64,000 nt of DNA from Microthyrium microscopicum. Taxonomy: Eukaryota. Numbering within the stretch: the first letter of the stretch is position 1; each line of letters opens with the position of its first letter. The notes under the pieces are model-generated. The model saw nothing but the letters and a program-made list of their open reading frames with translations, made no database searches and was not told where the DNA came from. The DNA is taken from positions 1,507,481-1,571,480 of the forward strand of contig MU004232.1 in assembly GCA_010405405.1 (NCBI GenBank). The letters are read 5' to 3'. Positions 1-64,000 of the stretch are shown in pieces. The position numbers were made by a program, and so were the translations under genes.

Positions 1-90
1 GGAAAACTTATATTTCTTGCTTCTGATCCACTTCTCACCCTCGACAATGTTCTATATCATTGCAGCAACTGTCGCTAACGTAATGGACAG

Positions 91-938
91 CGATATCAAT
101 GCCGTTATAATGGATTACCTCCTCAGCGAGGGTTATCCAGACGCTGCCCAGAAGTTCGCTTCCGAGGCCAACTTGCTTCCAGAGCTGAGTATCGAAACCA
201 TCGAGCACAGAGTTGAGATTCGCAACTGCATATTGGCTGGAGATATCGAGACAGCGATTGAAAGAATTAATGATCTCAACCCGCAAGTAAGTCTTACCCA
301 AGTCTCATCTTTCTCAACTTCCATGATTATTTTGTTCATGCACCACTCATAGCTTCGGCTAGGATGATAATCAATACAACTTCAGTCCTCAGTATGATCG
401 GATTACCCACTAATTCAAGCATTCGTTTTGTTGAACCGAATTCATTGCTAACGCGCCATGACACTAGATTCTCGACAAGAATTCCAAGCTCCACTTTGCC
501 CTCCTTAGACTTCAACTCGTTGAAATTGTAAAACGTGGCGATCCGAACAATAAGGAGGATCTGATGAAGGCTATTAGTTTCGCCAACAAGCAGCTTGCCC
601 CTCGAGCCAAGGAGTCAAAAGAATTCATTGAAGATCTGGAAAAGGGAATGGCTTTGATTATTTTTCCCCGCGACAACCTTCCAGTCACTCTGAAGCCCTT
701 GCTCGACCCGGCCTTGCGATTCGATATCGCCGCTCAGGTCAATGAAGCCATTCTCTTGAGCTCTGGTTCTCGCCGAGAGGCTAGAATCAAGGATCTCATC
801 AAGCTCCGGCAATGGTCCGAGCAGAAGGCCAGAGATATGAAGAAGGCAATTCCGGCGCGACTTTCGCTGGGATTGAACCTTGATGATGAAACGGATGATG
901 ATAACATGAACGGTGATGGCGATGCAATGGTCACGTAG
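91..938 (+). CDS. GID8: LisH/CTLH/CRA domain protein, GID complex subunit Gid8-like (5' end lies upstream of window); exons 91-286, 468-938
   Basis: LisH motif DINAVIMDYLLSEGYPDAAQKFASEA; CTLH RVEIRNCILAGDIETAIERINDLNP; after intron 287-467 (GTAAGT..GCTAAC..TAG) reads ILDKNSKLHFALLRLQLVE and continues into ORF 564-938. Confidence 0.85.
321..402 (+). ncRNA. Candidate intron-encoded box C/D snoRNA (snR40/U32-like guide for 18S rRNA)
   Basis: Lies inside an unusually long (181 nt) intron; C-like ATGATTA (323), guide CATGCACCAC (337-346) antisense to conserved 18S GTGGTGCATG, TAGC-TTCG-GCTA hairpin, C'-like ATGATAA (364), D-like ATGA (394-397), short TCC/GGA terminal pairing. Confidence 0.55.
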
Positions 939-1334
939 CACGATAAATTGCGCAAGTGTGCTGAGGATATCAGAGCCGAAGAGCTGCTCTTGAGACAGCG
1001 TGGATGAATATGCCTTGACGCAAGCCAGATCCTTGTGCTCGTCCGGCTGCTGGACCTCGTTGCCAGTATTATTGGATTTGAGTGGGATCGTGACAGGCTT
1101 CCAGAATTTCAGAACTTGGTCAACCATTAATGCTGCGTTCACTAGCTATTTGCTTGAAACCTTGAGATACCACAATTGAATTCTTGTATTACTACTGCAA
1201 CATAACCATTCTTTTATGCTCTATTACGTCAGTCTCTCAACTAATCGGCACTCATGGTCGATTGGGCCTGGGATTTGCAACTACACATGATTAAATTGAC
1301 ATCACAAGGGACAGCTCAGCAAAGTTTGGATCAA

Positions 1335-3391
1335 TTACGGTGATCGCTCGCGCTTCAACTCCTCCTCCAATTGCTGTTCCAAACGCGAGTCCATATCTGA
1401 AAGCTCTTGCAACCGGGACAGTCTTGCTCTCTCTTCTCGAATGCGGTTCTGCTGCTCCCGCAGAGCGTTGATATTGCTGTTTGTACTCGGCGAGATAGCA
1501 TCAGTAGCTGACGACGACACACTCGTTCTGTCAACAGGCGTACTTGGAAAAGCAACTGGCTGAGACCCCGACAGCAGCGAGTGCGCAGCCTGAGGGGATC
1601 CTTCATAATGCGTTACAGCGGAATGGCTGGGACTTTCAGTTGCTCGCGCGGCGGATTGCTCAGACAAATTATCCGAGATTCGTGACATTGGACGGTTCTC
1701 ACCAGACAGTTCTGGCAAGCGATTGTCCCTTTGTGAAACCGGACGAGCTTCTGCTGGCATTTCTGACATGATCGGGTAGTATGTGTTGTTGGGATAGTTT
1801 TGATATGCTTCACTGTGTTGAGGTGGGCTGCCAACGATATTGGACGAGACGCCTCTGGTGGAGACAGCTGCTATGGGTGGTTTCGCGCTTTCAGGACGGT
1901 ATGTGTTCTCAGGAGGATAGGCGGTTGCGAGAGTGTTGATTTGGTGGCCTCCGCCATAGCCAGTCCCTAGAAAGATCATTATTAGCGATTTGTTCCCTTT
2001 GAAAAGAGTAGTGGCGAACAACTGGGCGACAGAATATGTGGCACGCTCCCATCAGGTATGAGGTCTACCATCTGCTCCGCTTTATGCCGAGCTATGTTAT
2101 CTCCTTTTAGTGTATATAGAACTTGATTCACCGTCGAATGCATTGGGATTGAAAGCAGCTTTTCTTTAAGAGGTGCGATGGGAGGCATCAAACTTGTTCG
2201 GATCGCGCATTTATTTTGTCACCCGGTTGGCGAAGTATACATACCAACTTCTGCTGTTTCATATGCTGCTTCTTCCGCTTGGGTGAACGGCTTGTTCTTC
2301 CGAGCACGACGGCATAGAAGTACCACTGCGAGTATGCTGAGTGCAAGGAAAGCTAACGCCCCGATTACTGCACCTGCGATGACGCCAGCAGACGATTTCT
2401 TTTTCTTCACAGAAGCCGGGGGAGGCTTAGTGGAGGATGCATTTCCAGATTGTTGAGCGATCCAGCTAAGGACTTGTTGGTCTGTAGACTGCCACCTGAT
2501 ATTCACAGGCCAGGCTATCAGACTGGCATCAACTGAGCCCGACAAGAGCGTTGTCTCAGATAACGGAGCCTGAGATGCTAATGGTATGGTACCTGTAGTA
2601 GATGTTGCAATCGACGTGTAGTGTACGGTGACAGTGAATGGGGGCCCAACTCGCGGAGCCGTAGACGCGGACGACTTCAGGTTGGGTTTGTTGTTTATGA
2701 AGCTGTGGCACTGAGAGGCGGAGTATTGATAGCCTCTAAAAAATTAGAAGTCGTCAGCTTGGTTCCGACGTTCATTGGGCATAAGTAGAGAGTAGCTTAC
2801 GTGGGACAGCAGTTACCCGCTGTTTCTGTGACCGAACCTGCGGGTTGGTAGATACTCGTGGTGTCGATAGAATAACCTGATGGGCAGAATCCTGGAGAGT
2901 AAGTAGTAATTGACGTTCCAATAGCTGGTTGGAAAGCAGTTCGGGCGATCAGACCCTGCAATTGTTAACTTTTAGTGAACATACCTACACTGAAGGACAT
3001 GTATATGAAGGAGATGCAGGCGAATATAATGAGAGTATTTACCGGGAAGCGCGAGCAATGGTATGCTCCCTGGTAGGTAGGCAGGATTGTTTGCGTAAGC
3101 AGATAATTCAGAAACGCACGAGGCTGCAGGTGTGAAGCTTGTTGTCAAAGGTTTTACTACTGTTGCAGTAGAGGTACTGGTTGGGTACGACGCCACGGAA
3201 ACGTATGTATATCCGCTTGATATTATTGTATAAGATGTCTGGTATCCGTATACAGAATATGTGACTAAGGCGGTGCTGCTTGGATCGCGGGTGTCAGTAG
3301 TAGTAACGCCAATGCCGTAAGTTGCAATCGATGTATCTCTTCTCTCAATTGGTTGTCCCAATGCCCCCATTAGCCGAAGTAGGTTCACCAT
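1335..3391 (-). CDS. Multi-exon single-pass membrane protein with Ser/Thr-rich, Cys-containing ectodomain (Mid2/Wsc-like architecture)
   Basis: ORF pieces 2972-3658, 2219-2545 (TM GVIAGAVIGALAFLALSILAVVLLC followed by RRARK) and 1335-2021 (cytoplasmic SEMPA/PELS motifs, C-terminal coiled coil); YSPGFCPSGY..CCP motif near 2800-2900; exon boundaries approximate. Confidence 0.6.
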
Positions 3392-4265
3392 CTTGCTCGT
3401 GAAACAGATTGTAATTCTGGAACAAACAAAAAGATGAAGAGGATTTTTTTCAGAACTCAAGAAGAATGGCGGATGTTTAGGACCCAGTTGCTGGGGAAGT
3501 CTGAACTGCTTTTCGCCCAGCCTAGTATTGTCCAAAGGAATATGCGTATGCGGCTCTTGCAGAAGGCCCAAAAGTGCCTTGATGCTCCCTGCAATTTTTC
3601 CGCATTTGGGATATGGAAATGGCCCGTTAGCCAATGGTACGGGGAGCTGAGTGATCAAAGATGCATGACGGCTCGTGCATCGAAGGATGCAAGTTCAGCG
3701 TCCATGGTTTCACAGTCAAATAAGTATATCAATGGGCTCTAGATCAAGTCTAAGCATACGATAACCTCGAAAATCCTCGTAACGGAGTCTTCTATGTGGA
3801 ATTTGTCACTGGATCATAATTCCTAAGCGATTGCCCTTGGCTGGGGGTAAAAAAGAAGACATCTAAAATTCATCAGGCTGAACACTGGCGGTGTTATGGG
3901 GCGGAGTCCACAGGTGCAGTTTCGTACATGGTGGCTTTTTATATTATATTCCACTGGTCAATATATGCCGGCAGTACCGCATTGAGAATCTGTTATCTGG
4001 CACCAAATCTGAGATATTCTCCAACGATTGTGCCGTTCGATTCTCACAACGAAGACAGACTGTACAGAATATTGCTTTTGTGGCCAGCCCCATACCCGGT
4101 TTTCAGCCTGATGGCGAGGTCAGGGAGTACGAAACCAGTATGTCACTCTTCCATCTCAAGAGCACGACGAAACGCGATTGTAGTATCCCTTGAGATACTA
4201 CTCGGTGAATATCAGAAGGTTCATATTTACAACACTTAGAGCATTCAATCAAAATGTAATGAAGA

Positions 4266-4478
4266 CAACGGCATGGCAAAATAAATGGCGTACTCCCATC
4301 TACTCTGATGTCTACCACCAGCGCTGCTAACCAAAAGGTGCTTTAATTCCCATCGTATCTAATAAAGATCCCCAGCCTAAACGCCGGTTATGGCGAAAAA
4401 AGCACTTAATCACCAAGCGTAGCATCTGGGTGCCATCAGGGTAGATGGGAGTACGCCATTTATTTTGCCATGCCGTTG
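4266..4478. mobile_element. MITE (non-autonomous DNA transposon), copy 1, 213 bp
   Basis: Perfect 38-bp TIR CAACGGCATGGCAAAATAAATGGCGTACTCCCATCTAC / GTAGATGGGAGTACGCCATTTATTTTGCCATGCCGTTG, flanked by direct repeat TGAAGA (4260-4265, 4479-4484); no ORF. Confidence 0.9.
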
Positions 4479-4726
4479 TGAAGAGTAATCTTGTAGGGGC
4501 GACGAATAAATGTGGCTGGTGCTTTGCGCCGCCCCCTTTCATCTGGGTCAGCTCATCAGAGTTTCTGAGTCTTACATCTACCTTATAGGTCACTCTACCT
4601 TCATTCATCTACCTCAGCATAATAATCGCGGATCTACTTGTTCATCAGTCTGACCGATTACCGCGCCTCCTTGTGGAAATACCTGTCTGGTAGAATCCCG
4701 AGTCTTCTGGAAGCCGCCTGAATAGA

Positions 4727-5722
4727 ATGCCTGAGCAGCCCACGTTGGTTTTTGTCCCTGGCTCGTGGCACAAGCCTTCATGTTACTGCAAGATTACCAA
4801 ACTTCTGGAAAAGCAACATAAACTCAAGTGCGTTTCAATCACTTTACCTTCGACAACTGGCAATCCAGCAGCAACGTTCAAGGATGACATTGAAGCCACT
4901 CGAGCAGCAATTACTGCAGAAATAGACTCTGGAAAAGATGTGGTAGTGATAGCTCACTCTTACGGGGGCATGGTTGGCAACAGCGCCATCAAGAACTATA
5001 CCCGATCGAGAGACGTCGCTGCAAACAGTTCTCCTGCTGAAGCAGAGGGCCAGCAGGCAGGTCAATATCAAAACCCAAGATCTGGCCATGTCATTGGTCT
5101 TATTCTCATCGCCTCTGGCTTCACATTAACAGGAATGGCCTTTATGGACCCTTTCTTCGGCCACCCGCCTCCATCCTGGCGCGTTAACAAAGAAACAGGT
5201 TATGCTGACCTCGTCGCCCGTCCTCAAGATCTATTTTATCACGACTTGCCGAAAGACGAGGCAGACTACTGGGCTTCTCAACTTACTACACAGAGCCTCA
5301 AAGCCTTGTTCGAAGGAGGAGAATTCGCATATGCTGGTTGGCTAGATGTTCCATCGTGGTACATCGGGACAGTTGAAGACCAGGGGCTGCCAGTACTGGC
5401 GCAACGAATGACAGTGGGTATGGCCAGGGAAATGGGTGGTCTTGTTGAACACAGAGAGTTGCAAACAAGCCATTCACCATTCCTGAGTAAGCCCGAAGAG
5501 ACGACCAGCATCATAGTAGATGCCGTCGAAGCATTCACGGGGAAGAAAGTAGAAAAGAGGTTAGCTGCAAACTACCAACGCAAAGGTATAGCTGTGCCAG
5601 GAACCAGGCTTTTGAAACCTGTTACATGGTTCAAGTTCGGATTGCCGATGCTCTTTGGGCGTGTAATGGGACGAGGGTTTCTAACCTTTCGCTGGATTCG
5701 AAGCTGGTGGGTTGCTACCTAG
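4727..5722 (+). CDS. Alpha/beta-hydrolase (Abhydrolase_6, methylesterase-like)
   Basis: LVFVPGSWH, nucleophile elbow AHSYGG, C-terminal SHSPFLS; intronless 331 aa. Confidence 0.9.
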   Translation: MPEQPTLVFVPGSWHKPSCYCKITKLLEKQHKLKCVSITLPSTTGNPAATFKDDIEATRAAITAEIDSGKDVVVIAHSYGGMVGNSAIKNYTRSRDVAANSSPAEAEGQQAGQYQNPRSGHVIGLILIASGFTLTGMAFMDPFFGHPPPSWRVNKETGYADLVARPQDLFYHDLPKDEADYWASQLTTQSLKALFEGGEFAYAGWLDVPSWYIGTVEDQGLPVLAQRMTVGMAREMGGLVEHRELQTSHSPFLSKPEETTSIIVDAVEAFTGKKVEKRLAANYQRKGIAVPGTRLLKPVTWFKFGLPMLFGRVMGRGFLTFRWIRSWWVAT

Positions 5723-6151
5723 TCCATGCTGCGAAGTGTGTTTGACTAAGTATGATATGCGATGTATAATATTGTCAGATTCTCCACTCTCAACCAAAAA
5801 CCCAGAGAAGATTTAGATACCCCCAATTTTCTTCTCTCACTGCAATTTTCAATTAACCAAGCCATATTCTGAATTGAAGCAGAGATTCGGATTCGGACAT
5901 GACACCTGCGCATATGATCAGTTTTCAACCTTACAATCCCTTCAAGCTGATTTGGAGGATTGGCGACTTGAACTGGAAGGCTCCCTTCAAGTTCGTGCCA
6001 GAACCTTCTTAAAGTTGAAAAAAGGATAGTTTGGTGGCTGAGAGCTTGTAAACGCAGTCTAATTGTCGTCTATGGTCCCATAGACAGTGGCCAAAGAAGT
6101 CGAAGTTGAAAGTACCCGCATGAGAATGCGGAGCAGTGTAAGTAAGAGGGC

Positions 6152-6364
6152 CAACCGATAGACACAATAAATGGCGTGCCCCCATCGACCTCGATGGCTT
6201 CTACACAACACGCACTAGTATCGAGTGCTTTATTTACCATCTAGGGCGTTCAGACTTAGATATCTTATTGAATGCGATGGAAAATATAACACCTCATAAT
6301 TAAAAGCGTTGGTGGGAGCCAGCGAAGTTGATGGGAAAACGTCAGTTATTTTGTCATGCGGTTG
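6152..6364. mobile_element. MITE copy 2 (degenerate TIRs, opposite orientation to copy 1), 213 bp
   Basis: CAACCGATAGACACAATAAATGGCGTGCCCCCATC ... GATGGGAAAACGTCAGTTATTTTGTCATGCGGTTG; flanking direct repeat AGGGC (6147-6151, 6365-6369); interior aligns with copy 3. Confidence 0.8.
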
Positions 6365-6760
6365 AGGGCCTATAACGTGGCAATGCTCAGCTGTATGTCG
6401 TCTTTAGAAGGACTAGTTCTTTGGGACTAGACCGTCGTAATCTAGATAAGATATTTGAAGCTTTCGGGTGTTTGAAGCAATAAAGATAGATCTTCGAAAG
6501 TAATCAACTAAAATAGGCTTTTAAAGTATGGAGTAAAGTGAAGTTAATTTAGTGCCGTTGTTTAATTAATCATCTACAGCAACCAAATCAATAAAGCTCA
6601 CTGCTGACATTACAGGCAAATCGAGATGTTGGACTGCTGCTATTAAAACATTCCGTTCAGACTTCTCTACTCCGGAGTGGGTAGACTTCCGCTTCACTCT
6701 TCAAGCACAAACATCAAGCAGCAGAGGCATTCGACATTTCGACCAACACTCCTCCTCAGT

Positions 6761-7303
6761 ATGATCGCATCACTCGTAATCGCTCTCTTGACTACCTCTG
6801 CTCTATCAATACCAACACAAGAGGCCGATCGCAGCTGCAGTGCAGAACCAATATGGAGCCTGAGCAATATCGAATACTATTCTCACATAATTTATTCAAC
6901 ACCTGCCCATCCAGCCATTCACGCCACTATCTCCTTTAATGTCACAAATACCGAAACGAAAGACACGACACATTGTGCAGCACACAGCCATGAATTTCCA
7001 GAGTTCTTTTACGGAAGAAATGTCTACAAATGCGACAATCCAGCTGGCGCAGGTACCAATCCGAAGGAGGTCACTAGCTTTTCATTTTCCAAGTCGAACT
7101 CCTCGCTTGTAGTAAACCAGTCTTGGGCTTGTGGATCTACCAATACAGTCAGGAATATGACAGCAGAAAGTCCAGTCCAGCTGAGTTGCGACACCCAGAA
7201 ATACAAAAACCCGAATTGGAAGGCAGGAGAGACATACGAATCCACCAAAGTCATCTGCCAGCCAAGTAGCTTGAAGCTCACTCCATTACAAATCGCCAAT
7301 TGA
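6761..7303 (+). CDS. Small secreted Cys-containing protein, AA1-like (Alt a 1-related) fold
   Basis: Signal peptide MIASLVIALLTTSALS; pattern W..Y.S..IYSTPAH..ISFNVTN..C..FFYG..Y.C..SFSF..L.VNQSW.C typical of AA1-like proteins; 180 aa from ATG 6761. Confidence 0.75.
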   Translation: MIASLVIALLTTSALSIPTQEADRSCSAEPIWSLSNIEYYSHIIYSTPAHPAIHATISFNVTNTETKDTTHCAAHSHEFPEFFYGRNVYKCDNPAGAGTNPKEVTSFSFSKSNSSLVVNQSWACGSTNTVRNMTAESPVQLSCDTQKYKNPNWKAGETYESTKVICQPSSLKLTPLQIAN

Positions 7304-7735
7304 AGGTGGAAGAGTCCTCAGTTCGGGAATGGACAAGCATGTATCTCAAGCATAGTTCTTTGGTTTACTGTCAGTAGTTCAAGAGGTTTTCCAGTTAGAT
7401 CAAGGCTCGTTAATGTTTGTTGATAGATCTAATGCTATAATTCAAAGTTTCGCTTATTTCAAGTTTACTGTGATGCTTTTCAGGCTTATGAAGTTGTTTA
7501 TGTATGCTTCTCGTGTTTTCGGAAGACACGCTAGATCAATTCTCAGTCATAAACGGCGCTGCTAAACACTTAGTTAGTCGTACTGGAGGCAAGGTGACCA
7601 AATCAAGCGATCAGGTCACCATGAGCCAGAAGGTTTAAGCATTTCAGTTGTGATGTGACCTCATGACACCTCTGATCGCGAAGATTTGAAAAAGGACGTC
7701 GTTGTATGGCTAAGCTGAAAAATAGCAGAGCACAA

Positions 7736-7948
7736 CAACAGGTCGGCAGAATAAATGGCGCGCTCCCATCAGCCTCGTTAGGTTATAGAGGCTACGATTT
7801 TTAGTCGAGTGCTTTATTTGCCTTGAAGGCTGTTTAGATTCGAATGGTTTATCGAATATAATAGGAAATATAGCACCTTTTGCTTAAGAGCGTTGATGGC
7901 AGCCATTAGAGTTGATGGGAGAGCGCCATTCATTTTGCTATGCCGTTG
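7736..7948. mobile_element. MITE copy 3 (same orientation as copy 2), 213 bp
   Basis: CAACAGGTCGGCAGAATAAATGGCGCGCTCCCATC ... GATGGGAGAGCGCCATTCATTTTGCTATGCCGTTG; direct repeat CACAA (7731-7735, 7949-7953); interior GGAAATATAGCACCTTTTG matches reverse complement of copy 1. Confidence 0.85.
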
Positions 7949-8437
7949 CACAAACCTCTCATATTAAACTTGAATTACAATTGTCGAGCACTGATGACTA
8001 CAGACATCAAGCAAATCACGTATAGTTGTTTCAATACGATTTCGATGATCTGTACACCTCTTCACTCTATAACAACTGCACATCCCAAGGTCGGCGTTTC
8101 GATTTGTATTGGTCAAATCTTCCTAAACTAGCATCAAATCGGATTCGAAGTCGAACTCTTGCTGAAGTAGCTACACATACTGTCGTCAGTTTCTCAAAGT
8201 GTGTCCGTTCTGATACCATGCTGTGCGTCCATTGTGGTGGATGTAGGTTTCCGAGTGCCAAAGAGTACTACTCCAAACTAACGTTACTTTGCAGCTGGCC
8301 ATCAAGCTCACACATGTGCCATACAATGTAGAATATGTGGTATTCGTAGGTGCATCCCAATACTAACGAGCTCAATTAATGGGATTATAGGCGGACACCA
8401 CCAGAAAATTTGCTCCGAAAATACTACCACAAACCCA

Positions 8438-8884
8438 ATGTCATCATGGAATCGAAACTCCCCACCTCACCAAGCTCCGATTGCGCCAGTGCCCAGCCTC
8501 CTGGGCCCGACGGTCCCATCCTCAGCGACTCCAGGTTCAGTGATTCCTGATGCAGTGGTCCCAGCTATCGTTGTTTCAGCGTCAATTCCTACGACACGCC
8601 GCAGAGGTAAGAAGAACCGGAAACGAAGGAAAGGAACTGCAAAAATGTGTTCTCAATGTGAAGAAGAAGGACATGATGTTTCTAGTTGCCCAATAACAAT
8701 ATGTAGATCATGCGGCGGCTATGGCCATATGCTCCCTCGCTGTCCTGAGAGCATTTATGAATGGTGTGGTGGAGGCTTTTGCTTCTGGTGTGATGGCATG
8801 GAGCATCGAATAGAGGACTGTCCTGTGCGGTTATTTGGCCAACATAAGAGGTATGGCGAATTTCATGGCAGACATCATAGTTGA
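8438..8884 (+). CDS. Small CCHC zinc-knuckle protein
   Basis: Three CX2CX4HX4C knuckles (CSQCEEEGHDVSSC, CRSCGGYGHMLPRC, CFWCDGMEHRIEDC) preceded by basic NLS-like RRRGKKNRKRRK. Confidence 0.65.
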   Translation: MSSWNRNSPPHQAPIAPVPSLLGPTVPSSATPGSVIPDAVVPAIVVSASIPTTRRRGKKNRKRRKGTAKMCSQCEEEGHDVSSCPITICRSCGGYGHMLPRCPESIYEWCGGGFCFWCDGMEHRIEDCPVRLFGQHKRYGEFHGRHHS

Positions 8885-9374
8885 TCGAAACCTCTAGCGG
8901 GATCGCTTTTCGAATATTGAAGAATTGGTAGCCTAGATATCGACTAACATTTTGTGCACTAGAACTTTATCCTTATGAGATCCGCAATGGTGGCGAAAGT
9001 CATGTGGAAAGAGAAAGAAGGACATGTCGTCAGCAGAAGCTTCGGAATATATTGTACAAGTCAGGGGTACGTAGATATTCGTGGGGCAGAAGTTAGAACC
9101 TAGTAAACATGGCATGTAGGAGATGCTCCATCCTTGTTCGTTTCAAGTGTCTCAGCGAATTATGGTGCGAGATGCCCTGACTACAAGCTTCAGACATGAA
9201 GCCGAGGCGCAGACATACATATTGCCCGCCACCTATCTTCACATGGCATTGGGGAACAATGGCAATGCGATCATATGTAAACGATGATGCCTAGTTGAGG
9301 CCGAGAGCTTTAAAGCTTTGGTGTTTTCCACTTCAAGCTTCAAAACTTGTCCACACATACTCTTATCAGTCATT

Positions 9375-11076
9375 ATGAAGAAGTTACAAACCTTAGCAGC
9401 GACCGTTGTCTTTTCTGCTGCGGCAGAGGCAATGGCAGCTATGATCTCAATCCCACAATATCTTCCTACAAAGTCATTTGCGACGACATTTTTGGGTGCC
9501 ATCTTTTTGACCATCACAGTATGGAGCTTTTATCAGATGTTCATTTATCCATCCTTTGTCAGTCCGTTACGACATCTCCCACATCCAAAGGTAAATTCCG
9601 AGTGTAACCGCAATGTTCTTAGCTAACACATTACAGGGCGGCAATCTGTTCTTGGGCCACGGTCTATCGCTCTTCAAACGACCCCCAGGAAACGATTTCT
9701 TGAAGTGGATGAATGAAATCCCAAACGACGGAGTACTCATGTTCAACGGCTTCGGCAATCAACCACGTATTGTGTTGACCAATCCACGAGCTCTCAGTGA
9801 AGTTCTCGTAACCAAAACCTACGACTTCAAGAAACCAAAGCCACTTCGAACCTTTCTACGACGTATACTTGGAGATGGTCTCATTATTGTTGAGGGAGAA
9901 GAACATAAGTTCCAGCGCAAGCATGTTATGCCAGTGTTTAGCTTCCGACACATCAAGGAGCTTTATCCCATGATATGGAAGAAGGCTGTCGCATTGACGC
10001 AGGGCATTGAAGCAGAAATGGCCGAAAAGATGGATCTGTCCATGGGCGAGAAGTCCAAACACAACGTTGTGGAAGTAAACCACTGGGCAAATAAAGTAAC
10101 AATGGACATCATCGGTGTAGCAGGACTGGGTCGAGAATTCAACGCATTGAAGAATTCGGATGATCCTCTGGTCCACAACTACGAAGAAATCCTCGAGCCA
10201 ACTACCGAAAAGCTTACCTTCTTTGCGATGCAAATCATCTTGCCTCAATTCATCGTCAACCGCTTACCTTGGAAGATCAACGAGAGAGTCCGCGTGATCA
10301 CCAGCAACCTCAACCGCATCTGTGGCGAGCTTGTCGCCGACAAACGTGCGCTTATTAAAGCCGATGCCGACGAGCATCTCGACATTCTCTCGGTCCTGAT
10401 CAAATCCAACAACTTCTCTGACAAGCAACTTGTCGATCAACTTCTGACTTTCCTCGCTGCCGGTCATGAAACGACTTCAAGCGCATTCACTTGGGTCACC
10501 TACCTCCTCTCCACCCACCCCGAGATCCAAACCCGCCTACGCGAAGAAATCCGCAAACACATCCCCACCAACCCAGGCCCAGACTTCGATCTGGCCACAG
10601 TACTCGAAGCCATGCCACTACTAAACGGTGTCTGCAACGAGACACTACGCCTCTACCCCACAGTCCCCATCACCATCCGAGATTGCTACACAGATACCAC
10701 TGTATGCGATCACTACATCCCACGTGGAACGCAAGTTCATCTTGTGCCCTGGGCAACCAACCGCCTACCAGAGTTCTGGGGATCCAATGCCGGCGACTTT
10801 GTACCAGATCGATGGATCGACAAAGAGACTGGCCGACCCAACAACACTGGCGGGTCAAGTAGTAACTACAACATCTTGACCTTCTTGCATGGGCCTCGGT
10901 CGTGTATTGGGGAGAAATTCGCAAAGGCAGAACTGCGTTGTTTGGTGGCGGCGATGGTTGGTGCTTATGAGATGGAGTATGCGGATCCGAGTGTTGAAGC
11001 TATACCGCATGGTGTGATTACGACGAAGCCAAGATGGGGTATGGAGTTGCGTTTGAAGTCATTACAGCAATGGTGA
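9375..11076 (+). CDS. Cytochrome P450 monooxygenase; exons 9375-9590, 9637-11076
   Basis: N-terminal TM anchor and PLRHLPHP; AGHETT, ETLR, PDRW, heme motif FLHGPRSCIG; intron GTAAAT..GCTAAC..TACAG. Confidence 0.95.
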
Positions 11077-11264
11077 GAAGCTACTCTGTAAATGTTTTGG
11101 GCTAAACCAGGGGTTGCGGTATGTCCTTCTACAGTAGATGGCTAGAATTGCAGCTTCGTTCGATGATTATGTCTCATGTTTGTTTATTTGTTTAAGACTA
11201 TTCCTGTATCGTTAGATAGGCTCCATGATATAGACACGACTTTTAAATGCATCACGTCAGCGTC

Positions 11265-12049
11265 CTAAAACTCCGTTCTCATCGCACCTTCCAGCCACGC
11301 AACACCAGCCATAACTCCATCCACAATCCTAACTGCCTTGCCTTCCTTCTCCCCCAACTCTTCGATCGCCGCTTCCCTCACCATCTCATTCATACCACTC
11401 ATACCTGCACAACCTAAACATATCGCGCCCACATCGCCCTTCTTAAGCACTCGTTTCGTCGCATCCATCATCTTCTTACGCACCTCTTCCGGCGGCGCAT
11501 CATGCAATTCAGTCGCATTCAACCCCGTAGTCTCCACCCCAGCAAATCTAGTCGACACAACCTTCACACCTAGAAACGCCTCGACCGCCTCATTGAGAAT
11601 ATCTTCCCAGACTTTGCCCGTGCTAACAATACCAAACTTCTGATGTGGTGCGATGATCTGTAGACTAGTACTGACGCTTGACTCGAAGATGCCAGTCACT
11701 GGTTTTCCGCTTGCTTGGATTGCAGGTTGAGCTTTCAGCCATGGGACGAGCGGGTGTTGGCTATAGCAGGCGGTGAGGAAACCATCGTATTTATCGAGAA
11801 GGGGGAGGAGAGCGGGACCGCAGTGTTTGGCGGATTCGGCGGCGTCGGTTTCGTCGTTGATGGATTTTGGGCCTGAGGGGGCGGTGAAGTAGTCATGTTG
11901 CGTCTGCAATAGATGATGAGTAATGCGCTGTGAAAGTAGTATCTTCATACTTCTGTAAATCCTAAAGCATCAACGAGTGGTTTGAGCGCATCAGTCATGG
12001 ACTTTGTTGAATTGGGGTTGATGACGAGAATACATCGTTTGGGAGTCAT
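11265..12049 (-). CDS. DCG1: Asp/Glu/hydantoin racemase family protein (Dcg1-like); exons 12049-11951, 11903-11265
   Basis: Exon 1 MTPKRCILVINPNSTKSMT; ACYSQHPLV and ICLGCAGM catalytic Cys motifs; intron GTATGA..TTGCAG. Confidence 0.85.
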
Positions 12050-12722
12050 GGTTGTGTATCTGACGGTGACTGAGATTTCTGGTTGTGTTTCCGGGAAAGT
12101 CATCTGCGATGCAAAGAGTTTGAAGATTTGGATTTGGAAAATGAAGTTGTAGTGAAGTTATAAGAACCGTGGTGCTTGATAAGGAAGTTATAGAAAAGTT
12201 CAAAGCGGAGAATACCGACACCGATTTCGGTATGACGCTGTAGCTTTTTTTTGCTCCATGTTCTTGAGAATAAACTACTTATGAAAACCGATTTTTACTG
12301 GCTGGGAAAGAAATTATACGCCTGCTTGTTCGAAAAGGCACCAAAATAAAGCAGTATGCTCGTGTTAACGTTATAGGTTCGGATTACGTTTATCTCTTTT
12401 TTTTTACTTCTTTCTGTCTATTGATTGCTCTTATACATTTAACATAATAAAGCCACATGGAGGGCAAGGTCGTAGTCAATAGTCAGGTACATTTGGTCGA
12501 AGTTACCCAATTTTCCTTGCTCCCCTAACCACATTCTGATATTGAGCGCCACGGCGCATACCGTAGGTTTCGGGAATGATATTTGAGAGTACTAAGATAA
12601 AATGGATTACAATACTTAAGTGGTTAGTTTTCAGGCTATAGATTTACGAGTTCGATAGCTTTGGTTCTTTAGGTATGATGGCAAAAGGGAAGTATAACAG
12701 TCACCACTGTCTCAAAGGAAGT

Positions 12723-12730
12723 AAAAAAAA
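12723..12730 (-). terminator. RNA polymerase III terminator (T8) downstream of tRNA-Val
   Basis: A8 run on + strand, 12 nt 3' of the tRNA discriminator on the minus strand. Confidence 0.75.
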
Positions 12731-12742
12731 GAGTTTTATCTG

Positions 12743-12871
12743 TACGAGAAGGGAGGATTGAACTCTAAAGCCGGTTGAGTCAGCATTTGCTCAGTTCTCT
12801 AATATACGAAGGTAACGTACCCCGACCTTCGCCGTGTAAAGGCGACATCATAACCACTAGACTATTCTCGC
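12743..12871 (-). tRNA. tRNA-Val(UAC) with 56-nt non-canonical intron in the T-stem; exons 12871-12821 and 12764-12743
   Basis: Spliced: GCGAGAA TA GTCT AGTGGTTA TGAT G TCGCC TT TAC AC GGCGA AGGTC GGG^AG TTCAATC CTCCC TTCTCGT A (73 nt); acceptor, anticodon and T stems pair fully; A and B boxes intact. Confidence 0.93.
12765..12820 (-). other. Spliceosomal-type (GT-AG) intron inside tRNA-Val gene
   Basis: GTACGTTACCTTCGTATATTAGAGAACTGAGCAAATGCTGACTCAACCGGCTTTAG: donor GTACGT, branch GCTGAC, acceptor TTTAG. Confidence 0.85.
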
Positions 12872-13627
12872 GCCATGATTGGCTGCTAGACAGCAGCTTT
12901 TTCGATCCAAACTTGTACCACTGAGGGCAAAAGATCAAACCAATATTCCGCGGCTTTTGTCAATATACTTGCTGTTACGCAAGCAGAAAATTTCGGTGTA
13001 CGACGCTACAACATGACCTGGCGATGCTACCGCACACCCATTTGCCTCTATTTTGTCTCGAAAGAAAATACAGAAAGGTACAGAGTTTAGATGTTTAATA
13101 CATGATCCAAAAACTTAACGGCATGAATGTTATTTTCGTTATTTGTCATCGAAATCTAAATGGTTAGGCAGTCTGTCTCGACGTTGACCGCCACCTTCAG
13201 TTGCAGTAATGCAGAAAACGATATGGTACCGAATAAATGTCTCAGTGTATATCTTGTCAGATCCATTGCTAAAAATTCCAATCTACTTCTTCCATATGGC
13301 CAAATTCTTTTGCTCTATAAATTCCAAAGGTGGTCATTAGTAGTAAAGTTGGCGCAAGGCAAGTACGACTAACAGGCAGCTGCAGGATAGCTAGTTTCAG
13401 CCTGATAGTCACCCAAATACCTAGTCCAATCCAGCCTACAAATTATCGATTGGTAATGCACGCCTAATATATTGTCTGGAAACAAACAGTCTATCAACAT
13501 ATGATGCGTATGAGCTATGTATTTCTGTCATCTCAATAATTTCATGATGTAAAACACATTTCTACTGACCAGCCATCAGAAGTATCTAGCCTTCTCTAAT
13601 GTCCGCACAACGCCGCTTGAAAGTAAT

Positions 13628-14093
13628 CTACAACTCATCCTTGCCCGGTGTAACCGTAACCATCTCAGTCTCAAAGACAAGCACCGAGTTGGCAGGGATT
13701 GGACCAACTGCACGCTCACCATATGCCCAGCTTGGCTGGATGGTAAGTGTACGCTTGTCACCGGGGCACATGTCTTCTAGACCCTTGTCCCAGCCTTTGA
13801 TAACTTGTCCACCGCCGAGTGCGAAGGAGAGTGGTTGACCGCGGTCATATGAGGAGTCGAACTTTGTGCCTACAAGGAATTGTGTTAGTATATCATGGGA
13901 GGTATTTGAGAGGGTGGGTGGCAAACGTACCGTCTGTGAGTGTGCCCTTGTAGTGGACGCCGATGGTATCGCCTGCCTTGGACTTGCGATCGCATTCGCC
14001 GGCGTGGGTAATCTTGATGTCGAGGGGCTCGTCGAGAGCGGATACAAATGGGATCGCAACGGCGGCGAGGACTGTGAGGATGGAGAAGCGCAT
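13628..14093 (-). CDS. FPR2: ER FKBP-type peptidyl-prolyl cis-trans isomerase; exons 14093-13931, 13869-13628
   Basis: Signal peptide; [10 protein letters not shown]^[42 protein letters not shown]-terminal KDEL. Confidence 0.95.
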
Positions 14094-14850
14094 ACTGAGA
14101 TGTTGTGGAGATTGAAATGGATGGTGGTTTTGTGATGGATGGAATCGACGAGCGGAGTTATCGTCGTAGAGGATATGTTCTTGATAAAGTGAGATTTGGA
14201 TGTTGTATGATATGTTGTAGTTTCAATAAATTGTACATGAAATATTGAAGACACCTTGACACATTCTCGATGTTTGACACGGGCCACTCAAGTCACGGGA
14301 AACGCACGTTTTAAATAGATTCAACTATAAACAACGCAAGGGCCACCACTAGCGAGGGGTCGGTCACGATGTGATAGGTTGAATGGAGATGCGGCTGGTT
14401 CACGCTTGCTGTGTTTGGCTGGGGCGTTCCTGCCTTTGCTGCAGTCCTTGAGTAGCCTGGTGTTTCCTTCCCTTCTCCAGAATTGCTCCTGCCTCCCCTG
14501 CACAGTCTCCCCGTCAACACCTTCCTCTCCAAATTTCAAATCCTTGGATTTGCTCCCTGTCGTTCTTGCATCTATTCTTTCGTTACTCAGCCCTTTCCAT
14601 CTCTCCAGGTCCAGTTCCAAACATATAACCTCTACCAGGCGTCAACTCAATCACTTCTTCAAGAACATCATACACACTCGAACCGTTTATTCTTCCGTCC
14701 GGCCCCATCATTAACCAGCCTTCCACTCTCCACACCACCACCCCTTTCGTTGCCTCATTCCACCACGCCTTGTCCGGCTCCACGCTCGTCCAAACAGCTT
14801 GTCGGCTGTTCTGATCTTACAAGCAAGACTGTCACCGCCTCGTTGAAACC

Positions 14851-15965
14851 ATGGGGTTCGGCGACTTTCACGACATCTGCGCGCATGCTGCTCTGCCGCT
14901 ATGCAATCTCATCGGACCGCCCAGTCAGATTTCTGGTCATATTGGAATCCAGGCAACCTGCTTCTCGCGATCCGTTGTATTGGCAAATACCCTCATCTTC
15001 CAAGGAGCCACAGACTTTATACATATACTGGCTTTGATAATGGCTTCCATCATGATCATTCACGTGCGATCAAAGTTTACCGCTGTTGGTATGTCGCAGG
15101 ACGCGAATCCATTCCTTTGACTTTGTCCCGCTAACATAATCATAGGCCGAAAGGAAATCACCTTCTTCTTCTACCTATACATGACCCTGACCTGCTTCTC
15201 CCTCGTTCTCGATGCCGGTGTTATTCCTTCCGGTAATGGCGCCTATCCATATTTTGTCGCCGCTCAAAATGGTCTTGCATCGGCGCTCTGCACGAGTCTG
15301 TTGATCAATGGATTTGTCGGCTTCCAATTATATGAGGACGGAACTACACTCTCAGTCTGGCTATTGCGATTCTTTACATCAGTTATGTTCGTCATCTGTG
15401 GCGCCATCTCCCTCTTGACTTTCAAGGGATGGGCCGGCCTAGGACCAGAGAACACAGTCGGAATGTTCGTAGTACTCTACATCTTCAACGGCATCTTTCT
15501 CGCCATCTACGTGGTCATGCAAGTTCTTCTCGTCCTCAATACATTGGAAGACCGCTGGCCAATGGGTGATATTTTGTTTGGTATCTTTTTCTTGATCATT
15601 GGTCAAGTCATCCTCTATGTTTTCAGCGGCAAAATTTGCGAGGCGGCTTCCCATTATCTTGATGGCCTTTTCTTTGCAACCATCTGCAACCTCTTGGCAG
15701 TTATGATGGTCTACAAGGTAAGAATTACCCGGTTCAATATATCATTCATGTCACTAACCTACTATAGTACTGGGATTCCATTACCAAGGAAGATCTGGAA
15801 TTCAGCGTCGGCGTAAAACCAAACAATTGGGAAGTCAAGGAACTGATGCCCGAGGAGGAACGCCGAACTACCTACTACCACAATGACAATGGATCCGAGT
15901 ACTCCAACAGCTTGTACCAACAACCGACTCAAAAACGGAACTCAGGTCATGGCTGGCATTACTAA
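14851..15965 (+). CDS. CHS7: Chitin synthase export chaperone; exons 14851-15088, 15146-15717, 15768-15965
   Basis: [29 protein letters not shown]^[25 protein letters not shown]^[14 protein letters not shown]. Confidence 0.95.
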
Positions 15966-16428
15966 GAGTGTTAAGAAAATGACGAATATTTGCATCAGCA
16001 TGCGTGGCGTTTTGGTTTGGTTTAATTTATAATTGATTTATTCATTTTTGGAGCGACTCCCAAGCGCAAGAGTGGACGTATTGGTTTGAGATTGGGGATT
16101 TTGTATTCTTGATACCTCTGGATTCAGAAGGTTTGGTTGAGAGTGAGCGACACTCTCGAGGATAGTATTATGGACAATCATTACGCAGCGGATACATCAA
16201 TGGTATTACTAGTAGGCTAATGATTAGCATTTCTGGAAAAGGCCAACAGATTTCGGCCAAGGAGAATCCCACCTGATCAAGATTCTCCTGTACATAGTTG
16301 CAATAGAACTAATATCAATTCTCAAAGCAAGATTTGGTACTCATCATCTCGTTATTGTCATTATCTAGCTATCTACAAAAGCAAATGGAAATTCTTTCGC
16401 TCAAAATGCAACGCTACGAAGCTATATA

Positions 16429-17865
16429 CTAACCCAGCAGCTCCAACTCTCGCCTATATGGATCCTCTCGCTTCCAAAATGTTCGTACTTCATAATACAG
16501 CATATCATCAAGAGGAAAGTCCACGGTTCCGTTGGCTTCGTTGGAGTGGTGTCGATATGAAGATTTTTCAAACTTGGCTGGGCCGATCCAGCGGTTTGTT
16601 GTCTTTGAATGCATCGTCATATATACTTCTTTTCGTTCTTCGTCGTTGACAAGCTCACTTTCACCATTCTCATCAGCTTCGTCATCTTCGATCTCATGGA
16701 CCGGTATAACGGGATTTGATACTCTCAACCGCCAATCCCGTACCCGTCCCTCAATGATCTCCTCCAGCTCCTTCCGTCTCCCATTCCTCGTCTGCCACAC
16801 CCATTCCAACGTCTTCACACTCGCCGGAATCCTTAACCTATCCACCCACCCCGCCCGTCCCGTCCTCTCGCCCTCCGTATCCGTCTCCTCATCCTCATCC
16901 TCATCCCGCTCATCCTCATCCTCATCCTCGCCGTCCTCCGACCCCTCACCAATCCGCGGCGCAGTCTCAAAATGCGGCGGCTCATCCTCATCCCACCCCT
17001 TCCAATCCGCATACCGAACCGTCAAAACCAACTCATCAACCCTAACATTTCTCTCCAAACAATGCAACAACCCCAGCAACCCATCACTCTCCACGCTCCA
17101 CATCTGCGCATACACATGCACCTTCGGCATCCAGCCCAGCGGGCATTTATACGGACTGCCATACGTATACAGGCTATGACTACACAGCGCAGTTGCTCGG
17201 TGCGCAGCGGACTTGGCACATACGTCGTTGCAGTCACGTAGATTGCGTGCGTGTGTCAGGGCGACGTGCTCGTTTGGACAGCGTGAGGGGATGCCGAGCC
17301 AGAAGCGGAATGTGGCGTTGCGTTGCGGGATGGGGCGGGCTTCGTGGTGGATGCGTTTGCAGGTTCGGAGGAGGGTGGTGGGGATGTGGGTGGGGGACTT
17401 GTAGGTGGGTTGGTACCAGTGGGCGGAGAGGTCGAAGGGCGTGCGGACGGGTGTTTCGATGAGGATTAGGGAGTAGATTTGGTGGCGGATTTCGGGGGGG
17501 AGGAGGGTGAAGAAGAGGGATTGCGGTTGATGGTTTACGGTCGATGGGTCCAGGTGGTAGCGGCGGAGACGGTTGGGTTTGATGTGGGATGGGATGGTGT
17601 ATGGCTCTTCGGCGGGTGGTGGTGAGGAGGTGGGTATATAGCTGGCGACTTTGGCGAAGGTTGAGGTTGTGGGTGAGGCTCTGGGTGATGTTGGTGTGCT
17701 TGGTGTTGGGGACATTGTGGGAGCTTCGTTGCTTGTGCTTGAACTGGGCTCGATGGTATCGTGTGTTTCGTTCGTCGAAGCACTTTTCGGTCGTCTACTG
17801 AATACTCGTAAAGGCAGCAGTAGGAGTCGAGCTGCTCGAGCTCTTTTCGACTTTTTGGCGGGCAT
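16429..17865 (-). CDS. Hypothetical fungal protein with F-box-like (LPPEIR) N-terminal motif and acidic tract
   Basis: QPQSLFFTLLPPEIRHQIYSLIL..LLRTCKRIHHEA..LTVRYADWKGWDEDEP; long intact ORF with biased codon usage. Confidence 0.7.
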   Translation of the reverse strand: MPAKKSKRARAARLLLLPLRVFSRRPKSASTNETHDTIEPSSSTSNEAPTMSPTPSTPTSPRASPTTSTFAKVASYIPTSSPPPAEEPYTIPSHIKPNRLRRYHLDPSTVNHQPQSLFFTLLPPEIRHQIYSLILIETPVRTPFDLSAHWYQPTYKSPTHIPTTLLRTCKRIHHEARPIPQRNATFRFWLGIPSRCPNEHVALTHARNLRDCNDVCAKSAAHRATALCSHSLYTYGSPYKCPLGWMPKVHVYAQMWSVESDGLLGLLHCLERNVRVDELVLTVRYADWKGWDEDEPPHFETAPRIGEGSEDGEDEDEDERDEDEDEETDTEGERTGRAGWVDRLRIPASVKTLEWVWQTRNGRRKELEEIIEGRVRDWRLRVSNPVIPVHEIEDDEADENGESELVNDEERKEVYMTMHSKTTNRWIGPAKFEKSSYRHHSNEANGTVDFPLDDMLYYEVRTFWKREDPYRRELELLG

Positions 17866-19200
17866 GATGGTGGAGCTTTGTGTATCACGATGGTGTCTCA
17901 AAGCTCAGAGATAAATCTGGCCGCCCTGGGATACTAGTAGTATTTCGTCAACTAGATTAGACTGAGGAGAATCAGACAGTGAACCTCTTGGACGACGGTG
18001 ACAACGCATTGGTGACTGGCACCGGTAGTGACACAAGGCTGAAGGTTGCCTATGTCCCCGCCATGCGAGCCATGAACTATTGGACCTATCATTTGAGACC
18101 GGTCAAGGTTGACTCTTGAGTTCGCGCTGCTAAGCCGCAAATGGCTGGCTGAGACATGAGAAGTCTTTGAACAGAAGCGAGGGCGAAGGTTCTCATTGTA
18201 AATACGAGCGATGAGTTGATGATACAGAACGATGGAGGATGATGGAGGAGGACAACAAGTGGTTCGCGCGTTGTTGAAAATGGGCGAGCACTCTAAGCTT
18301 TCACGGAGGCCGGAAATATCATCATTTTCATTTAGCCTCCTTCACAGCTATATGACATTCAAGGCAATACTCTCTGCCTTTTATTATTCACGCAGAAAGT
18401 TATCCATTCCTGGAGAAAAGAGTTCTGATCGTGCCTGGCGAGCACAGTAAAGGTCTAAAACAGCTACTCTTCCCTCACATGTTCGAGAGCATTTGAAACG
18501 AGAATTCCAGGAATTGAATAAATTGTACGCGAGAAATAAGCATTTAGATAGTGGCATATATCGCCGTAACAATACAGTATTATCAGCAAAAAGGATTTGG
18601 AGTGGATTTATGGTTCCCCTCTTTACAGTCTGGATGGCAGAGTCGCAGACCAGCCACCCCCAACATCACATCATCCAACCAGTCTATCACCATCTCTTCT
18701 TCTTCATCTTGACTTCCTCCTCACGTTTCGTCTGATTGCTCTTCTAGTTTTTAGCAATCCACCTGGTAACGCGATACATATCAGGAGCATTCCCCGTAGC
18801 CTTACGTTGCAGTGCTGTCTACGCTTTGCGAGCAACTCCTCACATTGTGACTTTGAAGGTCTAGTTACTCTATCCCATTGGGCCATTACCCAGTCGAGTA
18901 ATACCAACAACCAGAAAACGAGTTAGTACATTCCTTCCTACTGTTTTTGTCAGTTCTGCCACCAGTTCCTGCCTTGATGAGCTTACTTTCATGGAAGCCA
19001 AGTTGTCTTGGTATCCATCGATTCGTGCAATGCAATGGGACCCAAGCAATTCCATCATCCTCTTCCCACCCACATACATGTGCAGCAGTTATATACACTA
19101 TCAATTATTTCCAGCTATATCTCTAGACTTTGGCTTGAACGAAACCTTTCCTCCTTATTAGAAATTGAGACTGTTTTCTCAAATACTAATACTAATTCAA

Positions 19201-21457
19201 ATGACTAGATTTGCAATTCTCATTGCTTTGCTATCGTCAATCATGACTATTCGAGCTGCTCACTTTACTCCCGAAGTCCTTCTTGAAGCTCCTCGTCGCT
19301 CAGAAGCCACTCCGAATAGCAAGGGATCACTAGCCTTGTTCTCTGTGTCCACATACTCGTTTTCTGAACATAAGCGACAGTCAGAGCTCAGAGTACTCGA
19401 TATCTCACGAAATGAGTCAAAGCTGGTGACTGACTCAGAAGATGCATCCAATCCCAAGTTCCTTGATGATAACCTCATTACTGTGCTGGAATCCAAGGAT
19501 GGTGCTACTAATGTCTTGATTGGCGATGTCAATGACTTCAAGAAAACGTATAGTTTTGCGCCTTATGTAGTTTGTTAGACACAACAGAGCTAATCATATG
19601 ACAGGAATTACACGGCTGGAACTATCGATGGGTCTGTGGATGACTGGAAGATCAAAGACGTTGGCAAGGGTAAATACCTGATCGCCATAGCCGCATCAAC
19701 TCAGCCTGATGGAACACTGTACAATTCGGAAAAAGCAAAAAAGCCAGTAACTACTGGGAGAATTTACAATAGCACTTTTGTACGACACTGGGATACCTGG
19801 GTGACTGCAAATAAGAATTCTATCTGGGTCGGGACGCTTTCGAAAGACTCAAAGACAAGCAAATTTGCTTTGGGTCATTTTGAAAACAAGCTCAAGGACT
19901 CTGGACTGGAGAGTCCAATTCCTCCATTTGGTGGAGCTGGTGATTTTGATATCACTGACACCAACCTTGCCTTTGTAGCAAAAGATCCAAAGTTAAACCC
20001 GGCTTTCAATACGAAACAGAATCTGTACGTGATCAAACTGGATAACGGCTCTTCACCAAAGAAGATTGATATTCCTGGTTTTGAAGGAGCAACTTCCAAT
20101 CCAAACTTCTCTCCTGATGGAAAGAAGCTTGCATTTTTGTCTATGGTACAAAATGGCTATGAAGCCGACAAGAACCAAATCTTCCTCTTGGATGTAGAAC
20201 AGTCGGACCCACCAAAAGGCCTCTTCACTACCCCCGATAACAAAGGCACATGGGATCGCAGTCCTAGCTCAATCACCTGGAGTAACGACCAAAAGAACCT
20301 CTACGTGACAGCTGAAGAAAACGCCCGCGTCAAACTCTTCTCAATCCCACTCGCTGCCAACTCAACCAACAGCTCTTTCCCAAAAGCTGTGTTCGACGAA
20401 GGCAGTGTCGCGAGCACCACATTCCTAGACTCTGGTCTCTTCATCTCCTCCTCCAGCCTCATTGACAACAGCGCCTACCACCTTGTCCCCTCCTCTGGTG
20501 CTCCAAAACTTCTCTCATCCTCCTCCCGCTCAGGCAGCTCGTTTGGCCTCTCTCGCTCACAAGTTAGCGAGATTCATTTCCCGGGCGCCAAACCCGGCAC
20601 TACCATCCAAGCCTGGTTAATCAAACCTAGCTTCTTTGACGATTCCAAGAAGTATCCGCTTGCCTACCTCGTCCATGGAGGTCCACAGGGCGCGTGGGAA
20701 GACTCGTGGAGCACGCGCTGGAATCCAGCCGTCTTTGCGGAGCAGGGCTACGTAGTGGTCACGCCGAATCCTACCGGAAGCACAGGTTTCGGCCAGGAAC
20801 TGACAGATGCGATTGGTGGTGAGTGGGGTGGTCTGCCATATCAAGATCTGGTCAATGGATTTGACTATGTTGAGAAGAACTTGAGCTACGTCGATACGGA
20901 TAGGGCAGTGGCGTTGGGTGCGAGCTATGGTGGATACATGATGAACTGGATTCAAGGAAATGATCTAGGGCGCAAATTCAAGGCGCTGGTTACTCATGAT
21001 GGCGTATTTAGTATTCCGGGGCAGCTGGGTACTGAAGAGGTAAGATATTCTCCCAGGATGTGATATGTAAAGTATGTTTTGCTAATGAACATAGATATAT
21101 TTCCCCAACCGCGAGTTTGGTGGTCCATTTTGGGAAAACAAGGATGCTTGGAACAAGTGGGATCCAGCACAAAAGACTGAGAACTGGGCTACGCCACACC
21201 TCATTATTCACAGTGAGAAGGACTTTCGGCTGACGATTGCGGAGGGTCTGGCAGCTTTCAATGTGCTGCAGGAGAAGGGTGTTGAGAGCCAGTTCTTGAC
21301 GTTCCCGGATGAGAATCATTGGGTACTGAAGCCAGAGAACAGTCTGTTGTGGCATACGGTGGTGCTGGACTTTATCAATCGGAAAGTAGGACTGAAAGCC
21401 TATAGTGAGCAGAGCGAGACGGCGAAAGCGCTCAAGGAGTCGGCTCTGAGTGGCTAG
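19201..21457 (+). CDS. DPP5: Secreted dipeptidyl-peptidase V (peptidase S9); introns about 19548-19604 and 21040-21094
   Basis: Signal peptide; FVRHWDTW, HGGPQGAW, WSTRWNP, GASYGG nucleophile, FPDENHWVLKPENS. Confidence 0.93.
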
Positions 21458-21762
21458 GTTAATTCGCAGTGCTCCTGTTGATACCACAGCTCATATAGCA
21501 CAAAAGAAAGAAAAAATCAACATCGTTCCTATGGCTCGTACGCTCCCTTTTCTCACTTACAATAAGTTGAAAGCTGACATCAACCAACGAATTGAAGTTA
21601 AGTCATTCACATCTGAAAGAGAATTGTTTGGACTGCAGTCTTTTTGAATTTATATATACAAATACTATAACACAGTACACTATGAAGTCAAGAATGATAA
21701 GCGCTGGACACTGTTTCAATGGTTCTTCAGAAGATTAAGACCTTCTGGACTCTGCGAGTGAT

Positions 21763-22086
21763 CTAGCAGTAGCTGTTTTATCACGTTAGCACTAAGGTTC
21801 TTTCTTCTCATGTTTGATAACGTACTGGTTCCATTCACGGCGCTCGTGGCATCGGTCGTGATAGCGAATGCAGTCATCGTGCTCGCGGTGCTCTCGGCGG
21901 AATCCGTGGTCGTCGCACCAGTGCTGAGTTGCTTCAGTGGCTTGAGAAACACCAGTGGCAGCGTCAGTTGGGGCAGCTGCGGCCATGGCGCTGTATGTAT
22001 GAGTTAGTTATTGCAGACTGCGAAGGTTGAAATAGTGATACGTACACAATGCTGGCGAGAGCAAAAAAGACCGAGGAGAATTGCAT
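21763..22086 (-). CDS. 71-aa small secreted His/Arg/acid-rich, 4-Cys peptide; exons 22086-22046, 21990-21826, 21772-21763
   Basis: Two GTACGT..CTAAC..CAG introns give MQFSSVFFALASIVAMAAAAPTDAATGVSQATEATQHWCDDHGFRREHREHDDCIRYHDRCHERREWNHYC*; TATAAA near 22205-22210 on minus strand. Confidence 0.75.
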
Positions 22087-25000
22087 GATTGCTGTTGTTC
22101 GTTAGGATGATTGTTTTGAAAGTAAAGAATTGGTATTGGAATTGGATGTTGAAGTGATTGAGTTGTTGTTTGATGATGTTCAAGTCTTTAGATCTCAGTC
22201 GCTCTTTATACACGGAATACTACGTTCCCTAAGGACAGTTACCTGGCTGTAGGTAGCTCTTGAGATAGCTTCATTTCGATGCAAATGCACCATCGCTGTT
22301 TTGGCCCTCAAAAACAGGCATATATTTAGCACCGAAATTGGGATGACACGCAAAACTCATATCGAATGCAAGCTTATTCCCACGATCAACGATTAGAGCT
22401 TCACAGACAAATTAACTCGGCCATACTTTGCATTGAAAAATGTTTAGATTTGCATGTCAAAGTTGCCAGTGACGCGTTGAATCTGGAGGAAGGTAAGCAT
22501 CATGGGTATATCAGAGTCCGGATAAGCTTGCAAATCTTGTGAACAAAGCTTTTGCCGCAGCCTCATTCTTGAGTGATTGTCTATGCTCGGCCATATTTAT
22601 AGACTTTTTAAATGAATAGAAGACGTAAAATGCAGGTTATGGTCTTAGGGCAGTTGCCCTTTGTAGCACATTTTCGTCATATTTTTCAGGGGCTTGTGAT
22701 ATTGATTGACAAGTTCTTTGCCACGACATGTCTTTATCGCAGTCTCTTTGAGTTTCATCTCTTGAAGCATGGCTAAAATAGGACTTTTTGGGAGAACCTT
22801 GGGCGGATGATCTACATTACATCAGATGGTGAACAACTAGTATGGCCCAGGCCTGGAAGCTTACTTGCCTGGCATTGAACATTGACGGATTGGAATGCCA
22901 AGTTCCTTGAGTAAGGAAGTCTCATCAGCTCTCATAAGGAAAAACATTGAATGCGCTTATCAATATAAGAATCTCCCGAGAGGTCTTGGAAGACATAATA
23001 CCAGCTTTCCAGAGTCGCTGTGCAATGAGTTATTCTATCTCTGGAAACACAACATAATTCTCAGTACCATAGGTAGGTATTGGGCATATAGTTAGTCATT
23101 TGAGCGATTGAGCCTTTTCATGTTCTGGTGTATGCATGAAGTAATGAATACGCATCCGAAGACTGACCGAAAGACACAAAAACCTTCCCCTTCCCAAACA
23201 ATTTCGATGTCTTTCTTTGTCTAAACTGAAAAAAGATGCAAACAACAAAATTTGTTGGATGGCATCATGGGTCACAGACACGCGTACTCATCTAGACCCA
23301 AGATTGGGGATCCGTTAGCCAGCAGGTACTTTGTCTAAAAGGTATGAACATCCAGATGCTTCGTCACTGGCTCTCCAAGCTCAAAACGCATTTCTTTCCT
23401 TCCTTCCTTATAGTGAATATCACTTGTAATACAGCTCTAGAACCTATTCTCTTACGTTCATATCCTTTTTTGCCGTTATCTGAGCCACTCCTGCCGTTCC
23501 GAGTTCCTCAAAACACTTGAGGAATCCTTTATACGTATGCGCTTACCAACTTGACTTTGAAGACTGGGCGCTGCAAGTAGTATAGCTTGAAATATAGCCA
23601 GCTCGCTGTTTCATATTTCTGGCTTTCATACCCTTAGATGCTCTGGACAGGAATGCTGGAGCACCTTGTGAGCGCGGGAGGATATCATTTGCTGGCCAGA
23701 CGGCGGCTCTAAGAGACTTCTGCCAGAAAAGGGAAGTATACATTCTATTCGCACCAAGAACAAACTATCCCCTTCCAAACGTCTTCCGAGGAGCCTACAA
23801 TGGTTTGCTAGACCCGCAAAACCGTGAAAACACAATGTAGCCCCATTCTAGACGGGGCGAGTGTACACTATTAAAATCCCGACATCACTTTTTTCCTACA
23901 TCATTCGACTTTGGTACCGTGCCCGGGGCTCTCCTGGTAACATGAATTGTTCTGCTCGTTGACTTGCAGCGAACAATAGTTTAGCTCCTGATATCCCGGA
24001 TTATGGTCAGGCTCGCCGCTTGACATGTACTTCCTCCGCGTGGTTAGTCTTTGTCAACACCACGAAACTGTTACTGAAATCATCATATCCAGCCCGAACG
24101 TTAGGAAAGAGCGTAGACTCAACGAAATGGGCGGCTTCTCTTTGATAATGCAACCTACCCATATCGCTGCTCTTCTTGCTGCGCTGCCATCCAAACTTGA
24201 GTTATTGGTGGTTCTAGAGGAGGCTATGGCATCAGTTCACTAGAGGGCGCAGGAAACATATACCACAGCTTTGAAAGCAATAGAATCAAGAACATTTCGT
24301 TCGACTATACCTGCTTTGCTATGTTTTCAGACTGCTCCCAAGTCCTGAAGAGACATATAGTGACCTGGTATGAACAATTTTCATGGTTTCAATGTTGCTT
24401 ACAGCTACGATAACACTGTTTAGCCGCTTTCCAGCGATTTTATACAGCTCAAACCTCTTTGTCGTGCTTTTCCACGCGGCAAACATCTCTGATGTTCCGG
24501 AGCTAGAAAAGGCACTTTCGCTTGTTCAGTATACAGTATCCCAACACTTTCCAGCGGCATTCGGAGCCTTCATAATATACAGTCATTGTCCAAGATTCTT
24601 TTGGCTGATCAAATGTCCGTATAGATTGAACAATACTCTGGCTTGGTGGCCTTTATATTGAGGCTTTGAATTGGGGCTTTCGAGAATTATACACTAGATA
24701 AGCTCTGAATACGACATTGACTCTACAAGATATCTCTAGTCAAACGTGGCTTCTCTAGTACCTCTCTTAATTATCAGTTTTATCGTCGCAGTCGCTCGGG
24801 GTCAAGTTAGGTGTACACGAATCAAATGGAGCATGGCGACAGTGCTCGTTTTGGTGAGCGTTCTGCTTAGTTTCAACTCGAGAATACGTTTTCAAAAGCT
24901 GTCTGCTTCTACTACCCGAATCGACTCTCCAGACTCGACCAAGTCTTTCCTTATGAGACCTCTTTTTTGGACTTTCTTTCAAAGTTCTAAGCGATGTGAT

Positions 25001-25316
25001 CTTGCTAGCTTGTTAGAGACCGATATCTGGCTAGCAGATAAAGCAATGATTGAAAGTTCTGAACCCAGTTGCTGTTTAGTCCACAACTACGAAAGGTTTT
25101 CAAGCTCGTTCTTCTCGTCTAATACTGAATGGTATCCGACGCTATCGTTACCGAACAACCAATCTCAGAACCTGTCTTTCAACATGTCCAGGCCGAACTT
25201 CACGTCGACTCTCGAATATTGGAGGCTTAAGTTATCTTGACTTAAAATTGAACCTCTCTTAGCTAAAAAATTGATAATTGTGAGACCGTGGGTTTACCAC
25301 TCATTTTAGCAGTCAA

Positions 25317-27224
25317 TTAAGAAAGTGTTTCCCTCCGCGAGTCTGTCATGGGCTGTTTCCTCTCCGCTTGCTCTATTCGCCTTTGAAGATCCTGACTTTC
25401 ATATTCCGCTGTATTGGACCCCGGAACAAACAATGGAGCATTTGTGAATAAGTAGTTCATCTCCTCTAATGGCCTCTTCGCAGTTTCTGGCAGGAATGCC
25501 CAAAAGAAGAGCGCGTTAGTGAAATTGCATACCTGCAGATATAAGTGTTAGCCATATCGAGTCATTAAGTAAGTTATATGATGCTTTCTTACGCAGAAAA
25601 GATAGTACCACTTGAATCCAATTGTTTTCATGGCCGTGGAGGTAGTTTGACCGATCATAGTATTGAAAGCAAACGATACCATCGTAGCGATAGAAACCCC
25701 CTTCGAACGAGTTCTAGTATCGAAGATTTCTGCTGGTATAATCCATGACAGAGGACCGCAAGTGGCACTGAATGAGAAATTGAAAAGCCAAGTCATGGCG
25801 ATGAATCCCCAAGATGCTCCACGGTTGTAATTTGTTTGGGGATTATAATGGGCGAGTAGTACTGTAGCAATGATGAATGTGATTGAGTTTCCCAAGTTGC
25901 CAATGATAAGTGGCCATCGTCTTCCAAAGCGATCAATAAACATCATACACAAGAATTGTGCAAATAGGGCGATGATGGAATTGTACGCTTGATATTTGAG
26001 AGCATTGGCACTGTCGATGCCGATGAGCTTGAAAATGGTGACAGAATAATACTGGATAGCGCTGACTCCGGTCATTTGTACTGATGCTTGGAGAGCGACG
26101 GCGAGAAAGAGTCGACGAAAGGAGGATTTGTGGGTGAAGAGCTCTTTGTAGGATTTTGCTTCATGCTCTCGGGTATACGTTATTTCATCTTGGATTTGCG
26201 AGAACTCTGCTATTACCTAAGGGTTTGTTAGTCAAGACTCTAACTGCTTCTTATTTTGGGCATCGTGGTGAAAGCATCAGGGATGCTTTTGTAAAAGGAC
26301 AGTTATGACAAACGTGTATGCCATGCTTGGACTCACCCAAAGGTCTTCTTCATTGCCATGAGCATGTAATTGAGCTAGAACAGCTCGAGCCTTCTCTGGT
26401 TTCCCATGGTCGATGAGCCATCTGGGAGATTCTGGGAAGAGCAAGATCAAGAGGGCCAAAACACCGGCCGGAATGATCTGAATACCCAGACTAATCCGCC
26501 ATTGCTTGCTATCAGTTGCTGGAAATCCCACGAAAGTGCCTGATGTTGCGTTAGTATACTTCGCAAGTGCCCTCGCCATTTGACTCACCCCAAGAGGCCC
26601 AAGATGCAATCAACGCTCCGATCCCAAGCATGAACTGCTGCAGTGTCGTGACTCGACCTCGAATGCTTGGATGGCATAACTCGGCTTGATATATTGGAAC
26701 GATCATAACAAGAAAGCCCACCCTCGTACGCGTTAGCTCGATTCACCCTTCAGTTTGGCAAAGGCACTAATACTGACCCAATACCGGCAAGACTGCGCCC
26801 AGCGTATAGATATGAAAGGCTTCGTGCGCCCGTTTGCAGAGCGCCTCCAAGACAAAAGATCAATGCGCCGGTCATAATAGTAATCTTTCGACCAAATCGA
26901 TCTCCTGAAGGCCCGGCGAGGAATGCGCCAATGAAACCTCCTCCAGTGAAAACAGAGACCACGGCACCGCTAACGCCATCTAGTCAGCTACAGTCTTTTG
27001 ACAGCATGAAGTGTAGGTTACGTTTGAGCATCCGTGGGGTGAAACAATGCTGTGAAATTATCACTGGCAATAGCTTCGGCGATTACACCAAGATCATATC
27101 CATACAACAAGGAGCCTAATGAGGCAAAAACCGCCACAAGGAACTAGATAGAATTAACTCTCTGTATGTGCAGTATAATTCTAAAACGCTAGCATACCTG
27201 ATACCATTTTGGAGGCAGCGCCAT
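25317..27224 (-). CDS. MFS sugar porter (probable pentose/arabino-oligosaccharide transporter), multi-exon
   Basis: LYGYDLGVI, GDRFGRK, PESPRWL, TGVSAIQYYS, IDRFGRR, GPLSWIIPAEIF, PETAKRPLEEM. Confidence 0.9.
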
Positions 27225-27458
27225 CGCGAACCCTTTGTTATTGACGAGAATGGAATTAGGTGGTGAACTTTTCGAAATCGTTATGATCAAAAAAAGTTGC
27301 ACTACATCACAATGCCCGTTATACGTTGCTCTATATTAATTGAACCATAATTCCAGGTCCCCGGCAGCTTAGGGAAATACCAAACTTTTTGTTACCAGGG
27401 CACCCATTATTCGCAGTGTCCAGAACAAGTGATAGCCTCGACATCACAACCAAAATCC

Positions 27459-27466
27459 CGGATAAA
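27459..27466 (+). promoter_or_regulatory. Possible AraR-type (CGGDTAAW) site in divergent promoter
   Basis: CGGATAAA between the sugar porter and GH51 start codons; short motif, could be chance. Confidence 0.35.
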
Positions 27467-27810
27467 TGCATAAAACTGTGGAGCAAATAATCAAGGTTGG
27501 ATTTGGACCTGACTCGCTCTTCAGTCTATCGTGAGAAATGGTAAAATCCGTACATATAAATCATGCCGAGGCGTGAAGGACTTCTAAATTCCACCAATCA
27601 GTCATAGTATGCTCGGTCATCGGGTTATTGTTGTTCCAATATATGGGCTAGGATCATTATACCTGGAGCATGAACATTGTGGGGTGATCGCTCTTGGTTC
27701 AATTCATGAGTGGTTGTCCGGATCGTGGCCGATTTCGGATTCCGTACATCGTTTTGTAGTCCAGTTCTTGACGTAACGAGTATAAACAACAACAGATATT
27801 GGTATTCACC

Positions 27811-29664
<1,854 letters not shown>

Positions 29665-31426
29665 AGCTTCTGAGATCATAGTGAATCAAATATTGGATGT
29701 GAAACTTACAAAAAAATGCGGCTGTATTCAACCGATCCTAACGCAAAGGTAGAATAAATAGTACCTTTCAATGCCCGTTAAAGATAGACATAAATCTGGA
29801 TTTGTGTTTGTGATACTGACAGCCAGCACAGTGATGCCGAAGGAATCTATTTCAGCTTCATCACACTGCAGATAGAAGTATCCACGAAAGCTTGTTGGTG
29901 TTTGCCCATCAGCTCAATCATTAAGCTTGAAGTTAGAACAAAACAACCAGACGCGCCTTGTGACTAGCGTTGGTAGTCGCGTGGATTAGTTTGCGGTAAG
30001 CTAATTACTCCAAGCTGTGACTCGTGAGTGGCCAAGTTGAGAACTCGGGTGGGTATATGATATCCACGCAAATGATTCAATTCCCTTAGTGCATCTTGTC
30101 ATGTGTATCGTACGGCGTACCTTGACTCTCTTAGTCTCTTGGGGATAAGATCAAGCTTTAGCAAAGTACTTAGTACAGAACTACAGATACTTATTACTTA
30201 AGCAGGCTCTTTTGAACTGACAACAACAAGCATGAAGACCGCGGAGTCGCTTCCTTTCTGCCACGCAATTCCTTCCAGCGAAAGTAGGAACTCGGTTAAG
30301 CCAAACGTCGCTTAGTATGGCTAAATAACGCGTCTGACGGTTCTATTATATGTCTAGTAACTGCGTCAGACATTGGAGTTAATTCAATCGACGCTGATGA
30401 TAAGACGGCATGGTGCGGCTTTCGGCAGTGTCCTGAGTCCTCAGTCCTGACTGTCTTCTCCTCTGATTATTTGAGTCGCAGGCGTCCTGTTTGATGCCAA
30501 GTAAGCGAAGCAACGGTCTGGATTTTAAGCCTCACCGCTGATCCGCTTCCATCCTTTTGGAAGCTATCGACCCAGATAAGTTTAGCGCTTGGTAGCCTTG
30601 CGCGCAAAGCCCAATGCTGCTCCATGCCATCTCGTAGGGCAGGTAGGATCATGGGATATTTTGCAAAACATTACTGAAATGTTCAAGAATCTTCTCCTGT
30701 GGCGTTTTGGACAACTCCAGCACTCAGCTGGTTGTTCGCTGATAAACGGTTTTGCAACGTGCGATGCCCACCTCACTACTTGACTTCATACATGGATCTG
30801 GTGTGGTGCAAGATACACTTGAATCGGCTCCGTAGAGAGTTGTAATCGTCGAGCTCGAACACATGGTCATTGATTTTATTGAGTTCATGGTCAGGAAACT
30901 GAAGTCTGGATCATCACGGAACGATTGGTTCCAACAACGTGGGAATTTTTCCCGCGGGCAGGTCCCACTCCTTGCCGTCCTTCTCTCCTAAAGCTGTTCT
31001 GGAACTAGAGATCGCCACAGCCAAAATGGTCCAGAGAGGCGTTCAGCTCTTAACCTTATTTGTTGGTGCTTGCTTCGCGTCGCCTTGATATTGCCTCAGA
31101 AAGCCTCTAAGACCACAATTGAAGCCACGCCCACGTGCATAGACCGCGATATTGCCAGCCAAAATGTAGCTGACAGACTTGACGGGCGCGTCTTGTCTGT
31201 GAACAAAACCATACTAGAGGACGCTTGCAGCGCGTTGTTTGGATTCTGCTCATACCATTCTAACATTCGTTTGAACACGACAGTTGCTATCGAAGTTTCT
31301 TGTTCATTCATCATGCTATCATTTCATTTATAACTTTTTAATATTAATCGGTTTCCTTTCGAGGACAATCCTTTTCTTTCGGGTAGTTTTCTATCCATTG
31401 GTCATTTCGGGTGACCAAGAGTCACG

Positions 31427-33804
31427 ATGGCGAAGATGTTTACGAGGGGGAATAGCGAAAAGTTGCATCAGGCAGATGGAAGATGGGGAATCAAATTCGC
31501 ATGTCGATTGGGTATGAGTCTTGTCAGTGTGGCTGCAATTGCTCTTGCTGTCGTTACTCTCATTACGGGCAACTCAAGTTTTGCTCCCAAACCATTTCGA
31601 CAAGCTGGAGATGTCGTGATATACCTCCCATGTGTAAGCGAAAAGTTCCTTGATGATTAATCAGATTGTGCTGACAAGAAGTTCAGGATATTGTTTCCAT
31701 CCTGTGGAATATCACCTGCATCGTCTACTTCTTTTCGAAAAGAAAGCCACTGCTTCCAACTGCCACAGTAGTACTGCATTTCTGTCTGGCCATCATTTTC
31801 GCCATTACAGGAGTTTATGTAACTCTCGTAACTTGGACCGGATACAAGGGCCTCAGCGGCGATATATACAACGTCGACATGCTTGGAGAGCATCAAGTAA
31901 CATCGATTGAAGGCAATGCTGTAACTGTCAACGCTGGAAATGTCCACGATTGTCCGGCATTTCCAAGCTGCACTTCTCAACGGATGTGGCTCCAACAAGC
32001 TCAGCAGCGTGGACTTACTGCAGTCATTGGATCCATTTTGTTTGATCTGAGCTTGTATGTTCATACTGTGCCTATCATGAACTCAATGCTAACATCTTAT
32101 AGCTTCTTCCATTGTGCACTCTTCTTCCTAGGTCTCAACGATGCGGTATTTGGCGGTCGTGATCTTCTAAAGCGACGGCCAAAGCGAAAAGGCAAATCAT
32201 CACCAACCATGGAGGATTACAAACATGCAATGCGTGCCTCCGTGAGGGAAACGTCGCAATACGCTGATCCAGTTCCCATGTCAGCATTTAGAAAGGTCTA
32301 TGCTGACCTTCCTATTGGGCCCAGTCGACTAAGTGGAGCGGGCATCAAACCATATAGCAACCATAACTCTGGAGTGGCTTCACCTCGTCACATCGCCATT
32401 GACATGGATCCATACAGCTCTCAGCAACGTCTTTACAACGGACAGGATTTGTCACCCACACTTGACCGACCGGCTCGATCTTTACATCGCAGAAGTTCAA
32501 CACCACCCAGGAAATACGAGTCTCGTTCTAGAGAGAGACGCAGCCCTTCTCTAGGCTATCACGAGTCCGAATCCAGGAACCGCCGTAGCCACTCTCCTGG
32601 TTATTACAAATCTCACTCAAGGTCCCGCCGCAGCCGTTCTAGAGGCCACTATGAATCCGATTCCAAGAACCGTCGCAGTCGCTCTCGAAAGAGCCATGGA
32701 TCCCGCTCGCCAGCCCATCGCAGTCGCTCTCGGAGGAGCCATGTCTCTCGCTCACCAGCCCGTCGCAGTCGATCCCCCAGAAGACATGGCTCTCGCTCAC
32801 CATCACGGCATAGCCAGTCCCGCAAGAAGCGTGAGTCTTACACGTCAACTCACCGCAGCCATTCCCGGAAGCATGTAGCATCTCGTTCACCGTCTCGTCA
32901 CAGTCATTCTCACAAACACCACGACTCTCGCACGTCGAATCGGCGAAGTCGGTCTCCAGGTCATTATGAAAGTCGTAGCTCGAATCGACGCAATCACTCT
33001 CCAGGCTACTATGAAACCCGCCCCTCCCATCGAGCTAGTCATTCAAGATATTCCGACTCGCACAAAGCCGATCGACGCGGTCGCTCACCCAGACACGACC
33101 ACCGTCAAAGCAACCGAAGCAGCAGATCACCATCCAGACACAGCAAAAAGCGAATCAGCCGATCACCAGTCCCCCACTACGACTACTACGACGAGGAAGC
33201 AGAGTTAGAAAACGACATGCCGCCGCTACCACTCGAAGCCCAGTTCATGCCGAGCCCACAAGACTTTTCCTCCGACTCCGAGTCTGAAGAGAGCGAAGCA
33301 GAGGAAGAGACGGAAGTAGAAGAGGAGCCCAAGCAAGCGAACGAGAAAAGACCCCGTATGGCACACCGACCACGCTCCTACGACCGCATTTCCTACCTAC
33401 GGAACGCGCCATCCGCAGCCAACTACAAGGCAAACGGCACACCGGGCACAGTCATGACGCATGGGTTCGCTATGCCACCACGACACCATCGGTCACGTTC
33501 CCTGACGAGTATGCGATCTGTTCCTCCTGTCCCACCAATGCCGACTTACATGACGCGCGAGGAACTTGCCCTTTCGCAATCACAACAGGCCAAAGCAAGA
33601 GCGGCTCGTCCGCAGAATCGCCGGCATACTCTTAATGACAAATCAGCTAGCCAACACCAGAAAGTCTCAACGTACGGAGCACATCAGCATTACGTACCAT
33701 CGCCGGGAGTTGGATCGCCTACCTCGTCTACCAAGGGAGACCTTCCACGAAAGAAGAAGGCGCGAAGTGGAGTTGTGTCGAATAAGAGTAGCAGGAGAGC
33801 ATAA
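31427..33804 (+). CDS. Membrane protein (about 4 N-terminal TM helices) with long Arg/Ser/His-rich repeat tail
   Basis: Hydrophobic N-terminal exons (WGIKFACRLGMSLVSVAAIALAVV), intron near 31634-31686; ORF 31879-33804 with RSRS/RSP repeats and acidic tract; exon structure approximate. Confidence 0.6.
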
Positions 33805-34070
33805 GCGATTGTCGTTGATATTGGGTACACACATATAATAGATTCCTTAAATCATACAAATCATAACAACTTATTCCAGCAAGGAGGCTGGTCCAATGAC
33901 TGTGAACCTGACAAACTTGAACATCGATGAGCCTGGAAAGTTCTCAATCTTGGCCAATACCCACCGTAGAAAGTGAAATCACTATGCAAATCCATCGTGG
34001 ATTTCTTCGCATTATATAAATAATCTGGTCTATTGAGTGAAAAGGGGGGTATCAATCGAACCATAACAAC

Positions 34071-36464
34071 CTAGAGCTCCAACTCCCCTCTAACGCCCCA
34101 TTTACCCACCATAGCCATAGCCTCATGATCACCACTTGCCAACTTCTCATTCTGCAGCACTCCAGCAATACACTTCCAGCCATCTCTGCTTCCACCCCAT
34201 CGAAGCATTTCGCTAGCAAATCGTTCTCCTGCAGCGCGGTCCGTTGCACGCTCACCACTCTCAAATACCTGCTTCCAGATTCGGCCTGCTACGGCTCTCG
34301 CGAATAGGTAGCTGTAGTAGGTGGCGCCATATCCATAGAGGTGGCCGAAATGACCTTCCCACGACGTTCCAGGTGGCTCAGGGAGCGTTGCGTTCGAATA
34401 GACGTCGTGGTATATTTCAGTCGTTTTACCAATCGAGGAATTTGAAGTCCAGTCCTTGTTCGAATGGAGCTCTTGATCTAGTAAAGCCATCATGATTTGA
34501 CCTTCCGTCTCTAGGCCTTGAAGTTTTCGTTCGATGGCTAATCGCTCTTCTACGAGCGCGAAAGGGAGGGGTTTGTTCGTCGCATAGTGACGCGCCCACA
34601 AGGCGAGAACTTGAGGTGCAAGCGCAAAATATTCCATCAGCACTGAAGGTAGCTCTGCAAGATCTGTTGCACATCGTGTGCCGGAAACGTTCTGGAGTTG
34701 TGTTTGACCAAGGATAGAATGTATTGCGTGTCCCATTTCGTGGAACAGAGTTTGTACATCGCGGAGAGAGAGCAGGCTTGGCCTGTCGTCAGAAACGGGG
34801 CGGTCAAAATCGCAAATCAACGCTATCGTCGGTAGTTGACGTACGACAGAAGCACGCTTATCAACTGAATATGCCAGCCCTTCCGTGGCTGCAGCTACAG
34901 CGTTGGGAAATGGATGAGCCTCTTCCGTAAATTCGGCGATCTCCTCAGCAGAGATGGCTCTTGCACAACGGAGCGTAAAGTGGGCCGGATTTTGGCTTTT
35001 ACCTTGTCTAGAGAACAAGTCACAGTACAATACTGCGACAATGTTATCAGACTCATCCACAACGTCGAGCCGTCGAACATCCTTCTGCCAGGTTTCACCT
35101 CGCAGTGTCTCTCGAGGAACCAATCTGATGCCGTACAATCTCTGAAAAAGTCTAGATAGACCTTGAAATACAGTCCCTAGAGAGAAATAGGAGGACAGTG
35201 CGTCTGGGGAGCGTATCCTAGTGGCAAGTCCAGCCATCAAGCGGCGAGCATAAAAATCCTTATCCCATGAATTAATGCGCCCAGGAAAATTGCTTGCATG
35301 AGCATCCGCCTTCTTAATTTCCAGTAACTGATCCAATTCATTGTCGACCACGGGCTGTGTATCGGCTTTCAAGGCATGAAGAAAGCTTCTCACGGCCTCG
35401 GGGGTTTTGGCCATCTTGTCAGCAAGAGCCATCTGGCCATAGTTACTATAACCGGCCAATTTGGCAAGCTTGGCTCTATAGTATAACAAGTCTTCCAGTC
35501 TTCGACGGTTATTATCAGCCGAGCTCCTGGTAGCCATATAGATTTCTCGTCTCGTATCTGGATCCTCTACAGTGGACAACGCCTCGTTGATTAGAGGTCC
35601 GGTAGTCGGTATTGACACCATTCCGAATCGCTTTTTCTCCCTGATGTATACCGGTGAAAAGCCATTGAGTCGTTTGGCTTTTAGGTGTATATTGAATGCC
35701 TTTGGCTGTCCAGCTTTTTCAGCAAATACAGTGCCAACCTCCGCAATCTGATTCGAAAGAGCAACAAAAGCGTTTCGGTCCTCATCTGAAAGATCTATGG
35801 CGGACTTGTTGAAATCTTTGAGCAGTATATTTGCCACTGTCCGTTCCTCCTCTGTCCAAGAATCAAAAACCTCGGGTATAGAAGCGGCTTTCTTGAGTTG
35901 TTCATTCAAGCCAGTGGTAGTATTCAGCTGGTTCATGTATTCAAACATTTGCGCGTATGCCTGCGTTGCCGCTTGCTGGAACTGCGGACTGGGATGTGTA
36001 GACCGTATGAAGTCTGCCAAATCAATGACGCGACACAGTAAATCACTCAGTCGGTCCAAGACTTTGACAATAGACTTGTATTCATCAGGCGACTCCATCG
36101 CCAACGTTTGATTTACCAACATGAAGCATTTTCTAATAGAATGTTGCGCGTACTCGAGAAAGCCCTCCGGACGATCCAGGTAGCGATTGCCAATCAACCC
36201 AGTGGAGCGTTCGCTATGCAATTCTTTGGCAGAAAAACCATTCCAGAAAGACCCCGAGTCGAATATCTTTCGGAGTGTATCATCGTCTTGAGAGGCTCGA
36301 GAAGCGTTGAAGGCCGGGGGCGATAAGGAGGACTCGAAGGTTGGAGATGCGACCGTGGAGGTGAGAGTGGAGGCATAGCGACGGGCAATTCTGGAGCGAC
36401 ATGAACTGCAGGTCCATGGTTGTTGTCGCTGTAGAGCTCTTAGAAGGTTGCCGGCGGCTCTCAT
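34071..36464 (-). CDS. OCT1: Mitochondrial intermediate peptidase (M3 family)
   Basis: Presequence with CSSC; LDRLSDLLCRVIDLADFIR, YMNQLNTTTGL, PAHFTLRC, HEMGH zinc motif, FGHLYGYGATYYSYL. Confidence 0.95.
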   Translation of the reverse strand: MRAAGNLLRALQRQQPWTCSSCRSRIARRYASTLTSTVASPTFESSLSPPAFNASRASQDDDTLRKIFDSGSFWNGFSAKELHSERSTGLIGNRYLDRPEGFLEYAQHSIRKCFMLVNQTLAMESPDEYKSIVKVLDRLSDLLCRVIDLADFIRSTHPSPQFQQAATQAYAQMFEYMNQLNTTTGLNEQLKKAASIPEVFDSWTEEERTVANILLKDFNKSAIDLSDEDRNAFVALSNQIAEVGTVFAEKAGQPKAFNIHLKAKRLNGFSPVYIREKKRFGMVSIPTTGPLINEALSTVEDPDTRREIYMATRSSADNNRRRLEDLLYYRAKLAKLAGYSNYGQMALADKMAKTPEAVRSFLHALKADTQPVVDNELDQLLEIKKADAHASNFPGRINSWDKDFYARRLMAGLATRIRSPDALSSYFSLGTVFQGLSRLFQRLYGIRLVPRETLRGETWQKDVRRLDVVDESDNIVAVLYCDLFSRQGKSQNPAHFTLRCARAISAEEIAEFTEEAHPFPNAVAAATEGLAYSVDKRASVVRQLPTIALICDFDRPVSDDRPSLLSLRDVQTLFHEMGHAIHSILGQTQLQNVSGTRCATDLAELPSVLMEYFALAPQVLALWARHYATNKPLPFALVEERLAIERKLQGLETEGQIMMALLDQELHSNKDWTSNSSIGKTTEIYHDVYSNATLPEPPGTSWEGHFGHLYGYGATYYSYLFARAVAGRIWKQVFESGERATDRAAGERFASEMLRWGGSRDGWKCIAGVLQNEKLASGDHEAMAMVGKWGVRGELEL

Positions 36465-37552
36465 TGTCTTATGCCATGGACGTGCAAGATTCGAAGTCCG
36501 AAAGGAGAAAGAGCGCAAGGAAGAATTCCAGTCCTAACCCTAGCTAGTTCCTCAACACCATTGCCATCACCACTTTTTGATCCTACTCAACTTTTTTCCT
36601 CCCAGAGCAAAAACTGCTAGATTCGAGAATTCACGCGTTGCTTTATCACATCTTTGTCTCAAATGAATTCAAGGAAGAGGTTGAATCCGGTGACACGCGT
36701 TTCTGTCGTGTTCTGGCTGCCGTTCGAAGCCGATGTGACCTGCTGCTGAACCAAACCACCCGGCCGTCATTGAAAATCAAGCTTTAACCCCACATTATGC
36801 CATTCTTGAGGTCACTGGTCGCGTACGATTAATACCGGATTTGGGGAAGGCAAGGGAAGGCTACATGCAAGGCTGACTGCGAAGTTGTAGAGACCATGCA
36901 ACACGTGGGGTCATTGGTGGCTGAGAGCTGGTATATCTTCACAAGCTACCAAGATGGATCTGCAATGTGCATACATCAAGCAGCGATTCCTGCATCCCAA
37001 CCTCAAGCTTTTTGGAAGTAGTCTCTGTGAGAGCCCGAAAGTCAGGAACGGTAAGCCCGTTGTCGGCCCACGTTCTTCCTGGCCTTGAACATGGTTCACT
37101 TGCAAACTCAGAACCATGGCTCGTCTTTCTGCCCTCGGTCTCATCTTACCTAAAAGGGCAGTTAGCTCACACGAGAAGATCTATTCAATCTCACCCTCGT
37201 TCAAAGTCGTATAGAAGTGGAGATAGCAGAGAGAAATTCACGTCACAAAAGCATCAAGCATAATACATGAGCAGAGTGGCAATCGTACCTCCAGAAAATT
37301 GGTACTTCGGCAACTCTCCAGCAGGAAGTGGATCTCGAAAGGAAGACTACCCAGACTTTCTTTTTTTAATTTTTGACTAGACTTCAAAGGATCCAACGCT
37401 GGGTCCACTCAGCCTAACACTCGCACCACGTTGATGTGATCACAAAGGTATAATAAGATTCACACCCCAGGTACTACTTTGAGGATTCAACGATCTCAAC
37501 CATCATTATTCTGCTGAGACTTTTGAGTCACTACTCGGCTTAAATTCTCCAG

Positions 37553-39684
37553 ATGGAAGGATACAATAGAAAGAGCATGACGATCCTCAAGTCTTCGGTT
37601 ATGGCACAAAGCCTCATCGCAGCTGTTCATGCTACAGCTCCCGGTCTATCCTCCTATGCGGTGACTGGATTTCCCACATCGGCTTTCTCATCATACTACT
37701 TTCTACCCGCAAGCCCAACTCAAGAAGCTCAACCCATCATCGTGGATCCAATATTGAATATAACGTTCCCATACAACCTTACCAACCCAGACACCATCCC
37801 TACTGTAGCTGGCGATCCTGTCCTGTATCCAGTACCTACGGCAATTTTATCAGCTGCTGCTCAAGCAGCTTACATTAATCAAGCAATCGCCAACGTAAGC
37901 ACCATCATCACAAACAATGGTACTGCCAGCAATTGCACAAAATGCATCAACGCCCTGGTTATAGGCCAGGCTGCCGCAAAGACTGCACCTTCGCTTGTGC
38001 CAAACGCTTTCATCAGCCTTTGCCAACAGTTCAAGTTCGCCAGCAATGCCAGCTGCGTTGAATCTTACCGTAATGATACTTTTGGAGCTGTCTGGACTCA
38101 AGTACTTGCTTTGGCCGACGTTAAAGGATCAGACGGCCAGTACATCTGCAACAACCTTGGGTTCTGCCCCAAGCCAGTCACTCTTCCCCTCAACATTACC
38201 AGCTGGTTCCCCAAGCCCAAGCCAGCAAATGCAACAGTACCTAAAGCAAGTGGTAAACGGGTCAAAGTTGCTCACTTGTCGGATTTCCATCTCGATACAC
38301 GATATGGAGTTGGCGCCGAAGCGAACTGCACATCAGCTTTGTGTTGCCGGAAGAACAACCCAAATCCTTCTGCACCAAAGGGGCAAGTTCTCCTGCCGGC
38401 GCCTTACTATGGAGCATTTGCCTGCGATTCTCCATATGCATTGGGTCTCGCCGCGCTTGAGTCCATTGGGCCATTGACAGGAACCAGCAAAACTGGCGAA
38501 GCTCTCGGATTCAGTATCTATACCGGCGATCTCGTTGCGCATGACCCCCAATCTCAACTCTCGCGAGCAATCACCGAATACACCGAAACCAGCGTCTACG
38601 GCATGTTTAAAACATACATGACAGGTCCCGTTTTCGCCGCTCTAGGGAACCATGACTCCAACCCAGAAAATATAGACGCGCCATACACCCTTCCCGGCGC
38701 TCTCGGCCAACAATCCAGCTGGAACTACCACCACATCTCCGCCCTCTGGCTCCACGAAGGCTGGATGGGTGCCAACGACGCCCTCTCCGCCGGCACCCAC
38801 TACGGCGGCTACTCCGTCAAGACCCACCTCGGCCTGCGCATCATCTCCTTCAACACAGATTTCTACTACCGCAGCAACTACTACATGTTCATCAACACCA
38901 CAGACCCAGACGCCTCAGGAACCTTCAAATGGATGATCAACGAGCTCCAAGCCGCCGAAGATGCCGGCGAACGAGTCTGGATCATCGGCCACGTACTCTC
39001 CGGCTGGGACGGTTCAAACCCACTGCCAAACCCCTCAGATTTGTTCTACCAAATCGTAGCTCGCTATGCACCACACGTAATTGCCAACATATTCTTCGGC
39101 CACACACACGAAGATCAATTCATGCTCTACTACTCCAACAACGGCACCGTACAAGACGCCGCACACGCGTTAACAACAGGCTGGGTCGGGCCAAGTATCA
39201 CACCACTAACGAACCTCAACTCCGGATACCGACTATACGAAGTTGACACTGGTGACTTTAACGTGTACGATGCATTCACATTCTACGCCAACGTCAGCAG
39301 TTTCCCCTCCTTCAATGGCTCTTTATCTACAGGACCAAGTTTCAAGTACGAGTACTCCACTCGCGACGCCTATGGACCAGCTGCGAACTGGCCAGCTTCT
39401 GCACCATTGAATGCGACATTCTGGCAGAAAGTCACTGAGGCGATGGCCGCGAACCATAGCCTTGTGAGCCTGCATAATACGTACCAAGGAAAGATGAGTA
39501 GCCTTAGTCCAAATTGCACGTCAGATGCATGTGCGAAGGCGAAGATCTGCTATATGCGTAGTGGAAGTGTTGCGTTGGGATCGCAGTGTCCGCAAGGGTA
39601 AGTTCCTCTCAAATATCTTAGCGAGCAATGCTAATGTGCGTTTCTAGATTTGCCTCTGTGCAAAGCCCTTTTAAGCCAACTTAA
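37553..39684 (+). CDS. Secreted acid sphingomyelinase-like metallophosphoesterase; intron 39598-39648
   Basis: Saposin-like Cys region; HLSDFHLD, YTGD, LGNHD, IIGH, FFGHTHEDQ, SITP..N; last exon ..FASVQSPFKPT*. Confidence 0.9.
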
Positions 39685-40245
39685 GCGAGTTGCATTTAAT
39701 ATCGAAATATGATGATCGAAGAATGGAGATGGGTAATGAGTAATGTATATAAGACGAGATGAAGAAGAGCTTAGACATATAAGAGCATGGTCAAATGTTC
39801 CTGAATGATAATTTATTACTACAAAGCCTTGAATTCTTCTGCCTTCCCCGAATTGTGTCGCTTCTATGCATGATAGAAGTGCACGAGATCGATACTACGT
39901 GAGGTACGGCCGACATCAATCAGCCTAATCTAAGGGCTTTGAACTGCAGAATACAATACATCGCTGGCTAACAATGGGCTAATACTAGTCATTTTCCATT
40001 CCCTAACAAAAGAGAATAATACCCAACACAAAGTCGACCCAGCAAGCTATAAGACAACATAAAAACCAAGAACGTTGGATCCGGCTCATTTTCAGCCACT
40101 CAAAGAAAGGCTTTTGTATCATCCCTTTCATGACAGACCAGACCAAAACAAATACCCAATGCACAGCTATCGTGAGCTGCTGCCAGTGCCCCAATTACGC
40201 CTTGCTTGCATAGAAATCCCACAATCATTACATCAAACTGTACCA

Positions 40246-41987
40246 TTACATGTTCTTGCGAACAACAACAGTACGCTTGCTCTTTCGAACTACACGCTGC
40301 ACCACATGCTGACCATCAGCAGCGGCAGTATCATCACCCATTTCACTTGCAGCCTGTGATGACATGCCCGAGACATGGTGCGCTTCGGCATCCTCCGAGT
40401 TGCGAATAGAGCGAGCGACGAGAGACTGCGAGCTCTGGGGAGTTGGCAGATGCTTGATGCGCTTGACCAGACGCTGCTCGCCCTCTTCATCATCAAGCTC
40501 GGCAACATCGACGGCCTTGAGAATATTCTTTTCTTCCAGGAGGGTGTCTGCAACCTTCATCTTTTCCCAGCTGCGTTCGGCAACTGAGCTTTGGTCCGCA
40601 GCCATAGAGCATAGGGTATGGTGTAGCTCGCGAACAGTATTCTGGAGATCAACGATAGTGTCGGCTTGGTTCAGGTTTTCATCGCGAGCGAGGTGGATTT
40701 CTTCAGACAGAGCTGTGTTTGTCTCGTACAGGTCGGCAACTATAATTGAGTTAGCTCAAGAATTTGAAACAAGGCATGCTTTGTCTGTAATCTGGATAAC
40801 TTACCTTCTTTTCGCAGGGTGGAGAGGCCAGAGTTGAGTTCCTTTTCTTTGTCGAACCAGGTCCCTTGTACTTCGAGCAATTCAATGTTGGACTTCTCGA
40901 GCTGGCCCTCGAGAGAATCAATCCGATTCTTTTTAGTATCGACATCAGATTTCAAGAGCTCGAGATCAGAAGAAAGATCCTCCTTGACCTTGGTTGTCTC
41001 CTCATACTCAGAGAGAAGTGTATCGTGGTTCTCTTGCAGTTTGGCTAGCTTGGCGTCAGTTTTGGTAGCACGAGAAGTTGCCAATTTGGCATCGTGCTCC
41101 TTTTTGTTGTTTGCAGCGAGAAGCTTTTCGTTCTCTGCGGTCAGTTGTTGGACCATGTCCAAAAGGCGACGATCTTGATGGGCCAAATAATCTCTATCAG
41201 TCGTAAGAGCCTCATTTTCGGCAGTACGGTGAAGGATTTCCTGCTTTTCCCGATAGCAGAAATCCTAGAATGAAGTTAGCAAATGATTGCTGTCAAAAGA
41301 TGAAGGCTCAAAGGAGTTGCTATTGCGTCAGGGTAATAGGAGAAGAGTACTTACCAAAATATGGGCTGCAAGAGAAGGATTAGAGAGATCGGCAATCGAC
41401 TCGCCTGGCGCAATTTCTGCGAAAGTTTTGCGCAGATTCGTAAACACCTTACGGACATTGTTCATCATATCATCAAGAGACATTGTCGCTTCATTGTCAC
41501 CAAAGCCCAAAGCTCGAAGCTCAAGTGCCGTCGTATTTCGAATCTGAATAGCCTGTTCTTTCTCCACACTCAAACGAGTTATTTCCTCCTTCAAAGCATT
41601 GATCTCGACCTTGACCTGCACATCCGCAACACTCTCATTGTCCTCAGCATTAGCTGTAAAGGAGGGTGACGCAAAGCGAGAGTTAGGTGTAAAGTCGGTC
41701 TTGACAGTCAGATCTTCTGGAAGGACCCATTCGTTCTGGCCCATGGACGCCTTTTGACGTTGTGGACGGGATGGAGAGGCATTTTCTGGCTCAGTAGTGA
41801 GCAATTGATCGAGAGAGTACTTTTTGACCGAAGACACTCGTGGTGTTGGAGCAAGAGAACGCAGGGCAACTTCTTGACTAGTGAGGCGTTTGCGTTTCTG
41901 TGGTGGAACAGGAGTGGTGAATTCGGTGGAATCTATAGAAGCACGATTGCGGCGCTTGGAGCCCTGATTGAAGAAGACGCTATGCAT
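40246..41987 (-). CDS. Coiled-coil protein of unknown function, multi-exon
   Basis: ORFs 41328-41987, 40740-41186 and 40246-40605 joined by GT-AG introns; heptad-rich sequence; S/T-P sites and basic motif in N-terminus. Confidence 0.6.
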
Positions 41988-42900
41988 AACTGTGAGATTG
42001 AGGAAGAAAATTAAGGGATATGGAGCGATAATGGAGTGAGTTTTGAGAATGTAGACAGATCAGAGTATCAGAGGTGTTGGGGGGAGGAAGGTTGGAGATA
42101 TCAGATCATAGATGGGTCTGGTTGATGACGATGGCAAGCAATGACGATGGATGTGCGTTGATCTTGTTTGAACCAGATGTGGTAGGAGCTTTAGGAGGGG
42201 TGCGCAAGAGCAATCCTAGGCGACGACTGGGAAGGAGTTATTAAAGAAGTGTGCTGGCAAAATAGATGGCGACGAGGGTGATAATGGGAAATGCAGTGAC
42301 GACCAGGTAGACAAACTGTCACTAGAGCTGGTAGGTCGGCTTTGTTTATAGAAAAAAGTTGTCACCTCAAAAACCAACCTTTCTGTGTGAGGTGGCTTGA
42401 GTGACAAACTTGGCGTAAAAACAAATAAGAGACCTCATACCGTAGGCTGCAAGTATCCATTGTAACTTAGACATATTACATGAAACATTGGTCTGTGAGC
42501 CGTCAGTATTCAAGACATATCGCATGGCTGCATGACGATCTATCACTGCAAAATCCTAACCTCCCGAAAACAGCATCTACTATTTTAATAGCTAAGTCTA
42601 TACGGAATTTCAAGAGGGCGAAAACTTCATCAAGCATAAACCCGTAAGTAGTTGACGTCGTACATCTTTGCCATGGACAATGCTGGTGGTAAAAGGTACA
42701 GAGAGGCGGGTATTGGTGTCATATAAATCCATTGCACTGACAACAAAATCCACAACGCGCGATCCGACGAATCTCAGTATTCGTCCTTCTTGTTTGAAAA
42801 GACCTTTGCAGTTGTCTCAATGTGTACTGGGCTTTTTCGTTGATATGCAAGTAGAGCTGGAGTCGTCCAACATTTGGCGCAATTTTGTGTTCCCGATATT

Positions 42901-44012
42901 TCAATCCACATCATCTGGCTTTGGTGTCGCCGTTTTGCCAATCTTGTCATCATTGTCTGCTGCAGCCTTAACATCTTCAGTCGCTTTTGCTTTATCACCC
43001 TCCGCTTCTTCAGGCTTGTGCTCTTTGGTATCCTCTTCACTCTTCACAGCCTTGTCCTCGTTGGCCTTCACGGGCTTGCTGTCTTCAGTATTGTTCTCGA
43101 CTGCTCCAGGCTTGCTCTCTTTGTCCTCCTTAGAACCTTTCCTCACCAGTTGGAAGGTAGCATGGAACAGCAATTGATCCGTCTTGCGGTCCCGAAGTAC
43201 GTATCGAAGCGGCGGGATTTCTTCTTTATCGCCAAGGATCCTCAATAAATTGAACGAGAGACCCATAGGAAGCTTAAGAGCAAAATCTGTCAGGCTTTGT
43301 TAGTGAATGCTTGTACTCCCAAGAGCCAATACATCAACATACCATTAAAGTCCAGATATCCATTAAAAAAGTCAAAGTCGTACCGCCTACCCTTCTCAAA
43401 AGTCCATTTCTTCCGTTTATCCTCCTTCAAAAAGCCTTTAGCTCTCTTCCCTTCTGCACTCGGCAGTCCCAATTCCGCCCGTTTCTGACTAGGCTCCTCA
43501 TCAGGTTTGCCAGAAGCACCCTCCTTCAACACCTCAGCACCATCAACCTCCACCTCACCCTCAACCTCCGGCCCAATCCGCATAATGTTCACACTACTCA
43601 ACAACGGTCCATTAAGATATGGTTTATCCGAGTATGGATCGCCATCTAGTCCAGGATCAATCATAGTCTTGACAATATTCAAAGCCGTCCCAAATAGCGG
43701 GGGCAAATATTCGCGGATCGGCTTATCAAAGTCATTGCCCAGCGTGATATCATCGCCGCCAAGGTCTTTCTTGGGCACGAGTGTAAAGCCTATGCTGTAT
43801 CTTGCGCCTTTGCGGACGTCAAAGTAGGCGCATGTTTTGGGGATGTCGGAGTCGGGTGGCGGGCGGAAGTCTTTGATGCGCAGGGTTAGGTAGATGTCGG
43901 CGGATTCGGAGGAGAGTTTGAGAGGGGTGGCTTTGTTGACGGGGAAGGGTTGTTGCTCGGAGTATTGGGCGCCGGCGGTGACGCGCAGCATGTATTTCTC
44001 TTCGGTGGACAT
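42901..44012 (-). CDS. DUF1769-family conserved fungal protein; one intron near 43285-43340
   Basis: KYMLRVTAG, GNDFDKPIR..LPP, IDPGLDGDPYSDKPYL.GP, FDFFNGYLDF, PLRYVLR. Confidence 0.8.
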
Positions 44013-44456
44013 TTTGAGTGTGGTGGTGAGAAGGAGGATGATTTGGTGTTTGAGGAGTTTGGGTGGTCATGGATGTTGGGATTGAGCTACGTAGGTGTGG
44101 CTGCTGGCTCGCGTGCCCCAATATGCTCTACTAGAGTAGCTCTAGGTTCACTGCTGGTACTCTCTGGATATATTTCTACGATCACTGCTCTCGACTTTAT
44201 TGGCGAAATAAATTGTACTCAATCAGACAGTAAATGAGCCTCGGGAGTGATAGAATGGGAGCAACTGCTTGCAGGGGGTGGCACAGTCACCTATGACGTT
44301 GAATTGCTGGTTCCGATGCCGGAATCGAAACAACGACTACTCCAAGTCGTGAACTTGATCACTTCTTTCCCTACGTCCATTGAATCATACAAGGCTGTCA
44401 TAACACAAGATAAAATTGGGTATCAAACAAATCTAAAGGTTTCTCCCAACAACCGC

Positions 44457-46786
44457 CTACCAACCAAACGACTCGTCTTCAAGAATAATATGCCTCTCCC
44501 CCTTTCGAACATAAGCAGACACAATCCCGCGCACCTCATCGGCCATTTCAGAAGGGCCACAAACCATGACTACCACATCAACCCCTGGTCCTTGGAGCTC
44601 CTGGAACAAGACTGCTGGCAAGTCTAGTCGTTGACTGACAGATAGCTTCTTGTCGATGTTTGCCAGGTGTGGTGATACCTGATCAACCAGTGCTGGAGTA
44701 CGACATCCCCAATATAACTTCTTTGGTCCCAAATGGTGTCTCAGTGTGGGCAAAACAGCTGTGATTCCCACTCCTCCTGCGATTGCTATCAATCGACAGT
44801 GCGGTGGTGGAGGCTTCGGGCAGTGATAAGAACCCTCCACAAGAACTACCAGGGATTTGCGATTCCGTAGATGTCGTGTTGTACCGCCCATTCCGCGGAC
44901 CAGTAAAGAAAAGCCAGGTATGAGGGTGCCCGGCTGAATTGTTTGCGTAACGGTTTCGATTTGAAGACCTCCTGGTCGTTTTTCAATATCTTCCGAGAAG
45001 CTACTTTTCTCTGATTCTCGTGGGCTGTTTGGATTGGGGGACTTGCTTTGATCTGGCAGCGCGCTGGCATACACTGAAAAGGGGTGGTTCTCCCACACAC
45101 GCCAACTCAATGTTGGAAAGTACAAATAAACGTGGCCTTCCACTTCGATATTTCGGACATCGATCTGAATGTAATCATCATCGACAATGGTAATTTCAGC
45201 TTTCCCTGTCACTCGTTAGTATGAAAATAGCAGTGTAACGAATGGTCTACATGTTATAAGGATTGCAGATAACACCATTTGAAACTCACCTATGCCATTT
45301 TTGGCAATGCGAAGAACCCGCATGACGTGATCCAAGACCCAGAAAGCAAGGGTGAAATAGATGAAAATCTCATATCTAGCAAGGTCAGTCAGTATAAGTT
45401 ATTCCAAAGACAGTCGACTTACCCATGACTTCCTAGATCCCGAGTATATTTGTACCAAATATGTTGCCAAACCGCCAAAAGTGCAGCAGCCGCCAGGATA
45501 ACATGGCCCGCCAAAAAGAGCTCGTACATCCGCTGACGAATTGGCAGGATCGAAGTCATGAAGATGAGAGAAAATGATAACGTGCCTACGATGCCCCATT
45601 GCCAGTATGTCGCTCTCACTCTTTGCGAATGATTGTGAGTGGAAAGTGTAGCTCGCGACACCCATACTATGGAGTGTAAGACGGCCTCCATTATGCAGCA
45701 GTATGCTATCCAGCGGTGAAGAAGAAGATATGTCGCGTGCGGCCAATTTGTGATGCGTAGAAGAATATTGTTTCGTCCAGCAAAAAGAGCCAGTATCATG
45801 AAATTGACCAATGCAAGCATTCCGCATCGATTGCCGAAATAAACGGCTATTTCCCATCCAGATGGTTGAGGATAGTTTGTAGATGGTGAGAAAGATTTGA
45901 AGCCGATGCCTGCTGCTAGGACGTTGGCGAAGATGATGATGACAATGTATATGCCTTCGCCGTATGTTGGTGCATATCCTATGGAGAATGGAAGAGGTAC
46001 TCGTCGTTTGTTTCGTATCATTGCCGGATAGATGAAGGTCCCATATATTTTGGAGAGCACTGGTTTTGGAATTGGAAAGAAATACCACAAAAAGGTGAGG
46101 ATGACCGGAAATCCCAAGCTAAGAACGGCAATTGATATTCTGTTCTCTGGTTAGCAAGAAGTAAAGAAGATAGTCATACATTCCAGCGACCTGAAACCTG
46201 AATCAAGTTTTTACTCCAAAAAAGGTGAAGTGATTGATAGAGGTGGCTAAACTTACGCAGCTTTGGAAGAGGCTTGACCCATCTCTTCATGCGATGCAGA
46301 AGTGTGTACATTGAGTACATATTTTTGATTATTGAAGAGCATAGTCTGGTTAATCAGTATGTTTTCCGAGGCGAGAACCTTTGTTGGTGGTTCTTTGATA
46401 CTAGCCAGACTTTCTTGATATGTCAATTTTGGCACAGGAGGTGTTGGAAATATCTTCGGAGTCGCCGCATGTTGATGCCACCATTTTTCAATCTTCCATA
46501 CTTCTTCTCCGGAGCACTTCGTTTTGACGCACCATGCGAGAGTACTAAGAAATGGCGGATTGGAGGCAAAGCATTTTGGTGGCGTTATGGGTTCTCGACG
46601 ACCTTTTGGAGGGCCACGGGGAGTAGGCGTACATGATAATGGGTTGAATGCAATGGTGTCAAAACAATCTGTTGCACAAGAAAGTTCGTTGAGATCATGT
46701 GGAAACCCGATAAGTCCTTGAAAATGAGCACTTCTGGCCGTCACTGACGCGACCAGAAAGAGTTGAGCAATGGTCGCAATAAACAT
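44457..46786 (-). CDS. Ferric/cupric reductase-like transmembrane oxidoreductase (FRE family), multi-exon
   Basis: Signal peptide plus Cys-rich N-domain; RNN..HRW..LHS heme ligands, YELFLAGH, HPFS, AGGVGITA, CGP, ESFGW. Confidence 0.9.
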
Positions 46787-49008
46787 TTCCAATGTCCATA
46801 AATTGTCTTCGAGGACGGAGATGCTCCCGCAAGACAGACGCCTTGCCTTAAATTGAAATTGGGATTCTATGCCTCGTGAAGAAAGTATATGCTAAACTAA
46901 CAACTCGTATTTCTTCCAGAGATCCAAGAAAATAAGACCATTGTATTGTAGAATCACACCTTATCGTTGAGAGGAGATGTCGCAAGGATCGTATATTGAT
47001 CTGAAGTGAATCCACATCATCGGTTTTCATTGGAGAGATAGGCAAACCTGGTGAGAGGGACATCTTGCAATCAAATCGGAACACTACACGATCTTTAGAT
47101 TGCTCTCAGGGGCTAGCTAGAATTAGTCCGACGAGTATAAACTGACAAGGAATCAACGCTGCGATCATCTTCAAAACTGTCAATGGTCTCTTTTCTTGGA
47201 AATGTACAACAACAACCATATACACCATGAGATTTAATAGGTTGAAAGTAGACTGAGTTTCGCTAATCCATGTGCCATATTTCCAGGGTAGACATTGGCG
47301 GCCACTATCTGGATTATTTTCTTTGCCCATGAACTTGAGTATCAAGCGTCAAGAACGACTTAATTGGTAGCAGACTGCTTGGGAAAGTCACTTTCATGAA
47401 AACCGGGTCCTGAAGCCTAACCAGTTAACAGAAAAACAATGGGGGATTTACTTTACGACAGTTCTGTGATTGGTTGCTGCTGGCGAGGCATTTCCTTTAA
47501 TAAAGCGGCCATGAATAGATCGTCATGGATCAGCCCTACGGTAGCTTTAGAATGCCTGACATTTAAAGTAATGTGAACGTGACTGTCCACTTGCTTCGCG
47601 ATTTCTGTTACAGGTCCAAGAGTTTTGAGCTGTCAATAGGGTGGCGAAACAACGAGATTCCATATAACGTTCGTGTTGTTATCAAGTACAGTTGGTGGTG
47701 AGGATTGATCCCAACGATTGATATCACATTCTTGAGTCAATACCTAAGCACTTTTAAAAATGAACCTGGTACAGCTGTATCGTTCCCCACCCTCCGAAAC
47801 GTGAATATATGTCCCCTTCGTTAGCAAGGTTGTTATGACGCAGTCAGGCTCATCGCATCTGGAGTACCGGCAGAAGAGATATGTCCAAATCTTATTCCAA
47901 GTGATTTTCTGTATCGGATCTTCCGCCATATGCTTCACGAAGCTGCTGCCCGACCTAGATCTTCCATTCATCCCAAGGAGACTACAATTATACTACACAC
48001 TTAGCAAATTCAAGATCGCTTTCCAGGCTGCCCAGTGCCCAGTCATCTGTAAAGACGAGAGTGAACCTTCCGGGTTTGGCATACCAATTGTATTCCAGAG
48101 CTCCCCTGATGAGAACGGCAACACAATATTCTCGGGGACATGGCTACCAAATTCCACTTCAGCGAATAAGCGGCATACGCCCATACCCGCGATATCTCGC
48201 ATCCATTTTGCTTCAGATTGAATATTGTGCTTATTATCATATGCGATCAAGTCTTGAATGTCTACGGGACGAGATGAGAAGTAAAGCATCTTATATGTAA
48301 AAGTGGTGATGATAGCGGTTGACGTTAATAGGACTCCCGCATTTTAGATATGTTGCCAATCAGTTGATCGCTGAAGCGAGTGTCTTCCGATTTTAAAAAG
48401 AGAGAAAGATAACTCGAGACAGTAAAGCCAGGATCTTCTGACAGCTCACGTAATTTTGATTGACCAAATCTCATGAACGCAGTGTTGAGTCCTGCTCTAT
48501 AAATGCGGTATTGTACTCATCACTGGAGTCTGGAGCTTGGAGTCTTGAGAAATTGGAGACAGCCACCACCCGAATGATTCCATCAATCAATAATCACCAT
48601 AACCTAAGCTCGACTTCGGTTTCTAGGACTTTGCATTTACACCAGGCTGAATTAAATATTTGGCCCATATGATTGGCCAAGAAGATGGTAGCATCTGACG
48701 AATGAAAGCTCAAGAATCCCGATGCGGTGACAGGGATAGTCCATCAAGGTGCAACCAAGGCAACCTCCAATGCCACGATGCGCGTCTCAAGATCAATCCA
48801 TACAACTTATTTTCATCGCTCCGCCAATCCTTTGGACTCACCGTCAAGTTCTCATAGTGTGCTGTCAGCGCTCTTCTCCAGCAAATTAACGCTCCTTTGG
48901 CCGCGAAGCGCCTGACATCATGACTGGATGATGTGACGAGCTGCAACTCTTCAACTACTATATGCACCACAGCATCTAGCAAACTCATACGCCTCAATCC
49001 TCGATATC

Positions 49009-51011
49009 ATGTCGTTACTAGACAAACTCCGCCGGGTTTACTCCCTGGATACTTTAGATACTCGATTTGTTGTTTCTAGCACCACGCCGCCTCGCCAGGC
49101 ACTAGCAAGTCGTGATGAGGGACCACAAACCGCTACGAAAGATGCTCAACCTTCCTTATGGCGGACGACCGAATTCTATGTCTACTACATCATCTTCGTG
49201 ACTGTGGTCATACAGATGGTCAAGTCGCCGATGGAGGTGTCAAAAAGTAAGATTGTCGTCACAGACCTCTAGTCTTTACTCATGCTCACACAGCGACTTA
49301 TCCGACATACTCGAAATACTCACACCTCTTGTCAGATGGTTGGATATTCGGTAGAAAAGCGGTATGTAGGCAACATTGCCCCAGCCATATTGTATTGGAT
49401 TTGTCTAATTGCTTATAGGATAACTCCGATTCCCAATACTCTACGTTTCGTGACAACGTTCCATACCTTATAATTCTCTTAATTGCTCATCCTCTCCTCC
49501 GGCGAATGTACGATATATTTTGGGGCGCCAATAACTACGCACAATCGAATAAATCTTCCAAAAACAGTAAACTCACGCAAGGGCTTTCACCTGCTGCTGC
49601 AGCTGATGCTAGACTCCAGCAGAGAGTCTCTTTCGACGTATACTTTGCTGGCGTTTTCATGATTGCCCTTCATGGTTTTAGTGCCAGCAAAGTGTTTGGA
49701 ATCCTATACATAAACTACTCGTTATTAAAGGGACTACCACGAGAATACCTCCCAGCAGCTACCTGGATATTCAACATAGGTATCCTATTTGCAAATGAGC
49801 TCGGACACGGATATCCTTTTGCAACCATGGCCTCTTTTTTTGGTGCTTCGGGAACCAAATGGGGAATTTGGATGGATCACCATGGTGGTTTGATATCTAG
49901 ATGGGAAATCTTGTTCAACCTGACAATCCTACGCCTGATCAGTTTCAACATGGACTACTACTGGAGCCTTAGTTCGAATGGAACAAATTCCTCTGAAGTG
50001 AGTGATCCATAATGTTTGCAGGAACCTACTAATGCGCAAAAGAAGAAGCAGATTGATCCTGCTGATTTATCAGAGCGTGATCGAGTAAGCATTCCGGCAA
50101 AACCAGAGGATTTTACCTTCCGAAATTATATTGGTTACACCCTCTACGCGCCGCTATATTTGACTGGCCCCATCATAACCTTCAACGACTTCACGTCACA
50201 AATGCGATACAAACTCGCTAGCATCACTCCCGACCGTACTGCGCGATATGCGGTACGATTCCTCGTGGTTTTCCTGACCATGGAGATTCTCATACATTAT
50301 ATCTATGCAGTGGCTATCTCCAAGGCTGATCCTGATTGGAGCTCGTACACTCCCTTTCAGCTAAGCATGCTAGGATATTTCAACCTACACCATATTTGGT
50401 TGAAACTTTTGATTCCATGGCGATTCTTCCGACTATGGGCTCTAACTGATGGGATAGATCCCCCTGAAAACATGACTCGGTGTATGAGCAACAATTACTC
50501 AATACTAGCTTTCTGGCGAGGCTGGCATAGAAGCTTCAACCGATGGATTGTTCGATACATGTTTATCCCACTTGGTGGCAGCCAACAGTCTGGACTGCTC
50601 GGCAACATCCAGAAAATTGGCAACTATCTTCTTGTGTTCATGTTTGTGGCCATGTGGCACGACATTAATCTTCGACTATTGATGTGGGGATGGCTCATCA
50701 CGATTTTTGTGATACCAGAAATCTCCGCCAAAATGTTATTCCCTGCAAAAAAGTACAAAGAACGCCCAACCACATACCGTATACTCTCTGGACTTGGTGC
50801 GATTGCGAATATTCTCATGCTCATGGTTGCCAATCTTGTCGGTTACGCACTGGGTGTTGATGGGCTCAAAGGCTTGCTTCATGGTATGATAGGAAGCACT
50901 GCCGGTCTTGCATTATTTGCTGCAATATCTGGATGTCTTTTTGTAGGGTCTCAGATTATGTTCGAGGTCCGCGAAGAAGAGAAACGGGCTGGTATTGATA
51001 TGAAATGCTAA
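49009..51011 (+). CDS. GUP1: MBOAT O-acyltransferase Gup1, multi-exon
   Basis: YSLDTLDTRF, RWEILFNLTILRLISFNMDYYW, YAPLYLTGPIITFNDF, FWRGWHRSFNRW, FVAMWHD. Confidence 0.95.
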
Positions 51012-52050
51012 CAACACCAAGTCCATATATAACTTGGGTTGTCTGAAATCAGACATACATATTCACATGACTTGCCCTTTTTTCTTGTTATCCTTGTGCT
51101 GAATGCTCATTGACCTTTATAGGGTTGCAAATCAAATGGCTATATTCAGCCCTCCGAAAAGTCAATCGAACAGGCGAGAACTTCCCTCGCATGGATCATG
51201 ACATGCTCAATAGCTTGACATTTTCGTAGCAAGACGTCCAACGCTAATTACCACCCATAGCAAAAAAGAATCTCAATTAGTGGTTCAGCCAAAGGTTCCT
51301 CGCTACAGTACAACTTCAACGTCGCAGCTTCCTTTAGACGAGAGCGCTCTTTCTTGATCAGGAACTTGGCTATTTCTTCAGCTACTACCCAACTGTTGAC
51401 CATGATCGAGATCTTGTCGACCTCTGTTCCTGTTTAACACCGAGAGAAACTTTTAAATTTGAACTAGAGCCTATCAAATTTCTATCCATCATCTTTCCTT
51501 CGTCCCCGAAACGGCTCCTATAGACCCTAGGCCTTGACAGCCGACGGGTGCCCTGGTCCAAGTGTCAATATATCCACAACCCCGTTTTAACCTATTGTAC
51601 ACAATTTGAAATGATATTAGACATATACAACATTAACTTACACCAATGCAGTTCACGAGTAACAGCCACCTCTACCTATCTCACCTCTCTAGCCGCAGGA
51701 ATCACGCGCTTTCTCTCAATATCATCCTGGCGCCTGGTTCAATTGTCACATCCACCTCGAGATCTGCCGACCCGTCAATATTCGCACATCTCCCGTGGAA
51801 ACCTGGAGTGGACGCTAAGCTAAGCCTTCGGAACTGACCAGACTGCTCAAGTGGGTAATTACACTGGTAACAAAGTCACCTTTTGTTCATCATTCTGGTC
51901 ATAGACAACACCAGCCCCAATTCGCGAAACATGCAGAACTGGCTGGATATATGCTCAACTTGATCGGTTGTGCTGGTTGTTGAGGAAGATCGATTGACTT
52001 TCATTTTCTTTCTATATGGGAAGCCGTCGGTCATTTTTACAAGAATAGTT

Positions 52051-54737
52051 ATGTCTCGTTCGTTCGTCCAGCATGGCCGAATCTTGGCGCTACTGGTTAG
52101 CTGTTTGCTGTATGGTTTGGTAGCTGGGCAAACTCCTTTCAACGTGCTAGATTTTGTCGATCCATTGATTGGAACGGCAGCGGGAGGTCAGTGTGGTGAA
52201 TCTATAACTTGGGCGCCGCTAATGTTGTTAAAGGACATGTGTTTCCTGGAGCTACTATGCCGTTTGGTAAGAAGATCATCTCTCAAGTCATTTCGGACCA
52301 TTCAGCTAACAGATATCATAGGGATGGCAAAGCCAGTGGCTGACGTTCTTGGTGAAAACCAAGGAGGATTCTCAACAGATTCTTCAGCCGTCTATGGATT
52401 TTCGCATATGCATGACTCTGGAACTGGTGGTGTGAGTTGGCCCAGCTAATTCTCACAGACAATCTGCTAGAAATTGCTCCACATCAATATCTCAAAGAAG
52501 TCAGCAGCTAATATGGTAGATAGTCTCCATCTATGGGCAATTTCCCTATCTGGCCTCAAATAGGATGCGTTAATGATGACATTCAAAGATGTGCACTGGA
52601 ACGTAATGCGCGATCTGCGGTGTATTTGAAAGACAGTGTAGTCTCCAAGCCTGGCTATTTCGCTCTTAGCTTGGACAACGCCATGACTGCAGAAATGACA
52701 GCGACCAATCGAACAGCTTTGTATAGATTTGGTTTTCCCGGCGTCATACCCAAAGACAACACTACGCAATTCGATGGCTTCGTCTATAGCCCGACTTATG
52801 CCATAGATCTGACGGATTTGCCTAACACCAGGAAGGATGGCGGTGCCAAAATCGATTTTGCCACTGGACGAATCACGACAAGCGGCACCTTCAATCCAAG
52901 TTTCGGAATTGGCACATATGCGTCATATGCGTGTTTTGATTTCAAAGGCGCCAAAATACGTGATGCTGGGGTCTGGAAGGCTGGCAGAGCGGGCGTCGCG
53001 CCAGAAGTTCGGGTTGTGCCTGATGGAGTCAACACTAATGGTGGAACTGGACTCAGTGCCGGTGCTTGGATCCGATTCAATCAGACAGCTCCAGGACCCA
53101 CGAACATGACGGTCCGAGTAGGAGTCAGCTTTATATCCGAAGAGAAGGCATGTCGAAACGCAGAAACGGAAATCCCAGACTTTGATTTTGCCAAAGTTCG
53201 TCGTGCAAGTGAAGAAGCATGGAAGGTCAAATTGAGCCCAATTTCCGTCGACAGCTTTGGAATCAACACGGATTTGCAAAAGTCTTTCTGGAGTGGGCTG
53301 TATCGCAATTTCATCAGTCCTCAGGATTACACGGGCGAGAACCCACTGTGGAAGAGCGATGAGCCATATTACGATTCGTACTATTGTATATGGGATTCTT
53401 ATCGCAGCATGCATCAACTCATTACGCTTATCGATCCTCACTCGCAAACTCTGATGATTCGGAGTTTGATCGATATCTATCGGCACGAGGGATGGCTACC
53501 AGACTGCCGCATGTCTCTATGCAAAGGTTTTACACAAGGTGGATCGAATGCTGACACTCTTCTGGTAGACTCTTGGATAAAAGGAATATCCGATGGCGTG
53601 GATTGGAAAACCGCATACGAAGCCATGATTAAAGATGCGGAAGTTGAGCCTCTGAACTGGAGCGTCGAAGGTCGTGGCGGGCTCAGAAGCTGGAAGACGC
53701 TTGGATACATCCCTAAAGACGACTTTGATCCCATTGGAAGCGGTGCATTCACGAGAAGTATTTCTCGCACTGTTGAGTATGCTTACAACGACTACAACAT
53801 TGCTTTGATGGCACAAGCTACTGGAAAGCTAGAGGATGCTGAGAAATACTTCAAGCGTTCGCACAACTGGAAGAATCTTTTCAAGCCAGATCAGAATTCC
53901 ACAATTCGAGATGTCGACACAGGCTTCCGTGGGTTCCTTCAACCTAAAGCTATAAACGGGTCCTGGGAATATCAAGATCCAATCGTGTGCTCTCATGAGC
54001 TCAATTTCGATGGCTGCTACCTGAACCCTCAAGGAACTGAGACGTATGAAGGTAGCCCATGGATGTACACGTTCTACGTACCTGGAGACATGGCCGAGCT
54101 CATCAAACGCCTTGGAGGCCCAGACACATTCGTCAGACGTCTCGACTTTTACCACGAAACTCAAATCCAATACATTGGAGATGAACAAGCGTTCCTACTT
54201 GTTTACCTGTACCATTACGCCGGTAGACCAGCCATGTCAGCCCAACGAGCACATTTCTACATCCCCAGCTTCTTCACAGCCACCAACGGAGGCTTACCCG
54301 GAAACGACGACAGTGGTGCCATGGGCAGCTTCGTCGTCCTGACTATGCTTGGAATCTTCCCTAATCCTGGCCAAAACGTCTATTTCATTATACCCCCATT
54401 CTTCCCCTGTGTAAATATCACCAATCCTGTGTCCGGCAAAACGGCCACGATTCGAAACATCAACTTTGATCCAGCATATCGGAATATATATATCCAAAGT
54501 GCTACTTTAAATGGAAAGCCATATACGAAAAACTGGATCACTCATGACCTTTTCTTGCATGGTGGCGTGCTTGAGCTCACTTTGGGATCAAGAGAAAGCG
54601 AATGGGGGACGAAACCGGAGGATAGACCCCCAAGTTTGTCCACGTCTGGCTTTGTAAATAAGACCATGTCACAGCAGGCGTGGCTTGACGAGCTTGATAT
54701 CCAAAACAGCATTTCGGTAGAGCCAGTGCTGGCTTGA
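52051..54737 (+). CDS. GH92 alpha-1,2-mannosidase, secreted, multi-exon
   Basis: Signal peptide; VDPLIGT, GFSHMHDSGTGG, YCIWDSYRS, TQGGSNAD, SRTVEYAYND, LPGNDDSGAM. Confidence 0.93.
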
Positions 54738-54926
54738 AAAGGACAAAAGGCATTTACTGTAACTCGATCCTATTCTTCTAATTGATCCTCATTCTATTCT
54801 CTAGCCTTTGAACTCTGCTGAAGTAGGTGTACATGACTGTCTGAATTTTGAAAAAGGTTCCCATTAAGGCCCTGGTCGAAACCCGACCTCAAGTCAAATT
54901 GTCTTCTCTTGCGCGGCAATACTAGG

Positions 54927-55447
54927 TTAGATCGCCTTCTCTGCCGTCTTAAAGTTAGCCATCATCTCACTATCCTTCGTCCCCTGCCAGCCCGCAATCA
55001 GAGACGGCATTTTCCCCCTCACAGCCTTATACAACGTATCGATAACATCTCGATAATCTCCAATTGCCTTGTAGACCTTATTAGCAGCGCCAGCTTTGAT
55101 AAAACCATCCTTCTTGGCCACAATAGCTTTGGTAAATCTCTCGACTTCAGTATGTAGAGCTGATGAAGCACTGTACGTGCTGTACGCATCGTAGTAGCCT
55201 AGTTCCGGTAGCTTGTCGATGCTTCGTACTGAGTCGCGCAGACAACTTAGTATGTTGATTTGTCCATGACGGTGGTGGTGGATTGGGTTGTGCCGTCGAA
55301 GAGTCTGACTTCGGTGGTGATTTGTTGGACTCGTTTGGCGATTTCGCTTTGGCTTTTTAGAATGGGTGTGACGTCTCTTTGGTGGATTATGGGTGCTGTT
55401 AATACGTATGCTGCTGAGGCGAGCAGAGGAGGAAATGGACATATCAT
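54927..55447 (-). pseudogene. HsbA-like (hydrophobic surface binding / cell wall mannoprotein) gene with apparent frameshift near 55255
   Basis: Frame A: APIIHQRDVTPILKSQSEIAKRVQQITTEVRLFDG..DKST then stop; frame B continues ILSCLRDSVRSI..AIVAKKDGFIKAGA; no intron signals at the junction. Confidence 0.5.
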
Positions 55448-56365
55448 CGTGATAGGATAGAACGAAGCCTTGAGAGAAAAGGGATAGGAAGATGACAAAA
55501 TTTGGAGGAACGGCGGTACAAGTTACGACCAGAAAGAACGTTCAGCGTCCGTTGAGCTATATATGTATTTCTCTTCAGAATGAACAAAAACGATGAATCC
55601 ATTTCAGGCCGATTCGTCCGCCAGTGAGCCTAGGCTGTTGAAGAGACTAATCGACGACTTCGTTATAAGCCGCATTGTAAGTATAATGAAACCTCCAAAA
55701 TTGTACCATGACTTTCCCTTCGCTATTGAACATGATCAATCCACCCTATGACACTCTTTGGACTGTACTTGGGTGTAGATAAACTATTTAAGACGTGTAT
55801 AACCCTACAGAAGCTTCTCAGCCCGCTTTCAGGAGCGTAACCCTCACATTCGGGTCAAGTTTCGATGACAGTATTCCAAAAGGTTTGATATGCTCTATCT
55901 TAAGAATAATAGAGACACGAGCAAGAGAAAGTCGAAGCTTGTGATTCTCACGACGGTTTACTACATTCAAGTGCTCGCAGTGAAAAGTTTCTGAACATAA
56001 CCTGTACTTCAGTCACTTGACATTTGCAGACAATTGGCAACACTCTGGAGGATACTTCTGTCGTCTAATTCGATGTCGAGCCATCAAGTACTGTGGGCTT
56101 GTACTAATCACTTGGACAACATATATGATATAGCGCATGACTTCAATGGTTATAGCCGTCTTTCATTCAATAAAACTTTTGCTACGAGCTATAGCAAAGC
56201 AACCGCTCTCATAATGAACTTCACAAAGCCTGTTAGCCAACAGACAAGTATCCAAACTCCGGCCGGCCAGAAGGCAGGTAGGTACCGAGTGCCGAAAGCG
56301 CCAATACACCAACCCTCATGAGAGAAAGAAAAAGTCATCCATCCCAACGCCGAACCAGAATTTGC

Positions 56366-57230
56366 CTAGATCGTAGTGCCGACATCTTCGGCGTCGGTTT
56401 CGCCAGAGGCATCACGATCGGTTACCTCTGCCTTGATCTGGACATGGTTAGTTTCGTGCGTGATAGAAAGCTAGAGGATCCCGTCGAGTACGATGGGGAC
56501 CACAAAGGGAAGTGGTTCCCATATACCACGAGGAGAAATAATGGGGAATCATAGGAAACGTACTTGGACATCATCATCGCCCAACTCCTCCTCCTCCTCA
56601 ATAGCAGCCTGAGACTTGGCCTTCTTAGCCCCCTTACGACCTCCCGCAGCCGCCTTCTTGCGCTTTACAGCCGGAGTCGGAGTCGCAGCAACCGCCTCAC
56701 TCTCGCTCGCATCCTCACCAGCTTCGCCAGGAGTGCTTGCACCAGCCTTGCGCTTGTTGCCAGCAGTCGCTGGCGTAGATTTTGCGCTAGCGCTTCCGCC
56801 GGCAGTCTTGCGAGTAGCATTGATGGAGCCGTCGGCGATGCATTTTGCAATGAACTCCTCGAGGTTGGGCACGTCTTTGCCAGACGCGGGCTTGGGTGGG
56901 TTCTTGCACATGGAGTTGTAGCGCACGTAGATGGAGTGAGGCTTTGTGGTGCCGCCCAGGGCTTCGGCGACGAGCTTCCAGTTGGGCTGATGGGTGTTAG
57001 TGAGTGTGAGGGAAGTGTGAGATTGTGAAGCGAGTTTACCTGTTCGCCGGATTTGGCAGCTAGGAGTCGGAGACAGACCTGATGATGTTAGCGGATTGGT
57101 CAAATTGTCGTCAGATGCTGCGGAGCCATCGAGTACTCTGGCAGCCCATGATATTTTGAGGGTTTCGAGTGCTACGCCAAATTACGGCTCTTATGTGATT
57201 GGAGTCTTCTTACCCAGACGAGATAGGCAT
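56366..57230 (-). CDS. Small basic nuclear protein with Myb-like helix and Lys/Ala-rich tail, several short exons
   Basis: MPISS micro-exon; PNWKLVAEALGGTTKPHSIYVRY; KRK motifs; intron 56563-56438 (GTACGT..CTAAC..CAG); last exon IKAEVTD..TI*. Confidence 0.6.
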
Positions 57231-58629
57231 CGTCGTTGATTTTGCTTTCCTTGGGAGGCATCTTGTGGTCTTGTAGATTGGTGGATGTGCGGTAAGTGGT
57301 GAGAATTCAAGTCTGCCAGCTTGAGTTAGATATAGAGCCAATGATATAGCCAGAATTTGCACCAATGCTGTGATTATAGTGCTGGACGTATGATCCTCGT
57401 ACATACCTTGGGTCAGTGGAGAACCAAGAAAGAACTCTGACTTCGTGGTGAGGTGGAATTGGCTGAGTTGACTGAAGAGGACAAGAAGTGGAGGAGAGAG
57501 TTCAATCGAAGGGTTTTATGCACGAGAGATGTTTGCTGAGGGCAATATCAGTGAACTTTCGGCGATCGGTGAATCATAGAATCCGATGGAACGAATGCTC
57601 TCAATTGAAGAAATAGGAAAGAGACAATGATAGTGGTAGGGATGTTCAAACCTTATGTTGAGGAAATTCCCGAATATCGAAAGAATGAATGATACTAGCG
57701 TATTCATAGCTGTCAAATGACGCCAACAAGTACTCGAAATCGCAAGTGATACCTCTGCTTATTCACTCACTCTCGAAATTCAACATTGATGACTGTGGGT
57801 AATTGAAACAAGACTGTCATACGCTGAGATCGACGGCGAAATGGCTGATATCTCGGTGGAGAGACAAGTCTGATTTGATGATATGGATGTTATGTGTTAT
57901 GCATCGGGCTTTTCTCCATCTGCCACAACTAAGCAGATGAATAGTTCAACAGAAGCGGTCTGTCCCGCCTAGTTAATACCAAACGGGACCACAGTGTGAA
58001 CCTTTTCTTTTGTCAGTCGACCATTTGGGTCTCTTAACCCCCTCTAAAAGGAATTGGGCTGTACTGCAGAGTCCCGAAACGACCAAGGCTGATTGATAGA
58101 GCGGTGGCAGGCACGGCACAGTTCGCTAAGAGGAAAAGGGACATACCGTACCTATCAAGCTTGTCTGTAGGCAGAAGATATCAGAATCGTACGTAGAGTC
58201 GAACAACCATTTACCGACTCATCCATCCCAATCTTCTGGAAGCCTCTCATGTACCACACATAATTCTCCGAACAAAAATCTACCAGACTTTCCAAAACAG
58301 GACAATGTACCTGACGATCAAAATCTTCAAGGCCCCCAAACACAACAGTTCCCACGATACCGGGAACCATTCAAAAAATGTGACCCAAGAATCGAACGAC
58401 CGGCCAAACCTTCACGGAGCTGAGACCTGCGCTGCACACTTCCCAAGCCCATCACCAACTCCTCGGCGCAGAAAACTCAACCTCGACTGCTCACAATTCA
58501 AACAACCCACAGGCGTGGGGCCAATCATCTCCCATCACCAGAGTGTCGCCGTGAAAAAAGCAAAATGCGCGACCGGCCAAGCGTGTGCGTTTTCTGGGAG
58601 AACCACATGGAGAGAACTCCTCGTGCGCG

Positions 58630-58687
58630 CCACGTTCAAGTCCACGTTCAGTTTCACCACGTTTTAAGTCCACGTTTGTCACGTTTT
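58630..58687. repeat. Five-fold (C)CACGTT motif array
   Basis: CCACGTTCAAGT CCACGTTCAGTTTCA CCACGTTTTAAGT CCACGTTTGT CACGTTTT. Confidence 0.6.
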
Positions 58688-59479
58688 GTTCTTGCACCAG
58701 TCTACTGTGCATAGGAAGTTAGGAACGTACATGGGGCCAGACCTTACATGACCTTAGTCTGCATGAGCCGTCCTGCATGGGCAAAACTGGCCGGTATGAA
58801 TCGTCGGGGGTCCCGAGATGAGGATATCGGATACCAACCTCATCTTGGAGAATTACGTGCGAAATCAATGTGATCGATCACGACGAATTTGGGGATTTAC
58901 GATGAGGTTGGTGGTTGTTTGGTGGTCTAGGCTTCCCGAGGCTTGGCTGTGCAGATGGGGTTATGCGGCTCGGGCCGACATAGCACTTGAGTTCGAGGAT
59001 GGAGAGAAGCTAGCCAGTTGTTATTTATGATGTTGTTGGGTGGATTTAGGTTTCGTGATGAGAGGTAGACAGTATTATGATAAGTTGAGCTTCAGTGGTT
59101 CTGAGGATGGTTTGGTTGTTGATGCTTGTGGTGAATCTGGATGTTGAAGGATTGAAGTTAGAAAGTAGTATCGAGGAGTCCAACCCCGATTAGTGTCAAG
59201 TACATAACCGATAGACCAGCCATGCGGTGTTTCAGTGTTAGCTCCAACCTCAAAAATTACTCTAGCTTGAAGGAGCGGGACGGTACATGAAGATAACTCT
59301 CCGGTCACTGCTCTAGTACTGTGATTCGACCGCATACCACTTTCTCTACATGCTTTCCAACGCCCATTCCAAATTAGTTGCGCCACGATTGAAGGAACAC
59401 TCTTTTGGTCTCAAGATCTCAATGAAACTGATATTCTCTCCAAAGATGTAAAACGGCTGCAATATCTAGCACATCTCAA

Positions 59480-61626
59480 TTACCCACCCTCAGCCTCGCT
59501 GCCCACCAGATCCTTGAAATCCATCCCAACTTGTCCCAACATGGTTGCATGCTCCTGCGCTCTAGCCATACACGCCGTCCAAGTATCGCTCCCACGCTCC
59601 ACACTGCTCAACTGCCGCTGCAATAGGGCATTGAAGTCATCTACATGGCCCTTGGCCCACTTGACGCACGCGCTGAGCATGGTTGGTGGGAAGCACGCCT
59701 GGAAGATGATGGCGCAGTGCTTGATGATGGTGAAGTAGATGAATGACACTTGGTAGATATACAGATGTAGATCGCCGTCGAAGATCACTTGCCTGTATAT
59801 TGTTAGTCATATTCTTTTAAGGATCGATGAGATATACCTTATGCGTTTGTGGATGACTGTGGTGCGGGCTTCAAGATATGCTTCGCGTGCACGATCTTCG
59901 AAACCCAGGCGGAAGAGCCAGTTGACGTTCTTCTCTACGCTGGACATCCATGAATGAGCATCGGCTAAATAACGTGTGATAGTGCCAGCTAGGTGAGCTG
60001 CGCGCTCATCAAGTTTACGATTGAGACTTGTTTGAGCAGCCGTGTTCGAGCGGATGTTGTGAACTATCCTTCGGAGCGTTTCTATTCTGGCAACGGCTTC
60101 TTCAAAACGTTGAAGTGCCGTGTCAATATCAAGGTCGTCCATTTGCGCTTCGATCCATCGTAGATTCTGTGGTTTGCCATCCACATCTACAAGAAAGTCC
60201 GATTTATTGGTGCTGGCAAAAGCATCACCGAAAGTCGTTTTAAACAATGGTGAGCTGAGGCCATTATTGGATTCCTCGTTGCGAGTCTGATCTTGATTTT
60301 CAGAGTCGAGTTTACGTCGAAGATCCTCAGAGGTCTTGCGAAAGCTTGAGAGAAGGGATATTTTCTCGTTGATTTCTTTACTGGCGGTCGCAAAAGTGAG
60401 GGATTCTGCTCCCACGCGTACGTTCACTGAATGTGAGGAACTTGCCGGATCTCCAGTGCCAGGCGTCACTCGCATTGCCAAGTCTGCTATATTGACATCC
60501 TGGAGTGGCCAGCATTTCACAGCTGTTAGGGGCGCAGAGGGTTGTTCATCTCGTTGTTTCTTTCGTGGATCTTTGGTTGCTTCAGAACGCTTCTTTTCAG
60601 TCGCTATTAAAAGGTGATCATTGAGTAAAATCAAGTGGACTTTTCTTCGCGGCTTCCAAGTTGCCGAATTGAGTTCTACCCATCTCCCTGATTCATAAAC
60701 CACGTGTCGCCCAGCTATAGCAGGTAGATATTTCTGAGACCCTTCCACCCTCCTCCACAACTCTTGTAGATGGGAAGTCCAAAGCGCTTCCAGATTCGCA
60801 ACAGAAGATCGATTAGCCCGGTTTCGTGATGACATGGAGAAAGTGTCCACTGGGGGTGGTGCACCACCTGCGACAGAGACCTGAGCTAAAGTACCCGTTA
60901 ATTCCGACATGAGATTCCGCATTGTTCGAAGTTCGGTCTTAAGCTTATCAGCATCCTTGCTAATCTTTATGAATTGGGTTCGATTTTGGAAAACGTTTCG
61001 TTGAATGTCGGAACCGGCTCGTTGTTTCAGGCGTTGAAGTTCACGCTGGAATAGAGTTATATCAGCCGCAGTCGCGTCCCTAAGTTCTGCGGTTACATCT
61101 TTCCTCCAGTTAGTGGAAGCTTCTTTTTGGAGAACGATAGTGAGTTATACATACAACGATCAGGGTCATATTTTCCATCTTGTAAAACTGTAGGATCAAC
61201 TGTAATCACTCTCCCCTCACTCGTCTCTTCTTGCAATGGCTGCGCATACCTCTTAGGCATGGAAGGCATTGACGGAACAGGAGGAGCGGCATCTCCAAGA
61301 TCTTGCTGGGGTTGAAAGCGTGTGGAATACCGCCGCTTCACCAAGTCGGCAGTCTGGTCGGTGTTTCGAGGTCGCGCTCGTGGCCCGCCTGGTAATCCTC
61401 CGGCAGGTCCACCGGCACCAGCTTGCAAAGAGCCGGGTAAGCCATCTCGATTGCGAGTTGCACTGGTAGCTGTAGTAGCTGTGGTACTAGCTGTGGATGG
61501 TCTGGAAGCAGCTTCTTTGAGGTCGATGGTGTTGTTGGCGGCTTTTGGGGCGGATATAAGGGTTGGATTGGAGATCTTGAGCTTGCCAGTACGCTTTTGA
61601 CGAAGGGACTTGCCCTTGTCATCCAT
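59480..61626 (-). CDS. EXO84: Exocyst complex component Exo84, multi-exon
   Basis: ISNP, DLVKRRYSTRF, QRNVFQNRTQFIKIS, VEGSQKYLPAI.GRHV..ESGRWVELN, PH domain LLNDHLLIA, LGFEDRAREAYL. Confidence 0.93.
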
Positions 61627-62016
61627 AATGGGATCAGTAATACGCTGGCAGTGTTGGCATTTGTCGTAGGATCAGGTGGTGAAGATGAGACGGTCGGAGG
61701 ATGACAACCTTATAGACGCAGTTTGGTTGAAGGTTGTCATGTAGAGAGCTCCTGCAAGGTCCAAGAACAACCCATGGATCTCCCGCAAATTGATGCCAAG
61801 AGAAAGTTGAGCCACAGAAAGAAGGCTCCAGCCACCTGCACTGTTTCTGCCTTCAGCCTCCAGTGGAGGTATGTTCCAACTTAAACTCCATCACCATTCC
61901 CAGAACAGAAGTCGAGGTCCAAGCGTTAAAAAGTTCATTGAATCAAGACAATTACCGCATCAATCGCTTTTCGTCTTCTATCCCTTTCACCACTTCATAA
62001 CACACTTTTCCTCAAC

Positions 62017-62604
62017 ATGGACCGAACAACCACCGTCCTTTCCATCTCAGCAGGTGCTGCTATCACCGGACTCCTCGCATACGCCGTCTATTTCGATCAT
62101 CGCCGGAGAACCGATGCTGAGTTCCGCAAATCATTAAAGCGAGAGTCCAAACGACAGGAGAAAGCACACAAGGCCGAACAAGAAGCTTCTGCTCAATCCA
62201 AGCGACGAGAAATCATGGCTCTAGTACGCGACATGAACGCCGAAGGTTTCCCTACCGATGCCGATACAAGAGAACGCCTCTTCCTTGAATCAATGACACT
62301 GGGCGAACAATACGCAGCGAGTATGTCATCTTTACACCAGAAGCTCCAGCTCCTGATACTAACAATGCTTCAGCTGGTCAAAATATGGACGCCGCCGCAA
62401 ATCTATTCAAATGTCTAAAGATGTATCCAGCCAAGGCCGAGCTGATAAAATTGTTCGACACTACGGTTCCAAAGGTATGCCACTGCAAATAATCTGCGAT
62501 TATACATACTAATCAAGTTGTAGGACGTCTTAGATATCCTCGCCGTAATGATCGCGACGGATCCAGATCTATCTGCTGAAGACGCTCTCGATGACATCTC
62601 ATAA
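62017..62604 (+). CDS. TOM20: Mitochondrial import receptor Tom20 (MAS20 family), two introns
   Basis: TM followed by YAVYFDHRRRTDAEFRKSLK; LKMYPAKAELIKLFDTTVPK^DVLDILAVM. Confidence 0.92.
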
Positions 62605-63302
62605 GCGAGCTCTGCCAATTCACCATGGCACCTCGCGTACAGACCTCTCCCAACGACCCGTAACTCGACTCTTCTCATGCATCACTCCTCCATCCTTCAA
62701 GAGCCATAATTTCTTCTTCAGTCCGCCATGTATAAAGTTGAATGTGTATTATTAGTGGCGGAGCAGCTTTGCGAACTTGGGCCAAGGGCTCTATGATGAC
62801 GAACAGCATCGATGAATAAGTTTGGCGATTCTGCATATTTGGAACGGCTAGCAAAGGGACGTGTTAGGCGTTGTGTTTTTAGACGGAAATCCCAGCTTCA
62901 TCATCATTTTTCCCGATCTATGCTCTTTCCCAACGAGGCCAACAACAATGCTAACGGTACAGGTATAGTCTACGGCCACCACATGTAAAGCAACATGTTC
63001 ATAGCACCAAAGGCCAAGCGCAAGCAATCTACGCATCTCGATGAGTAGTCGTTCACCTTACAAGATGTACAAGGAGCCGCTTGGTAGATTGCTAGATTGG
63101 AGAACTGGATAACCGATTACTTCCAACTAACAAGCTGTAAACGCGATTTATGCTGCCATCTTGGCTGTTGATGTGGATTTTATGGAGAAAAGAGCAATCA
63201 TATTATTTACTAGTAATACGACAATCGTGTTCACACTTCCGATCATCGCTCAATCAACCACCACACTATCGTACGCCATCAAGTACCTGTACCACACGCC
63301 AT

Positions 63303-64000
63303 CTACGGATGCCATCTAAATCCAGGATGACGGTAATCCAAATCATCAATCTCCTTCTGACTCAGCCCACTCAACGTTCCCTCCGTATCCACGGATTCCC
63401 GCTTTCGATTATTGGCCGTCATCCACAACAGCAACAAAATACTGACGACAAAGATTGTACTCGATGTCGCCAAATTGAGTCCATTTCCAATCTTGTAGTC
63501 GGGCTTATCGAAGGGCAAGAAACTCCACGTTGCAATCAGGCCACCGATATTGCCAAACATGACATTCGTCCCAATCGCACTGCCCCGCGAAGTGTCTGAT
63601 ACAACATTCGCTGATACATGAGCATTACACAGTGCACCAAGACTGAATGCACTGGCAGCAATCAAGAACGTCGCGCCATATCGAGTGTTTGGATTCTTGG
63701 AGGCTAAGAACATGATATACCCGATCATAGTCAATGGTGCGCTAGCGATGAACCAGATTACTCGTTTATTCATGCGCCATGACATGAATGGAATGGCGAC
63801 TGTGAAAAAGGCTCCAATGATATATGGTGGTACGGTCTTGAGCTGCTGGAATACGGTGCTGTGTTGAGGCGCTGGATATATGGTTGCCACAATCGTTGGC
63901 GCAAAGAAAGCCAAGCCTTGGACAGTAACGTTATTGAGCAGAAAGATGAAGCTCGTTACTAGTGTGTTCGGGTTGAGTATGCCACGCATGATTTTCTTCA
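63303..64000 (-). CDS. MFS transporter, allantoate/nicotinate (Dal5/Tna1) family, C-terminal part only
   Basis: FFAPTIV..QLKTVPPY, GNIGGLIATWSF, DLDYRHPGFRW; runs off window end. Confidence 0.88.
   Translation of the reverse strand, partial: KKIMRGILNPNTLVTSFIFLLNNVTVQGLAFFAPTIVATIYPAPQHSTVFQQLKTVPPYIIGAFFTVAIPFMSWRMNKRVIWFIASAPLTMIGYIMFLASKNPNTRYGATFLIAASAFSLGALCNAHVSANVVSDTSRGSAIGTNVMFGNIGGLIATWSFLPFDKPDYKIGNGLNLATSSTIFVVSILLLLWMTANNRKRESVDTEGTLSGLSQKEIDDLDYRHPGFRWHP

Follow-up and report, generated by a model that had tools for sequence, protein, structure and literature searches.

Can a tRNA gene be host to an intron of the mRNA type, and can the spliceosome thereby take part in the making of a tRNA? 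The question is raised by a locus on contig MU004232.1 of Microthyrium microscopicum, which we analysed within a stretch of 64,000 nucleotides (hereafter the window) and which had been annotated initially as a split tRNA-Val(UAC) gene.

Spliceosomal and tRNA introns are treated in reviews as unrelated classes with separate machineries, and a 2025 paper describes the three nuclear intron types as completely unrelated (PMC12530127). Reviews of tRNA processing and tRNA introns describe endonuclease-based removal only and place the eukaryotic non-canonical tRNA introns in Cyanidioschyzon merolae and in nucleomorphs (PMC10275265, PMC4090602). Outside mRNA genes, the sole U6 gene of S. pombe, which is transcribed by Pol III, contains an intron excised by the spliceosome, and many U6 genes of fungi hold up to four mRNA-type introns with canonical signals (PMC5855946, in which the U6 intron work of Tani and Ohshima 1989, 1991 and of Canzler et al. 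2016 is cited). The other non-mRNA hosts listed there are the U1, U2, U5 and rRNA genes, with the U1, U2 and U5 snRNA introns of Rhodotorula hasegawae and the rDNA introns of ascomycetes (Bhattacharya et al. 2000) as cases, and tRNA is not named there (PMC5855946); spliceosomal introns of the fungal U3 snoRNA are also reported (PMC5832005). The initial annotation had taken spliceosomal maturation of a tRNA to be a processing route not known to have been described. Searches of full texts outside subscription journals and supplements agree with this, since they turned up no account of a tRNA gene that holds a spliceosomal intron; the sole phrase match (10.64898/2026.07.09.736142) reads 'non-spliceosomal tRNA introns'.

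A tRNA-Val(UAC) gene interrupted in its T-stem

The gene lies on the minus strand, the strand being absent from the initial annotation, and its features are collected in Table 1. When the two exons were joined in silico, ARAGORN called a tRNA-Val(tac) of 73 nt, with GGGAG/TTCAATC/CTCCC as its T-arm and GCGAGAA/TTCTCGT as its acceptor; the cut point can be slid by one G, and a cut at 50/51 gives an identical product. The anatomy of the locus and the joined cloverleaf are thus in agreement with the assignment of a tRNA-Val(UAC) gene that is split in its T-stem by a GT-AG intron. The product had also been described as flawless, which is slightly generous: the cloverleaf called by ARAGORN is clean, but it contains a G1.U72 wobble and a U13.U22 mismatch, both of which are common to the closest intact relatives among the matches listed (see below). 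On the consensus sequences that we assume for the two internal promoter boxes, we take TAGTCTAGTGG and AGTTCAATCCT to be A-box-like and B-box-like, respectively, and the distance between them is longer by 56 nt owing to the intron. Runs of eight or more T number 4 per 128,000 strand-bases of the window, about 0.001 being expected per 30-nt stretch, and the position of the T8 run behind the tRNA gene is not chance.

Table 1. Features of the split tRNA-Val(UAC) locus and joints of the X1 contigs, in positions of the window.
Feature	Position	Strand	Description
tRNA-Val(UAC) gene	12871-12743	minus	interrupted between tRNA nt 51 and 52 by 56 nt
Exon 1 (tRNA nt 1-51)	12871-12821	minus	51 nt, 3' end GGTCGGG; acceptor 5' strand, D-arm, anticodon arm, variable loop, T-stem nt 1-3
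A-box-like TAGTCTAGTGG	12864-12854	minus	exon 1, D-arm
Anticodon TAC	12838-12836	minus	within exon 1
Intron, spliceosomal type	12820-12765	minus	56 nt, GTACGT...TTTAG
Donor GTACGT	12820-12815	minus
Branch CTGAC	12783-12779	minus	branch A at 12780, 15 nt before the intron end
Acceptor TAG	12767-12765	minus	first AG past the branch
Exon 2 (tRNA nt 52-73)	12764-12743	minus	22 nt, AGTTCAATCCTCCCTTCTCGTA; last 2 nt of T-stem 5' strand, T-loop TTCAATC, T-stem 3' strand, acceptor 3' strand, discriminator A73
B-box-like AGTTCAATCCT	12764-12754	minus	wholly 3' of the intron
Exon-exon junction		minus	after removal of 56 nt, GGTCGGG followed directly by AGTTCAATCC
T8 run	12730-12723	minus	12 nt past the discriminator; place and form of a Pol III terminator
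Spliced RNA	12849-12821 joined to 12764-12397	minus	X1 contig, 397 nt
A9 genomic run	12405-12397	minus	contig stops at its last A; preceded by TGTATAA and AAGAAGT
X1 joints in neighbouring genes	11903/11951, 13868/13930	minus	GT-AG
X1 joints in neighbouring genes	15087/15145, 15715/15766	plus	GT-AG

As had been foreseen, standard tRNA finders miss the uncut gene. ARAGORN reported no gene in the window, and still none when introns were allowed at default stringency, and Rfam had no match in the window at the gathering score. In E-value mode the Rfam tRNA model reached 26.5 bits at the uncut locus against a cut-off of 29, aligning exon 1 correctly and then misreading the start of the insert as the T-arm. 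Since tRNA finders discard such genes, fungal tRNA gene counts may be systematically short.

Other calls in the window were of low quality. Two weak Rfam matches near the locus, CRISPR-DR43 (E 8.2) and snoR113 (E 7.9), are at chance level, and with a relaxed threshold ARAGORN miscalled the locus as a tRNA-Leu(gag) with a 44-nt intron, a result that we do not trust. Relaxed ARAGORN settings with long introns allowed also gave low-grade calls at 32433-32641 (Arg-gcg, 113-nt intron), 33042-33138 (Thr-cgt), 44016-44165 (Leu-gag, 56-nt intron) and 58559-58655 (Arg-tct), which are absent at default settings and from Rfam and are probably false.

Splice signals and position of the intron

The donor of the intron is identical to the donor of an RNA-confirmed intron in the upstream FPR2-like gene, the branch sequence CTGAC fits the fungal branch consensus CTRAY, and a further AG that lies two bases downstream of the acceptor is unused in RNA, its use being one that would wreck the T-stem. 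The length of 56 nt is within the range of 47-61 nt of the RNA-confirmed neighbouring introns (n = 4; 47, 50, 57 and 61 nt), so that donor and size class are indeed those of nearby mRNA introns, as initially stated. The signals were scored as a set consisting of GTRNGT, CTRAY 8-30 nt from the end and YAG, and the full set is present in 27 of 3,325,010 window segments, or about 8 × 10−6 (45-70 nt, both strands, real introns included). A frequency of about 8 per million segments indicates that the insert is more than chance.

The intron folds weakly (−8.6 kcal/mol) and contains no run of more than three T, so that Pol III could read through it. An introner-like or transposon-derived intron would be expected to come with many near-identical copies and a target-site duplication; within the 64-kb window no second copy of the intron was found, and only 1 nt is repeated at its ends. 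An origin of the intron from duplicated flanking sequence was considered and rejected, the alignment scores being 14-17 against a shuffle mean of about 15.

The position of the intron, at 51/52, differs from that of the introns removed by the tRNA endonuclease, which is normally 37/38. T-arm introns that are cut by endonuclease do exist: eukaryotic non-canonical cases are reviewed in PMC4090602, and archaeal-type T-loop inserts in tRNA-Val(UAC) are present in four of the metagenome loci that are described below (L006, L101, L112 and L117). The insert might on these grounds be regarded as a non-canonical tRNA intron that is cut by the tRNA endonuclease and sealed by a ligase, with its GT-AG ends being a coincidence, a reading to which we attach hardly any probability. 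No bulge-helix-bulge could be found in the intron, the best of 16 registers having 7 of 12 pairs and being equalled by 62% of 2000 intron shuffles, a result that supports the initial interpretation of a spliceosomal-type intron. The set of donor, branch and acceptor would, moreover, have to arise by chance, at the frequency given above. The fungal Sen enzyme measures from the folded tRNA body, and as the intron splits the T-arm, we infer that this body cannot form prior to splicing.

Exact excision of the intron in RNA

Contigs of X1 (dated 2014), the one public run found to contain the locus, from one study, were aligned to positions 11000-16000. That X1 is RNA rests on the guess of the alignment tool and on the joints in the neighbourhood as we read them: across three neighbouring genes the contigs leave out four GT-AG introns (Table 1), and most intergenic DNA is uncovered, from which two features we conclude that X1 is a transcriptome.

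One X1 contig of 397 nt, with a mean word depth of 38.3, joins position 12764 directly to position 12821. Of its letters, 1-368 match 12397-12764 and the other 29 match 12821-12849, and as 368 and 29 add up to 397, there are no letters between the two sides of the joint; the shorter side, that of exon 1, has 29 letters and the bridging threshold of the alignment tool is 31. The joint skips 56 nt, has the ends CT..AC on the plus strand (GT..AG on the minus strand) and is ambiguous by 1 nt, and the orientation of its GT..AG indicates that the RNA originates from the minus strand. The contig starts at tRNA nucleotide 23, with nucleotides 1-22 outside it, and is unbroken at the boundary of exon 2, and among the X1 contigs at the locus none carries the intron. 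Gaps in the X1 cover extend over 12037-12396, 12850-13128 and the intron itself, and such gaps prove nothing. The predicted 56-nt intron is removed exactly in RNA of the locus, as observed in one contig of one run, and the excision precisely at GT/AG that had been proposed from the DNA, together with its RNA junction, is therefore seen.

Could the joint have come about in the absence of splicing? The DNA of the X1 strain might lack the 56 nt, as an insertion polymorphism, or the reverse transcriptase might have skipped the stretch. We consider this very improbable. The 397-nt contig has no mismatch, and the four aligned X1 contigs are at least 99% alike to the window, with neither an indel nor a differing letter listed over some 3.9 kb that take in untranslated parts, which indicates that the X1 strain is the same or nearly identical. 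The skipped stretch is also bounded by GT..AG and has a branch site, like the four neighbouring introns, and the 1-nt microhomology at the joint and the weak fold of the intron argue against template switching. Removal of the 56-nt intron by the spliceosome is, in our judgement, very likely.

We favour, as the rather probable explanation of the locus, a nuclear tRNA-Val(UAC) gene that has acquired a U2-type GT-AG intron at 51/52, which is cut by the spliceosome to give a spliced RNA that folds into a working tRNA. In such a pathway U1 would bind GUACGU and U2 would bind CUGAC, with the first AG after the branch being used, and the T-arm and elbow would fold only after splicing, whereupon trimming of the ends by RNase P and RNase Z would yield a working tRNA. 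The precursor could be made by Pol III, as for the intron-bearing fungal U6 genes, or by Pol II reading through the gene; in the latter variant the gene would have moved into a Pol II transcript, from which RNase P and RNase Z would release the tRNA. We see about even chances that a working tRNA results from the split gene. A strictly obligatory role of the spliceosome in making a decoding tRNA, in which the T-arm folds only after lariat removal of the intron from either a Pol III precursor or a Pol II host transcript, is a more tentative proposal, its chances being slightly short of even.

Nature of the spliced RNA

The spliced RNA passes the 3' end of the tRNA (12743), a 12-nt trailer and the T8 run and ends at 12397, 346 nt past the tRNA 3' end. 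As T8 is a normal Pol III stop and the spliced RNA passes it, the molecule seen is not a normal pre-tRNA. The A9 at which the contig stops is either a poly(A) site or an internal oligo(dT) priming site, and the TGTATAA before it is presumably a poly(A) signal, judged by the fungal signal motifs that we assume. Pol III read-through and a Pol II transcript are about equally good accounts of the spliced RNA, which looks like a polyadenylated Pol II-type RNA at least as much as like Pol III read-through. In the case of Pol III, read-through would be rare, and given heavy tRNA transcription a read-through of 1% could reach the observed depth; in the case of Pol II, transcription would begin close to the tRNA gene or at it, with polyadenylation near 12400. 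The uncovered stretch upstream of 12849 is at most a weak hint that read-through does not come from the FPR2-like gene. Neither a pre-tRNA of normal length nor a mature tRNA is to be expected in a run such as X1, and we give Pol III a roughly one-in-two share as the maker of the RNA seen. The initial claim of a Pol III tRNA precursor that is matured by the spliceosome therefore stands in part: the excision at GT/AG in RNA and the spliceosomal-type signals agree with it, whereas the RNA seen runs past T8, and a Pol III origin and a mature tRNA remain proposals.

The same transcript lends itself to a serious rival of the favoured explanation, namely that the tRNA gene is dead or dying. A spliceosomal intron, or a spliceable DNA fragment, would have landed in the gene recently, and only a Pol II by-product would be spliced, with no working tRNA being made. 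A Pol II non-coding RNA would have its start at the tRNA gene's open chromatin or within it, in a weakly transcribed region, and be polyadenylated near 12397, Pol III transcripts would keep the insert and be discarded, and other genes would supply the tRNA-Val(UAC). Although we hold this to be unlikely, it accounts for a spliced RNA that starts at tRNA nucleotide 23, ignores T8 and runs 346 nt on to the A9 behind TGTATAA. Nor does the cloverleaf decide against it, since any precise insertion, once removed, restores the tRNA by construction, and a clean cloverleaf alone is thus no sign of selection. According to PMC4090602, where insertions interrupt the D- or T-arm of a eukaryotic tRNA gene, the gene is mostly one among many synonymous copies and is regarded as a pseudogene. 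On the other hand, the exons are intact at every position, as are the A- and B-box-like sequences and the T8 run, even if intact exons may reflect merely a recent insertion, and the intron has a full set of signals typical of the host, such as about 1 in 100,000 random inserts would have. Pol III genes with spliced mRNA-type introns also exist in fungi (PMC5855946), which speaks for the favoured explanation over a dead gene.

The RNA contig, which consists of a tRNA part and 346 nt ending in A9, could also be seen as a tRNA-derived SINE or another repeat with a tRNA head, an unrelated body and an A-rich tail. This is most improbable, as the exons, the intron and the 346-nt tail each have no other copy in the 64-kb window, the T8 between head and body would stop the Pol III transcript of the SINE itself, and the head forms a tRNA that is complete and well paired.

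Immediately upstream of the tRNA 5' end, at 12878-12897 on the minus strand, there is a 6-bp inverted repeat without mismatches around a 4-nt loop (GCTGCT GTCT AGCAGC), and it leads into a CCAAT motif that lies 7-11 nt ahead of tRNA nucleotide 1.

Intact relatives and interrupted loci in metagenome contigs

Metagenome contigs were scanned with an anticodon-arm pattern, which gave at least 121 loci. The closest intact genes among the matches listed are L085 and L047, with 61 of 73 positions identical to the joined gene, and L034, with 60 of 73; these three agree with the joined gene throughout the D-arm and the anticodon arm as well as in G1.U72 and A73. The stem differences are all pair-preserving, with four double changes and one single change relative to L085 and L047 and five double changes relative to L034, and include the pair 52:62 beside the intron as well as acceptor pairs that bridge both exons; three unpaired differences from the relatives are confined to T-loop nucleotides 57, 59 and 60. 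The pair-preserving changes in the stems, together with the intact A- and B-box-like sequences, indicate that the tRNA encoded by the exons is a genuine member of a tRNA-Val(UAC) lineage of eukaryotes. Lineage membership of the exons does not date the insertion.

The T-arm is uninterrupted in 112 of the 122 matches listed, as judged by a loose regular expression that overcounts by at least three interrupted loci of the L101 type. None of the other 10 matches listed has GT..AG at 51/52, two of them (L033 and L035) being cut by contig ends. A pattern consisting of the Val-UAC T-stem followed by GTNNGT had no match in the metagenome contigs, where fungi are scarce, and the absence of an interrupted relative among contigs of this composition counts as a further point for a dead gene.

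Several of the matches are interrupted in other ways. Loci L006, L101, L112 and L117 are tRNA-Val(UAC) genes with an acceptor of the GGGCCC type, which is archaeal in style, and behind TTCGAAC or TTCAAAA their T-loop is split by inserts of about 85-115 nt, which are followed by the 3' strand of the T-stem and the acceptor and lack GT..AG at 51/52; these inserts are probably archaeal non-canonical T-loop introns. Locus L054 (251-353) has an intact tRNA-Val(UAC) that is followed, within about 30 nt, by a second copy of the anticodon arm with non-tRNA sequence on its 5' side and an interrupted T-arm, which may have arisen by partial duplication or may represent a second gene with multiple interruptions. 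In L009 and L045, the anticodon arm of tRNA-Val(UAC) and an interrupted T-arm are preceded by non-tRNA sequence (AAGAGGTTCCACTGATAAT), and a simple search found no matching acceptor for either locus; an additional D-arm intron may account for them, or else the gene may be split or permuted.

Relation to known introns

The kind of intron is known, and what is new is the tRNA gene as its host. The closest comparison that we draw is with the fungal U6 genes, which like the present locus are small genes of structured non-coding RNA with an internal or Pol III-type promoter logic, and which hold short introns with canonical donor, branch and acceptor, the U6 introns being otherwise unconserved. In S. 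pombe U6, exon and intron sizes are about 50 nt each, of the same order as those found here. Unlike U6, the tRNA host has a dedicated intron system of its own, and the spliced RNA seen reads through the terminator, its Pol III origin being putative. We know of no contact of tRNA with the spliceosomal active site, and the origin by reverse splicing at the catalytic centre that has been proposed for U6 introns is for this reason not readily applicable. The cases of U1, U2 and U5 snRNA, rDNA and U3 are likewise GT-AG introns within conserved, structured RNA genes of fungi, which shows that the spliceosome can act outside mRNAs, and the locus differs from them in that its host is a tRNA.

Should the spliced RNA be a Pol II product, there is also some likeness to mascRNA, a tRNA-like small RNA that is cut from the Pol II transcript MALAT1 by RNase P and RNase Z, since the tRNA could be released by the same two enzymes. 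Unlike the product considered here, mascRNA does not serve as a decoding tRNA, and the tRNA-like part of its host is free of introns.

The introns of C. merolae, of cryptophyte and chlorarachniophyte nucleomorphs and of archaea are similar in that they lie outside 37/38, T-arm included, and are missed by standard finders (PMC4090602, PMC3728597). According to the same sources, these introns have a bulge-helix-bulge or are 3-24 nt long and are cut by endonuclease, whereas the M. microscopicum intron is 56 nt long, has no bulge-helix-bulge and carries the full spliceosomal signals.

Removal at GT/AG in a tRNA gene adds tRNA to the non-mRNA intron hosts U1, U2, U5, U6, U3 and rRNA. If the spliceosome is obligatory, this would be the first tRNA with a supply dependent on mRNA-type splicing, and the three nuclear intron classes would no longer be separate in the way that textbooks hold. 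The locus is a natural test of whether Pol III transcripts beyond U6 can be spliced, and it bears on intron gain, as tRNA is abundant yet outside the core of the spliceosome. Even if only a Pol II by-product is spliced, the locus would still be a dated example of an intron gain that kills a tRNA gene.

Neighbouring genes

The genes around the locus encode a P450, an Asp/Glu-racemase-like protein, an FPR2-type FKBP whose end is KDEL-like, and a Chs7-like protein, and this gene content fits a filamentous ascomycete with short introns. The FPR2-like FKBP gene (13129-14212, minus strand) encodes a signal peptide and the KDEL-like end, has its stop at about 13631 and contains one 61-nt intron with the donor GTACGT. 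Its untranslated 3' part is about 500 nt long and ends 258 nt upstream of the tRNA gene, and among the aligned X1 contigs the depth is highest for this gene, at 1574.
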